Source of the DNA: an uncultured Phycisphaerales bacterium
GTDB lineage: Bacteria > Planctomycetota > Phycisphaerae > Tepidisphaerales > Tepidisphaeraceae
Length of the DNA: 64,000 nucleotides
Direction: 5' to 3'
Assembly (NCBI GenBank): GCA_963755915.1
Contig: CAVWLP010000002.1
Coordinates: forward strand, 672,001-736,000
In this document: one piece after another, positions 1 through 64,000 of the stretch
Position numbering within the stretch: position 1 is the stretch's first letter
Layout of the letters: the number at the start of each line of letters is the position of its first letter
Notes under the pieces: model-generated
What the model was told of the DNA's origin: nothing
Seen by the model: the letters and a program-made list of their open reading frames with translations, nothing else
The model's database searches: none
Position numbers and translations under genes: made by a program

Positions 1-300
1 GCCGAAATGCCCAAGGTCAGGAAACTATTCGCCGACTATCACGACAAGGGCCTGGAAGTCCTCGGGGTCAACAACGACAGCAGCGGCGATGACGTGAAAA
101 AATTTCTCGCCCAGAACCCCAATATGTCCTGGCCCCAGCTTTACGATCAAAAAGGCACGGGCTGGAATCCCATCGCGGTTTCCTACGGTATTCAGCGGTT
201 GCCCGCGATGTACCTGATCGACCGGAAAGGGATTTTGCGCACAGTGGAGGCCGAGGGCCAGTTGGAGCAACTGATTCCAAAGCTCCTTGCGGAGAAATAG
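1..300 (+). CDS. TlpA/redoxin-family thioredoxin-like protein, 5' truncated by the window edge
   Basis: EMPKV...GLEVLGVN...MSWPQLYD...YGIQRLPAMYLIDRKG is the C-terminal half of the TlpA fold; the CxxC motif would lie upstream of the window. Confidence 0.8.
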   Translation, partial: AEMPKVRKLFADYHDKGLEVLGVNNDSSGDDVKKFLAQNPNMSWPQLYDQKGTGWNPIAVSYGIQRLPAMYLIDRKGILRTVEAEGQLEQLIPKLLAEK

Positions 301-303
301 GGA

Positions 304-2076
304 ATGCGGACCCCATCCCGCGCGATCGCAATTCTGCTGGTTGCAATCTGCGCTTCGGCACGCGCCGGCGACGTTCGAAAGCTGGTCTTCGACGGGGTGA
401 TCTGCGAGCGAAAGATCGATCTCAAGGATCTTGGCCCGGATTTCACGCCGGACTGGTCCGGGGATTCCTATTTGGTCATGGAGATGCGCACGAGCAGTCC
501 ACATCGGTTCGCCCTGTGGATCTACACGGATGACGGCCCGCGGAAGATCACGTTTCAACCGTTTGGGCAGAACGCGTGGATGCGCGCCTGCATTCCGCTG
601 CAATGGTTCGAGGGGATGGACCACCAGGGGACCGACCTGGCGTCGGCATATAACCGCCGGTCGGCAACCTTCTGGGCGATGGTGGGCGGGCCGTTCGGCG
701 AGCTGAAATCCGTTCGCGGGATCGGATTTCAGATGGACTATCCGATCGACCGCCCTACCCTCGAACTGCGAAACATCCACCTTGCAACGACGGATGAAGG
801 CTCAAAGTTCCTTGAACCTGGGCCGGTGGTTGATGAATTCGGCCAATGGCGCTGGCTGACTGGCCGGAAAAAATCAAAAGCCGCAATCAGCTCGACCTGG
901 AACTGGCGGCCGAGGCGAAGTCATGGGGAAGCGCCGCGGATTTCGGATACGACAAATTTAACGGCTACGCCGATACGCAGGCTCCCGCCACGGGATTTTT
1001 CCGGGTGGAGCAGATCGACGGCAAATGGTGGTTCGTCGATCCGCTGGGACACCTTTTTCTCTCCACTGGCATCAATGGCACGGGCGCGGATCGGCGCACG
1101 GCCCGCGCGTGCGGCGACGACGCAATCTATCAGCGCCGCGGGCATGGCGTGGATCAATCACCGGCTGGAATCCTGGGGGATGACGACCGGCGGGTTCGGG
1201 CGGCCCGTTACGCTTTTCCTCTACTGGCCTCTGGATCGGCAGACGACTTTCCTGGGCATTCCCGATGTTTATTCCGTCAGCTTCGCCGACCGAATCGACG
1301 CGGCGGCGAAAGAGCAATGCCTGCCACGGAAAGATGATCCGATGATCCTCGGGTATTTCGTCGGCAACGAACCGCCGTGGGGAGACCGGGAAGATGAGGT
1401 GGTGAAGATGATCCTCGCGGGTCCGGACACAGCCACCAAGGCGAAGCTCGAGGAATTTCTTGCCCAGGGAGATACACCGGCGCGGCGGCGGGAATTTGTG
1501 TCGGACGCGTTTAAGAAATATCTCGAACTGACCTGCGCGGCGACGAGAAAATATGATCCCAACCACCTGATCCTCGGCATTCGGTTCGGCGGGAATCCGT
1601 CGGACGCTATGCTCCGGCTCGGCAGCGCCTTCGACGTTTGCAGCATCAACATCTACGAGTATGAACCCACCCGGCAGATTCACCGCGCTTATCGGCTGAC
1701 CGGCCGGCCGGTGCTTATCGGGGAATTTCATATCGGCGTTCCGGCCAACGGCCTGGGGGCGGGACTTGTGCAGGCGGTGGACCAGTCGGAGCGGGCGAAC
1801 GGGTATCGGTATTACGTCGAGCAGTCGGCGTCGTTGGACGAATTTCTCGGGGCTTACTGGTTCGAGTGGCGCGACGAGCCGGTCCTGGGCCGGTTTGACG
1901 GGGAGAATTACAACATTGGGTTTATCGACGTGACGGATCGGCCTTATCCTGAGATGGTCGAGGCCGCGAAAGCGACGAACAAGGTTCTCAAGGACGTGCA
2001 TCTGGGTAATGTCGAGCCGTTCAATCAGCGGCCGATGGCGTCGGAAGTCGGCTCGCCGGCCACGCCATGGGACTGA
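304..2076 (+). CDS. Secreted GH50 (beta-agarase-like, clan GH-A) glycoside hydrolase with two compensating frameshifts at about 848 and 1090
   Basis: Signal peptide, VDEFGQW, LGYFVGNEPPW, PVLIGEFH, DGENYNIGFIDVTDRPY. The conserved block ATGFFRVEQIDGKWWFVDPLGHLFLSTG lies in the alternative frame (ORF 846-1337). Confidence 0.75.
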   Translation: MRTPSRAIAILLVAICASARAGDVRKLVFDGVICERKIDLKDLGPDFTPDWSGDSYLVMEMRTSSPHRFALWIYTDDGPRKITFQPFGQNAWMRACIPLQWFEGMDHQGTDLASAYNRRSATFWAMVGGPFGELKSVRGIGFQMDYPIDRPTLELRNIHLATTDEGSKFLEPGPVVDEFGQWRWLTGRKKSKAAISSTWNWRPRRSHGEAPRISDTTNLTATPIRRLPPRDFSGWSRSTANGGSSIRWDTFFSPLASMARARIGARPARAATTQSISAAGMAWINHRLESWGMTTGGFGRPVTLFLYWPLDRQTTFLGIPDVYSVSFADRIDAAAKEQCLPRKDDPMILGYFVGNEPPWGDREDEVVKMILAGPDTATKAKLEEFLAQGDTPARRREFVSDAFKKYLELTCAATRKYDPNHLILGIRFGGNPSDAMLRLGSAFDVCSINIYEYEPTRQIHRAYRLTGRPVLIGEFHIGVPANGLGAGLVQAVDQSERANGYRYYVEQSASLDEFLGAYWFEWRDEPVLGRFDGENYNIGFIDVTDRPYPEMVEAAKATNKVLKDVHLGNVEPFNQRPMASEVGSPATPWD

Positions 2077-2098
2077 ATTAATCGAGGAGAAAAAAATC

Positions 2099-2566
2099 AT
2101 GAGTTGCGATCCGGGATTTGAAGGCGTAGCACAAGTGGCAATTGTTTGCCGGGATATCGAAGCGACGGCGAAGCGCTGGTCGGCACTGTTGGGCATGGAA
2201 GTTCCGAAGATTTTTCCGACGAAGCCGGGCTTGGAGACGAAAATGATCTATCGCGGGCGGCCGTCCAATGCCCGGTGCAAGCTGGCGTTCTTCAATCTCA
2301 AGAACTGCCAGATCGAGCTGATCCAGCCGCTGGAGCCCGGCAGCAGTTGGCAGGATGGGCTGGACGAAAACGGCGAGTCGGTGCATCACATCGCCTTCCG
2401 GGTGAATAGCCTTGAGAAATCGGTGAAGCATTGCGCCGATTTGGGCATGCCGGCGATTCACCAGGGGCGTTATGGCAGCGACGACGGGTCTTACACCTAC
2501 CTGGACAGCGGCAAGCAGCTTGGCGTGATGGTGGAGCTGCTGCATTCGGACAAGGACGGCAAATAA
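2099..2566 (+). CDS. VOC/glyoxalase family protein (methylmalonyl-CoA epimerase-like)
   Basis: QVAIVCRDIE, QIELIQP, VHHIAFRV, VMVELL; GAGGAG ribosome-binding site before ATG 2099. Confidence 0.8.
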   Translation: MSCDPGFEGVAQVAIVCRDIEATAKRWSALLGMEVPKIFPTKPGLETKMIYRGRPSNARCKLAFFNLKNCQIELIQPLEPGSSWQDGLDENGESVHHIAFRVNSLEKSVKHCADLGMPAIHQGRYGSDDGSYTYLDSGKQLGVMVELLHSDKDGK

Positions 2567-2567
2567 T

Positions 2568-2978
2568 TTGTTCGGCCTTTGGCGCAAACCGCAGGTTCCC
2601 GATGTGAGGAACGTGCGCGAATTTCTCGCCGCCCTGCAGACCAAGGCGACCCGGGCCGAGGGCGGGCATTATGTTTTCGTGGGCGAAGATGGACGGCATG
2701 GGTTCGTGCAGTTCATCATCGAATCGCCGACGCGAATCACCATCCACCGGATTTGGGCGCGGGAGCCGGGCAAGGGGGACGGCACGAACATGATGCGAAT
2801 GCTCTGCGAATTGGCGGATCAATTTGTTGTGGAACTGACGCTCAAAACCATCCCCATTGGTCGAAAGCCTTATCCGATGGACGGCGAGAAATTGGGAAAG
2901 TGGTACGAGCGGTTCGGATTTATCCGCAGGGGAAAGTGGATGCGGCGCATGCCGGGGGGCGCCGGGGAAAAAGGTTAA
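2568..2978 (+). CDS. Hypothetical protein, possible GNAT-fold acetyltransferase
   Basis: Starts 1 nt after the previous stop; PGKGDGT resembles motif A and WYERFGF resembles the GNAT C-terminal motif. Confidence 0.5.
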   Translation: MFGLWRKPQVPDVRNVREFLAALQTKATRAEGGHYVFVGEDGRHGFVQFIIESPTRITIHRIWAREPGKGDGTNMMRMLCELADQFVVELTLKTIPIGRKPYPMDGEKLGKWYERFGFIRRGKWMRRMPGGAGEKG

Positions 2979-3599
2979 TCGAGTCCGCAGGCGACGTGGA
3001 AGGTGATTGACTCGGTTCGCCGGGTGTGGGGGATGCGTCCGCGGGCGGCAATCCCCTGGCCGCGGATTACGCGCCACATGGTGGCATCGGTGAATCCCCA
3101 GGGGGAGCCGTCGCGGGGAAGGCCCTGGAGATCTTCGTGCCAGGCATCGGCTACGAACTGGGGGAGCTTCTGGTCGATCTCGATGACCCCCCCGCCGCGC
3201 GTGCGGCAGCAATATTCCCATTCGGTTTCGCTGAGGAGGCGATAGGCGCGGCCGGAGGCGATGGAAAGCCAGCGAACAAAATGCCCGGCGTCTTCCCAGG
3301 AAACATTGACGATCGGCTTGCGACCCCGGCCGCGGCTGTAGGGGCGATGGGCGTCGGAATCGCCGTCGCAATAAGAATCCCATTGTTCGAAGGTGACCGG
3401 CGTGCGGGAAACGGCGAATGGATACCTTATATGTACCTGGTGCTGTGCCGCGCCTGGATCCTGCGATCCCATCAGAAATTTGCCACCGGGGACGACCACC
3501 ATTTCCGGGAGCATCGGCCCGTCGGAAAAGCAGGAGCCTGGGGCGCATTTCCGTGGCGTATTCCATGGCTGGGGCGGATTGGGAGGTTTCTTTCGTCAT
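2975..3599 (-). CDS. FGE-sulfatase (SUMF1/EgtB/PvdO) domain protein; probable frameshift near 3520, main ORF 2975-3514
   Basis: PEMVVVPGGKFLMGS, PVTFEQW, PIVNVSWEDA, YRLLSETEWEYCCR. Confidence 0.75.
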
Positions 3600-3783
3600 G
3601 AGTTTGACCGGCAGGAGCGGGATTTATGCAACACTGGTGCCAATGAGCGTTTGGACCAGAAAATTCCAATTTTCGTGCATATTGGGTGGGCAATACAGGA
3701 GCAAAACCGAGCCGGTTGCGGGGGATTTGCGCAAAACTCCTCGAAACGTCGCGAGGGAATGAATTCTGGGTTAATCTGCTGAT

Positions 3784-6052
3784 ATGAGGGCGCTGGTGAA
3801 TTACGCGACCGCGGTTTGGATTCTGCTCGGATGGGCTCTGACGGCCGGCGCACAAACTCCGATGATGCTTTGGTATACGCAACCGGCGAAGGTTTGCATG
3901 AACGATGCGCTGCCGGTCGGCAACGGCCGGCTGGGGGGGATGGTCTTTGGGACGACGGAGACGGAAAGAATCGTCCTTGACGAAGATTCGCTTTGGACGG
4001 GCGGCGAAAACCCCTCGGGCGATTACGATCACATGGGGGCGTATCAATATCTGGGGGACCTTCGGATCAACCTGCCGGGGCATGAGAATGCGCTGAATTA
4101 TCGGCGCGATTTGGATATCAGCGAGGCGATCGCACATGTCAGCTATGACGTGGGGGGTGTGAATTATCAGCGGGAGATTTTTGCGAGCCATGCGGCGCAG
4201 GTTTTGGTTGTCCATCTGACGGCCAGCCAGCCGGGAAGATACACGGGATCGATTGAATATCGCGATTCGCACGGAGCGACGACCAACGCTTCGGGGGATC
4301 GGTTGGCGGTCGCAAGTTCGCTGAGCAATGGATTGAAATACGAGACGCAGCTCGTCGCGCGGCATGCGGGCGGGACGATGCAAAGCTCGGGCGGCAAACT
4401 GCAATTTGCCAACTGCGACAGCGTGACGCTGATCTTTGGAGGCGCGGACGAACTACACGATGGATTATGCGTGCGGCTACCGGGGGCTCGATCCGCATCA
4501 GCCCGTGACGGACGACGTGAACGCGGGGGCGGAGAAGCCGCTGGATGCGCTGCGGGTGGAGCATGTGGCGGATTACCGGCTGCTGTTTGACCGGATGGCG
4601 GTGGATTTCGGGAAGTCTTCGGCGCAGCAGCGGGCGATGCCGACGGACGTTCGCAAGGTTTCGGCGGCGAAGGTGGTCGATCCGGAGCTGGAAGCGCTGA
4701 TGTTTCAGTATGGGAGATATTTGCTGATTTCGTGCTCGCGGCCGGGGGCATTGCCGGCGAATTTGCAGGGGCTTTGGAATGACAGCAATTCGCCGCCGTG
4801 GCATTCGGATTATCACTCGAACATCAACATTGAGATGAACTACTGGGGGGCGGAAGTGGGGAACCTGAGCGAATGTGCCGAGCCGTTGATTGATCTGGTA
4901 CGGAGTCAGCTTGAGCCCTGGCGGCGGGCGACGACACGGGCGTCGGAGTTTGATGTCGATGGGAAGCCGGCGACGTGCGGGTTCGCGATCCGGACCTCGC
5001 ACAACATCATGGGAGGGATGGGGTGGAAGTGGGACAAGACGGCAAACGCCTGGTATTGCCAGCATCTCTGGGCGCATTATGCGTTTGGGATGGACAAGGA
5101 TTATCTGCGGAACGTCGCGTATCCGATCATGAAGGAGACGTGCGAATTCTGGGACGAGCATTTGAAAAAGCTACCGGATGGGAGGCTGGTGGTGCCGGAC
5201 GCGTGGTCGCCGGAGCATGGGCCGACGGAGGACGGGGTTAGCTACGCACAGGAGATCGTGTGGGACCTGTTCAACAACTACGTGCAGGCGAGCGATGCGC
5301 TGGGCGTGGATCAGGATTATGGCGGCCGGATTGCGAAGCTGCGCGATGAGCTGGCTATGCCGGGGATCGGAAGCTGGGGGCAGTTGCTGGAGTGGATGAC
5401 GGAGAAGCACGATCCGAAGGAGCCGGAGCTGGATACGCCGAACGATCATCATCGGCATACTTCGCACCTGTTTGGGGTTTATCCGGGAAGCGAGATGAGC
5501 CCAGAGAAGACGCCGCGGCTGGCGGCGGCGGCGCGGGTTTCGCTGATAGCGCGGGGGGATGGAGGCGATGCGCGGGAGTGGTCGTTCGCGTGGCGGACGG
5601 CGCTGTGGGCGAGGCTGGGAGATCCGGAAGAGGCGTATGGGCAGTTCGTGCAGATTTTTTCGAATCGGAACAGTTGCAAGAATCTTTTCGGGCTGCATCC
5701 GCCGATGCAGATCGACGGGAATTTGGGGATGACCGGGGCGGTGGCGGAGATGCTGGTGCAGAGCCAGGATGGGGATGTGCATTTGCTGCCGGCCCTTCCG
5801 AAGGAATGGCCGGAAGGGAGCGTAAAGGGGCTGAGGGCGCGCGGGGGATTTGAGGTGGATGTGGCGTGGAAGGAGGGGAAGCTTGTGAAGGCGGAGATAC
5901 GGTCGGAAGCGGGAAGCCCGTGCATCCTGCGCGGGCCGGCGGGGATGGAGATCAGCAGCGCGAGCAAGCCGGTGGAGGTGAAGATGGATGGGGATGCGAT
6001 GGAGTTCGCGACGAGTGCCGGGGGGATTTATGAGATCACCGTGGGGAAATGA
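3784..6052 (+). CDS. GH95 alpha-L-fucosidase/galactosidase, secreted; frameshift near 4440 joins ORFs 3784-4590 and 4436-6052
   Basis: [72 protein letters not shown]. Confidence 0.9.
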
Positions 6053-6435
6053 GGAGGATGGTTTCGGGTTTTGCGACGACATATTTAGTTGGGTGGAATT
6101 CAAGGATGTTAGTGGTTGCAAATGCGTTGATTGGGTGGTGTGGCGGGGGGTTTCGTTACCGTTGACAGAATGGAAAAAATTTTTGGGAGGGGTTGGGTAG
6201 TTGCGGGGGTTTTCGCGGATTGCGACCGGGGGGGGTTTGGGGGTGGGGATTTGGGGTCGGGGATTTGAGATTTGAAATTTGAGATTTCAGAATTGGGGTG
6301 GACATGGGCCCCTTCGGAGGAAAAAACATTACGCCTCTATATACAGGGCCAAAGGTGCACGTTTTGGACGTGTTTTTGAAAAATCGGGGGAGATTTTTTT
6401 TGGAATTTAACGGTCGAGTGGGAAAGGGCTGGGAC

Positions 6436-6633
6436 TTACGCACGGGGCGGCATTATTTTCGCGAGCCATTCTTTTCGAACATCCGCCAAATGCTTATCTA
6501 CTTCCTCGTCGGAGACTTTCTTGCCCGCCCGCATGTCGGCGGAAATCTGATCGAAATGGGCGAGCAGCTCGGGAGTGAAGCGGTGGTCGAAGTTGTCTTC
6601 GGAGTCGGGAAAACTCGGTTCAAGCGGGTCCAT
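6436..6633 (-). CDS. Small acidic hypothetical protein (65 aa), antitoxin-like
   Basis: MDPLEPSFPD...ISADMRAGKKVSDEEVDKHLADVRKEWL has a plausible amphipathic helical pattern in an otherwise non-coding region. Confidence 0.45.
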   Translation of the reverse strand: MDPLEPSFPDSEDNFDHRFTPELLAHFDQISADMRAGKKVSDEEVDKHLADVRKEWLAKIMPPRA

Positions 6634-6738
6634 CGTCCGGTTTCTGTTGTGTCGCTCTATTGTACGAGTTTCGGCTGAGTATTGCTTCGCGATTGTGGGG
6701 CGGGGTGTGACGCTGGATGTCGGCCATCGACAAATCAG

Positions 6739-6768
6739 CCCCCTCCCTAACCCTCCCCCCGGAGTACC
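6739..6768. repeat. Partial 'CCCTCCC..AACCCTCCCCC' REP-like element; fuller copy at 15133-15178
   Basis: cccctccctaaccctcccccggagtacc versus cccccaccccaaccctcccccggggtaccaggggaggggg. Confidence 0.55.
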
Positions 6769-7013
6769 TGACCGCCCGACATTTTTTTGAGTTCGGAGAC
6801 GTAGCGGCCAGCTCTTTTGAGGTAAATGCAATGCAGGGGAGGCGGGAGACAACCCATAAGGCCCCAAGTTTTTTCTCCCGCCTCCCCCGCACCCCCTCCA
6901 CCCTCTTTCCGTTCCCCTAACCGTCCGAGCCCAAAGGCAAAAAGACTGAGCGGTTTGTCGGGAAGCTCATATCTTATTTGCAGTGGCTGCGGGAGGGGAC
7001 TTCGGCAAGCTCA

Positions 7014-7100
7014 GAGCGTGTGAATTTTTGATTTTCGACCCTCGGTATTCGCGTGGATTCGCGGCTTTTCGAGGTGCTTTTGCCAAAAATTCCCAAACTC
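7014..7100. mobile_element. 87-bp mini-MITE inserted into a palindromic repeat
   Basis: 17-bp imperfect terminal inverted repeats (14/17; gagcgtgtgaatttttg and caaaaattcccaaactc) flanked by TCA/TCA. Removing it restores gacttcggcaagctcagtcgagcc. Confidence 0.65.
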
Positions 7101-7316
7101 TCAGTCGAGCCGCGAGGGGGAAACTGTTGTCTTCGACCCAGAGTTCAGACTGAGGGGACCGTATGTGGTTCTCTCTCGCCCCCGCTTCGTATTTGTATTT
7201 GGAACATTCGCCGATTTGGATCCAAAATAAAAAAGTGTCGGCGGTCAGCCCGGAGTAGCGGGGGCGGGGACAAAAGAGGCGCGCAGCCAAGATAGAGCGT
7301 TAGACCTTGTGGGCGT

Positions 7317-8542
7317 TTAAGGCTTCTCGCGGGCGTTGATTTTGTGGATTTGGTCGGGGGTGGGGAAGGTTCGAACGCGATATCGGGTCGGGTAGCAGTC
7401 GGGTTCGGGGGTGAAGTCGCTGACGGCCTGGACGACTTTGGTCCAATCGGCGAAGAGGGTTCGCTGTTTTTCGGCGGGAGGGGTCTGGATGCAGAAGGCG
7501 ATGACGTCAGCTTTGGGCATGAGGGTGTCGGTAACGCCTTGCACCCAACTGGTGAGGGAATAGACCTGGCCGTCTTCGCGGCGCATGGTTTTCAGGGAGG
7601 CGACGAAAATATCCTTGCCTTCCTTGCGATGGATCTCGTCGAGGAGGCCCTTTTGTTCGTTGTGCCATTGCTGGTTAGAAATGGCGCGGCAGAGGCTCAT
7701 GGGAACGAAGGCGGGATGGTCGGGTAGGGGGAGGAAGGCGACCCAGTTGCTGTCCTGGAGACGAAAGGCGGCGCCGATCATAGGGCGTTCGTGCTTCTGG
7801 AGCGCTTCCTGGGCGACGCCGGCCATGATGGTCAGGGCCTGGGGGTCGTCGCTGCCGGCGACGAGGAGGGTGTTTCGGTTGGGGATCATGACGACGTGAT
7901 TTCCGCGGACGGGGAGCTGCCAGATCAGATCGTGGAGGAAGATGCGTGAGGCGTCGTGGGTGTCATTGTAGGGGGAGATATATAGCCCACTGGGATGCTT
8001 GTTGAAGTCACGGTTGCTGATGCTCCAGAGGTTTTCTTTGGCGATTTTGAGGGCTTGGTCGAAATCGATGTTCCAGCGACTTAGCATGTCGTCGGAGACG
8101 ATCTGGACGGTGTCGGGCTGGTCGACAACGATTTCCAGAAGCAGATCTGGGGCAAACGGACGGGTGGGCATTCGCACGGGTTTGCCGAGCTTTCCAGGCG
8201 CTGGGCGAGCGACAGGGACTCGTGATAAAAGCGTTCGCGCAGCTTGGGAAGTAGCTTTGGGCGGATCTGGGAAAAGGGCTCATCCGCGGCGGATTTGTTG
8301 GAACTGAGGCCGGCGGCGACGCGAATGGCATTGGCAAGCTGCGCTTGGCCGCCACGGATGTAGGTGTCGTAGATGTTGTGCAGGAAGATGTTCGATTTGC
8401 CGCCGTCGATTTCGAGCCTGAATTGGTCCTTGTGGTATTGGACAGATAGATTGGGGTTGAGTTTGCGGATTTCGGCAGTGACGGAGGCGGCGAAATCGTC
8501 GGGGGAGAGAGGAGTCGATTTGGGCTTGAAGGGGTTCCACAT
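7317..8542 (-). CDS. DUF1444 (YtpQ)-like hypothetical protein; frameshift near 8185
   Basis: ORF 8081-8557 (IRPKLLPKLRER) and ORF 7317-8177 (IVVDQPDTVQIV, WNIDFDQALKIAKENL, DTHDASRI, VVMIPNRNTLLVAG) form one continuous protein. Confidence 0.6.
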
Positions 8543-8580
8543 GATTGAAACCTTCACGGAGTATATCGGCCCCGGTGCGG

Positions 8581-10687
8581 CTATGACGGCCCGCGCACCG
8601 GAACGTCATAAATGCTTACGCTGAACGGGGGAATGGAGACGGTTTGGGGGGCGGCGTCTTGCGAGGACTGATCTACCTTTACGCCGGGGGGTTGGCCGAT
8701 GGTGATGGTTGCGTTGACGTCGGAGGGGGCCATGCGCCAGAGGGTGGTGGTTCCTGCAGGAGTGGCGCCGATGTACGAGAGCGTGATCTGTTGCGCAGGA
8801 TTCGGTGGGGTTGATGATGGCGACGGTGAGGGATTTTTTGTCGTCGGTGAAGGCGGCGGCGACGTCGAGGGGGGACGTGTCGCTGCCGGCGTTGATGGCG
8901 GGGTCGTCGCCGCCTGGGGGGTATTTAGGTTTGGGGGGAGGGGAGTTGCCTTCGACATCCACCGGGATGGTGCCGTAGTGGTCGCGGTACATTTGGAAGA
9001 GGAGGCCGGTGGGGCTTAATTCGGCCTGGGTGCGGGTGGTGCTGATCATTGATGTCGCGAAGGTGAAGGCGCCTAGCTGGAAGAGATCGGAATGGCGGAA
9101 CATTTCGTGGAAGGTCCAGGCGTAGGCGGGGACGACTTTATAGTTGTTGGGGGGGAGGCGGGCGTAGGCCCACTCGTCGAGAGCGATGGGGACGGGGTTT
9201 TGTTTCAGGCCGGGGATGAGGCGCTCGTAAGTTTCGTAGGCTTCGACAGCGTCGCGGATGTGATTGGCGGGGCGGCGCATCCAATCGATGAGGGGCTCGT
9301 GGGGATCGACGGGGACGTTTTTTGCGGAGGCGAGGTCGAAGCGCTCGTTGTTGTAGGAATAGAAGTGCTGGCTGATGAGGTCCATATAGGGGCGGCAGTT
9401 GGCGAGGAGTCCGCCGGACCAGTCGCCGGGGCCGAGGGGGTCGGGGATGAGCTTGCCGCTGAGGCGGAGGGACTGTTTGGAGCCGACCATGGAATCGGGC
9501 ATGGCGCCGCTGGCGACGAGCTTGATGCTCGGGTCGACGCGGCGCATGGCTTTGGCGAAGAGGTTGTTTTTGAGTTCGAATTGGGAGAGGGACATGGCGC
9601 CGAACTGCCAGTCGCCCCAGGCTTCGTTGCCGACGCCCCAGAATTTGACGTTATAGGGATGGGGGTGGCCGTTGGCGGCGCGGAGGCGGCCCATGGGGGT
9701 GGATTGATTGCCGTTGCAATATTCGACATATTCGGCGGCAGAGCGGGCGTCGCCGAAGCCGGCGTTGACGCAGATGTAAGGCTCGACGTCGAGGAGTCGG
9801 CACATGGTGATGAGTTCATCGGTGCCGACGTCGTTGGGCTGGAGGGCGTTCCAGGCGGGGTCCCAGGTGGGTGGGCGGAGGTCGATATCGCCGATGGCGT
9901 CGCGCCAGTCGGCGGCGGAGACATAGTTTCCGCCGGGGAAACGGTAGATGCCGGAGTGAAGTTGCTTGAGCTGGTCGATGACTTCAGCGCGGAAGCCGTC
10001 GATGTTGTTTGAGGGCATCAGGGAGACGGCGCCGATGGAGAAGGAGCCGGGGCCGGTGGCGGTGATTTCGATTCTGCCGTCTTCGGTATCGACGGGGGAG
10101 GCGAAGGCGAGGGGGAATTTGGCGTAATCGGGGGCGAGGGGGCCAACGCGGAGGGATTGGCGATCATCGGGGTTTTTTCCCCAGATGAGGGTGACGGTGA
10201 CCTGGGGGTTTTGGTCGGCGGCGAGAATGATGCGGCCGGTGTAGGACATTCCTTTGACGAGGGCGAGGCCGCTTTGGCGGATGCCGTGGGGATCGGAGGG
10301 GTCGAGGGAGATGCGGGGGGAGTGGTCGCCGACGAAGGGGTGGTCGGCGTCCATGACGACGGCGGCGGCGGGGCCGATGGGATACCAATGGCGGAGGGCG
10401 AGGCGACGCCTGGGGCCGGTATTGGAGGGAGACGTGGCGGGGTGGGAGGTGATGGGGTAGTAGAATTTTCGATCGTCGAGCATTTCGGCCCAGAGGTTGG
10501 AGTTGATGATGTTGCCGAGGTGTTCGAGGAATTGGCCGTAGATATATTTGGAGATGGGGGCGTGGGTGTTGGCGGCGTTGATGGTGGCGGTGAGGGGTTG
10601 GGGCGCGGGGTCGGCGGAGAGGTTTTGGGGTGGGAGGAAGATTATCAGGGAGAGTGCGATGAGGCCGAGGGGAAGGAGGCGGTTCAT
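8581..10687 (-). CDS. GH51 alpha-L-arabinofuranosidase, secreted; frameshift near 8790
   Basis: IYGQFLEHLG, YRFPGGNYVS, NDVGTDE, VKFWGVGNEAWG, IALDEW; the C-terminus (SIPPFSVSIY) continues in ORF 8581-8958. Confidence 0.9.
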
Positions 10688-10801
10688 GCGGGGATAGTAC
10701 CATGCGCGGAATGGAGGAACTGAAAGGAGGGAGCGGCTTCGAATTGGTGATGTGTATGTGAAGTTGCGCTCGGCAAGGGGCCGATTTTATCAAATTTTTT
10801 C

Positions 10802-10830
10802 TTGACCTTAAGGAACGCGGTCAGTATAAG
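10802..10830 (+). promoter_or_regulatory. Candidate sigma70-type promoter for the PEP-CTERM gene
   Basis: TTGACC-17 nt-TATAAG about 100 nt upstream of the ATG. Confidence 0.4.
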
Positions 10831-10929
10831 TCGGCTCTGCGTCAGCAAGTTCGTGAAATGCGTCAACCGCCGGCGCACTCGGTGTGCGTTCCAATACTGT
10901 GAATCCAAGGGGTGAGATGGGAAGATGCG

Positions 10930-12390
10930 ATGACGGTAAAACTGCGCAAAGCGGTTCATTTAGGGCTGGGATTTGTTATTTCATTGTTATTCGCGAGCGG
11001 TTTGAGGGCGCAGTATATTGGTCCACCCCCAGGGGCACCGACGTATGAGTTGGTCGCGCTCAACGGATCTCAGGCCCCCGGTGAGCCCGCGGGCGTGGAT
11101 TACAATGGGTTTGGAAATCCGGCCTACTCGGGATCGGGAGTTTATGGGTTTGAGGCGGGGTTGACGGGGACGGGGATCACGTCCAGCGTGAACTCGGCGA
11201 TTTTCCTTGGGTCTCCCACAAGCCTTTTGCCGGCAGTGCAGAAGGGGGCGTCAGCGGCGGGAACGCCGGGCGACGTCTTTACGTTTTTGTCAGCGCCGGG
11301 GGTGGCGGCGAATAATAATTTCGCGTTTTTCGCAGAGATCGGCGGGGGAGATGTGGTGGGGACGACGAATTATTCGGGGCTATGGGGAGGGACGCCGGGG
11401 AATTTGAGCCTTCTGTTCCGCAAGGGGAGCCCGGCGGCGGGAACGAGCGGGGCGGCGTATTCGAGTTTTGGGGATCCCGTCATCAGCGACAATGGGCTGG
11501 TGGCGGCGGAAGTGAACCTGACGGGTGGGGATGTGAGCGGAAGCACGAACAACGCGGGGATCTATACGGCGACTTCGACGTCGGTAAACCTGATTGCGCG
11601 AAAGGGAAGTTCGGTGCCGGGACTGGGCTCCGATTTGTATGGGGGGCTGGGGGATCCAACGATCAGCCCGAATGGGATCGTAGCGTGGGAAGGGGCTTTG
11701 AGCGGCGGGGATGTTTCGGGGACGACGAATAACGCGGCGATTTTTACGGCTGTGCCGGCGAATCCAGTTACCGTTGCGGTGCGCAAGGGAGTGACGGTGG
11801 CCCCGGGCACGGTGGGTGGGGATGTGTTTTCGTTTCTGGGGGATCCAGATGTAAACGCCAGCGGGCAGATTGCGTTTTACGCGAATGTTACGGGCGGGGA
11901 TGCGGTGGCGGGCGTGAACGACGAGGGCGTCTGGGCGGGCCCGGCGGGTTCGCTGAGCCTGATCGCGCGGCGCGGCGAATCAGCCCCGGATACGCTCGAT
12001 ACGTTCAACAGTTTTCAGGATCCGATCATCGGTCCCGATGGGTCGACGGCATTCATCTCGACGCTGACCGGTTCGGACGTGGTGACCGGGACGGGCGGAA
12101 ACGATGTGGGATTGTTTGCGGGGACGGGGGATGATTTGCAACTAATCGTGCGCAAGGGAGAAAGCTTTGCGGTGGACCCTTCCAATCCCAACTCGGCGAT
12201 TGAAGATGTAGCCGGGATTGATCTGATCAACGACAGCAGCGGCGTGGTGGCGTATTACCTGGACTTCACGGATGGGTCGAGCGGGGAATATCTTTCTACG
12301 GTGCCGAGTGTTCCAGAGCCGGTGACGGGTATGGGAATGCTGGTCGGGGGGATGGTGTTGATGGGCCGGCGGAAGCGGGTTGGGGTCTGA
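10930..12390 (+). CDS. PEP-CTERM surface protein with tandem NxxGxxAF-type beta-propeller-like repeats
   Basis: Signal peptide; about six repeats of ARKG..APGT..F..LGDP.(N)..G.IAF; ends VPEP-hydrophobic helix-RRKR. Confidence 0.85.
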   Translation: MTVKLRKAVHLGLGFVISLLFASGLRAQYIGPPPGAPTYELVALNGSQAPGEPAGVDYNGFGNPAYSGSGVYGFEAGLTGTGITSSVNSAIFLGSPTSLLPAVQKGASAAGTPGDVFTFLSAPGVAANNNFAFFAEIGGGDVVGTTNYSGLWGGTPGNLSLLFRKGSPAAGTSGAAYSSFGDPVISDNGLVAAEVNLTGGDVSGSTNNAGIYTATSTSVNLIARKGSSVPGLGSDLYGGLGDPTISPNGIVAWEGALSGGDVSGTTNNAAIFTAVPANPVTVAVRKGVTVAPGTVGGDVFSFLGDPDVNASGQIAFYANVTGGDAVAGVNDEGVWAGPAGSLSLIARRGESAPDTLDTFNSFQDPIIGPDGSTAFISTLTGSDVVTGTGGNDVGLFAGTGDDLQLIVRKGESFAVDPSNPNSAIEDVAGIDLINDSSGVVAYYLDFTDGSSGEYLSTVPSVPEPVTGMGMLVGGMVLMGRRKRVGV

Positions 12391-12468
12391 GTGGGCGAGC
12401 CGTCGGCGTTTGGGAATGCTGTCTGATTCGGGGGATGGAGTGAGATTTTTTGACCGCGAAGATTTTTT

Positions 12469-12592
12469 AACCGCCAAGAGCCAAGGAAGAGCTGGCATCG
12501 TGTATTTTGATGATCAGGGGCGGGGGTTCAGCGTGGGATGCACTTATCCAAGTGATTTGGGGATTTATATTTCTTGGCGCTCTTGGCGTCTT
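12469..12592. repeat. REP-like inverted repeat (aaccgccaag...cttggcggtt) whose right arm is interrupted by the IS110
   Basis: Left arm aaccgccaagagccaag (12469-12485); right arm ttcttggcgctcttggcgtctt (12571-12592) resumes as ggcggtt at 14078-14084. Confidence 0.75.
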
Positions 12593-12609
12593 CTATGAGC
12601 CGAGCCTTG

Positions 12610-12918
12610 TCAAGGGGCGTTGATCGCTCATGCGGTCGATTGGGTGAGCCTTCTATTCAGTGCTCTCGCCTGGCGGCGGGCCTATTCAACTGTACAAATG
12701 GCCAGCCCTATTCTTAGCGGCAAGCTTTGAAGCTTAAGACGCCAACCGGGGTCTGGCCTTGCTCATTCAACCTGCACGAACGCGTCAATTCCACTTCACT
12801 TCAACTCTACTCAATCCCCTGCACAGAAGACAACGGCTTTCTGACACGGTGTCTTCCGGAGGGGAGATACTCCATCGCCTGTACCGACTTGTCGGGACAG
12901 TCATCGCCTTTTCGATTT
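12610..12918 (-). ncRNA. Putative bridge/seek RNA of the IS110 element; target-binding loop at 12700-12758, RNA ends uncertain
   Basis: A stem-bounded internal loop carries a 10/10 match to the left target flank and an 8/9 match to the right flank, on opposite strands, separated by a small hairpin. Confidence 0.75.
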
Positions 12919-13962
12919 TCAAGTGGCCGCCGTCAGCGATCGCTGGGGTTCTCTCCATCGGGTTCCGTCCCGCAGCATCGCCCACAGCTTCACCAGTAAT
13001 CTCCTGGCTACCGCAACAATCGCGATCTTCTTGCGCTTCTCGCTGTCACGTAGAACCCTCTCGTACACGTCCTTCATCCACGTATTGCGATGAACCCCCA
13101 GCCACGCCACCTCCACCAGCAACTCCCGCAGCAGCGCGTTGCCTGCCTTGCTGATCCGCCCCTGGCGATCGCTGTCGCCGCTCTGCCAGCGCCGCGGCGT
13201 CAGACCCACGTAACATCCCACCTGACGTGCATTCTTGAATCGCCTGGGATCATCAATGATCACCGCCACCGCCTCGCTCAGCCGCGGACCAACGCCGGGC
13301 ACCTCCTGCAATCGTTTCACCGCTTTGTTGGCCTGGCCCAACTCCTGAAGCTTGCTTTCGACAGTTTCGATCTGCTTCTCCAGGTGCTCCAGTTGCGCCA
13401 CCTCACAACCGATCTGAAACAGCCACAGATCTTCCGCCGATGCGGCCGCTGCTTCCTTCCTCATTTCCTCCAGTCGCGCTTTCGTCCACGCCTTGGTCGC
13501 CGAGGGCAAATACAAACCCTGCCGCTCGTAGATTGATCGGATCGAGTTCTTGAGCGCCGTGCGGCGATCCACCAGGCCGTGTCTGTATTCAATCAATGAA
13601 CGCCACTGCCGAACCGATGCCTTGGGCACGTGCACCGTCGGCAGCGAATCCATCTCCGACATCGCCGCCATCTTCAGCGCGTCTTTACGATCACTCTTCT
13701 CCTTCACCGTCTTCCAGCGCCAGCGTTCATCGTTGCCATTGGCCACCTGGACGGGAACATTGTTCCGCTCCGCCAGATCACAAACCCATCCTGCCGCCGG
13801 ACCGGCCTCGATGACCAGTCGATCCGGACGCACCCGCTCGAGTAGTTTTTGCACCTCGTGGGCATTGGTGCCGATCTTGCCGAACGTTCTTTCTCCACCG
13901 CCGGTGACATAATCCACAAAAACGCTCTTGTTCTTTCCCAGGTCCAAAGCGAGAATTCGCAT
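12919..13962 (-). CDS. IS110-family DEDD transposase/recombinase
   Basis: ILALDLGK (D), LVIEAG (E), KSDRKDA (D,D), VPGVG, GLTPRRWQSG (Ser finger), GRISKAGN, AIVAVARRL; GAAAGGA ribosome-binding site. Confidence 0.95.
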   Translation of the reverse strand: MRILALDLGKNKSVFVDYVTGGGERTFGKIGTNAHEVQKLLERVRPDRLVIEAGPAAGWVCDLAERNNVPVQVANGNDERWRWKTVKEKSDRKDALKMAAMSEMDSLPTVHVPKASVRQWRSLIEYRHGLVDRRTALKNSIRSIYERQGLYLPSATKAWTKARLEEMRKEAAAASAEDLWLFQIGCEVAQLEHLEKQIETVESKLQELGQANKAVKRLQEVPGVGPRLSEAVAVIIDDPRRFKNARQVGCYVGLTPRRWQSGDSDRQGRISKAGNALLRELLVEVAWLGVHRNTWMKDVYERVLRDSEKRKKIAIVAVARRLLVKLWAMLRDGTRWREPQRSLTAAT

Positions 13963-14103
13963 TGCCGAGTCCTTTCTCAAAAAAGACGTTTGAGCGACCT
14001 ACGCGGTACGCTCGTTCATACTTGGGGCATTTTGACCCCGTTCACGTCCCGAGAAAGGCTCGGCTTCATAGTTTCTTGGCGGTTAGAAGCGTTTAGAGCA
14101 GTT

Positions 14104-15006
14104 TCATTTCTTCGCGTCATAGGCTGGGCTGGCTACATCTTCGATTAGGCCTGGTTGGGTGGGGCGCCAGGCGGTGTGGTGGCGGGTGATGGTGGAGGAG
14201 GAGGGATTTGACATGGCGGCGAAATGGGCGAACCAGCCGAAATGGGCCGCGGCCTCATCGGTCGATTTGCTGACCGTCTGGAGATTCAGGCGGCGGGCGA
14301 TGACGGCGGCGATGTCTCGGAAGGGGATGCCTTCCTCGGCGACGGCGTGAAATCTTTGTCCGGTGGTAAATCCTTTTTCGAGGATGAGGCGGTAGAGTTT
14401 CGCGGCGTCGAGGCGATGGACGGCGGGCCAGGGGTTGGTCCCGTCGGCGACATAGGCGGAGAGGCCTTTTTCGCGGGCGAGGGCGATGAGGTGGGGGACG
14501 AAGCCATGATCGCCCTGGCCGTGGACGGACGGGGGGAGGCGCAGGACGGAGACGTGGATGCCGCGGGCGGCGAGGGAGGCGGCGGCTTCTTCGGAGGCGA
14601 CGCGAGGGAGGGCGCTGGGGCCGGAGGGCGGGGCGTCTTCTTCGGTGGCGACTTTGCTGCCGGAGACGAGGCCGGTTCCGGAGGTGACGATCAGGGGACG
14701 TTGTGAGCCTTGGAGGGCGGAGCCAAGCGATTCAATTGCGCGGCGGTCGATTTCGCAGTTCTCCTTAAATTTCGTGAAATCGTGGATGAAAGCGGTGTGG
14801 ACGACGGCTTCGGAGGCGGCGGCGCCTTGGCGCAGGCTTTCGAGATTTTCGACGTCGCCGCGCTGGACTTTGGCGCCGGCGGCGGAGAGGGATTGGGCGG
14901 ATGAATCGCTGCGGGCGAGGCCGAGGACCTGGTGGCCGGCGGCGATTAGTTCCTTTACCACGGCTGAGCCGACGAAACCTGTTGCTCCAGTGACAAAAAC
15001 TCGCAT
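14104..15006 (-). CDS. NAD-dependent epimerase/dehydratase (extended SDR)
   Basis: MRVFVTGATGFVGSAVV, VVHTAFIHDF, WPAVHRLDAA. Confidence 0.9.
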   Translation of the reverse strand: MRVFVTGATGFVGSAVVKELIAAGHQVLGLARSDSSAQSLSAAGAKVQRGDVENLESLRQGAAASEAVVHTAFIHDFTKFKENCEIDRRAIESLGSALQGSQRPLIVTSGTGLVSGSKVATEEDAPPSGPSALPRVASEEAAASLAARGIHVSVLRLPPSVHGQGDHGFVPHLIALAREKGLSAYVADGTNPWPAVHRLDAAKLYRLILEKGFTTGQRFHAVAEEGIPFRDIAAVIARRLNLQTVSKSTDEAAAHFGWFAHFAAMSNPSSSTITRHHTAWRPTQPGLIEDVASPAYDAKK

Positions 15007-15198
15007 ATGGGCCTCCCGGGGTGAAGATGACTTTTTTTGGACTACGAAGTATACTATACCGTACCGTTTACATTGGCAAGTGGGAAATAATTAAGGGAGA
15101 ATCTAAAGGATGGCTTGATTCAGTAGGGTCGGCCCCCACCCCAACCCTCCCCCGGGGTACCAGGGGAGGGGGAAAGAGGAGGCAAGTCGTAGGAGATT

Positions 15199-15818
15199 AT
15201 GGCACGTCGCGGCGGAAAACTTCGGGAGCATATTCTCTGGACGGCGAAGGAAGTCTTTCTGGAGATGGGATTTGAGCGGGCGTCGATGGATGAGGTTGCC
15301 GCGCGGCGCAGACTTCGAAGCGGTCGCTTTATGCGCATTTTGAAAACAAGCAGAAGCTGTTTCTGGCGTTCGTGGAGCTGGTGCGCGGGCTGTTTCTGAG
15401 CAAATTGAAAATGCCGGGGGATTACAGCGACAAGCCGGCGGAGGCGCTGGCGATATTCTGCGGGCGGTATGTTGAGATGCTGCTTTATGAAGGCACGACC
15501 AAGATGTGCCGGGTGTGCATCGCGGAGGCGGGGAGGTTTCCGCAGGGGGCGGCGCAGTATTTTGATGTGATCTTCAGCGAGGTACACGGGCGGTTGAGCG
15601 CCTATCTCAAGGCGACATTCGCGCTTTCGGCCCGGGCCAGCGCGGAAGCGGCGAGCAGGTTGTTGGGGCAGGTGCTTTATCCGAGGTTTCCGCGGGCGCT
15701 TTTCGGGATGGAAAAATTGGCTAAAAGTTTTGACGACAATGCGCTTTCGCCGGAGTTTGATCTTAAGCCGATTCGGAAGGCGGTGGGGGATTTGATGGAA
15801 TCTATGGGGAAAGGGTGA
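15199..15818 (+). CDS. TetR/AcrR regulator; frameshift near 15310
   Basis: ILWTAKEVFLEMGFERASMDEVAA continues as TSKRSLYAHFENKQKLF in the other frame; divergent from the SDR gene. Confidence 0.85.
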
Positions 15819-15989
15819 AGGGTGTTTGATGTTTTTGGGTTTTTGGGGGACTGGAACGCGCCCCGCAAGCGGGGCCGCTAAACTGGGCGGGTGGGGGGGG
15901 CGGTTTAGAACTTGGGGGCGCTATTTGGGTCTGCTTTTTTCTTTCGTGGAACTGTGGGCCTATGCTTTGCGATTGAAAGGAACAAAACC

Positions 15990-16892
15990 ATGAGTAACAC
16001 GAAACTTGGCGGGAAGTTCACATTTGCGGGGACATCGTTGACGGTTAATCGGATGGGGTATGGGGCGATGCAGCTTGCGGGGCCGGGGGTGTTTGGGCCG
16101 CCGAAGGATCCGGAGGGGGCGGTGGCGGTTTTGCGGGAGGCGGTGGCGGCGGGAGTGGATCATATCGACACTTCGGATTTTTATGGGCCGCATGTGACCA
16201 ACCAGATTATTCGCAAGGCGCTGCATCCTTATCCGCGGGGGCTGGTGATCGTGACCAAGCTGGGGGCGCGGCGGCCGGCGGATAAGTCGTGGCAGCCGGC
16301 GATTTCGCGGGAGGAACTTATTTCCGGCGTGCATGATAACCTTCGCAATCTGGGGTTGGAGGTGCTGGACGTTGTTAATTATCGCGCGATGGGGGCGATT
16401 CATGGGCCGGCGGAGGGGTCGATTGAGCCGCAGGTGTCGGTGCTGGCGGAACTGAAAAGCAAGGGATTGGTGCGGCATATTGGGCTGAGCAATGTGACGG
16501 CGAAACAGCTTGCCGAGGCGCGGGGGATTACTGAAGTCGTCTGCGTGCAGAACAATTACAATCTTGCGCATCGGGAGGATGATGCGTTCATTGATGATTT
16601 GGCGCGGCAGGGGATTTCGTATGTGCCGTTTTTCCCGCTGGGGGGGTTTACGCCGTTGCAGTCTTCGGAGCTTTCGGCGGTGGCGCACCGGCTGGAAGCG
16701 ACGCCGATGCAGGTGGCGCTGGCGTGGCTGCTGCATCGGTCGCCGAATATTCTGCTGATTCCGGGGACTTCGTCGCTGGGGCATTTGCGGGAGAATCTGG
16801 CGAGCAGCGAGTTGAAGTTGTCGCGGGAGACGCTGGGGGAATTGGATGGGATTGCGGCGGCGGCGAAGGGAAAGAAGGGGTCGGGGCATTGA
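15990..16892 (+). CDS. Aldo/keto reductase (YdbC-like)
   Basis: RMGYGAMQL, IDTSDFYG, HIGLSNVT, VQNNYNL, LLIPGTSS. Confidence 0.9.
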   Translation: MSNTKLGGKFTFAGTSLTVNRMGYGAMQLAGPGVFGPPKDPEGAVAVLREAVAAGVDHIDTSDFYGPHVTNQIIRKALHPYPRGLVIVTKLGARRPADKSWQPAISREELISGVHDNLRNLGLEVLDVVNYRAMGAIHGPAEGSIEPQVSVLAELKSKGLVRHIGLSNVTAKQLAEARGITEVVCVQNNYNLAHREDDAFIDDLARQGISYVPFFPLGGFTPLQSSELSAVAHRLEATPMQVALAWLLHRSPNILLIPGTSSLGHLRENLASSELKLSRETLGELDGIAAAAKGKKGSGH

Positions 16893-16989
16893 AGAAACGA
16901 GCACCCGGTCAAATACGCGCACCCCTTTGGGGTTGCGGCTAAACGAGAAGGGTGATGTATCGCAATTAAGAAGAGGTAAAGCGCTGCGC

Positions 16990-18172
16990 TTAGGCGGTAA
17001 CGGGCTCCGGCTCTTCAATGGGATTGCGGTGGCGAAGGGCGTGGGAATAGATTTCGAGCATCCGGTTGTGATTGCGATCGGGGTTAAATTTGGCGAGGAA
17101 TTCTGCGCGGGCTTCTTGGCGCATCTGGGAGAGGGTGGCGGGGTTGTCGAGGAGCCAATGGACGGAGCGGGCGAGGCTTTGGGGGTCATTGGGTGTGAAG
17201 AGGGCGCCGGTGCGGCCGTTTGAGATGAGTTCGGTCATGGAGCCGAGGTCGCTGGCGACGACGGGGGTGCCGCGGGCGAAGGATTCTACGATGGTGCGGG
17301 GAAAGCCTTCGTACCAGAGTGAGGGGAAGATGAGCATTTTGGCACGGCCCATGAGGTCGACCACTTCTGGGAGGGGGCGGCGGCCCAGCCAGTCTACGCC
17401 GGAGTTTTGGACGAGGGGGGCGAGGGGTCCGTCGCCGCAGATTTTGAGGGGGATTTTGTCGCCGATGATTTTCCAGGCGTCGAGCAAGGGGGCGATGCCT
17501 TTTTCCTCGGTAAGGCGGCCGACGAAGAGTGCGAAATTGCCGTCGCCTTTGCCGGGGCCGGGATCGGGGTCGAGGAAATTGGGTTTGAAGTGGAGTTGCT
17601 CGCGAGGGAAACCGCCCTGGACGAATTTTTCGAGGGCGAAGTGTGTCAAGGCAACGATAAATGCATCGACCTGATCGCGGTAGGTGTGCAAGGCGCGGTG
17701 AACCATGAGCATGGTTGCGGTGACGGCGCTGGCGGCGGCGCTGCCGCGATAGCACTTGTGTATCACCGCCGGCGTCGGCAGTCGCCCCAAACATTTCTCG
17801 CATGGCTTACCATCGCGGAACATGGTGGCGGAGGGGCAGAGGAGGCGATAGTTGTGGAGGGTCTGGACGACGGCGGCGCCGGTCTGCCTGGCGGCGGAGT
17901 AGACCGCCGGCGAAAGGAGGGGAAAGGTATTGTGGAAATGGACGATCTGCGCCGGTGAGCGCGGGCGCGGTCGGCGACTTCCTGGGCGGCCTTGCGGTTC
18001 CAGATCGTCGCCGCGGCAAGCTTCAGCGCACCAGGGATTTGACCTGATCGTTGTGGACGGAGAGGGTTTCCACGTCATGGCCGAATCGGCGGAGTAGATT
18101 GGCCTCGGCCAGAAAGATCTGGTCTTCACCGCCGGGCTGCTGATAGAAGTTGTGGCAGATCAGGACGCGCAT
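16990..18172 (-). CDS. GT4 glycosyltransferase; frameshifts near 18030 and 17955
   Basis: MRVLICHNFYQQPGGED, VHFHNTFPLLSP, TLHNYRLLC, FVGRLTEEKG, PSLWYEGFPRTIVES. Confidence 0.9.
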
Positions 18173-18221
18173 GTTCCCATTCCGAGTGCTCTTGCGGCGC
18201 GAGAGGGGGACGCGCTGGGGC

Positions 18222-19549
18222 TTAGGGGCCGGGGCGTCTTGCATGGTTTCGGGGGCGTTCTGGTAGATCCAGATGGCGCCGATGCCTACGCCGTAGACGC
18301 ACCAGAACCAAATTCCACCGACGGGTCCTTCGAGGAAGACGTCGAAGCTGGCGTTGATGAGATAGGCCAACCAATAGATGAAGAGAAAGGCGAGGAAGCG
18401 GAACCAGTGTGTTTCGCCGCGGCGATGGGCGGAATATGCGGAGGAGATGAGTCCGAAGCCGAGGGTGAGCTGGCAGATAATCCAGAGGCCGAGCATGGGG
18501 ACGCCTCCGCGGGCGAGCATGGTGAGGTGACCGTTGTGGGGGTTGCGGAGGGAGTGGTCGGCCTCGACCTGGAATCCGTCATCGTCGGCGAGGTTGACGC
18601 CGAAGCCTTTGCCTTTCCAGAAGTAGTCTCCGTGGAAGGTGTAGTCAATGATGGTATCCCACCAGCGGAGGCGCCACTGCTTGGAGCCGTCGAGGGTTTC
18701 CTCGTTGGTGTCGTAGAAGATGCTGGTGACGTTGGCGACGATCTGGTCGGCGGAGATATCACGGCCGGCTTCGAGGGCGTCGGTTTCGATGCGGATATTC
18801 AGGAGCCACATGAGGGTGAGGCCGAGGATCAGAGTGGGGAAGAGCCGCCAGGGGAGGGATGAGCGAGGGCGAAGGAGGGTGGCGAGGAATGCGCAGGAGC
18901 AGAAGGTGACCAAGGCGGCGCGGCCTGTAAAGCAGAGGACGAGGTTGAAGATGGTGCAGACGACGACGTACCAGATGTTGATTCCACCGAGGAGTACGAC
19001 GAAGGCGAAGACGCCGGCGAGATGGACGATGAGATCGCCGCCCTTGACGAGGATGAAGGGGACGTCGCCCCAGGGTGCGTTGGGGAGGTAGGGATCGACG
19101 AAGATGGAGATGACGAAGGCGATGGGGCCGAGGATGAGCATGAGCTTTGCGAAGGTTCGGAACTTGGATTCGAGGTAGAGAAGGCGGCGGGGCTGGGCGG
19201 CGAGGAGGCTGGCGAGAACGATGGCGAAGGTTCCCCAGAGGAAGACGGCGGCGTCATGGAGGGCATCGGCGCCGTAGAGGGGGATGAAGGGGATGGTGCG
19301 AATCATTCCCCAGGCCATGAGGGCCAAGAGCGGCCAGAGCCAGGCGGTGCGAAGGACGCGGCTCCAGTTCTCGGTGGTGAAGAGGGCGAAGACGCCGTAG
19401 AGCATGGTGATTTCGCCGATGTAGACTGGGGGCACACCGATGAAGGCGAAGCCCTTGCCCATCACCATGTACCCGAGGAGAAGGATGCAGAGGCATTTGA
19501 GGAAACGGTCGCCGTGAGAACTGATTGAGGAATGGGAGCGGAGGTTCAT
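18222..19549 (-). CDS. O-antigen ligase/Wzy-like polymerase; 3' end uncertain, read in frame into the next GT4 as assembled
   Basis: Many transmembrane segments, GKGFG, RNPHNGHLTMLARGG, INASFDVFLE; ATGA overlap with the upstream GT4 stop. Confidence 0.8.
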
Positions 19550-20826
19550 GGATGAAATCCGGCGGTTTGCGCTTCGGGCTCGCGATCGAGAGGCAGAACC
19601 TGGGATTCCTCGGCGATTTTGAAGCACGACTCGAGGAAGGAGGTGATTTTTTCGGCGAAAGTAGCGACATCGAATTTGCGGAGGCAGACCTCGCGGGCGG
19701 CGGCGCCCATTTGGCGGGCGCGGGGCAGATCGGCGCCGAGATACTGGACGCAGTTGGCGAGGTCATTGGGGTCACCGGGGTTAAAAAGCATTCCGGTCTG
19801 TCCGGATTCGATGATCTCGATGAGTGCGCCTTCGCGAGCGCCGGCGAGAGGGAGTCCGGAGAGCATTGCCTCGACGAGGGCGAGGCCGAAGCCTTCCTCG
19901 CGGCCGGGGTGAAGATAGATATCGACGACGCCGAGGATTCTGCGGACATCGGAGCGAGCGCCGAGGAAGTGGATTCGCTGGGCGGCAGGCCCGGCGTCGG
20001 CGAGGGCGCGGACCTGGGAGACGTTTCTGCCAGCGCCGATGAAGAGGAGATGAGCGTCGATGCCGCGGCGAACCAACTCGTGCATGGCCTCGACGGCGGT
20101 GGGATGGTCCTTGCATTCGACGAATTCGGCGACGTAGGCGAGAACCAGGCCGGTGGAGGGGAGGCCGAGGGCCTGGCGGCCTTCGGGGCCGTAGGGGCGG
20201 TTATTGGGGTCGCTGGAGACGTCGGCGACGCCGTTGTAGATGACGGCGGAGCGGGCGCTGTGTCCGGGGGGAAGGTGGGCATTACGCACTGCTTCGGAGA
20301 CGAAGAGCATGGGGTCTTTGTGCCCGAGGGTGCGGACGATCTGTCGGCGTGACCAGCCATTGATGACGCCGCGGACGGCATGAATCCAGAAGACGACGCC
20401 GATGTCGCTTCCGCGGAGTGCCCACTTGGCGCAGAGATAGGTTTTGAAGGTGGTGGCCACGACAACGTCGATGTGCTGCTCGCGAGCAAGCTGGCGGAGG
20501 CGGCGCATGGGCTGGCGATAACCGAGGTCGCCGAGGCAGTGGGGAAAGATATTGAGTTTCTGGAATTCATCGCGCATGGGCTGGGAAGGCTCGACCAGGC
20601 TTGCGACGCGGAGATCGATGCGGGTGCGATCGATGGATTGGGCAAGATAAATCAGACAGCGGGGAATGCCGCCGTGGAACGGGAGGTCTCGATAGAGAAA
20701 AAGGACGCGATGAGCGCCCGGCTGGCGGGCATCGCGGCGGCGGCGGATGAGGGGCGTGAACGACGCGACGAAGGTAACGAGCGCCGCAACCCACAGGGAC
20801 ATTTTTATGAAGAATGCGGAGAACAT
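19546..20826 (-). CDS. GT4 glycosyltransferase with N-terminal membrane anchor
   Basis: VIYNGV, FLGARSDV, EEGFGLALVEAMLSGLP. Confidence 0.9.
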   Translation of the reverse strand: MFSAFFIKMSLWVAALVTFVASFTPLIRRRRDARQPGAHRVLFLYRDLPFHGGIPRCLIYLAQSIDRTRIDLRVASLVEPSQPMRDEFQKLNIFPHCLGDLGYRQPMRRLRQLAREQHIDVVVATTFKTYLCAKWALRGSDIGVVFWIHAVRGVINGWSRRQIVRTLGHKDPMLFVSEAVRNAHLPPGHSARSAVIYNGVADVSSDPNNRPYGPEGRQALGLPSTGLVLAYVAEFVECKDHPTAVEAMHELVRRGIDAHLLFIGAGRNVSQVRALADAGPAAQRIHFLGARSDVRRILGVVDIYLHPGREEGFGLALVEAMLSGLPLAGAREGALIEIIESGQTGMLFNPGDPNDLANCVQYLGADLPRARQMGAAAREVCLRKFDVATFAEKITSFLESCFKIAEESQVLPLDREPEAQTAGFHP

Positions 20827-20829
20827 GTG

Positions 20830-22167
20830 TTAGACCGCCTCCACCTCGACCAGGTTCTCGGGTAATTCCATTTCCGGAGTAATGACGTTTTTGTTAGGGA
20901 GCATGACTCTGCTGAAGATCCAGAGGGTGATGTGATGGAGTCCGTAGGTGATGACGATGCTCCAGCAGACGCCGGCCATTCCATAGAGTTTGGTGAAGAG
21001 GACGCCGAGGGTGACAGCACCGAGAGCAGCGACGACTCCGCCCCAGAAGACGGCGTTGAGTTTTTCGCGGGCGCGGAGGAGAGCGCCGTAGACGCCGCAC
21101 ATTCCTGCGATGATGGGCTGGAGTCCGAGGATCCAGAGGAGGCTGGAGTATTCGCTGTATTTTCCGCCGTAGACGAGGGCGACGACGCGGTGGTCGAAGA
21201 TGCCGAGGATGAGCCAGTAGATGAGGGGTGAACCTGCGAGGAGGAGGAGGGAAAGGCGATGGAGGCGTTTGCCCTCGGCGGTGCCCTTGGTGCGTACGAA
21301 GGCAGGGAGCAGGAGGTTGGTGAGGGCGGTGCCGGCTTGCAAGAGGGGCATGAAGAGATTGGTGAGGGCGCGGAGGGCGCCGGATTCACCGAGGGTGGCC
21401 ATGCTGGGGAGGAGAAAGTAGTAGATGTTGCCGGGGATGAAGCCGAGGAGGAGGGTTGCGGTGGCCCAGCGGCCGTAGCGGAGGTGGTCGATGGAGGCGT
21501 CGCGAAAGAAAGCGCGGTCGGGGCGAAGATTGACGTGCCCGACGCCAAGTCCAAGGCCTGCGAGGAGGCTGCTGGCGGCGATAATGGTGAGGGCGAGGGG
21601 TACGCTGATGACGGTGAACTGATGGACAAGGGCCAGACCGAAGAGCATGAGAAAAAGATACCCGACGCCACCGATGGCGGCGCGGCGGGGATTGAATTCA
21701 CCGTAGCAGGCGCGGCGCATAAGCCAGAGGAAAAGGATGAAGGGTCCGGCGGCGGCAAAACCATAGAGGGCGTTGCCAACAGAATCCTGGCCGCGGAATT
21801 TGAGATACCACCCTGCGGCGACGAGAAGGAGGGATGCGCCGAGGGAAACGACCAGATGCCAATAGACCAGGACGCCGCAATATTCCTTGGCTTTGCCGCG
21901 GTATTTATCGGCGGCGAAGATGAGCATGGGCTCGGTGATGAGTGCGGTGTGAATGATGCCGAGGGTGAGGAAAGCGGCGAAGGCGGTGACGAAGGCGCCG
22001 TATTCGGTGGGAGAAAGCCAGCGGGCGAGCATCACGTTGATGATGCAGTTGGAGCCGGCGAAGAGGCCCTGGTCCATCACGGCCCAGAATCCATGTTGGA
22101 TAAAGGAGGTGATGGAACGGCCTTGCGGCTTAGAGTCGGCGGAATGGATGGCCGCGGCGACGGTCAT
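20830..22167 (-). CDS. Wzx-like polysaccharide flippase
   Basis: About 12 transmembrane segments; DQGLFAGSN..NVMLARWLSPTEYGAF; lies within the polysaccharide operon. Confidence 0.8.
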   Translation of the reverse strand: MTVAAAIHSADSKPQGRSITSFIQHGFWAVMDQGLFAGSNCIINVMLARWLSPTEYGAFVTAFAAFLTLGIIHTALITEPMLIFAADKYRGKAKEYCGVLVYWHLVVSLGASLLLVAAGWYLKFRGQDSVGNALYGFAAAGPFILFLWLMRRACYGEFNPRRAAIGGVGYLFLMLFGLALVHQFTVISVPLALTIIAASSLLAGLGLGVGHVNLRPDRAFFRDASIDHLRYGRWATATLLLGFIPGNIYYFLLPSMATLGESGALRALTNLFMPLLQAGTALTNLLLPAFVRTKGTAEGKRLHRLSLLLLAGSPLIYWLILGIFDHRVVALVYGGKYSEYSSLLWILGLQPIIAGMCGVYGALLRAREKLNAVFWGGVVAALGAVTLGVLFTKLYGMAGVCWSIVITYGLHHITLWIFSRVMLPNKNVITPEMELPENLVEVEAV

Positions 22168-22976
22168 GCCGGTGCTCCGACCAAACCACCGAAGCGGCGA
22201 CGAGCGAAGCGCTTGATGGCGTTAAGCCCGACCAGCCCGATGAAGATGCTGTTGGTGAAGAGATACCTTTTCCAGAGGCGTTTGGGTTCCTGGGAGAGAC
22301 GGAAGAGCCATTCGAGGCCGTGGCGCTGCATGAATTCGGGGGCGGTTTTTTTGTTTCCGGCGTGGAAATCGAAGGCGGCGCCGACGCAAAGCTGGACGGC
22401 GCGGATTTTTTCGCGATTGAGATCGGCGAAAGCTTCCTGGCGCGGGACACCGAGGCCGACGAAGACGATGGCGGCGCCGCTTTTGTTGATGCGGGCGCAG
22501 AGCTCGTCATTTTCGGCGGGGGTCATGGGTCGGAACGGGGGCGATTCGACGCCGGCGAGCTTAAGGTTGGGGAAGAGCTCGCGGAGACGGGAGGCGAGGA
22601 GGGCGAGGACGGGGCGGGTGCTGCCGCAGAGGAAGATGCTGAGGCCCTGCTTTTCGCAGCGTTCGCAGACGCGGCGCATGATTTCGGGGCCGTAGACGCG
22701 GTCGGCGAGGGCGGCCTGGTGGAAATAGTTGAGTGCCCAGCGGACGGGCTGTCCGTCGGGGGCGACGATGTCGCAGCGGTTGACGCTCTGGCGGAACTCG
22801 CGGTTGGTGGCGGCGGAGACGATGCCATGGACAGCAAGGAAGGTGGCGACACCACCGCGCTCGTTGACGGCGGCATCGAAGATTGCATCGACCGCCTGGT
22901 CGTAGTTGGTCACGCTGACACCGACACCGAAGAGGTCGCGTTTCCGCGGCCACTGAGATACTAAACTGGTTGTCAT
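22164..22976 (-). CDS. WecB/TagA/CpsF (GT26) glycosyltransferase
   Basis: APDGQPV, RVYGPE, VFVGLGVPRQE, VGAAFDF, GLEWLFRLSQEPKRLWKRY. Confidence 0.92.
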   Translation of the reverse strand: MTTSLVSQWPRKRDLFGVGVSVTNYDQAVDAIFDAAVNERGGVATFLAVHGIVSAATNREFRQSVNRCDIVAPDGQPVRWALNYFHQAALADRVYGPEIMRRVCERCEKQGLSIFLCGSTRPVLALLASRLRELFPNLKLAGVESPPFRPMTPAENDELCARINKSGAAIVFVGLGVPRQEAFADLNREKIRAVQLCVGAAFDFHAGNKKTAPEFMQRHGLEWLFRLSQEPKRLWKRYLFTNSIFIGLVGLNAIKRFARRRFGGLVGAPA

Positions 22977-23030
22977 TTTCTCACCCGACGTAAAGAACAA
23001 AATTTGATCGCAATATAGCCCGTTCAATCA

Positions 23031-24248
23031 TCAGCGTCCGCGGCGCAGGAGCACCGAGGGGACGGTCATGATGATGAGTTTTAAATCCTGGAAGATCGAT
23101 TGAGCGCGGATGTAACGGCGGTCCATGCGAATCCACTCGGCGAAGGTGACCTTGGAGCGGCCGTGGACCTGCCAGATGCAGGTGAGGCCGGGAGTTACAT
23201 CGAGGCGGCGGCGATGCCAGGTGGCGCAGCGGTTACTTTCCTCGACGGGGAGAGGGCGTGGTCCGACGAGGGACATGTCGCCGAGGAGGACGTTGAAGAG
23301 CTGGGGGAGCTCGTCGATGCTGGTTTCGCGGAGGAATCGGCCGACGCGGGTGATGCGGGGGTCGTGCTTGAGCTTGAAGGCGGGCCCGTCCTGTTCGCTT
23401 TTTTCGCGGAGCTTGGATTTTTTAAGGTCGGCGTCGAGGACCATGGTGCGGAACTTGAAGATGGTGAAGGGGCGGCCACCGAGGCCGGCGCGGCGCTGGC
23501 GGAAGAAGATGGGGCCGCGGTCGGAGAGCTTGATGGCGACGGCAGCGGCGGCCATGAAGGGGAGTGCCAGCAAAAGGATCGTGCTGCCGAGGACGACGTC
23601 GATAAAGCGTTTCCACCAGGGGAGGGGCTTGAGGAGGAGGCTGGAGACGTCGCCGGCGCTGACGGTGCGAAGGGGTGTCAGGGGGCGGAAATCCGGGACG
23701 CCAACGTCGTGCCCGGCGTATTCGATTCCACGTGCGATCTGGTCGGCGTCCATGCGTTCGTTATCGCTGTGCATTTGCCCTCGGTAGCCAAGAATGTTGC
23801 AGATGGGGGAGATGGCCCGGAAATTGGCGGATTCGGTGATGTCGCGGACGAAAGACATAGCGCCTTCCTCGGCGGTGTCTGGGAGGATGACGCAGAGGCG
23901 GCCTTTTTCGAACCAGCCGACTTCGTCGGTGGCGCGGGCGCGGCGGCAGAGGAGGCGAGCGAGCCTGGAAAGGTGCCTGGGGGTGGTATCGCCGGCGGCC
24001 CAGACGACGACGAGGCAGAACTCGTGGCCGTTGCGCTCGCAACGGGCGCATTCGCGATGGAGGATTGAGTCGATATTTCGGCGGGAATGGATATCGCGGA
24101 TGCGATAGAAATGCCTGGGACGGGCGCGAGCGATGAGCTGGCGCTTTTTGGGGCTACGAATTTTGGCCGGTGAGAATTCCCTGGCCGTCAGCGGCGCATC
24201 GGTGACACGGTGGACCGCTGTATTCTGGGCGATCATTGCTTCTTCCAC
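23031..24248 (-). CDS. Priming sugar-phosphate transferase (WcaJ/WbaP-type catalytic domain) with an N-terminal degenerate GGDEF-like domain
   Basis: KRFIDV, FKFRTM, DPRITRVGRFLRETSIDELPQLFNVLLGDMSLVGPRP; the N-terminus has HRECARCER...RATD...CVILPDT. Confidence 0.88.
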   Translation of the reverse strand: MEEAMIAQNTAVHRVTDAPLTAREFSPAKIRSPKKRQLIARARPRHFYRIRDIHSRRNIDSILHRECARCERNGHEFCLVVVWAAGDTTPRHLSRLARLLCRRARATDEVGWFEKGRLCVILPDTAEEGAMSFVRDITESANFRAISPICNILGYRGQMHSDNERMDADQIARGIEYAGHDVGVPDFRPLTPLRTVSAGDVSSLLLKPLPWWKRFIDVVLGSTILLLALPFMAAAAVAIKLSDRGPIFFRQRRAGLGGRPFTIFKFRTMVLDADLKKSKLREKSEQDGPAFKLKHDPRITRVGRFLRETSIDELPQLFNVLLGDMSLVGPRPLPVEESNRCATWHRRRLDVTPGLTCIWQVHGRSKVTFAEWIRMDRRYIRAQSIFQDLKLIIMTVPSVLLRRGR

Positions 24249-24367
24249 TCCTTAACTACTACCGAACCAAACCCGGTCGGTTACCCACTGACCGGAGACA
24301 TAGTATTCAACATCTGTTGCCCGAAAACCAACGTGTCGCGGAATCACAAGCGAAGGCGATGCCGCGG

Positions 24368-26581
24368 TTACAAATCCTGCCCCTCGTCGTCCGAAGTTAA
24401 AATGGGCTGATACGTTCCTGCGCGTTTGTTGGGCACGATGCCCCTGGGAGCACGCGCACCACCCAATGCCATGGATTTAAGAGGATCGATTTGGCCCGGT
24501 TCGTTGATGACCAGGCCAAGGACGTTTGAGCCGACGCTGCGGAGAAGGCGGAGGCCCTGTCCGATCTGGCGGCGGGCGGTTGGCCGTGCCGCGGTGACGA
24601 GGATGGCGGCGGCGCAATTGGCGGCGAGGATGCGGGCTTCAACCCCGCGGCCGAGGGCCGGCGAATCGACGATAACGCGATCGTAGCGGTCGGACAGTTC
24701 TCCGAGGACGTCGATGAGAGTTTCGTTGTTGAGGAGCTCGACGGCACTGCCGGCGACGGTGCCACAGGGGAGCACGTCGATATTTTCGATGCTGGTGGAA
24801 TGGATGGCCGGATTGTCGTCGGTGCGACCGGAAAGCACGTCAAAAAGTCCGAATGAATTGCTGAGGGAGAATATGTGATGGATTTTGGGTTGGCGGCTGT
24901 TGGCGTCGACGAGGAGGACCTTTTGGCCACTTTGGGCCATGGCGATGGCGAGGTTGGTGGCGAGGGTGGTGCGGCCATCGAGGGGGTTGACGCTGGTGAC
25001 GAGAAGGGTGCGGCCGGTTTCGTCGTCGAGGCCTGTTTCGGCGAGGGCGCGAACGATGGACCTGGAGGCTTCGGCGACGGCGCCGGCCTGCTCGAGGTGC
25101 GTCTGGAGGGCGTGTTCGGCAATTGAACCGCGGGGGTCCATGCTGGGAAGAACGCCGAGGACGGGGGAGCCAAGGTCGGAGGAGAGGCGGCCGGTGTTTC
25201 TGGGGCCGATGGGGAGTTTTTCACGGGCGAGCGCGAGGCCGGCGCCGAGGAGCAATCCGACGAGCAGAGCGCCGGCGAGGGTCTTGGATTTGGAGGGGAA
25301 GCTAGGCTTGGGTGCGGGGATCGCGGGCTGGGTGATCTGGATGTTGAGATTACCGGCGTCCTGGTTGACGCTGACTTCGCCGATGCGTTTTTCGACGGTG
25401 TCGAGATCGTTTTCGATGCGGGTGACGTCGGTTTTGAGGCGGTCGTAGTCGGCGGCGCGATTGGCCTGGGCGAGGACCAACTGATGCTGCTGGTTGAAAG
25501 AATCCTGAAGCGCGTCGAGCTGGGCCTTGGCGGTGAGCCAGCGTTCGCGCTCGGCGCGGACGTAGGCGATGGTGAGCTGGTCGAGGCGATGATGGGTCTG
25601 GAGAACCACGGGGTGGTCGGGGAGATAGGTTCGCTCGAGGTCCTGGACGTTTTCCTGGAGGCGGAAGATTTCGGATTTGATGAGGGTCAATTGTTCGGGG
25701 GAGGCGGCGACGAGATCGCCGGCGGTGTCGGGGGCTTCGATTTGCTTTAGCTTGTCCTGATCGTCGCCGACCATGGCGACGGCCTGGTCGTAGGCGGCCT
25801 TGGAGTTGACGGTGTCGAGACGCGCGGTGGTGAGGGCGGTTGAGAGGGCCGCTTCCTGCTGGACGATGGGATCGGCGGTGGCGCTGTCGTAGGCGGTTTC
25901 GCCGTACATGTCGCGAAGGGCGGCCAATTGCTGGTTTTTAACGGCGAGGGCGTTTTCGTCGCGTTCGCGCTCGCGCTGAAGGAGATCGAGGGCTTCGGCG
26001 GAGGTGCTGTGCTGAATTCTTGTCTGATAAGTAATATAGGCCTGGACGATGGCGTTGACCATGGCGGCGGATTCGACGGGATTGCGGGCTTCGAGAGAGA
26101 CGGAAATGAGCTCGCTGTGCTTGACGACATCGGCGACGACGTTTTTCTGGAGGTAGTCGATGTGGTCGCCGACGTTTTGGAGGATGCTTAGGTCACCTAT
26201 GCCGTCTTGCGCGAGTGCGAGGGCGAGAACGGGGGTGGAGGTGATGAGCCGGCACTGGGTGTCGAGGTAGTCGTCGCTGGTGTCGATGTCGGATTGAGAT
26301 TGCTCGCCGATGACGTGTCCCTGACCCTGGACGATATAGAGCTCCGCGAAGCTGGTATAGCTGCGCGGGGCGACGAGGAGGAAGATGGAGGCGAAGACGA
26401 GCGAGGCAAATACGGACCAGCCGATGATGTTTCTGCGCTTCCAGAGGGAGTGGACAATGGGCTGTTCCGCGTGGCGCTCGGCGGGATGGGCGAGTTGGCG
26501 TGACGGAATCTTGGCGAGCGAATTGTTCGTAAAATCAGAAATGGTCATTACTCCCGGAGAACGCGATTTGGCGCCGGCCAT
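24368..26581 (-). CDS. Wzc/GumC-type polysaccharide co-polymerase with a degenerate BY-kinase domain (start may be 26548)
   Basis: Two transmembrane helices around a coiled coil, YLPDHPVV, PAPKPSFP, VTSVNPLDGRTT, YDRVIVDSP. Confidence 0.85.
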   Translation of the reverse strand: MAGAKSRSPGVMTISDFTNNSLAKIPSRQLAHPAERHAEQPIVHSLWKRRNIIGWSVFASLVFASIFLLVAPRSYTSFAELYIVQGQGHVIGEQSQSDIDTSDDYLDTQCRLITSTPVLALALAQDGIGDLSILQNVGDHIDYLQKNVVADVVKHSELISVSLEARNPVESAAMVNAIVQAYITYQTRIQHSTSAEALDLLQRERERDENALAVKNQQLAALRDMYGETAYDSATADPIVQQEAALSTALTTARLDTVNSKAAYDQAVAMVGDDQDKLKQIEAPDTAGDLVAASPEQLTLIKSEIFRLQENVQDLERTYLPDHPVVLQTHHRLDQLTIAYVRAERERWLTAKAQLDALQDSFNQQHQLVLAQANRAADYDRLKTDVTRIENDLDTVEKRIGEVSVNQDAGNLNIQITQPAIPAPKPSFPSKSKTLAGALLVGLLLGAGLALAREKLPIGPRNTGRLSSDLGSPVLGVLPSMDPRGSIAEHALQTHLEQAGAVAEASRSIVRALAETGLDDETGRTLLVTSVNPLDGRTTLATNLAIAMAQSGQKVLLVDANSRQPKIHHIFSLSNSFGLFDVLSGRTDDNPAIHSTSIENIDVLPCGTVAGSAVELLNNETLIDVLGELSDRYDRVIVDSPALGRGVEARILAANCAAAILVTAARPTARRQIGQGLRLLRSVGSNVLGLVINEPGQIDPLKSMALGGARAPRGIVPNKRAGTYQPILTSDDEGQDL

Positions 26582-26788
26582 ACAATAGCGGCGTTGGGGA
26601 TATATAACCCGGCTTCGCCTGCCGCGAGAAAAATTCTCTGGTGTTTTAACCGCACACGCGGTCGGCGGCTGTTAAGCTGGAAGAGCTGTAAGGCTTGCTA
26701 GTTCTATAACGATTATGGGAACCAGGCAAATTATTGGACCTTTTTTTCACAGCTTGTATACGCCCGGAAGCTGACTTATATCTATCCC

Positions 26789-27334
26789 ATGATTCACTCC
26801 TGGCATGATGTCACCCCTGGCGAGAATATCCCGCAAGAGTTCGCTGCGATCATAGAAATCCCGTTTGGATCGAGCGTTAAATATGAGCTGGATAAGGAGA
26901 GCGGGCTGATCAAATTGGATCGGGTGCTGTATTCGGCGGTTTATTACCCGGCGAACTACGGATTTATACCGCAGACGCTTGCGGAGGATGGGGACCCGCT
27001 GGACGTGCTAGTGCTGTGCCAGGAGACGGTGGTGCCGCTGACGCTGATTCCGTCGGTGCGGACGATCGGGCTGATGACGATGATCGACGCGGGGAAGAAG
27101 GACCACAAGATCATCGGGGTGGCGACGGAGGACCCGGAATTCAATGTGTATCACGAAGCGGGGCAAATGCCGCCGCACCGGCTGACAATGCTGCGGAGAT
27201 TTTTCCAGGATTACAAGCAGTTGGAGGGAAAGGCGGTGGAGGTGGACGAGATCGAGCCGGCGAAGATGGCGTATCCGATTATTGAGGATGCCCTGCATCG
27301 GTATAGCAAGCAGAGGAGGAAGGGGTTTAAGTGA
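26789..27334 (+). CDS. ppa: Inorganic pyrophosphatase (family I)
   Basis: [35 protein letters not shown]. Confidence 0.96.
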
Positions 27335-27379
27335 TTGCCGAATGCCGATTGCCGATTGCTGAATGAAAGGCGCGGCTGG

Positions 27380-27427
27380 AAAACGGGGACGCAGCTAGTT
27401 GCTAACTAGCTGCGTCCCCGTTTTTTT
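27380..27427. repeat. Perfect 21-bp-arm hairpin between convergent genes (REP-like, likely terminator); degenerate second copy at 32436-32480
   Basis: aaaacggggacgcagctagtt-gct-aactagctgcgtccccgtttt; second copy gaggacgcagcttgtt-aac-aactaattgcgtcctc followed by a T run. Confidence 0.8.
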
Positions 27428-28484
27428 ATGTCTCGATCCGTTTGAATTCCGGGCGTTGGGAGAGGAGGAGCATTCGGCTCCACCAGCGCATAATGATGAC
27501 GGCGGCGTAGGTGACGGGGAGGAACATGAGGATCATGAGTCCTTCGGGGATTCCGACGAAGCAGATGACGAAGGTGGCGTCGTAGACGATGAGCCACATG
27601 AGTCCTGCGAGCATGAGGGATTGTCCGGCGGCGCGGGAGTTGGCGCTGTGCCTGCGGATGTAGAAACCGAGGGCGAAGAATACGGCGGCGGCGAGGGCGG
27701 GGCCGATGAGGGCGGGAGAGAGGGTGAGCGTTCCGCCGACGAATGCGGGGGTGGTATTGTGGCGGCGATAGGCGATCAGACCGACGGCGAGAATATCCAA
27801 CAAAGCCAATCCGGCGACGACGGACCAGAAGTGCCAGCGGCGCAGGGGCGGGCGTTTGTGTTCCCAGAAATAGGCGAGGGTTGAGACGATGGCGACGTGA
27901 TTCATGAGCAGGAGGGGATGCCAGAGGACGGGGAGGCTGGGGGCGGCGATGGCGGCGTGGAAGAAGCGAATGAGGCCGAGGGAGAGCAGGCCGAGAGGGA
28001 CGAGATATTTGGCGGCGAAGTCGTAGAAGACGATCAGAGCGATGGTGAAGACGACGAGCCAGATGCTGAGGTTTGCGCCGGTGACGCTAGTGTAGATTTC
28101 GCCGGCGAAGAGGGCGAGGAGGAAGAGCATGGCGCAGACGATGTGTGCGGTTCCGACACCGATGCGGCCGCTGGGGAGGGGGCGATGGGGAGACATCTGG
28201 CGATCGCGACGGCGGTCGATGATGTCGTTGAGGCTCATGCCGAAGCCATAGAGGCCGATGGAAAGGAATGCGAGGGCGAGGCATTGGCGTGGGTCGAGCT
28301 GGTCCCAGAGGAGGCCATGGTTGAGATAGGCGCGTTGTTTGGCCCAGAGCATGAGTTCGCAGCCACTGTCGGCGAGGGCGGTGAAGACGAGTGCCATGCG
28401 GGTAAGCTGGAGAACGGGCAACAGTTTTTGGGAGAGGGAGGGCACTGCGAAGGGGATGATATCAAAGGGGGGCAGCAGAGCCAT
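27426..28484 (-). CDS. UbiA-family prenyltransferase
   Basis: LQLTRM, GMSLNDIIDRRRDRQMSPHRPLPSGRI, multiple transmembrane helices. Confidence 0.85.
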   Translation of the reverse strand: MALLPPFDIIPFAVPSLSQKLLPVLQLTRMALVFTALADSGCELMLWAKQRAYLNHGLLWDQLDPRQCLALAFLSIGLYGFGMSLNDIIDRRRDRQMSPHRPLPSGRIGVGTAHIVCAMLFLLALFAGEIYTSVTGANLSIWLVVFTIALIVFYDFAAKYLVPLGLLSLGLIRFFHAAIAAPSLPVLWHPLLLMNHVAIVSTLAYFWEHKRPPLRRWHFWSVVAGLALLDILAVGLIAYRRHNTTPAFVGGTLTLSPALIGPALAAAVFFALGFYIRRHSANSRAAGQSLMLAGLMWLIVYDATFVICFVGIPEGLMILMFLPVTYAAVIIMRWWSRMLLLSQRPEFKRIET

Positions 28485-28841
28485 GGGTGCGGCTTGTCGC
28501 GAAATATGGATTGGTTGACGTAAACGGGTGTAGATGGGTCAGGGGCTGGCCAAAAAACGGGGCTCTGGAATTGTGGAGTGTAACGGGTTGTCTGGCAGAT
28601 ATTTATCGGCATTTTTTGGTGATTTTGTGGTTCGGAGGAGGGGTATTAACCGCGAAATTGGAGCAAGAATTAAGATAAATTCCAAGGGAGAATTGGTGGA
28701 TTCTTCTTGCAATTTTAGTGAAGCACGGATAATGTGATTCGTGGATTTAGGGGAGAGGTTCGCCTCTTGAAGGTGTTTTCGTGGCCGTTGGTATGCAACG
28801 GCGCGGTTTTAGGGGGCGGTAAAGAGATTGAGACAAAAAAA

Positions 28842-28948
28842 CCTGCCACAGTGGGAGCGCATTGTGCCTGTGTTCCCACGAGAATGACTCAAATTCTGGC
28901 AGGAGTTCCCGAGCCCACAGCGTCTTGGCGGCTGTGGGCCTTTTTTTT
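28842..28948 (+). ncRNA. Candidate structured sRNA or leader: three-way junction plus intrinsic terminator
   Basis: cctgcca/tggcagg encloses an 11-bp helix and a 4-bp helix, followed by a gcccacagc/gctgtgggc hairpin and T8. Confidence 0.45.
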
Positions 28949-28997
28949 GCGCGGGGAGTCGTGGCTCATCCTTTGTGGGAAGAGCTCACGGCGGCGC

Positions 28998-29076
28998 GGT
29001 TCGACTGTCTTCGACCCTGAGGCTCGATTCGACTGAGGCTCATCGAAGTCAGACCCGAAGGGAGCTCACCGAAGTC
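28998..29076. repeat. Three nested short palindromic repeats
   Basis: ggttcgactg[tcttcgaccctgaggctc[gattcgactgaggctcatcgaagtc]agacccgaaggg]agctcaccgaagtc; relatives at 6998-7110 and 7130-7157. Confidence 0.7.
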
Positions 29077-29333
29077 CGTGGGCGTTCCGAGAATTCAATG
29101 GGGCGGGAAAAGTGGTCCGGTGTTGATGGATGAGATTGGGGACAACCTGTTGAAAACGCTGGAAAATCCGACGTTTTTTGCAGCGGAGCGTTGAAAACGC
29201 CCGATTATTCCGGTAGTTTTGAGGAGATGTCGCTGGAATGGCCCGGCGATTCGCGGAGAAAAGCGAGCGATGTGCTCGCGGACACCGCGTGTGATGGCTC
29301 CATATAGATGCTCAGGAAAGGAGATTCTATTTT

Positions 29334-29636
29334 ATGGCCAACAAGAGTTTGACGAAGTCCGAGATCGCCGCCCATCTGGCGGAAAAGGTTGGGATCACCA
29401 AGAAGCAGGTGACGCTGCTTCTGGAGGCGCAGGCTGAACTGGCTTACAAGCACGCGAAGAATGTTTTCACGCTGCCGGGGCTGGGGAAGCTGAAGCTGGT
29501 GGATCGGCCAGCGCGGAAGATGATCATGCGATTTGGTCCGGATGCGGGCAAAGAGATCCTGGTTCCGAAGAGCAAGAAGGTAAAATTCAGCATCGCGAAG
29601 GCGGCGCGGGTTGCGATTCTCGGCACGAAGAAGTAA
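29334..29636 (+). CDS. HU-family histone-like DNA-binding protein
   Basis: LTKSEIAAHLAEKVGITKKQV, FTLPGLGKL, RPARK, KVKF; AGGA ribosome-binding site. Confidence 0.92.
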   Translation: MANKSLTKSEIAAHLAEKVGITKKQVTLLLEAQAELAYKHAKNVFTLPGLGKLKLVDRPARKMIMRFGPDAGKEILVPKSKKVKFSIAKAARVAILGTKK

Positions 29637-29668
29637 TCGCGTCACAACAGGGACAAAAAGGCACTTGC

Positions 29669-29698
29669 AGCCGCGGGCGAAAGCCACGCGGCTTTTTT
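29669..29698 (+). terminator. Intrinsic terminator after the HU gene
   Basis: agccgcg...cgcggct stem followed by a T run. Confidence 0.7.
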
Positions 29699-29801
29699 CA
29701 TTTTGGCGTGAACACGCTGAGCGGGCGGATTTCGGATAATTTGTGGTTGCGGGTACGGAGGTTGCGGCCATGAAATTTGGAAGTCTGTTCAAGGAGCCGA
29801 C

Positions 29802-30317
29802 GTGGAACTTCAGGCGCAAGGAAATGGCAGCAGCAATCTCGGCAATGAGGGGCGATGGAGCAATAACCCCCAAGGCGAGGAATTCGTGAGCCAGCTCAAT
29901 TCAATTTTGCGCGGGGAGATCGCGGCGGCGGAAACGTATGCGATGGCGATCGAGAAGATGATCGAGGAGGGTCGCCAGCCGGCACACGTGGCGCTGCTGC
30001 GGGCGCTGCGGCAGGAGCATGTGCAGGCGGCGGAGAACATTCGGCGGCGAATAGCGGCGATCGGAGGAATCGCGGAGGGAAGTTCCGGCGCGTGGGGCGC
30101 GTGGGTGAAGTTTGCAATCGGGACGGCGCAGATTTTCGGAGACTCGGCGGTGCTGCGTACGCTGAAGGATGGGGAGACGCATGGACTGAAAGACCTGGAA
30201 GAAGCGGCCAAAACGGTCGATGCGGAATCGGCGGCGATGATTGAGAGCGAACTTGTGCCGGCGCAGGGGCGGCATATTCGGCAGCTCGAAGAGATCATCA
30301 ATCTGCTGAGCAGTTGA
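29802..30317 (+). CDS. DUF2383/PA2169-like ferritin-fold four-helix-bundle protein (start uncertain)
   Basis: LNSILRGEIAAAETY, EH, SSGAWGAW, LKDGETHGLKD. Confidence 0.75.
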   Translation: MELQAQGNGSSNLGNEGRWSNNPQGEEFVSQLNSILRGEIAAAETYAMAIEKMIEEGRQPAHVALLRALRQEHVQAAENIRRRIAAIGGIAEGSSGAWGAWVKFAIGTAQIFGDSAVLRTLKDGETHGLKDLEEAAKTVDAESAAMIESELVPAQGRHIRQLEEIINLLSS

Positions 30318-30334
30318 ATATTTTTCGTTCGGGG

Positions 30335-31540
30335 CTATTGGGGAATAATTTTGACGAACTTTCTGTTGCCGAGTTGAAGGACGGTGGGTTTTTCGAAGGT
30401 GTGTTCCTGGGCGGGGTCGAGAAGTTTCTGGCCATCGATGCGTACGGCGCCTTCGCGGATTTTGCGAATGGCTTCGCTGTTGGAGGCGGCGAGGCCGGCT
30501 TTAACGAGAAGGGGCGGGAGTTTCTGGGGGGTGGGATCGATGGTGATTTCGGGCATTTCGTCGGGAACTCCGCCGTGGGTGGTTTTGACGAATTCGGATT
30601 CGGCGGCGGAGGCGGCGGATGAATCGTGCAGCCAGGTGATGAGGATTTTGGCGAGGGCGACCTTGGCGTCGCGGGGGTTTTTGGAGATGGCGGGGCGGAA
30701 ATGGTCGGGGGATTCGTCGGTTAGGAGGGTGAAGTAGTTTTCGAGCAGGGCATCGGGGAGGCTCATGATTTTGCCAAACATTCCATCCGGGCCGGAGGGG
30801 GGATCGGTGACGGCGATATGGTTGCCTTTGCTCTTGGACATTTTGGCTTTGCCGTCGAGGCCGATGAGGAGGGGCGTGACCATGACGACCTGGGGGTCTT
30901 TGCCTTCCTCCTTCTGGAATTCGCGGCCGACGAGGCTGTTGAAGAGCTGGTCGGAGCCGCCCATTTCAACGTCGGCGTCGATGACGACGCTGTCCCAGCC
31001 CTGGAGGAGTGGGTAGAGGAATTCGTGGATGCGGATGTCGCCGCCGGCCTGGTAACGCTCCTTGAAGCTGTCGCGCTCGAGCATTTGAGCGACAGACTTT
31101 CGGCTGGCGAGCTTGATGAGGTCGATGAGGTTCATGGCGCCGAGCCATTGGCCGTTGTAGCGGACTTCGAGATGTTCGACATCCGTGAGAAGGATTTTGG
31201 CAATTTGGGCGACGTAGGTTTTTGCGTTGGCGTCGATCTGCTGGCCGCTGAGGACGGGTCGGGTGGCGTTTCTGCCGGAGGGATCACCGACGCGGGCGGT
31301 GTAGTCGCCGATGATGAGGACGGCTTTGTGTCCGAATTCCTGGAACTGGCGAATGACTTTGAGAGGGACGACGTGGCCGAGGGTGACGTCGGGTGCGGTG
31401 GGGTCCATGCCGAACTTGATGCGGAGGGGCTTGGCGGATTTTTCGGCGGCGAGGAGTTTTCGACGGAGGTCGTCTTCGGTGAAGATGCGCTCGCAACGGC
31501 GGGAGAGGAGGCGGAGTTGATCGTCGATGGAAGGGGGCAT
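30335..31540 (-). CDS. tyrS: Tyrosine--tRNA ligase
   Basis: KFGMDPTAPDVTLGH, YPLLQGWDS, GGSDQ, KMSKS, C-terminal S4 domain. Confidence 0.97.
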   Translation of the reverse strand: MPPSIDDQLRLLSRRCERIFTEDDLRRKLLAAEKSAKPLRIKFGMDPTAPDVTLGHVVPLKVIRQFQEFGHKAVLIIGDYTARVGDPSGRNATRPVLSGQQIDANAKTYVAQIAKILLTDVEHLEVRYNGQWLGAMNLIDLIKLASRKSVAQMLERDSFKERYQAGGDIRIHEFLYPLLQGWDSVVIDADVEMGGSDQLFNSLVGREFQKEEGKDPQVVMVTPLLIGLDGKAKMSKSKGNHIAVTDPPSGPDGMFGKIMSLPDALLENYFTLLTDESPDHFRPAISKNPRDAKVALAKILITWLHDSSAASAAESEFVKTTHGGVPDEMPEITIDPTPQKLPPLLVKAGLAASNSEAIRKIREGAVRIDGQKLLDPAQEHTFEKPTVLQLGNRKFVKIIPQ

Positions 31541-31774
31541 AGGAGGAGGGGATTTTAGGGGTTGGGGATGGGGGGGGCAAACGGGGGAATGCCGGGTAAT
31601 GGGTTAGTTTGGAATCGATGATGGGAATGCGAGGCATCCCACGGCGGCGCCGTGGGCGTTCCGGGATCAAACTGACTCCCCTACCGATTGCCAAATGCCG
31701 AATGGGAAGGCGGGGGAAATGGCGCGGGGTTGTGGCTGGCTTGCGGAGGAGAGTGGATCGCTTATTCTGCGGCG

Positions 31775-32432
31775 ATGGGTCTGGCGCGGGCGGTGATTTT
31801 TGATTTGGATGAGACGCTGACGGATCGGGGGCTTTCGATCGAGCGATTTGCGCCCTATTTTGCGGCGAAATTTCGATCGGAGCTGGGGGAGGGGGAATTG
31901 GGGGAGATCGTGCGGTGCATTCGGGCGGCGGATGGGAATGGATATGCGTCGAGGGAGGAGTTGTGCGCATATTCAATCGGCGTTGCCGTGGAGGGAGCGG
32001 CCGGAAGTGGGGAAGCTTGTGGAATTCTGGCGGGAGAGGTTTCCGCAGTGCAGCGTGGAGAGGGAGGGGGCGACGGCGACTTTGCGTTCGCTGCGCGATC
32101 GTGGGGTGAGACGGGGATTGATTACCAATGGGCAACCGACGCAGAGGGTGAAGGTGGATGCGATGGGGATAGGGGAGCTGCTGGAGGTAATGGTGATTTC
32201 TGACGAGGTGGGGATGAAGAAGCCGGATCCGCGGATATTTCGGATGGCGCTGGAGCGGCTGGAAGTGGGGGCGGAGGAGGCGGTGTTTGTGGGGGATAAT
32301 TTGGAGCTGGATATTGCGGGGGCACGAGGGGTGGGGATGCGGGCGGTGTGGTTGAATCCGGATGGGAAAGAGGGGGTGGAGGGGGTGGAGATGGTTGGGT
32401 CGTTGGGGGAGATTTTAGCGGTGATTGAGTGA
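31775..32432 (+). CDS. HAD-superfamily hydrolase; frameshift near 31970
   Basis: VIFDLDETL, GLITNG, KKPDPRIF, FVGDNLELDIAGA. Confidence 0.88.
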
Positions 32433-32542
32433 AACGAGGACGCAGCTTGTTAACAACTAATTGCGTCCTCATTTTTTTTTACTCGTTAGGATTCGAAGAC
32501 GCACCGGGCAAGCCCGGCGGCTACACGGGGAGAGGGGGGAAT

Positions 32543-34210
32543 TCATTCCACCGGCTTGGGGATTGGGGTTTCCATCGGGCGTTTCCAGAGGAGATGCAGA
32601 CGCCAGTGCTCGTCGTCGCGGTCAGGATAGTCGAGGCGGTAGTGGGCGCCGCGGCTTTCGGTTCTGGTGTAGGCGGCTGTTGTAATTAAAAAGCAGGTGG
32701 TGAGCATGTTCTGGAGTTCCCAGCCGGGGATGGCTTCTTCGCCGGTTTCGGCGGGGGTGAAGGTTTTGTCCATGACGTAGCGGGACCAGAAGGCGATGAT
32801 TTCGCGGGTTTCGGAAAGGGGTTCGCCGCTGCGTTCGATGGCGCAGTTTCGCCACATGATGCTTCTCAGCGAGCTTTTGACGTCGGGCAGATCGAGCTCG
32901 GTTTTTGTGGAGCGGGGGATGCGGTGCTCGAGGTGATTGGGGAATTTGATTTCGTGAGAGAGGGACCATTGGGCGGCATCTGTGCCGGCGCGAGCGCCGA
33001 AGACGAGGCCTTCGACGAGGGAATTGCTGGCGAGGCGGTTGGCGCCGTGGAGTCCGGAGCAACCGGCTTCGCCGACGGCGTGGAGGCCGGGGAGGGTGGT
33101 TTTGCCGAAGAAATCGCAACTGACGCCGCCGATCATGTAGTGGGTGGCGGGCTGGATGGGGATCAGATCCTTCGCCGGGTTGATGTCGAACTGGGCGAGC
33201 AATTGGGCGAGTTGTGGGAAGCGCTGCTTGAAAGGCTCGGCGGGTAGATGGCGGACATCCAAGTAGACGTGGGTGAAATTTGTTTTGCGGATCTGATTGA
33301 CGATGGCGCGGCTGACGACGTCGCGCGGGGCGAGTTCGGCGGAGGGATGGTATTCCTTCATGAAGCGGTGGCCGTTGCGATCGACGAGATAGGCGCCTTC
33401 GCCGCGGACGGCTTCGGTGATGAGAGTGCGGCTGGCGCCGGCGACGTAGAGCGTTGTCGGGTGGAACTGGACCATCTCCATATCCTGGAGGGCTGCGCCG
33501 GCGCGGTAGGCCATGGCGTGACCGTCGGCGGTGGCGATGCGGGGGTTGGTGGATTCGCGGAAGAGTTGTCCGGCACCGCCGCTGGCGATGATGGTGCGCT
33601 TGGCCCAGATGAGGTTTATCTCGCCTTTTATGGTGGCGAGCGCGCCTACGCACTGGCCCTGGTCGGTCAGGAGATCGATGACGAAAGACATTTCTGAGAC
33701 GCGGATGGTTTCGCGGGTTTTGACGGCGTTGATGAGGGTTTGGGCGAGTTCTTTGCCGGTGGCGTCGCCGTAGGCGTGGACGATGCGGGCGAAGCTGTGA
33801 CCGCCTTCGAGGCCGAAAGAGAGCTCGTGGGCGTTGCCGGCTTGTTTGTCGAAATGGGCGCCCCACTTGAGGAGTTCGAGAACGCGGTTGGGGCCTTCTT
33901 CGACAACGATGTGGACGGCTTTGGGATCGCAGAGGCCGGCGCCGCAGACGAGGGTGTCGTGGACGTGTGATTCGATGCTGTCGGCGGGCTGGAGGACGGC
34001 GGCGATGCCGCCCTGGGCGTACCAGGTGTTGGACTGGTGGAGGGTGTCCTTGGTGAGGACGACGACGTCGGCGCCTTCAGCAGCGGCGGCGATGGCGGCG
34101 CGGAGGCCGGCGACGCCGCCACCAATGACGAGAACATCGGTCACCTGCTGGGTTAGGCGGGAGGCTTTGAAGGGGATGAGGTAGCGACGTTGGGTGAGGG
34201 GCTCGAACAT
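32543..34210 (-). CDS. nadB: L-aspartate oxidase
   Basis: GGGVAGL, YAQGGIA, EGGHS, QFHPT, ITEAVRGEG, ELAPRDVV, GLHGANRLASNSL, ESRGAH. Confidence 0.96.
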   Translation of the reverse strand: MFEPLTQRRYLIPFKASRLTQQVTDVLVIGGGVAGLRAAIAAAAEGADVVVLTKDTLHQSNTWYAQGGIAAVLQPADSIESHVHDTLVCGAGLCDPKAVHIVVEEGPNRVLELLKWGAHFDKQAGNAHELSFGLEGGHSFARIVHAYGDATGKELAQTLINAVKTRETIRVSEMSFVIDLLTDQGQCVGALATIKGEINLIWAKRTIIASGGAGQLFRESTNPRIATADGHAMAYRAGAALQDMEMVQFHPTTLYVAGASRTLITEAVRGEGAYLVDRNGHRFMKEYHPSAELAPRDVVSRAIVNQIRKTNFTHVYLDVRHLPAEPFKQRFPQLAQLLAQFDINPAKDLIPIQPATHYMIGGVSCDFFGKTTLPGLHAVGEAGCSGLHGANRLASNSLVEGLVFGARAGTDAAQWSLSHEIKFPNHLEHRIPRSTKTELDLPDVKSSLRSIMWRNCAIERSGEPLSETREIIAFWSRYVMDKTFTPAETGEEAIPGWELQNMLTTCFLITTAAYTRTESRGAHYRLDYPDRDDEHWRLHLLWKRPMETPIPKPVE

Positions 34211-34222
34211 TCGTGCGGCCGA

Positions 34223-35005
34223 TCAGGTGAGGCGGCCATGATACAGTTTCGTGGTGTAGGGCTGCACTACTTTTCCGTTTTCTGCGAAGCGATTGAAGAT
34301 TTCGCGGAGGCGGGCGAGCATTTTATCGCAGCCGGGTTGGCCGGGGAGGGGGAGATAGGATGAAGAGAGGGCGCGGGCGATGAGGTGGTCGAGATCGAGG
34401 GGCTGGGGGTTTTCGAAGGTTTGGAGCTTGAAGGAGCCGGGGGAGAAGAATTCGGTAATGGCTGGAGAATCGGGGCCGGTGTATTGCTCGTGGTGGACTT
34501 TGTGCCAGTCGGTTTCGAATTCGCGCACGACAGAATCATAGGCGGCGGAAAAACCGTCGGCAGAATCGACCTTTGCGCGGTCGTTCCAGATGAGGAGGAC
34601 CTGGCCGGCGGGTTTGAGGATGCGCAGGAATTCGGTGCGGGCGCGGGGGCGGTCGAACCAGTGGAAGGCCTGGCCGGCGAGGATGAAATCGACGGATTGC
34701 GCCAACAAAGTCGTGGCTTCGGCGGTGGCGGGGATGCTGTGGAAATTTTTAAATTGGGAGAGGGATTTTTCGGCCTGGCGGCGCATGGGTTCGTTGGGTT
34801 CGACGGCGAAAACTGGGTTGCCGTTTTCGAGGAAAAGTTCGGTGAGGATGCCGGTGCCGGAGCCGATGTCGGCGATTTCGTGCTGAGGTTTCAGGTCCAG
34901 ATTGGTTTTGCAGAAATCGAGGAGGGCGCGCGGATATCGTGGTCTGGATTTGGCGTAGTAGTCGGCGCGGGTGGAGAAACGCTGGGTTGGGTCCTGCGTA
35001 GGCAC
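34223..35005 (-). CDS. Class I SAM-dependent methyltransferase
   Basis: RFSTRADYYAKSRPRYP, ADIGSGTG, AGQAFHWFD. Confidence 0.9.
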   Translation of the reverse strand: MPTQDPTQRFSTRADYYAKSRPRYPRALLDFCKTNLDLKPQHEIADIGSGTGILTELFLENGNPVFAVEPNEPMRRQAEKSLSQFKNFHSIPATAEATTLLAQSVDFILAGQAFHWFDRPRARTEFLRILKPAGQVLLIWNDRAKVDSADGFSAAYDSVVREFETDWHKVHHEQYTGPDSPAITEFFSPGSFKLQTFENPQPLDLDHLIARALSSSYLPLPGQPGCDKMLARLREIFNRFAENGKVVQPYTTKLYHGRLT

Positions 35006-35006
35006 G

Positions 35007-35594
35007 TCAGGCCCCTTCGCGGGTGACGATCTTAAAGTTTTCGCGTTCACCGACGCCCTGAGCGGGGTAGTCTTTGCGGAGCGGATAACTGCCGAAGCCG
35101 CTCCAGGTGAGGATTCTGCGGAGGTCGGGGTGACCGACGAAGATGATGCCGATCATGTCGTAGACTTCGCGTTCCATCCATTCGGCGCCGGGCCAGATGG
35201 AGGTGACGCTATCGACTTTGAGGGCGGGGTCGCCTTTTTCCATGATCTCTTCGTCGCGCGGGGCGGTTTTGGGGAGGGTGGAAAGCGTGGGATCGAAGAA
35301 GACCTTGAGCCAGAGGCGATTGTTGTGGGGGATGCTGGTGAGGCCGTAGTTGACGGCGAAGCGATGCTGAGCGCCGGGGTAGTTGAGGTAATCGACGCCG
35401 TTGACTTCGGCGAGCATGTCGTAGCGGAGGGTGGGCTCGTCGCGGAGGAAGGTGCAGACGGGGAGGATGTGCTCGCGCGGGACGACGAGGGTGACCATGT
35501 CGCGGAGCTCGCCGACGAAGAATTTTGTGTCGGGGAATTTTTCCTTGAGGGGGGCAAGGGCGGGGTGGGTGATGGTGCGGTGGTGAGGGGGCAT
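35007..35594 (-). CDS. nuoC: NADH-quinone oxidoreductase subunit C
   Basis: GVDYL, SIWPGAEWMEREVYDMIGIIFVGHPDLRRIL, YPLRKDYP. Confidence 0.93.
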   Translation of the reverse strand: MPPHHRTITHPALAPLKEKFPDTKFFVGELRDMVTLVVPREHILPVCTFLRDEPTLRYDMLAEVNGVDYLNYPGAQHRFAVNYGLTSIPHNNRLWLKVFFDPTLSTLPKTAPRDEEIMEKGDPALKVDSVTSIWPGAEWMEREVYDMIGIIFVGHPDLRRILTWSGFGSYPLRKDYPAQGVGERENFKIVTREGA

Positions 35595-35602
35595 ATGTGG
35601 GA

Positions 35603-35630
35603 ATGGTAGGGATGGGAGGGGGAGCGTCAA
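35603..35630 (-). promoter_or_regulatory. Sigma70-like promoter directly upstream of nuoC (near-leaderless)
   Basis: Minus strand reads TTGACG-16 nt-TACCAT-8 nt-ATG. Confidence 0.55.
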
Positions 35631-35664
35631 GATTGCCTATTGCCTATTGCCTATTGAATTGCTT

Positions 35665-36777
35665 TCAGCGGACCAGGTCGGCGATGGCTTTGGCGACGGC
35701 TTCGGCGGCGTCGGGGCGGCCGAGGGTTTTGGCGGTTTCGGACATTTTTTGGCGGCGGGGGCCGTCGTAGAGGAGGGATTCGAGGATGGGGCGGAGTTTT
35801 TGGGAGTTTTTGGTGGGGTCTTTTTCGTCGTCCATGAGAATCGCCGCGCCGGCGTCTGCCAAGACTTTGGCGTTGGCGCGTTGGTGGAGGTCTTTGTGGA
35901 AGGGGTAGGGCATGAGGATGGAGGGGACGCCGCAGGCGGTGAGTTCGGCGCAACTGCTGGCGCCGGAGCGGCTGACGGTGAGGTCGGCGACGGCCCAGAC
36001 GTCGGCCATGTCGGGGGTGAAGTCGATGACGCGGGCGGGGATATTTTTTTCGCGATAGCCGGCGCGGACTTCTTCGCCGTGCTCGCGGCCGGCGAGGTGG
36101 AGGATCTGCCAGCCGTTGAGCTTGATGCTGGCGGCGAGGACGATCATGGCGGCGTTGATGGTGACGGCGCCCTGGCTTGCGCCGGTGACGACGAGGGTGT
36201 GGAGCATGGGGTCGATGGCGAGGTGGGCGGCGGCGGCGGCACGCGCGGGAAAGGTGCGGATGTCTTTGCGGATGGGGCAGCCGGTGATTTTTACCTTCGG
36301 GCGATCTTTGGAAGGAATGTGCTGGATCGACTGCTCGAACTGGCAGCAGATGAGGCGGCAATGGGGCATGAGGTAGCGATTGGCTTTGCCGGGGATGACG
36401 TCGGGGTTGAGGATGGCGGTGGGGATTTTTTTTCGAGCGGCGGATCGGACGGCGGTTCCGGCGGCGTAACCGCCGAGGCCAACGACGACGGCGGGTTTGC
36501 GGTCTGCGAGAATTTCGCCGACGAGGGCGCGGGTTTGTCGCCAGGTGACGATGACTTTGAGGACGTCGGCGAAGCGCGGGGGGACGATGGGCTGGGGAAT
36601 GAATTCGAAACCGGTGGGGGTGAGGATGACGCGATCGATTTCGCGGGTGGTGCAGAGGAAGAGGGGGCGTGCTGTTGGGAGCACGGATCTCAGCGCCTCG
36701 GCGACGGCGATGCCGGGGTATAGATGGCCGCCGGTGCCGCCGCCGGCGAGGATGATCGTGATGGGGGAATCGGGCAC
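35665..36777 (-). CDS. murG: MurG lipid II GlcNAc transferase (GT28)
   Basis: AGGGTGGHLYPGIAVA, GLGGYA, PGKANR, TGCPIR, GASQGA, SRSGASS, HQRANA. Confidence 0.95.
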   Translation of the reverse strand: MPDSPITIILAGGGTGGHLYPGIAVAEALRSVLPTARPLFLCTTREIDRVILTPTGFEFIPQPIVPPRFADVLKVIVTWRQTRALVGEILADRKPAVVVGLGGYAAGTAVRSAARKKIPTAILNPDVIPGKANRYLMPHCRLICCQFEQSIQHIPSKDRPKVKITGCPIRKDIRTFPARAAAAAHLAIDPMLHTLVVTGASQGAVTINAAMIVLAASIKLNGWQILHLAGREHGEEVRAGYREKNIPARVIDFTPDMADVWAVADLTVSRSGASSCAELTACGVPSILMPYPFHKDLHQRANAKVLADAGAAILMDDEKDPTKNSQKLRPILESLLYDGPRRQKMSETAKTLGRPDAAEAVAKAIADLVR

Positions 36778-36869
36778 TTGGAGAGGAGGATATCGGATTC
36801 GCGTTCGAGTGCGAACGAATCTAAAGGGCGCGATATGGACGATTTTTCGTTATGGGACGGGAGGGTGGA

Positions 36870-36986
36870 ATTCCGAAACCAGAAACCAGAATGGCGAATC
36901 AAATCCGAAACCCGAATGACTGAATTTTGTTTGTCATTCGTCATTCGGGCTTGATTCGGTATTCGGATTTCTGGTTTCGGGATTCC
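36870..36986. repeat. About 120-bp imperfect inverted-repeat element built from 7-nt units, copy 1
   Basis: ccgaaaccagaaaccagaat..gaatcaaatccgaaacccgaatgac / gtcattcgggcttgattcggtattcggatttctggtttcgg. Confidence 0.8.
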
Positions 36987-36988
36987 GT

Positions 36989-37558
36989 TTAGTCGCCGTG
37001 TATCTGTCGCAGGCGGGGGCTGAGGCGGAGCATGAGGTGGATGCGCTCGATTTCGGTGAGCCAGTCGGCCAGGGTCGCGTCGATCTCTGCCTGATCGGGC
37101 GCGACGATGCCGGTGGGGCACTGGGGATCGAGGTAGCGTTTGGCGAAGATGCGGTAGCGGGAGATGGTGCGCTCGCCGTAGGCGCCGCAGAATTCGAAAT
37201 CCTCGGCGAGGAAAATCAGGACGGGGATGCGGTCGCCGGCATTGAGGCGGAATTGATCGGCGAGGTCGCGATGCTGGTCGCGGTCGAGAATTCGCAGGGG
37301 GAGTTTTTCGGGGTTGGATTCGGAAATGCGCGCGATGAGCGGGCACTGCTGGACGCAGTCGCCGCACCAGATGCCGCTGATGAGCAGGAGGTTTAGCTGG
37401 CGGGTGAAGCTTTTGACGAGCGACTGCTGGGCGGAAGTGAGGCGGGCCATGTCGTAGACCTGGGTCCAGCGGCGGCGCTGCTCTTCGGTGCCGGTTTGGA
37501 GGTAGTCGGGGTAGGTGAGGGCGGAGGAGAATTTGTCGGAGAAGTATTGGGGGGTCAT
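36989..37558 (-). CDS. Thioredoxin-family protein (WCGDC)
   Basis: LLISGIWCGDCVQQCP, RIPVLIF. Confidence 0.85.
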   Translation of the reverse strand: MTPQYFSDKFSSALTYPDYLQTGTEEQRRRWTQVYDMARLTSAQQSLVKSFTRQLNLLLISGIWCGDCVQQCPLIARISESNPEKLPLRILDRDQHRDLADQFRLNAGDRIPVLIFLAEDFEFCGAYGERTISRYRIFAKRYLDPQCPTGIVAPDQAEIDATLADWLTEIERIHLMLRLSPRLRQIHGD

Positions 37559-37574
37559 GGGGAAATTATAGGGA

Positions 37575-37700
37575 AGCTCGAAACCAGAAATCCGAATTCC
37601 GAATCAAATCCGAATGACGAATGACCGAAGGGGCCAAGATAAAATTCGTCATTCGGGTTTCGGGCTTGATTCGGTATTCTGGTTTCGGGCTTCGAATTTC
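37575..37700. repeat. Inverted-repeat element, copy 2, overlapping the 3' end of the lipoprotein gene
   Basis: cgaaaccagaaatccgaattccgaatcaaatccgaatgacgaat / attcgtcattcgggtttcgggcttgattcggtattctggtttcg. Confidence 0.8.
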
Positions 37701-38320
37701 CCATTCACGCGGTTTCGGACGGCGTGGGCGAGTTGCTCTTCCATCGCGGCGTCTCGGCCCATTGCAAACCAGTATCGGTTGGGGACGACGACGCCCTGGT
37801 CGGTGGTGCGGTTGGGTTGCTCGCCGAGGTTGACGAAGGCCTGGGTGTACTGATATTGCGCGGTGAGGCGGCGCTCGGGGTGGGAGGACTGTTCGACGAG
37901 GACCTTGGGGGAGGCGATGAAGGAGCCGTCGGGCTGGCGGGAGATGTCGAAGCGGATGGTGCGGCGGACGGTTTGGAGAGAATCCAAAAGGATTGCGTCG
38001 ATGGTGCCGGCGTCGCTGCGCCAGGGTTCGAAGAATTGCTTGGAGATCATGGGGAAGGTTGTGAGGACGCCGAGGCGCTGGTCTTGCTCGTCGATATCGA
38101 ATTGGTCAAACAGCAGCGTTTGGGTGCAGGCGTTCCAGAGGGCGAAAAAGTTGGGCGAGGTGACGGAAAACTGGGCGGGCTGGGCGAGCCAGTAGTCGGC
38201 GGTGCCTTCTTTGGCGGGCATCGCGGTGAGCGCCGGCTGGGTTGTGGGGGCGGTGCTATTGGCGCAGGCGAAGAGAGTGGAAAATACAGAGAGAGCGACG
38301 AGGAGGGACAGGAATTTCAT
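37649..38320 (-). CDS. Hypothetical lipoprotein
   Basis: MKFL...LFAC lipobox, APTTQP linker, QFFEPWRSD...SLQTVRR; ATGA overlap with the pyk stop. Confidence 0.7.
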   Translation of the reverse strand: MKFLSLLVALSVFSTLFACANSTAPTTQPALTAMPAKEGTADYWLAQPAQFSVTSPNFFALWNACTQTLLFDQFDIDEQDQRLGVLTTFPMISKQFFEPWRSDAGTIDAILLDSLQTVRRTIRFDISRQPDGSFIASPKVLVEQSSHPERRLTAQYQYTQAFVNLGEQPNRTTDQGVVVPNRYWFAMGRDAAMEEQLAHAVRNRVNGKFEARNQNTESSPKPE

Positions 38321-39813
38321 GGTTGCTGTGCGACGGCCTGTGCGAGTGGCGGGGATTCGACTTCGCCGGTCCAGCGTTCGCCGATGGTGTGGAGGATGAT
38401 TCCGTTGAGGGTTCCGGGGGTGCCGAGGGCGGCGCCGGCGACGATGATGATGCGGTCGCCGAGGGCGGCGAATTTACGGTCGCGGGCGAGGGAATCGATG
38501 GCGTCGACGAGATCGAGCATGGTTTGCGGGGGTGACATTTCGTGGGGGATGACGCCGAAGTGGAGGGACATTTTTCGCAGCACGCGGTGGTCGCTGGAGA
38601 GGGCGACGAGGGGGACGGGGAAGCGGCTCTTGGAGAAGATGCGAGCGGTGGCGCCGGTCTGGCTCCAGATGACGACGAGCTTGACCTTGAGGTCGGCGAC
38701 CATGTCGCGGACGCCGTGGGCGATGGCGGAGGAGAATCGCAGGGTGGATGAGACGGGTTTGCCCCTGGGGAACGGCGCGGCGCCGGAACTGATGAGATAT
38801 TCCTCGGTGACCTTGGCGACGTGTGACATGGTGTGGACGGAGCCGAGGGGGAATTTTCCGACGGAGGTTTCGCCGCTGAGCATGACGGCGTCGGTGCCGT
38901 CGAAGATGGCGTTGGCGACGTCGCTGACCTCGGCGCGGGTGGGGCTGGCCTGCTCGATCATGGACTGGAGCATTTGCGTGGCGACGATGACGGGCTTGCC
39001 GGAGGTCTGGCAGCGGCGAACGAGCTCTTTCTGGATGATGGGGACCTGGGCGACGTCCATTTCGACGCCGAGGTCGCCGCGGGCGATCATCAGGCCGTCG
39101 GAGGCGTCGAGAATGTCGTCGATCTGATCGAGCGCCTCGGCTTTTTCGATCTTGGCGATGAGATGAATGTCGGCGGCTTTATTTTGCAGATGCTCGCGAA
39201 GGAGGAGAATGTCCTGGGCGTATCGGACGAAGGAGAGGGCGAGGTAATCGAGATCATTTTCGATGGCCCAGTCGACGCATTCCCAATCGCGATCGGTGAC
39301 GGCGGGGACGTTGACGCGGCTGTCGGGAAGGTTGATGCCTTTTGAGGTTCGGAGGATGCCGCCGATGGTGCAGTTGCAGCGGAGCTCGCCGAAATTTTTC
39401 TCGGTGCAAATAAATCGGAGCAAGCCGTCTTCGACGAGGAGGCGATGGCCGACCTGGACGTCGTCGATGAGGTTGGCGTAGATGCTGCTGACGCGGCGGT
39501 TTTTGCCGAGGATGGGGGCGCGCTGGATGACGAGTTCGTCACCGACGGCGATGGGCATGCCATCGCAGCCGTCGTGGGCGGCGATTTGGCCGAGGCGGAT
39601 CTTGGGGCCGCAGAGGTCGCCGAGGACGGCGATGGGCTGGCTCCAGCGAACGGCGGCTTCGCGGATGTTGCGGAGCATCTGGAGGTGTGAATCGAGATCG
39701 CCGTGGGAGAAATTGAGTCGGCAGACATCGACGCCGGCCTGGAAAAGGGAATAGAGGGTTTCGACATCGCCGCAGGCGGGACCCATGGTGGCGACAATTT
39801 TGGTACGGATCAT
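38317..39813 (-). CDS. pyk: Pyruvate kinase
   Basis: RTKIVATMGPA, RLNFSHG, IAKIEK, MIARGDLGVE, VATQMLQSM, PTRAEVSDVANA, MLSGET. Confidence 0.97.
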   Translation of the reverse strand: MIRTKIVATMGPACGDVETLYSLFQAGVDVCRLNFSHGDLDSHLQMLRNIREAAVRWSQPIAVLGDLCGPKIRLGQIAAHDGCDGMPIAVGDELVIQRAPILGKNRRVSSIYANLIDDVQVGHRLLVEDGLLRFICTEKNFGELRCNCTIGGILRTSKGINLPDSRVNVPAVTDRDWECVDWAIENDLDYLALSFVRYAQDILLLREHLQNKAADIHLIAKIEKAEALDQIDDILDASDGLMIARGDLGVEMDVAQVPIIQKELVRRCQTSGKPVIVATQMLQSMIEQASPTRAEVSDVANAIFDGTDAVMLSGETSVGKFPLGSVHTMSHVAKVTEEYLISSGAAPFPRGKPVSSTLRFSSAIAHGVRDMVADLKVKLVVIWSQTGATARIFSKSRFPVPLVALSSDHRVLRKMSLHFGVIPHEMSPPQTMLDLVDAIDSLARDRKFAALGDRIIIVAGAALGTPGTLNGIILHTIGERWTGEVESPPLAQAVAQQP

Positions 39814-40071
39814 GTGGTTAACTCACGTCTGGTTCTGGGGAGTAAATCATACGCGCGGAGCGAGGGGCCCGCTACGGGGTTGATCGGCGCGAGGGGGGAA
39901 ATACCGCGAAGAAATTGGCAGAAATGGGGATTTTCTTTGTGCGCTTTGGGTGTTTGGGATTGTTGGGCTTGTGTTAAATGGGGATTTTGGAGTGCGGGGA
40001 AATGCGAATTGGCCACAGATTTAAATCAGATGCACTGACCTTCCCCACGTTCGGTGGGCGCGGCCAAATCG

Positions 40072-40932
40072 TCAGTTCAGGCTGGCCTCGAACGCTTCGG
40101 GGCTTTGGTAGCCTATCGCCGAGTGACGTCTCTGGCGATTGTAAAACACTTCAATGTACTCAAAGATCGAACGCCGAGCCTCCGCTTGCGTTGCGTAGTG
40201 CTCGTGATAAATGAGCTCCGTCTTCAGCGTGCTGAAAAAGCTCTCCATCACCGCGTTGTCGTAGCAATTGCCGGTGCGGCTCATGCTCCGCTCCATCCCA
40301 TGCTCCGCCAGCATCTGTCGATAAGTCTCGCAGGCGTATTGGACACCGCGATCGGAGTGGTGCAGCAAACCTCGCTCCGGTCGGCGATGTGTCAGCGCCA
40401 TCGATATCGCTTCCAGACACAGCTCACTTCGCAGATGATCGGCCATCGACCAGCCGACTATTTTCCGACTGCACAGGTCGATCACGGCCGCCAGGTATAG
40501 GAATCCTTCATCCGTCGGAACGTAGGTGATGTCGCAGCACCACTTGCGGTTGGGCGCCTCAGTTGCGAACTGGCGGTCCAGCACATTGGCCGCGACCGGC
40601 TCATCGTGATTCGAATCGGTGGTATGGACGACGAATCGCCGGCGAATCCGCGATTGCAATCCGGCCTGTTTCATCAGACGCGCCACCGTGTTCACGCAGA
40701 CGCTCACCTGCCGATCCGCCAGCTCCGCGTGCACCCGCGGGCTGCCGTAGGTATAGCGACTCTCCTCATGAACCTCGCGGATCTTCTCAGTCAGCTCTTC
40801 CCGGCGCTTGTGCCGCGGGCTGGCTGGACGTTTCAGCCAGGCGTAATACCCGCTGCGGCTGACTTCCAGCGCATCGCACAATGCGGCCAGATCGAACGGG
40901 TCCCGATGTTCTTTGATCCAGGCGAATCTCAT
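40072..40932 (-). CDS. IS3 OrfB, DDE integrase-core transposase
   Basis: YGSPRV, WCCDITYV, HHSDRGVQY, GNCYDNAVMESFFSTLKTE, FYNRQRRHS; ATGA overlap with the orfA stop. Confidence 0.95.
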   Translation of the reverse strand: MRFAWIKEHRDPFDLAALCDALEVSRSGYYAWLKRPASPRHKRREELTEKIREVHEESRYTYGSPRVHAELADRQVSVCVNTVARLMKQAGLQSRIRRRFVVHTTDSNHDEPVAANVLDRQFATEAPNRKWCCDITYVPTDEGFLYLAAVIDLCSRKIVGWSMADHLRSELCLEAISMALTHRRPERGLLHHSDRGVQYACETYRQMLAEHGMERSMSRTGNCYDNAVMESFFSTLKTELIYHEHYATQAEARRSIFEYIEVFYNRQRRHSAIGYQSPEAFEASLN

Positions 40933-41231
40933 GGGTTCTGGCATGCGAAGTAGGCCGTCGCTTTTTTTAAAATCTCCTTCTCGGTTTCGACCCGCCGCAA
41001 TTGCTTTTGCAACTCGCGGATGCGGGCCTTGAGCAGCGTCGGATCGTTGGTGTCTGGAAACGCGGGCTCCTCAGCCGCGGGCTTGATCAGTCCACGTTTT
41101 TTCATCCAGTGATGCACGATGTGCACCGGAAGGCCCAGTTCCTGGGCCGCTTTCCTTTGTGTGTAGCCTTGATCGGTGACGAGTTTGCAGGCTTCGTCCT
41201 GAAACTCCCTGGAATAATGTTTGCGTCCCAT
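40929..41231 (-). CDS. IS3 OrfA (HTH); -1 slippery site A7G at 40961-40968
   Basis: RKHYSREFQDEA...EKEILKKATAYFA; TTA AAA AAA GCG on the minus strand. Confidence 0.93.
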   Translation of the reverse strand: MGRKHYSREFQDEACKLVTDQGYTQRKAAQELGLPVHIVHHWMKKRGLIKPAAEEPAFPDTNDPTLLKARIRELQKQLRRVETEKEILKKATAYFACQNP

Positions 41232-41375
41232 GGCAATTCGCTCCTTCAGCCGGATTATCCGGCTTCAGGCCGCGCCCACCGAACGTGGGGAAGGTCACAC
41301 TCAGATATTTTGATTTTTAGAATCTGATTTCAATCTGATTTTATCTGTGGCTATATTTCTTGGCATTTCCGAGGT

Positions 41376-42458
41376 TCATTGGTTGGAAGTCAGTTGGTAG
41401 CCATCCGATTCGTGGACCTGGTCGATCAGCATGGCGGTGTAATCGGGATTGGCGGCGGCGAATTTGACGATGTGGCGATCGTGGTCGATGACTTTCATGC
41501 GATAGGGACGGGAGTATTGGCCGGCGATCAACACGCCGCCGACGAGAGAGCCGAACAATGTGATGAGGATGAAGATCATCCATCGGCCGATGTTATCGAT
41601 CCCATGGGGGAGAGAGGCGAGGAAGCCACCGATGGCGGCGAAGACGATGGCAACCATGAAGATGGTCACCCACCACTTCAGATGAAGATGCATTTTGCAT
41701 CGGCGGCAAAGGGGTACGGCGAGATCGCTGTGGTCGTTGAATTTGAGAGGCGGGGAGTATTTTGTCGTTGCCGGCTGGAGACAGACGCAGCAGACGTCCG
41801 GGAACTGGACCTGGGCGGGTCGGAAAGTAGCCCACGGCGCGGGGCCGGCCTGTGGGGGCAGGCTGCTTGGGAAGACCGTATGCTGCTTCTCGCCTGTCTG
41901 GGGATCAGTTGTTTCCATGAGTGCCGGCGGTGTGCCGGGCGGGAGGTTCGGCAGGGAGGGAAACGTCGCGTTGGGGTTGATTCTCTCGCGAAGCATTCGG
42001 CGAACGAACCAGACGATGACGGCCGCGAGGAGAAAGAGGGAAAAGATTGCGATCTGGGTGGGGATCGCGCGGTCGAATCTGAATCCGGGGGAGTTATAGA
42101 GCTCGGCGGTGATGACCGGCGTTGCGATTACGCCGGCCACGATAAGCAGGGCGATCAGCATCCACCCGCCGCGATATTGCCTGCGGCGGTACATTTCGAT
42201 CAGGTCCTGGTTCACCCAATGACATTTCGGACAGGGCACCATTTCCGCCTCGCGGGCGAGGCGTTTGTCGAGGTTTCGGCGGGCGGATTTTTCGGCTCTT
42301 TTGCGTGCCCAGCCTTGCGCGAGAAAAAACGGCGACGAAGCCTTGCCGACGCCGACGCGGGTGAGTTCGTAGAAAAAGGAGCTGGCGCATTTCTCGCAGG
42401 CGACAGGCTTGAGTCGCTTGCCGGTGACGTTGACCGCGATTTCCTTGCCGACGTACAC
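41376..42458 (-). CDS. Hypothetical membrane protein with four CxxC pairs
   Basis: CEKC, CPKC, CCVC and CRRC, with two transmembrane hairpins. Confidence 0.7.
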   Translation of the reverse strand: MYVGKEIAVNVTGKRLKPVACEKCASSFFYELTRVGVGKASSPFFLAQGWARKRAEKSARRNLDKRLAREAEMVPCPKCHWVNQDLIEMYRRRQYRGGWMLIALLIVAGVIATPVITAELYNSPGFRFDRAIPTQIAIFSLFLLAAVIVWFVRRMLRERINPNATFPSLPNLPPGTPPALMETTDPQTGEKQHTVFPSSLPPQAGPAPWATFRPAQVQFPDVCCVCLQPATTKYSPPLKFNDHSDLAVPLCRRCKMHLHLKWWVTIFMVAIVFAAIGGFLASLPHGIDNIGRWMIFILITLFGSLVGGVLIAGQYSRPYRMKVIDHDRHIVKFAAANPDYTAMLIDQVHESDGYQLTSNQ

Positions 42459-42553
42459 GTGAATGGCCGATCATTTGGGTGCGGTAGGAATATAATCGAC
42501 CGGACGGCGGGGGGTAATTCAGTTGGGGGGGAAAGGGGGATATAATCCGAGGA

Positions 42554-42943
42554 ATGATGAGCGGTGAGGAATATCTTCGGCGGATGCGCGATCCGAAGTG
42601 GTATGGGGAGCAGGATGAGAACGGGGTGGATTTGTCGCTGATTCGGGAGAATTTGAAATTGACGCCGGAGGAGCGGCTGCGGCAGGGAGATGACGCGCGC
42701 GAGTCGGCGCTGGAGTTGCTGGAAATCGGGCGGCGAAATCGTACGGCGCGGCCGACGGTGCGAGTATTTGAATCCGAAAATGCGATCGCGGCGGACGAGG
42801 AGATCGACTTGAGTGAAGCCGATTGGAAAGCGATTCGCGAGAATCTCAGGCTTACTCCCGAAAAGCGAATATTAAAGGCAGACTTGGCGAGGGAAGCGGC
42901 AGTGGCGAAATCGGATACGAACAGGGAAATTGAAAATGGCTGA
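42554..42943 (+). CDS. Putative antitoxin with an internal duplication
   Basis: Two copies of D...IRENL(K/R)LTPE(E/K)R; overlaps the downstream nucleotidyltransferase start. Confidence 0.6.
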   Translation: MMSGEEYLRRMRDPKWYGEQDENGVDLSLIRENLKLTPEERLRQGDDARESALELLEIGRRNRTARPTVRVFESENAIAADEEIDLSEADWKAIRENLRLTPEKRILKADLAREAAVAKSDTNREIENG

Positions 42944-43429
42944 GCGCGGTCTACTTGCCATCGCAGAACTGCTGATGCGTTACGGCGTTGAATTTATTGT
43001 CATTGGCGGGCAGGCAGAAATACTTATGGGTAGTTCGCGGATGACGTTTGACATCGATCTTTGCTATCGGCGAACTCCCGAAAATCTAAATCGACTCGCG
43101 GAAGCTCTAAAGGAACTCAAGCCGGGACTTCGGGGAGCGCCTGCGGGTTTGCCGGTCGTGATCGACGCAAGGGCACTGGCTTTGGGCAACAACTACACTT
43201 TCAACACGCGGCTGGGTCCTATCGATTTGCTGGGCTGGGTCGAGCCGCTGGGTGATTACGAGGCTCTAATGAAAAATGCCGAGATCTTCAATACAGGCAA
43301 ATTCGATCTGAAGGCGATCAGCCTCGACGATTTAATCCGCGTCAAAGAGCACGTCGGACGACAGAAAGATCGCGACTCGCTTGTACAATTGCATGCCATC
43401 CGCAAGGAACGGCACAAAGGCCGCGGCGC

Positions 43430-43442
<13 letters not shown>
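42936..43442 (+). CDS. Pol-beta-superfamily nucleotidyltransferase (MenT/AbiEii-like putative toxin)
   Basis: FIVIGGQA...[28 protein letters not shown]. Confidence 0.8.
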
Positions 43443-45237
<1,795 letters not shown>

Positions 45238-45573
45238 GGGAGGAATCTCCTCGAAATAGAATGGGCTAAATTATTCGGACGGAAGCGGGAGTCAAACGGG
45301 AAGGATCAGGCGCGGCCTGGGCAGGACGCGCCTAGCGGTTTATTTCGGCGTGGCTTTCAGGAGTGGCGTGCATTGCGCTCATGAGTATATCTGGATCGGG
45401 ATTTTTGGGAAGGGGGATGAATTTATTGGCTGGTGAGGCGTTTGAAAAAACCAAACACCTGCCGACTAAAGTCGGAAGGCCGGGTGAAAAATGCGGTGCT
45501 TTGCGGGGCCGTTGGGGCCGTTAAGGTGAAGAGCTCTGTTAACGGTTGCGAAATGGAATTGCGCCTGGGCGAA

Positions 45574-46516
45574 TCAGCGGTTTGCCGGGTTCGATTGGCG
45601 AATCGGACTCTCGGTAGCCCACCTCTGGCCCCCATTCATTCGCGACATGTGATTGTTCCCGGGGGTTTCTGTGGGTGAGCCGTCTTGCTCGGGAGCGCCG
45701 GCGCTGGGCTGAATTCCGCGGACGGTGGATTCGATGAATGCGAGGACTTCGCGAACCGCGGGGACCGAATCGTCCCAGAGCTGGGCGCGAAGCTGTCTCG
45801 CCGCCTGGACGGCGCTGGGGGCGGCGTGAATGCGGCGGAAGAGGGCGCGAAGGGCGCGGATGTGGGCGGGGTCGAGGCCGGCCCTGCGGCAGCCGACGGC
45901 GTTGTAGCCTTTGTGGCGGTCGCGAAAGACGGCGCCGTAGGGCAAGACGTCTTTGGCCATTGCTTCGCCACCGGCGATGATGGCGAGGCGGCCGACGCGA
46001 ACAAACTGGTGGACGACTGTTCCGCCGCCGACGAAGGCGCGATCGCCGACGCTGACGTGGCCTCCCAACTGAACGGCGTTGGCGAGGGTGGCGTATTCAC
46101 CGACCTGGCCGTCGTGGCCGACGTGGGAGCCGATCATCAGCATTGCGCCGCGCCATGCGCGTTGCGTGTTCCATTCCCATCGTCATGGCGCGGTTTACCG
46201 TGGCGAATTCGCGGATGACAACGTCGTCCTCGATGACGACGAAGGTTTCGCGGCCGTCATATCCGCGGTGCTGGGGTGGGCCGCCGATTACGGCATTTGG
46301 GCCGATCGTGCAGCGCGATCCGATGACGGTATTGCCGCTAATCGTGGAGTTGGCGAGGATTTTTGTGCCGGGGCCAATCCTGACCGACCCTTCGATGGTG
46401 CAGAACGGGCCGATGGAGGCGCCTTCGCCGAGCGAGAGGTCTCCCTGGACAAAAGCGGTGGGATGGATCGAGCCCGGTGGATTTGAGTTCAGCTCGAGGT
46501 TGACGAAATTCCGCAT
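45574..46516 (-). CDS. lpxA: Acyl-ACP--UDP-GlcNAc O-acyltransferase (LpxA family); frameshift near 46150, 3' end uncertain
   Basis: IHPTAFV, hexapeptide repeats, IGGPPQ, IREFATVNR, HVGHD, LGGHVSVG, VHQFVRVG. Confidence 0.85.
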
Positions 46517-46791
46517 ACAAGATCCTCCCTTTTTCTTCCATCGCCAAGCGATACAACTCAAAAGCGCGGCGAAGACATTATTTCAAAAAAGGTTGAGGAA
46601 TGAACTGAATTTTCTGTGAGCGGGTCCATTCACAGGCTCGCCAGCGAAAAGCGGCTGAACCACGAAATTTTAAGCGTTGATGCGAGACGGGGGGAAGACG
46701 AGATGGTCTAAGGTTTTTCGGAAGGCCGGCAGCCGACTTTAGTCATTTTCGCCGCTACTGGCAGGCTGGCGGGGGAAAGCGAAACGGGGTT

Positions 46792-47912
46792 TCACGGGGT
46801 CTGGCCGATCTTCCAACGCGGCTTGGCGAACCAATCGCGCATGACCTGCTCGGCGGGCTTGCCCTGGGGGGTGTAGCCCTTGCCGTCGCCATCGTCGCCG
46901 GGATGCATTTCCCAGAGGACGAATCCGGCTAACTGCGGCTTGTTCCACCAGCTTTCGAAGAAGCCTTCATAAAGCTTTTTTTGCAAATCGTTGTCGGCGG
47001 GGAGCTGGTCCTGGGTGTAGTCCCAGGGATCCTTGGCGGCGTTCTGGAGGCTGCACCAGCCGGCTTCCAGGAGGATGACGGGCTTGTGAACCTTTTCCAG
47101 GAAGGAGAACATTTTGTCCTGGATGTGCTTCCATACATCGTTGATCTCTTCGACGCTGACGTTGTGATTTGAGCCGAGGGTCCAGTAGCTGTTCATGCCG
47201 ACGAAGTCGAGATATTTCCAGAAGGGGACCTGCTCGTAGCGGTCCCAGTTGGAAGAGTAGGTGAGCTGGCCGCTGTACATGGAACGGACGTCGCGGATGG
47301 TGGTGACCCATTCATCGGGGGCATTTTTTTCGGAGCTGACGAGTTCGGAGCCTACGACGAGGACATCGACGCCGGTGCTTTGGGCGATGCGGGCGTAGTG
47401 CTCGATCATCTCGCGGTAGTTGTCGAACCAGTCGTGCCAGTCGGGGGTTTGAGGGTGCCGCGCCATTCGTCGCCGCTCTGGGGGATTATCGAGCAGGACC
47501 ATGGGCATAAGGATGACGCGCAGGCCCTTGCTCTTGGCGTGGGCGATGATGTCGGTGAGCTGGGGGACGGTCATCGTTTTTCGCATGTCGACGTACATGC
47601 AGGTGCTCTCGGCATTTTCCTGGCGGGCGTCGACGACGAGGGAGACGGTGTCGGCGCCGTCGGCGGCGATCTGGTCGATGGTTTTCTTATATTCCTCCAC
47701 CCAATCGACGCGCTGGAGGCGGATGGCTACGCCGCAGAATGGATGCTGATCGGGGATGTGAACGAGGTTGGCGACTCGGTTTCGGCGCCGGAGGCGAGGT
47801 CGTCGGACCCCGTGGTGGGGCCGGTGGAGGACGATTCCTGGACGGACATGACGCAGCCCATCACGGCGGCGTATAAAAGCAGGGCAACAACGATGATTTT
47901 GCGTCCAAACAT
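46792..47912 (-). CDS. GH113-like TIM-barrel glycoside hydrolase, possible lipoprotein; frameshifts near 47740 and 47460
   Basis: AKSKGLRVILMPMV, WFDNYRE, VLVVGSEL, GQLTYSSNWD, FVGMNSYW, PVILLEAGW, YTPQGKPAE. Confidence 0.8.
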
Positions 47913-48029
47913 GGCGGCAAAACAATACAGGAGGTTTGGTGGAGTTGCCAATTTCCTGCCGATAATAAGAATTCGATGCCTGTATTACTTGAATCCAACG
48001 TTTCCGACACTGCCAGGAGCTCGCCAAGG

Positions 48030-49446
48030 GTGATAAGTAAGAAGACCGTCCTGAAACTCGGGAAGTTCCTGGTACGGTGGGGAATCGCTGTTATCGGAAT
48101 ATGGTGGGTCATCAGCAAGATGTCGTGGCATGACCACGTGTGGGCGGTTTTGCCGGGCAACACGATGCCGACGAAAGACGTTCGGGTTGCCAACGAGTAT
48201 GCCACGGACGCATCGAACTATTTCGACGTGATCGATCCACGGACGGGGAAACAGATAACGATTACGAGGGGTGATGTCGTCAATGAGCCGGACCGGGCGA
48301 ACTATCGTATCTTTGGCGAGGGGCAGGTGAGCTATATCGTGGGGGTGGATCTTTCGCCGGACCTGAAGACGGTGCGGCGGCTGCTGCTGGCGCACCAACC
48401 CGGATGGTCCGGCGGCGATGTGGGAGCCGGCTTCGGATTATCCGAACTATGAAATTACGGTGCCACATCCGCGCGTGCAGATGGGCGTATTGCGGATGGT
48501 GAAGGAGGCGGATGTCTATTACATCCTGGCGGCGCTGGCGATTTTTCCGCTGACGGTGATCATCACGAGCCTTCGCTGGCACGAGCTGCTGAAGGCGCTG
48601 GATATCCGGCTAACGATTGCGCGGACGTTTGTGCTGAACATGGTGGCGATGTTTTATAACACCATCGTGCCGGCGGGATCGACGGGGGGAGATTTTTTGA
48701 AGGCGTATTACGTGGCCCGGCAGACGCACCACCGCACGCGGGCGGTGATGTCGGTGGTAGTAGACCGTGCGATCGGGCTGGTGGCGCTGATTATTCTGGG
48801 GGGGACGATGGCGGCGCTGCAGAGCCATATCCCGCGCTGTCGGCAGGTGGCGATCGCGTCGGCGGGGATCATCGCTGTGATCGTCGTCTCGATGGTGGTC
48901 TTTTATGTGCCGATGCTGCGGCGGCTGACCGGTTTGGAATTTCTGATCAAGCGGCTTCCGTGGCAGAAGCAGGTGAGCAACGCGATCGAAACGATGCACA
49001 TTTACGGGCAGCGGCCGTTTCTGGCGCTGGGGGCATTGCTGGTGAGTTTCCCGGTTCACATGGTGGTGATCACCTCTGCACAGCTCTGCGGGATCGCGTT
49101 TGGGTTGCACATCGCTTCGTTTTACTACTGGATGGCGGTGCCGGTGATCGTGCTGGCGGGGGCAATCCCGATCAGCCCACAGGGGGCGGGGGTTATGGAA
49201 TATTTCGCGATCAAGCTGCTGGAACCGCAGGGGGCAACCGTGGGGCAGGCGTTTGCGCTGACGATGTCGATTCGGCTCGTGCAGATTTTCTGGAACCTGG
49301 TGGGAGTGATTTTTGTCGTCCGCGGCGGATTCCATGTGCCGAGCCAGAGCGAGCAGAAGCAGGCGGAGGAAGAGGACGAGGACCAGAAACCAGAATTCCG
49401 AAACCCGAATGCCGAATCAATGTCCGAAACCAGAATGACGGAATGA
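48030..49446 (+). CDS. Lysylphosphatidylglycerol-synthase transmembrane (flippase-like) protein with a soluble insert; frameshift near 48400
   Basis: RWHELL, FYNTIVPAGSTGGDFLKAY, VVVDRAIGL, IPISPQGAGVME. Confidence 0.8.
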
Positions 49447-49510
49447 ATCCGAATTCGGGTTTCGTCATTTGGGCTTGATTCGACATTCTGGTTTCGGGTT
49501 TCTGGTTTTC
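49384..49510. repeat. Inverted-repeat element, copy 3, overlapping the 3' end of the upstream gene
   Basis: cagaaaccagaattccgaaacccgaatgccgaatcaa / ttgattcgacattctggtttcgggtttctggttt. Confidence 0.8.
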
Positions 49511-49515
49511 CCCGA

Positions 49516-50325
49516 ATGCTTCGCAAAATCGATCGCATTATCCTGCGCGTGCCTGCATTGGCGGGGGCGGTTCACTATTACCGGGATGTTCTGGGGATGA
49601 AGCTGCTGCGGGAAGATAAGCAGAGCGCGGGATTTGTGATGGGGGATGGGGCGACGGAGCTGGTGCTGCGCAGCGATGCGGATCAGCCGGCGGAGGAGAT
49701 TTACTATCTGGTTGATGATGTGCGGGATTTGTATGCGCGGCGGGAGCAGTTGAAGCTCAAATTCGTGCAGCCGCCGAGGCAGGCGACGCGCGGGTATCGG
49801 GCGGCGGTGAAGGATCCGTTCGGAAATGTTCTGCTGCTGCTGGATCGGACGACGGCGTCGGCGGGGGCGGCATCGGTGGAAGACGGAGCGGCGCCGACGG
49901 CGCTTTTTGCGGGAGTTGAGGCGGCGGTGCCGGCGAAGCGGGAAATTCTCATGCAGATCTACGAGCAGATTGGGCGTACGGCGGATGATTTGCCATATAC
50001 GCCGGAATTCGAGCGATTGTTCGAGGCGTATGCGGCGCAACATTCCGAGCCGAAGCCGACTCGGCGCGAAGTCTGGCGGCACCTGCTGAACCTGCGGAAA
50101 GGGGGCAAGCTGCCGAAACTGGGGGAGGCGCGAAGCCCTTCACCGGAGGTGGGTGCAGAAGGAGAGCAGAAAATTCGCGAGCTTCTGGGGAAACAGATCG
50201 GGCGGCGGGATCGGCTGCCGTATACGGAGGAGTTTGAGAAGTTGGTGGATGAATTCAATAAGTCGCAGCCGCGAAGGCTTTCGCCGCATTTGATCTGGCG
50301 GGTGGTGGCGAAGCTGGCGAAATGA
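49516..50325 (+). CDS. VOC/glyoxalase domain fused to a duplicated 'DxLPYTxEF' helical domain
   Basis: KIDRIILRV..YYRDVLG..KDPFGNVL, followed by two repeats of about 55 aa. Confidence 0.75.
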   Translation: MLRKIDRIILRVPALAGAVHYYRDVLGMKLLREDKQSAGFVMGDGATELVLRSDADQPAEEIYYLVDDVRDLYARREQLKLKFVQPPRQATRGYRAAVKDPFGNVLLLLDRTTASAGAASVEDGAAPTALFAGVEAAVPAKREILMQIYEQIGRTADDLPYTPEFERLFEAYAAQHSEPKPTRREVWRHLLNLRKGGKLPKLGEARSPSPEVGAEGEQKIRELLGKQIGRRDRLPYTEEFEKLVDEFNKSQPRRLSPHLIWRVVAKLAK

Positions 50326-50395
50326 ATTTGTGAGCAATCGCCGCGATGGGAAGATATTGGCCGCGTGTCTGGTTCGGGCCCGCGCGGCATCGCCG

Positions 50396-51524
50396 CTAAT
50401 TCTTTTCCGCTGATTTTTTCTTTTTTCGTCGCAACTCGGCATCGATGAATCGATCGAGTTCGCCGCGGTCGAGGACGCTTTCGACGTTGGTGGTTTCGAC
50501 GTTGGTGCGGTGGTCTTTGACGCGGCGGTCGTCGAGAACGTAGCTGCGGATTTGGTTGCCCCAGGCGATGGAGCCTTTTTCGCCGTAGAGGGCCTTTAGC
50601 TCGTCGTCGCGCTTGGCCTGCTCGATTTGTTCAAGCCGGCCCTTGAGTAGTGCGATGGCGAGGCGTTTGTTCTGCTGCTGGCTGCGCTCGACCGAGCAGG
50701 TGACCTGGATTCCTGTGGGCTTGTGCGTGATTCGTACGGCGGAGGCGACCTTGTTGACGTTTTGGCCGCCGGGGCCGGAGGCGCGGACGAAGGCGACGAT
50801 CTCCATGTCCGGCTCGGGGATTTCGATATCGGAATCGTCTTCCTCAAAATCGGGAACGACATCGACGGACGCGAAGCTGGTTTGGCGCTTGTTCTGGGCG
50901 TTGAAGGGGCTGGGGCGAACGAGGCGGTGGACGCCCGACTCGGCGCGCATGTAGCCGTAGGCGTATTCGCCTTTTACCAGGAGAGTGACGTTTTTGATGC
51001 CGGCCTGCTCGCCCCAGGTGCGGTCGACCTCGGAGACATCCCAGCCGCGGCGTTCGAAATAGTAGAGGTACATGCGGAGGAGCATCTCGGCCCAGTCCTG
51101 GGCTTCGGTGCCACCGGCGCCGGCGTGAATCTGGACGAAACAGTTTCGCGAATCGTTCTTGCCGTCGAGCAGGGATTGAAGCTCGACTTTTTCGGCCTTG
51201 GTCTCCAGGTCGGTGAGCATGCGGTCGGCCTCGTCCATCGACTCGGCATCGCCGGCCTCCTCGGCGAGCTCGTACATCGCCTTGACGTCATCAATGCCGC
51301 GCAGCATGGCCTCCAGGGGATCGATGAGGGCCTTGAGGGCCTTCACCTCGGCGACAACGCCTTTGGCGGAATCCTGGTTGTTCCAGAATCCTTCTTCGCC
51401 CATCTTGGTTTCTAATTCTTTTCTGCGAACGAGTTTTGCGGGCAAGTCAAAGAGAGTCCCGAATGGCAAGCATTCGGGATGAGAGGATTTCGATCGATTG
51501 GGAGAGGTTGTCGTGTATCATCAT
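50396..51524 (-). CDS. prfB: Peptide chain release factor 2 with programmed +1 frameshift
   Basis: HAGAGGTEAQDWA, GVHRLVRPSPF, GPGGQNVNK, WGNQIRSYV; CTT TGA C after about 25 codons. Confidence 0.96.
51446..51461 (-). promoter_or_regulatory. RF2 autoregulatory +1 frameshift site
   Basis: CGG GAC TCT CTT TGA C on the minus strand. Confidence 0.92.
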
Positions 51525-51561
51525 CGCAATCATAGGGTCGCGGCGGGGAAATTCAAAGCGG

Positions 51562-51642
51562 CTCACCGCGGAGACCGCAGAGAGCGCCGAGGAAAAACAA
51601 ATCTTTTCTATTTCTCAGCGCTCTGCTGCTCTCGGCGGTGAG
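51562..51642. repeat. REP-like imperfect inverted repeat with 9-nt units
   Basis: ctcaccgcggagaccgcagagagcgccgag / ctcagcgctctgctgctctcggcggtgag. Confidence 0.7.
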
Positions 51643-51651
51643 AGTGTAGTT

Positions 51652-52218
51652 TTAATCTTCTACGGAATCCTGAAGCACCGGAATGCTCACCCCGCGCGGG
51701 GTGGGCGGGGCCTGGTGCATTACGATCATGGGAACGTCGCGCAGGGTGCGGACCATGGCGATTTCGTCGCAGTTGGCGTTTTTGGGGCAGCGGACGCAAT
51801 CGCTCCAGACTTTCAGCGGCAGGCTTTCCTTTTGCACCACTTCGAAGCCCAACTTTTCGAAAAATTCCTTTTCGTAGGTGAGGGTCATCAATTTCCGGAT
51901 CTGAAGGCGGGCGGCTTCTTCGGCGCACCATTCGACGAGCCGGCGGCCGATGCCGCGGCCGCGAAATTCCTCATCGACGGCAAGCGACCGGACCTCGGCG
52001 AGGTCGGCCCAGAGGACGGAGAGGGCGGTGCAGCCAACCACCTGGCCGGGCGTGACGCGGAAATCGCTGTTCTCGGCCTCGATCTCGTAGACGGCGAAAT
52101 CGCGCAGGGATTCGTAAAGCTGGGCAAGACTCTTGAAGAGCATCTTCCCCAGCTCGGCATGGCTGTTGATGATCTCCTGGATTCGGGGGATATCGTGGAT
52201 TGTCGCGGGTCGGATCAT
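51652..52218 (-). CDS. GNAT N-acetyltransferase (short ArgA-like amino-acid acetyltransferase)
   Basis: LYESLRDF, LWADLAEVRSLAV, RGRGIG, FFEKLGF, LPLKVWSDCVRCPK..CDEIAM. Confidence 0.85.
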   Translation of the reverse strand: MIRPATIHDIPRIQEIINSHAELGKMLFKSLAQLYESLRDFAVYEIEAENSDFRVTPGQVVGCTALSVLWADLAEVRSLAVDEEFRGRGIGRRLVEWCAEEAARLQIRKLMTLTYEKEFFEKLGFEVVQKESLPLKVWSDCVRCPKNANCDEIAMVRTLRDVPMIVMHQAPPTPRGVSIPVLQDSVED

Positions 52219-52326
52219 GGAGCTATGAGTATAGGATACTTAACTGAAAGAAAGCGCGGTTCCACACGAGTTTGCGCTCCGCTTAGGGGACGCGCGGCTA
52301 AACGATTATAGCATAGATCGGAAAAG

Positions 52327-53117
52327 CTACTGCTGGGCCTCTACGTAGGTCCGGCGGTGCTCTTCGGGGGCGGGGGTGATTTCCATGTCGATGGCGTCGT
52401 CGGCCTGGGAAACGAGGATTTTCTTCTGGCGGATCAGTTCCAATAATGCGAGGAATATGCCGATCATTTCCCCGCGGCTTTTGCGGCCGACGAGGAGGGC
52501 GCGAAGCGAGAGGCGGCCCTCGCGGTTGACGCGGTCGTCGATGTCGGCGGCGTGGAGGTCGATCGGGGTGTCGTCGTCGATGATTTCATGGATGCGGGGG
52601 CCGCGCACGCCGACTTCTCTCATCAGGCGGCTGAAGGCGGTGAGCAGGTCCCATATCTGAACCTCATCGAGATCCAGCGGGGGCGGCTCGTCGGGGGAGC
52701 CGGAAGCCGAGGCGGGCACGCGCGGAAGCGCTGCTCGTGCTCTTTCTGGCGCTGCTCGAGGAGGGCGGCGGAGTCTTTGATCTTTTTATATTCGAGAAGC
52801 TGCTGGACAAGCTCGTAGCGCGGATCGACCAAATCCGCGGCCGCGTCGGTTGCCCCTTCGGCGGGCGGCGGCTTGGGGAGAAGCATGGCGCTTTTGATTT
52901 CCATGAGGGTGGCGGCCATCACCAGGAAATCGCCGGCGACGTTGATGTCCAGCCCGTTTTCGCTGCGCAGGCCCTTGAGCATGCCGACGTAATCCATGTA
53001 GCTGTCGAGGATGCGGGTGATGGGGATGTCGTAAATATCAAGCTCGTCGCGCTTGATGAGGTAGAGGAGCAGGTCGAGGGGGCCGTTATAGACGTCCAGT
53101 TCTACGCGATATTCCAC
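52327..53117 (-). CDS. scpA: Segregation/condensation protein A; frameshift near 52720
   Basis: YNGPLDLLLYLIK, FLVMAATLMEIKSAMLLP, DPRYELVQQLLEYK, FLALLELIR. Confidence 0.93.
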
Positions 53118-53138
53118 GCTTCATCCTTGATAGCGACA

Positions 53139-53415
53139 AGAGGCTGACTCGGAATCTAATGAACCTGCGATGGGCCGGAAATGGCCCAGATGCAAGGCGG
53201 AGCGACGAAGCAACCCTGAAGTAGACGGGTTGTTGAGTCGCGACAACGCCGCAGATGGGCCATTTCCGGCCCACCCGGAGGGCGACGCTCTTTTCGGCCG
53301 GCCTCGGCGTCGCTCCTCCTCAACGACCATATTGTCATGGTCGCTTCGTCGTCGCTTCTTGATGCCAGCCGAAAATTGCGTCGTCGCAGGTTCATTAGAT
53401 TCCGAGTCAGCCTCT
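53139..53415. mobile_element. 277-bp MITE with perfect 32-bp terminal inverted repeats
   Basis: agaggctgactcggaatctaatgaacctgcga (53139-53170) and its exact reverse complement (53384-53415); two long internal hairpins; no credible ORF. Confidence 0.85.
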
Positions 53416-53454
53416 AAATTGATTTTAGTGTGCGTGAGCCGATAATCCAATGCG

Positions 53455-54449
53455 TTGACCCGCGAGAATCCGATTCAATTTGCGCGTCAGGTTCTGGAAG
53501 CCGAGGCCGCCGCCGTGCGGAGCGTGGCTTTGGCGGTTGACGCCTCGTTTGAGCGTGCGGCAGAGTTGATACTCCAGTGCAAGGGGTCGGTGCTGACCAG
53601 CGGGGTGGGGAAGGCCGGGCATGTGGCGAGAAAGCTCTCGGCCACGCTTGCCAGCACGGGCACGCCGAGCCATTTCCTTTCCGCGGCGGATGCCGTGCAT
53701 GGGGACCTCGGGTCCATTCGCGAGGGGGATATCGTCCTGATCCTCTCCGCCAGCGGGGAAAGCGATGAAATCCTGCGGCTTCTGAGCCTGGTGAAAAAGC
53801 TGGGGCATCCGGTGATCGCGATCACCGCCACGACCACCAGCGGGCTGGGAAAATCGGCCGATATCGTTTTGGCGATGGGGAAAATCGAGGAAGCCTGCCC
53901 GCTGGGCCTAGCGCCCAGCGCTTCGACCACCGCCATGATGGCACTGGGGGATGCACTGGCGCTGACGGTGATGAAGCTGCGGAACTTCACCTCGGAAGAC
54001 TTCGCCCTGTTTCATCCGGGCGGAAACCTGGGCGCAAACTCATTCGCGTCGGGGAAGCGATGACGTTTCGCAAAGGGGAAAATTTGGCCCTGGCCCAGGA
54101 TCAGCTCACCGTCGCGCAGGTGCTGCGCGAGGTCAGCACCATCAAGCGGCGCAGTGGGGCGGTGGTTCTCGTCGACGCATCGGGAAAACTCTCGGGGATT
54201 TTTTCGGATGGAGATTTGCGCCGGCTGATCACCGGCAACGATGGATCGGCCCTGAGCAAAAAGATGGCCGATGTCATGACGCGGTCGCCAAAGCGGATTT
54301 CCGAAAATGCTCTGGCCAGCGAGGCGATGGCGCTGATGCGGCCATTCCGCATCGACGAGCTGCCGGTGGTGGATGACCAGGACCGTCCGGTGGGCCTGAT
54401 CGACGTTCAGGACCTTGTGGTGCTGCGCATGCTGGATGTGGGCGAATGA
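53455..54449 (+). CDS. kdsD: KpsF/GutQ/KdsD arabinose-5-phosphate isomerase (SIS plus two CBS domains); frameshift near 54030
   Basis: SGVGKAGHVARKLSATLASTGTPS, HGDLG, LAPSASTT, FHPGG, GIFSDGDLRR. Confidence 0.9.
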
Positions 54450-57400
54450 AGCGCCTTCTTCCGATCGTTGCCACTGCCGTCGTGCTGGGGCTGGGGTTTG
54501 CCGTCTATTTTCATTTCCAGCCGACGTATCGCGCATCGAATGCCAACGAGACGACGACCGACCAGTTTCCGGATTCGAACTCGCAGGGGACGGGCCTGCT
54601 CAGAGCCGGCAGCGGTGCGTGGGTGAAACAGTATGACCGGGAGGGGCAGCTTTATTACCAGTTCAAATCGGCCTACTACGATCCGCAGCCGGACGGGACG
54701 GTGAAGGTGACGTTGCCGCTGATCCAATTTTTTCTGAGCAACCACCAGGTGCTGCAGATCGAGGGAAACGACGGCGTGATTCGCTTTGCGCCGGGGGCGG
54801 ACAAAAGTATCGCGCCCAATTCGCCCGCGGATCCGCCGCGCAACGGAAATCTGCGGAACGTGAAGGTGAAGCTTTTTGCCTCAGCGGACCAGGTGAATTC
54901 CGGCGATCCGGACATGACGATGACGATGACGAATGCGGAGTTTGACAACGACACGTATCGCCTCTTCACGCAGGAATACACTGACGCAAATGGAAAGGTG
55001 ATTCACGCTGACGATGTGCCGGTGACGGTGCGGTCGCGGGATTATTCCTTCAGCGGGTCGGGGCTGGTGATGTACTGGAACGACGTGGACCACCGGCTGA
55101 AATCGCTGGAGATCGCCCGGGGGACGGATCTGACGATTACGAACGTGGGCGGAATTGCGGGGGATCGCCCTGCCGGGCCGGCGCCGAGCGAGGAGCCGAA
55201 TGCGGGGCTCGCGCCCAGGCGGCGGTGACGACCCCCCCACCGACGACATCGGCCTCGCCGCCGGAGGCTCCGGCGCGATATACCGCGTCGTTCTTCGACA
55301 ATGTTCGCGTGGTGGAGAGCCAGGACGCCATCAAAGCCGATCGGATGGACGTGGATTTTGTGGGCCGGGGGCAGGGGAGTGCGCCGACGGTTGCCGGATC
55401 TGCTGCAACGCCGCCGGCGACGCGGCCGGTTGCTGAATCGATCGCCGCTCCGTCGTCTCCGACCAGCCGGCCCGCGCCGGAAATCATTCACGTCTACTGG
55501 ACCGGGCGAATGCGGATGGTGCCGACCGATCTGGCGACGGCCCCCCCGCTGCCGGATGGGAAGGCGATCATCCATCTCACCGGCTCACCGGTCAGCGTCC
55601 ACCAGCTTGCGGCCGACGGGAAGCAATCGGTTGATGTTCGCTGCGACGACCTGCAATATCGCACGGCTGATTCGGGAGCGAGGCTGCAGGGCAATGTGGT
55701 CATGGAGCAAACCAATGCCCAAGGGGTCGTCTCAACCGTGATGGGAGAGGACCTCGATTTTTCGCATGCCACGCGTCTTGCGACGTTCACCGGCCCCGGA
55801 CAGACGCGATTTCCCGATCCGAGCGATCCGAAGAATATCCTCAAATCGCAGTGGTCGACCGGCGCAACCGTCCAGCTTTACGACACGGGCCGCGAGCAGA
55901 TGCAGATCAGCAGCGCCGATCTGGAGGGAGATGTGGATGTGAACGACGAGCCGAGATTTCGTCTGACCGCCCGGCGAAACGTGAGGCTGCAATTTGCCGG
56001 GGGTGATTCGGCGCAATCGAGCAGTTCCGGATCCCCCCCACTCACGCAGATTGCCGCCAACGGGAACGTCCGGTGCGTCGTCCACGAGGCGAATCAGAAA
56101 GACCGGCTGATCAGCGGCCAGCATCTTGAGCTTCTGCGCGATGCGGGACCGGATGGAAAGTTCTTCGCCAAAACGCTGCTCTGCGATGGGGACGTACACG
56201 CAGAGCAGGAGGATCAATCGCTGAGCTGCCAGAATCTGCGGGTGGACCTGTTTCCGACGACCCGAGCCAGCACGAGCAATGACGATCTCTCAAGCGAAGT
56301 GGCCCTCGACCGCCTGGTTGCGACGACGGACGTTAACGTAACCGGCAAGGATGGATCATCGGTGAGCGCGGATAATTTGGACGTACAAATGATCGACGAT
56401 CATCCCCACGTAAAGCTCCAGGGCTCGGCGGATGAGCCGGCGGTGGTGCGGAACAAGACTTCGCGAATGACGGGCAACGTGATCGAGCTTTCGCCGCACG
56501 ATCAGACGGCGTCGGTGGATGGGCCGGGGACGTTCGACGGGACGGAGCAGCCGACCGATCCCAAACAGACGCCGCGCCCGCTGAAGCTGACGTGGGAGAA
56601 TGGAGCATCGCTGGACGGCAATGCGAATCATGTCGAAATTCTTGGGGGCGTGAGCGCGATCACGCAGGAGGCGGACGGCACCGAGGATTCGGCGAACTGC
56701 GACCGCATTGTCGGCACGCTGGTGGACGTGGCCCCGAGCACCCAGCCGGCAACGCGGAAATCCGACAGCGACGCGCTGGCGGCGGGATCTGATTTCATGC
56801 GGAATAAGCAGCTTAAGCTGCTGTCGCTTCAGACGGATCAGGGCTCTACCAAAAAGCGATCGGAAGTGCGGTCGTATCTGGCGGACTCAGGGGGAAACCT
56901 GCTGCACCAGTTCGATCTGCTGGCGCAGACGATCGATTATGACGTCGCCACCCGGCGGCTGAGCGTGGCCGGGCCGGGGGATATTCTGGCGGTCGAGAAT
57001 TCATCCACGACCCGGCCGTCACAGGGCAATGCCTCGGTCATGGGAGGCCAGGGGAGCACGGCGATCGACTGGAAGAAGCGGTTTATCTACGACGACGCGA
57101 ATCATTCGGCCGTGATTGAGGGGGATATTACCGTCGTCCATCAGGACAACGCGAAATCGCAATCGCTGCGGCTGGACCGGGCGGATATCGTGCAGGCGGA
57201 ATTTGCCCCGGCGGTGGGGCAGCAGCCCAGCGCGTCGCCAAAACTTCAGCGCGTCACCGCCACCGGCCCGATCCTGATCCGAACGACCGACAAAACCGTC
57301 GATTGCGGCGAGTTGGATTTTGACGCGGTGGCGCAGGTGCTGACGTGTCTGGGCGGGGAGATCGGGAAGGTGACGGTCATCGACAACGCCAATCTCTCGC

Positions 57401-57483
57401 AGGTGGATTGCCAGCAGGCGGTGATCGACATCAAGACCGGGGAACTGGTCAAGATGACGAACGTCACCGCGCATGGGCAATAA
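54446..57483 (+). CDS. Large membrane-anchored LptC/LptA (OstA)-like beta-jellyroll protein; ORFs 54446-55228 and 55225-57483 are probably one gene
   Basis: N-terminal transmembrane helix; beta-rich repeats such as PVTVRS..FSGSGL, ASFFDNVRV, ARLQGNV, IAANGNVR, LCDGDVHAEQ, AVIEGDITV; ATGA overlap with kdsD. Confidence 0.55.
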
Positions 57484-57512
57484 GGGGCGATTGACGAAGT
57501 GCGGAGCGGCCG

Positions 57513-59583
57513 ATGGGTGACGTGGAAGTTGATCAGAAATTCCGGCTTGCCGCGAGCCATCATCTCGCTGGGCGGCTTGCGGAGGCGGAGCGCTCCTATC
57601 GCGAGGTTTTGGCCGCGGAACCAGATCATGCCGGGGCACTTCAATATCTGGGGGCGCTGTGCCTGAGGTTGGGGCGGGTGGATGAAGCGATTGAGCTCAT
57701 TCAGCGCTCGATTGAACTTAAGCCGGACGATATCGACGCCCATGGAAATCTAGGAAATGCGCTGCGGGCCAAGGGAGATTTCTCCGGAGCCGCTGATTCT
57801 TACGAGCGCGCGATCCAATTGAAGCCCGGCGAGGCGCAGATCTATTTCAATCTCGGAAACGTGCGCGTGGACCAGGGCCGGCTCGATCTGGCGATAGAAT
57901 CCTATCGCCGGGCCATCGAGCTTAAGAAGGATTTCGCGGGGGCTTTTTACAACCTTGGCAAAGCCCTGGCCGACCAGCGGCAGTGGGCAGAGGCCGCGGC
58001 GGCGTTTCAGGGGGCCATCGGCGCCCAGCCCAGGTTTCCCGAGGCCCATTTTAACCTTGGGCATTCCCTGCTTGAAGTACGGCAATTTGAAGAGGCGGCC
58101 AAGGCGCTGCGGACGGCGATTCAATTTGTGCCGCACAGCGCCGAGGCGCGAAATATGCTCGGCAATGCGCTGTCGCACATGGGGGACAGCGAAGGGGCCG
58201 AGCGGGAATTCCGGGAGGCGATCCGGCTTAAGCCGGATTACGACGTTACGTACAGCAACCTGGGGCGCACGCAGGCGGAAAATGGGGAGATGGACGATGC
58301 GCTGCAGAACTTCCGGCGGGCCGTTGAGCTTGCACCGAATAATCCGGTTATCCACAGCAACCTGGTTTACGGGCTCTATTTTCGCGCGGGCTCGACGGCG
58401 GCGGAAATTCTTTCCGAGCATCGCCAATGGGCGCAGCGTCATGCCCGGGCCTTTGTCTCGCAAATTCGCTCGCATGAGAACGACCGCGATCCGAATCGGC
58501 GGCTGCGAATCGGATATGTCTCGCCGGATATCTGGAACCATCCCGTGGGCCGGTTCATGATGCCCCTGCTGGCGGCGCACGATCATGGCCAGTTTGAAAT
58601 CTTTTGCTATTCGTCGGTGGTGAATCCTGATGCTTTTACCACCCGCGCAGGGATATACGGATGTCTGGCGCGACATCAAAACACTGTCCGACGAATCCGC
58701 GGCAGATGTGATCCGCGGCGACCGGATCGACATCCTGGTCGATCTCTCCTTGCACATGGCCGGCAATCGTATGCTTCTTTTCGCCCGGCGGCCGGCGCCC
58801 GTGCAGGTGACGTATCTGGCTTATCCCGGGACCTCCGGATTGGACGTGATGGACTACCGCATCAGCGATCCGTTTATTGACCCTCCCGGCAGCGACGACG
58901 GCCGGTACAGCGAGAAATCGATTCGGCTGCCGCATTGTTACTGGTGCTACGAAGCGCCCGAGGGATCGCCCGATGTTGCCCCCCTTCCGGCGGCGGGGTG
59001 TGGAAAAGTGATGTTTGGGTGCCTGAACAATTTCTCCAAGGTTTCGCCGGCCGCGCTGGAGACATGGGCGGCGATTCTTTCGGCGCTGCCGGGTTCGCGA
59101 TTGCTGCTCCATGCGCAGGTGGGGAGCCACCGCGATCGCGCCTGCAGATTCTTCGCGCAGCGCGGCGTGAGTTCCGATCGGCTCAGCTTCGTGCAAAGAG
59201 CGCCGTTTTTTGAATATTTGAAGACCTACGAGCGCATCGACATCGCCCTCGATCCGTTCCCCTATGTCGGCGGCACAACGTCGTGCGATGCGCTGTGGAT
59301 GGGCGCGCCGGTCGTGACGCTTGCCGGCGAACTCGCGACGGGCCGGGGCGGGGTAAGCATCATGAACAATATCGCTCACAGGGAATGGATCGCGGGTTCA
59401 GCGGACGGATACATCGATATCGCCACAGGTCTCGCGGCCGATTTGCCGCGCCTGGCGGAGATTCGTGCAAGCCTGCGCGATCAAATGCGGAATTCCCCGC
59501 TGATGGACGCGAAACGCTTCGCCACCGACATGGAAAATGCCTATCGGCAGATGTGGCAGGCGTGGAGCCGGGCGCAGCGGTGA
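57513..59583 (+). CDS. TPR-repeat O-GlcNAc transferase-like protein (SPINDLY/GT41); frameshift near 58645
   Basis: About eight TPRs, RLRIGYVSPD..HPVGRF, IDILVDLSLH, RPAPVQVTYLAYPGTSG, FGCLNNFSK, DIALDPFPYVGGTTSCDALWMG. Confidence 0.9.
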
Positions 59584-60390
59584 TCAATACAATTCAAGTT
59601 CTCGCGTCGATTCGATGAGGCCAGCTTCCCGCGCCAGGCGATGGAACAATCGAACCGCCTCCAGCTCGCGGTCGCCGACCTCGAACTTCAGGTGCTCGCT
59701 GAGATATTTCATGGCCAGATCGGCGGGCCAGCCACGCGGAACGGCATCGCGGCGAATGATTGCGGGAAGATTGGCCATCCCCAATTCCCGCGCCTTGCGG
59801 AGACGGTCGGGAAGGTCGCCGAGTCTGATCCCCGCTCGTGTAATCCACACCGCGAAAACGAATGGCATTCCCGTGAGCTGCTTCCAGGCTTCGCCGAGAT
59901 CGAGTTGATGTGCCATGCCCGGCGGCTCGTCGCAGACAACTTTGTCGCCGATCAGAAGAACCGCTCCCGTCCCGGTTTTGCCAGTGTCAGTTAGTTGGGG
60001 CGAAAAATCGCGAAATTCCGGGCGGATTCCGTAGCGCCGCGCCAAGACGATTCTCGCCAGGGCGACCGACGTATGGCTCTCGCTGTCGCACGCCAGTTCC
60101 TGGATCTGCTCGATGGGTTTGCGGCTGAATATGCGGACGGTAAGGGTCGGCCCGTCGCATCCGATCCCCCCTGCCGGCACGATCCGGGCGTCGTAGAGCC
60201 GCTGATAGTCGATCACCGGCAGAAGGGCTACGTCGAACTCGCTGGACTGCAGCCCCGCCAGGAGCTTGGCGGGAACGGCCAGCTTGAGATCTATATCGCG
60301 GTCGCTCTCAAGCCCATAGATCAGCGGCTTTGCATTGAGATAGCTGACGCAGCCGACGCGCAGGCGGCGTACCGTGGACGGGGCACTCAT
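59584..60390 (-). CDS. mqnA: Chorismate dehydratase (futalosine menaquinone pathway)
   Basis: VGCVSYLNAKPL, SHTSVAL, LLIGD, DLGEAWKQLTGMPFVFAVW. Confidence 0.92.
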   Translation of the reverse strand: MSAPSTVRRLRVGCVSYLNAKPLIYGLESDRDIDLKLAVPAKLLAGLQSSEFDVALLPVIDYQRLYDARIVPAGGIGCDGPTLTVRIFSRKPIEQIQELACDSESHTSVALARIVLARRYGIRPEFRDFSPQLTDTGKTGTGAVLLIGDKVVCDEPPGMAHQLDLGEAWKQLTGMPFVFAVWITRAGIRLGDLPDRLRKARELGMANLPAIIRRDAVPRGWPADLAMKYLSEHLKFEVGDRELEAVRLFHRLAREAGLIESTRELELY

Positions 60391-60437
60391 TGAGATCGTT
60401 TATATCGCAACGACCGCTAACCCGCACCAAAGGGGAA

Positions 60438-61601
60438 TCACTTGACCTCAACCCGGCCACGTGCCGGGTCTTCGACCCGCGTGGCTTGCTTGCGCCATCG
60501 CGTGGGGGTGAGCCCGGTCGACTGTTTGAACCGGCTGGTGAAGTGGCTCTGGTGCGCAAAACCACAAACCTTGGAGATTTCGGCCAGCTCCGTGGTGCGG
60601 CCGTGGAGCAGCCGCTTGGCATAATAAATCTGGCACTCCAGCAGGAAATGCTTGGGGGTAATTCCAAGCAATTCGGTAAACCGGCGATGGAAATGAAACG
60701 GGCTGAGATGGACAAATTTGGCGATTTCGCCCAAAGTCGGCCCGCGCCGGAAATGCTCGTTCATGAACTGGATCGCGGGCACCAGCCGGCTCAGCTCCGT
60801 GTCGGCGGCCACGTCAGCGGCCCGGAGGGAGATCCAATTGCAATAGGTGGGCAGCAGGCAATACATCACAATCGGCCCCGCTCCCAAGGCCGGATAGCTG
60901 CGGTAGACGACGGATCGGAATATCCAAAGCTGCCCGCGCGAATCGGGAATGCCGACGCGATCGGAGCTGGTCGGCCGGTTTCCGAGCCGCTGGAGCCGGT
61001 GCCGGGCGTCCTGGTGCAATTGATCGACGATGCGTTCGTCTAATTCAGAGATGGACTCAGCAAAAATCGGCTTAAGATTTGAATTGTAGATAAAAAGCCG
61101 GTTGGTGGTCCGCTGAATCCAGGGGGGAGCGCTGGAACAATCCCCGCTCTGAAGGCGGAGGGTCCGCGCGCTTTCGGCCTCGCGGCTCATCTGCCCAGCG
61201 GCGTCGAGGATGGCTTTGACGTCGGCCTCGGGAAACGCGCTGGTTTCGGCGGTCCCGTAAATGTGCAGGGTGCCGTCGTATCCAGGCAACAGCGGCGATT
61301 TGACGGGGGCGGCCACCATCGAGCGGGGCTTAGCGCCATTCAAAAATTCGCGGTAATACCGCGAAGCCTCGAAACCACCGGTCCACGCCTCTTCGCCGCG
61401 GACGGCGCGGTCCTCGATGATCGCGCGCCAGCTTGCCCAGTCCTCGGTATGGAAATCCGTGGTGTAGGGCTTAACCCAGTTCTCACCCAGGTGCGCGGGT
61501 TGAACGATCTGCAACCCCCCACGCGGCATTGTCGAGACGAGCCAGGCTTCTGAAAAACGAACGGTACGACTCAGAGCATCAAATATTTGTCTATATGACA
61601 C
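60438..61601 (-). CDS. AraC-family regulator with an N-terminal GAF-like region
   Basis: LGEIAKFVHLSPFHFHRRF, CGFAHQSHFTSRFKQSTGLTP. Confidence 0.88.
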   Translation of the reverse strand: MSYRQIFDALSRTVRFSEAWLVSTMPRGGLQIVQPAHLGENWVKPYTTDFHTEDWASWRAIIEDRAVRGEEAWTGGFEASRYYREFLNGAKPRSMVAAPVKSPLLPGYDGTLHIYGTAETSAFPEADVKAILDAAGQMSREAESARTLRLQSGDCSSAPPWIQRTTNRLFIYNSNLKPIFAESISELDERIVDQLHQDARHRLQRLGNRPTSSDRVGIPDSRGQLWIFRSVVYRSYPALGAGPIVMYCLLPTYCNWISLRAADVAADTELSRLVPAIQFMNEHFRRGPTLGEIAKFVHLSPFHFHRRFTELLGITPKHFLLECQIYYAKRLLHGRTTELAEISKVCGFAHQSHFTSRFKQSTGLTPTRWRKQATRVEDPARGRVEVK

Positions 61602-62157
61602 GATTCCTCACGGCAATAAAGAACTAAAACCTCTTTGCCATTCTAGTACGCATACATGACTAAAAGTCACTCACTGGCACCAAAATTGTCGACACCCTTA
61701 AAAAGGGGTATCGACTCTCCTCGTTTTTCTTACACTGACTTGCGCCAGCTTCAAGCCATGCCCTCTAAATAGGCAAGATTTAGAAATTGTGAATACGGCC
61801 TGCTTCTAAGATATACAGTACGATACAACGGTCGGTTCTGAGGTTTTGGGCAGGCTGAGCCGTTAAATGACTCTGTTCAGAAATGCGGCAACCTGTTGAT
61901 TGTCAACGGCATCCGACATGCGAAGCCCCTTACTGTTGACCCTCGGCAACACCCCTCATATTCCGAACCGCGTCAATTTGCCACAGAGGGCCTCCCCGAC
62001 CCCCTGGCGCGGGAATCAACCAAACTCCTGACCCTGGTATGGAGGTTGTACTATGGAAACCCACAACCGATATGTTCCGCCAAATCACCACATCGAGGTT
62101 TTGGGATAAGAAGATCCGGATCGGGATCCTTGTCCTCGCCACCTTCATCGCCATGTG

Positions 62158-62694
62158 CTAAACCGACCGGCCGCCCGGCTTGCTCGCCCCCTTAGCGGGC
62201 TGTGCCTTGGCCTCCGGACTCAATCCGAAGATGTGAAACTGATGTGAGATCGGCTCAAATCCGTGTTCCCGGCAAATCTCATCGCGCAACTTTCGTAGCT
62301 TATCGCTGTTAAACTCGATCACCTTCCCCGTTGTTACACAAATGAGATAGTCATACGCCTGCCGGCCGACGATCACATCGTAATACGATTGCTTATTATC
62401 GAAGAACACCTGCTTCAATATCCCCGCATCCTGCAAATGGGAGAGGGTGCGATAGACGGTGGCCCGGCTGACGCGATGGCCAAGCTGCCGGAGATCGACG
62501 GCAAGCTGCTCGGCCTCGAAAAGTGCGGTTTTTCGCAGGACGGCGTCGAGAATCATCGCCCGCTCGGGCGTGAATTTGAGCTTCTGTCCGCGCAGATATC
62601 TGCGGAAGATTGCACAGACCGGCTCATAGGGCAGCGCCTCGGGTTGCGCGGTAATTCGTGGGACATTCGACAGGATGTGCGGGCTGGATGACAT
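62158..62694 (-). CDS. Fur-family transcriptional regulator
   Basis: LKFTPERAMIL, VSRATVYRTL, YDYLICVTTGKVIEF, HQFHIFG. Confidence 0.88.
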   Translation of the reverse strand: MSSSPHILSNVPRITAQPEALPYEPVCAIFRRYLRGQKLKFTPERAMILDAVLRKTALFEAEQLAVDLRQLGHRVSRATVYRTLSHLQDAGILKQVFFDNKQSYYDVIVGRQAYDYLICVTTGKVIEFNSDKLRKLRDEICREHGFEPISHQFHIFGLSPEAKAQPAKGASKPGGRSV

Positions 62695-62726
62695 TCGCCG
62701 GATGAGTCTACGCCCGCGACGGCGCT

Positions 62727-64000
62727 TTGGCCATAAGCGATTTGCCCGCAGGTTTGCCCCCCGTCGTGCGCATCGCGACAATCGGCGCGGTCGTGCCAGA
62801 TCACTCGAATAGATCGCGGTTCAAAAGGTTCGCGCTTGGCCAATTCTCGCTGGGCAGCGCAATCCTCGTGCTTATGGTTGTCGCGGGGTTGAGCGGCATG
62901 GCCGTCTGGCGTGTCCCGCAGCCCCCGCGGGCCGACCTCGTCGTCTGGTCTTTCGACCAGCGAAACGTGGAAATCTTTCGGCGTCCACCGTCGCTGCCGG
63001 ATGCGTTTCGGCGGGATACTGGCCTGACTGCCGCGGTGAGCCTCATGGGCCAGATGGGTGAAAACGTGCGCCTCGCCTCCGCTTTCATGTCCGGCGCCAG
63101 CGGCTCGGCGGCGCCCGATCTATGCGAGATCGAAATCAATTCCATCGGCCAATTCCTGCGCCCCCGCCGCCGACGTCGGTCTGCTCCCGCTGAACGATTT
63201 TCTCGAACAGTCCGGCTGGGAACGCCGAATCGTCCCCAGCCGATTTGCGCCCTGGTCGAAATTCGAAAACGGAAAGCGGATCATTTTCGGCGTGCCGCTG
63301 GACGTGCATCCCGTCGCCATCGCGTTTCGCAAGGATCTCTTCGATGCCGCCGGCGTCGACCTCGCCGGTGCGAAGAGCTGGGCCGAATTCCAGCAAGACT
63401 GCATTGCCTTCCAGCGCTATTGGTCGGCCCACGGCTTTCCCAATCGCCGCGCCGTCGCGCTCTCCAGCGCGTCCGCGGAGCAGATTCTCGAGATGCTCTT
63501 GCAACGCCATGTGAATCTGATCGACCAGCAGGACCAATTGCATTTCGACGATACCCGGACTTTGGACACGCTCGTCTGCTACGCCCGGATGGTGGCCGGC
63601 CCGAACCGCGTCAGCGGCGAAGTTTCTCCGGGCGTTCAATGGACGGACGATCTCGCCTCCGGGCGCGTTTGCGCCGCGATGATCCCCGACTGGAAGGCCG
63701 ACGATCTCCGCCAATATGCCCCGGAGATTTGGACCCAAATCGCCATGATGCCCCTTCCGCGCTTTGAGCCGGACGATTCCCCCACCAGCACCGCCGGCGG
63801 GACGATGGTGGGCATTTGCCGAACCTGCACCAATCCCCAGGCTGCGTGGAAGCTGCTGGAATACTTGTATCTGGGAAACGAATCGCAGCAGGCGCGCCTC
63901 GCCGCCGGAGATTATGTTCTGCCCGCGATCCCGCAGTATTGGAACGACGCCGCCTATCGCCACGATCTCATGGTATCGCTCGCGCCGCAGGTTCCGGAGC
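62727..64000 (+). CDS. ABC transporter sugar-type solute-binding protein; frameshift near 63165, start uncertain, runs off the window
   Basis: Transmembrane anchor, LVVWSF, APDLCEIE, then GLLPLNDF...IFGVPLDVHPVAIAFRKDLFDAAG...GGTMVGI in the shifted frame. Confidence 0.8.

Follow-up and report, generated by a model that had tools for sequence, protein, structure and literature searches.

Introduction

Guide RNAs of IS110-family insertion sequences, named bridge or seek RNAs, were published in 2024, including those of IS1111-group elements that target repeats. Siddiquee 2024 (PMC11187229) characterises the IS1111 group by a transposase of 330-350 aa with the motif GL-P----S(t)G, by a gene that is followed by a long non-coding end, and by inverted repeats of 7-17 bp that lie subterminally, with short extensions at the termini. 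The same account places IS1111 transcription under a promoter formed at the circle junction. For ISPa11, an IS1111 element of Pseudomonas aeruginosa, it reports that the seekRNA co-purifies with the transposase. Durrant 2024 (PMC11208160) gives predicted bridge RNAs for 93% of the catalogued IS1111 elements, the repeat-targeting ISPpu10 and ISPa11 among them, and in its Extended Data Fig. 10c includes ISPpu10 among six elements for which a bridge RNA is predicted. It also notes that many IS1111 elements have their donor-binding bases in a multi-loop, not in a simple internal loop.

Here we describe an element of this kind from an uncultured Phycisphaerales bacterium of the phylum Planctomycetota. 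The window that we analysed is a stretch of 64,000 nucleotides (GCA_963755915.1, contig CAVWLP010000002.1, positions 672,001 to 736,000 of the forward strand), and all coordinates below refer to it. We conclude that the element is very probably an intact IS1111-group insertion sequence with a predicted seek/bridge RNA of about 125 nt encoded in its 3' non-coding end. Our literature search returned no paper joining IS110 bridge RNAs with Planctomycetes, and the per-element lists of 2024 may include close relatives. Relative to that literature, the lineage is new for bridge/seek RNAs; the mechanism is already known, since such RNAs, repeat-targeting IS1111 elements included, had been published.

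Results

Boundaries, copies and ends of the element

The IS1111-group element occupies about 1.48 kb (12590-14076 with both core copies), and its features are collected in Table 1. The genome, 6.6 Mb in 3 contigs, contains nine full copies, seven at 100% and two at 99.93% identity, and the transposase frame is open in all nine. Every copy has the same site and the same orientation, ..TAACCGCC[AAGA..IS..]AAGACGCCAAGAG.. when read in transposase orientation. The site is an identical sequence of 15 bp within one of the arms of a long palindromic repeat, and the uninterrupted 15-mer, CCGCCAAGACGCCAA, occurs 22 times in the genome. Insertion took place without target duplication beyond the shared core, and empty sites are present.

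Empty sites in the genome of a relative and in the element's own genome locate the ends with no more uncertainty than the core itself. As the original prediction had it, excision of 12593-14077 restores TTGGCG-TCTT-GGCGG, and the boundary is free to slide within the four common bases TCTT. The sequence CCGCCAAGACGCC was found 26 times in the genome, versus once for the alternative reconstruction CCGCCAAGAAGACGCC. The subterminal repeats, 14 and 15 nt long, are separated from the core by 1 and 3 nt and are conserved in the 58 loci described below. Non-coding DNA extends for 326 nt downstream of the transposase gene, compared with 115 nt upstream. The identity of the copies (99.9-100%) and their intact frames agree with the earlier claim that the element is intact, and together they argue for recent activity.

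Table 1. Coordinates of the element, its target and its predicted guide RNA in the window
Feature	Position	Strand	Sequence and remarks
Left arm of palindromic repeat	12469..12479	+	aaccgccaaga
Interrupted right arm of repeat	12573-12591 plus 14077-14084	+	
Core CT, right-end junction copy	12590..12591	+	AG in transposase orientation
Core CT, left-end junction copy	14075..14076	+	
IS proper	12592..14074 (1483 bp)	-	AAACTATG...CTCATAGA in transposase orientation; core dinucleotide on either side; ends common to 9 copies
Subterminal inverted repeat, right end	12593..12606		ctatgagccgagcc; pairs with 14057-14071; kept in relatives
Subterminal inverted repeat, left end	14057..14071		ggctcggcttcatag
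TTGACA, -35-like hexamer in right end	12608..12613	-	would face the left end in the circle
Candidate donor guide AUAGAAG	12650..12656	-	+ strand cttctat; one base 3' of donor hairpin; equals right end plus core (cATAGA-AG)
Donor hairpin	12658..12684	-	UAGGCCCGCC..GGCGAGAGCACUG; directly after target stem-loop
Strand 5' of donor hairpin	12685..12693	-	ACAGUUGAA; possible weak left-end guide (AGUU versus AACT); conserved in relatives
Target-binding stem-loop of predicted guide RNA	12700..12758	-	internal loop between a basal stem and an apical hairpin; stem and hairpin show compensatory changes (43 sequences)
Basal stem	12700-12708 with 12748-12758	-	ggccagccc with ggggtctggcc
3' loop strand	12712..12720	-	+ strand tcttagcgg, RNA CCGCUAAGA; 8/9 match, the mismatch being an rU:dG wobble
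Apical hairpin of target loop	12722..12735	-	aagctttgaagctt; two pairs covary
5' loop strand	12736..12745	-	+ strand aagacgccaa, RNA UUGGCGUCUU; 10/10 match
56-nt hairpin module	12824..12879	-	follows the transposase stop and precedes the guide RNA; IS21-family elements of the genome share it
Transposase gene, 347 aa plus stop	12919..13962	-	DEDD/RuvC-like N-domain, Transposase_20 C-domain, GLTPRRWQSG

The transposase and its family

The transposase gene is the sole long gene of the element. Its product matched both Pfam domains of the IS110 family (PF01548, E = 2.9e-10; PF02371, E = 2e-24) and scored 216.6 bits with the NCBIfam equivalog model NF033542, 'IS110 family RNA-guided transposase', for which the cut-off is 140. 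Residues D7, E52, D91, D94, S261 and G262 are invariant across five relatives. Alignment to the structurally solved transposases of ISCro4 (E = 3e-18) and IS621 (E = 1.3e-16) covered the C-terminal domain only. The protein length, the motif GLTPRRWQSG, the longer downstream region, the subterminal repeats and the orientation-specific insertion into a single sequence all agree with the IS1111 group. Both family domains, the score above the NF033542 cut-off, the downstream non-coding end and the subterminal inverted repeats uphold the assignment to IS110/IS1111 that had been made from the sequence. In a search of 72,556 plasmids the best match was 40% identical, and IS4321-type elements were about 23% identical.

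A predicted target-guide loop in the tail of the element

The structure that the original prediction placed in the 326-nt tail, a stem and an apical hairpin around an internal loop, is present as described, and every string that it quoted (stem, hairpin, loop strands, donor candidate and left repeat arm) was recovered at its position. The 5' strand of the loop, UUGGCGUCUU, complements the transposase-sense strand of A-AG-ACGCCAA, that is, one flank base, the core and the right flank. The 3' strand, CCGCUAAGA, complements the opposite strand of CCGCCA-AG-A, which comprises the left flank, the core and one further base. UUGGCGUCUU is located 5' of CCGCUAAGA, and the two overlap on A-AG-A at the insertion point. 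The proposed matches of the loop strands to the two DNA strands of the target were reproduced in full (Table 1). These matches go beyond chance: their summed exact length was attained in 13 of 2000 mononucleotide shuffles of the tail of this element, and in 60, 4 and 11 of 2000 shuffles for three relatives.

In the minimum-free-energy fold of the entire tail (RNAfold), both guide strands pair with each other; this fold was set aside because the target is nearly palindromic. The described structure was obtained from folds in which the guides were kept open and from the alignment consensus presented below, but not from the unconstrained minimum-free-energy fold. A search of Rfam with 12000-14600, at E up to 1, gave no family for the guide RNA. 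The one match, to a snoRNA, scored 18.7 bits where 39 are required and was rejected as chance.

Relatives with other targets

A family-level search of 141 genomes gave 19 with a match at E <= 1e-30, the present genome (G000) included. Four relatives (G124, G123, G138 and L079) proved informative. In G124, a genome of the same genus, the transposase is 90% identical, and all four copies lie one 8-nt sub-repeat further along the same repeat, in GACGCC-AAGA-GCGCCAA. The 5' guide of G124 is UUGGCGCUCU where G000 has UUGGCGUCUU, and it is a perfect complement of the shifted site (A-GA-GCGCCAA). The 3' guide strand is the same in both, as is the left flank that it reads, and three bases make up the whole difference between the guides. 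In the G000 genome, 22 sites of its own type (CCGCCAAGACGCCAA) are empty and all nine insertions are of that type, while none of the 22 G124-type sites (CGCCAAGAGCGCCAA) is occupied.

More divergent elements have other targets. All 14 copies in G123, whose transposase is 73% identical, are inserted in an unrelated repeated sequence, CAGGCC-AG-CCARC, and its guide strands, GUUGGCU and AGGCCAG, match this target. Across G000, G124 and G123, insertion keeps to one orientation in 9 of 9, 4 of 4 and 14 of 14 copies. The elements of G138 (66-68% identical) and of a Pirellulales locus, L079 (51% identical), each combine a different target with matching guide strands; the element of G048 is more distant, at 40% identity. 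Judging from this natural retargeting, the guides would be reprogrammable.

Definition of the core dinucleotide

Four bases (AAGA; TCTT on the + strand) are common to the junctions and the target in G000, and for this reason the crossover could not be placed from that genome alone. The empty site of G123, TCAGGCC-AG-CCARC, accounted for 12 of 28 loose-pattern matches, and the two that were inspected have the wider context of the occupied sites. A first reconstruction of the G123 target as CAGGCCAGAAGCC had given a single match, which lacked the shared context, and was discarded. Since the empty sites of G123 leave only AG in common, we define the core as AG in transposase orientation and CT on the + strand. 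CT/AG is the only sequence common to junctions and empty sites in G000, G124, G123, G138 and L079. The original prediction of a core inside TCTT was right as to location, and the empty sites of the relative narrowed it to the two bases CT, not the whole TCTT. At another locus, L119, GG is found at both junctions and also at both RNA positions. With AG as the core, all close relatives acquire one predicted circle junction, CTCATAGA-AG-AAACTATG.

Covariation of guides and flanks across 58 loci

Metagenome contigs were scanned with an alignment of five transposases, which yielded 310 stretches encoding relatives; the best 80 of the 310 were kept. The lineage had been called poorly sampled, which holds for cultured or named elements, where the best plasmid match reached 40%, but not for metagenome contigs with their 310 stretches. 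Of the 80, 53 had CTATG..CATAG on both sides together with flanks of 18 nt or more, and with five genome loci they make up a set of 58. At 36 of the 58, the summed exact matches of an element's flanks to its own tail exceeded those of 95% or more of the unrelated flanks, and at 22 this exact-match test failed to separate own from other flanks. Only 22 of the 58 loci combine exact matches of 6 + 6 nt or longer with the order and spacing expected of guides; the rest have mismatches, short guides or misplaced ends.

Covariation was examined in an alignment (A2) of 43 non-redundant RNA regions, from which three rows with long insertions were excluded. Columns 25, 26, 28, 29 and 30 covary antiparallel with right-flank positions +6, +5, +3, +2 and +1 (z = 4.0-5.6), and columns 56, 57, 59, 60 and 61 covary parallel with left-flank positions -5 to -1 (z = 4.5-6.7). 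The antiparallel and parallel runs converge at the invariant core. In the consensus structure of 21 pairs, 94.0% of the cells are paired, compared with 77.7% after shuffling (none of 500 shuffles was as high) and 31-42% in slid controls. Changes on both sides of a pair were counted in 154 cells, versus 46 in shuffles, and affect 17 of the 21 pairs. The covariation of loop and insertion flanks that the original prediction looked for was found both among the relatives and across the 58 loci. These results support the view that the two target-loop strands act as putative guides for the insertion site.

The donor side of the predicted RNA

The donor hairpin contains nine covarying pairs, with 97-98% of the cells paired; column pair 97/169 is AU in 23 sequences and GC in 20. 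The three bases that follow AUAG in the RNA agree with the three that follow CATAG in the DNA at 51 of 54 loci (39 AAG, 10 GAG, 1 AGG and 1 AAA), and at the other three loci they disagree by one base. A FastTree phylogeny of the transposases put the GAG class in a single clade of 12 rows, one member of which has AAA in both RNA and DNA. Because this class is a single clade, about three independent co-changes underlie the agreement on the donor side. The donor candidate at 12650-12656, offered earlier as the only one in sight, reads the right end and the core and co-varies to that extent.

On the left-end side, the match is only 4-6 nt long and leaves the core uncovered; AUAGUU of G124 gives a 6-nt match. 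Three related loci (L136, L146 and L150) have AAG for AAA at the left end and AACU in the RNA, which is a partial co-change with no extended pairing.

Expression, the circular form and a shared hairpin

A scan of 12400-14300 for sigma-70-like promoters and intrinsic terminators found none, and the lack of an in-situ promoter fits the published view of a promoter formed at the circle junction. The spacing between CATAG and the TTG of the -35-like TTGACA is constant in about 49 of the 58 loci. The predicted circle junction (CTCATAGAAGAAACTATG) had no match in the assembly, and no joints were present in the contigs, which cannot reveal rare forms; neither a circle nor excision gained support in this way. 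Contigs of two metatranscriptome libraries overlap the element. One of them, identical to it and 205 nt long, lies on 12755-12959 outside the guide loops. The other RNA-library contigs come from a variant of the G124 type, whose loop region and flanks they cover. With possible DNA carry-over, the RNA-library contigs are no more than a hint of expression.

The 56-nt hairpin has 84-86% identity to two IS21-family elements of the same genome. About 40 short matches to 12824-12879 had been taken as related IS110 elements and proved to belong to the IS21 family.

Discussion

On the basis of these findings, we propose a scheme for the movement of the element, in which the seek/bridge RNA would span roughly 12766 to 12642 on the minus strand, about 125 nt. 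Insertion is in one orientation at CCGCCA-AG-ACGCCAA, one arm of the host palindromic repeat, in all the copies. Sequence matches and covariation indicate that the 5' strand of the loop would pair with the transposase-sense core and right flank, and the 3' strand with the other DNA strand over the left flank and core. The second hairpin and the AUAGAAG that follows it would read the right end and the core, as co-variation with few independent events suggests. By analogy with IS621 and ISEc11, the DEDD transposase would bind the RNA, join the circle (CTCATAGA-AG-AAACTATG) and the target, and exchange strands at the 2-bp core. The circle junction may then put TTGACA before the left end and drive both the transposase gene and the RNA.

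Three other explanations were weighed against this scheme. The element might be a true IS1111 with a guide RNA gene that is silent in the present host, its nine copies dating from one past burst. We consider this unlikely. It accords with the lack of an internal promoter, with the lack of a circle junction in the assembly or the contigs, and with RNA-library contigs that miss the guide loops of the exact element; yet the copies are 99.9-100% identical with intact frames, expression from a circle junction is expected from the literature to be transient, and contigs cannot reveal rare forms.

The match between loop and flanks could also be a captured piece of the repeat, with the protein picking the site through the repeat hairpin. 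The target is a repeat, so that repeat-like words could enter by recombination, and RNAfold pairs the guide strands together, the target being nearly palindromic. We hold capture to be very improbable, however, given that the targets of G123, G138, L079 and most metagenome loci are not this repeat and the guides still match at equivalent structural positions. In addition, the 3-base guide difference tracks an 8-nt shift of the site within one repeat, and a hairpin separates the two halves, whose order is the one described for IS1111 seekRNAs. Least credible of all is a chance resemblance in which the stem-loop is not a conserved RNA. Short GC-rich words do recur, and one 8-nt cross-match was seen between the present tail and the target of another element, but the covariation of the structure (0/500 shuffles) and of the guides leads us to count this explanation as refuted. 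The reading that we prefer is that of an intact IS1111-group element with a predicted guide RNA in its 3' end.

Two further ideas are speculative, and we regard them as rather doubtful. In a Planctomycetota-centred branch of IS1111, the RNA may read the donor one-sidedly, as right end plus core through 7 nt 3' of a hairpin, with the left end recognised mainly by the protein via the subterminal repeat. Separately, the 56-nt hairpin may be a portable module for RNA processing or stability that moves between unrelated insertion sequences.

The present locus leaves the picture of how IS110/IS1111 elements work unchanged. It offers a clean case of natural RNA-guided retargeting, in which three guide bases separate sister elements 8 nt apart in one repeat. 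The 58 loci come from genomes and from metagenomes of soil or peat; their guides, targets, ends and CT core can be read, and they are a resource for compact bridge/seek recombinases outside Proteobacteria.

Among described elements, ISPa11 resembles the present one in its published description, with a repetitive extragenic palindrome as target, a guide RNA in the 3' non-coding end and subterminal inverted repeats. In the same description, ISPa11 also has two short strand matches that overlap at the insertion point, the top-strand match lying 5' of the bottom-strand one. In this comparison by description, the two differ in host phylum, target and ends, and the RNA of the present element is predicted. 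Natural redirection has been published for the IS1111 elements ISEc11 and ISXne4, in which the reported RNA stem is kept and the target-matching bases change with the target. G000, G124 and G123 behave alike, although the step from G000 to G124 is minimal, with 3 bases and a shift of 8 nt within one repeat. Transposition assays exist for ISEc11, whereas the present element is known from its sequence. ISPpu9 and ISPpu10 of Pseudomonas putida, again compared by the description available (PMC12288879), are likewise repeat-targeting members of the IS110 family, in which the transposase gene is followed by a gene for a small RNA.

IS621, of the IS110 group (structures 8wt6-8wt9), shares a DEDD recombinase, a CT core and, in its published account (PMC11208160), two RNA loops that read both DNA strands, the core included. 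Its RNA is encoded upstream of the gene, in contrast to the downstream position here, and only the C-terminal domains of the two proteins are alignable. A further difference is that, in the present element, clear reading of the donor is confined to one side, beside a hairpin and not in a plain internal loop. Read along the + strand, the present target loop and CT core are arranged as in IS621. In transposase orientation the strand matches come in the opposite order, in agreement with what Siddiquee 2024 (PMC11187229) reported for IS1111 elements.

A hairpin module shared with IS21-family elements

Inspection of the stretch separating the transposase gene from the guide RNA revealed a 56-nt hairpin, laid out as CCCCUCC-GGAAGACACCG-loop-CGUUGUCUUC-..GGGG. 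It is present in the elements of the window's own genome (G000) and of G124, whose transposases are 90% identical, and absent from those of G123 and G138. Two IS21-family elements of G000 also carry, behind the IstB domain, a stretch 84-86% identical to it; in both (for example at locus L018) this stretch and the 3' end are about 190-215 bp apart, one element being present in about 10 copies and the other in about 31. The hairpin also turns up at three single places, and a search with nhmmer found 52 copies in total. A 1-nt indel shifts the reading frame of the common stretch between elements, so the conservation is at the nucleic-acid level. Possibly the hairpin acts as a module for processing or stability.

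G000 is rich in insertion sequences, with nine IS1111-type copies and about 41 copies of the two IS21-family elements. The latter terminate in ..GTGACA or ..GACTGACA, and their flanks are varied.

Features of the element, its surroundings and its G123 relative
Feature	Window position	Strand	Remark
Gene upstream of the repeat	10912-12390	+	encodes a 492-aa protein
300-aa gene	14104-15006		convergent to the 10912-12390 gene
56-nt hairpin	12824-12879	minus	between transposase stop and guide RNA
GAAU(A)GGG motif	~12705-12712 and 12680-12687		columns 62-68 and 92-99 of the guide-RNA alignment (A2)
G123 loci			L033, L052, L061-L072, L162, L165

Genomic setting, guide RNA and relatives

Both the element and the palindromic repeat lie in the spacer separating the 492-aa gene from the convergent 300-aa gene. 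The C-terminus of the 492-aa protein is VPEPVTGMGMLVGGMVLMGRRKR, which resembles a PEP-CTERM sorting signal.

The G123 element (73% identical transposase) sits in a different repeated sequence, and the palindromic repeat is not its target. Its target has context conserved on both sides (..aaggc..cga..tcaggcc-ag-ccarc..gcagcgccaacgcc..), with 14 sites occupied and 12 empty sites fitting the narrow pattern; this is possibly a repeated coding motif.

Contigs of the metatranscriptome library X20, a type of library that can contain DNA, covered window positions 12589-12787 and 13667-14081. They combined a G124-type guide, with three bases changed (12737-12739), with G124-type flanks, and thus show that this variant occurs in a rhizosphere sample, one belonging to a different study from the possible source.

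Within the guide RNA, GAAU(A)GGG comes after those bases of the 3' target guide that read the core, and the same motif stands at the start of the donor hairpin. It may represent a repeated protein-binding feature common to both RNA halves.
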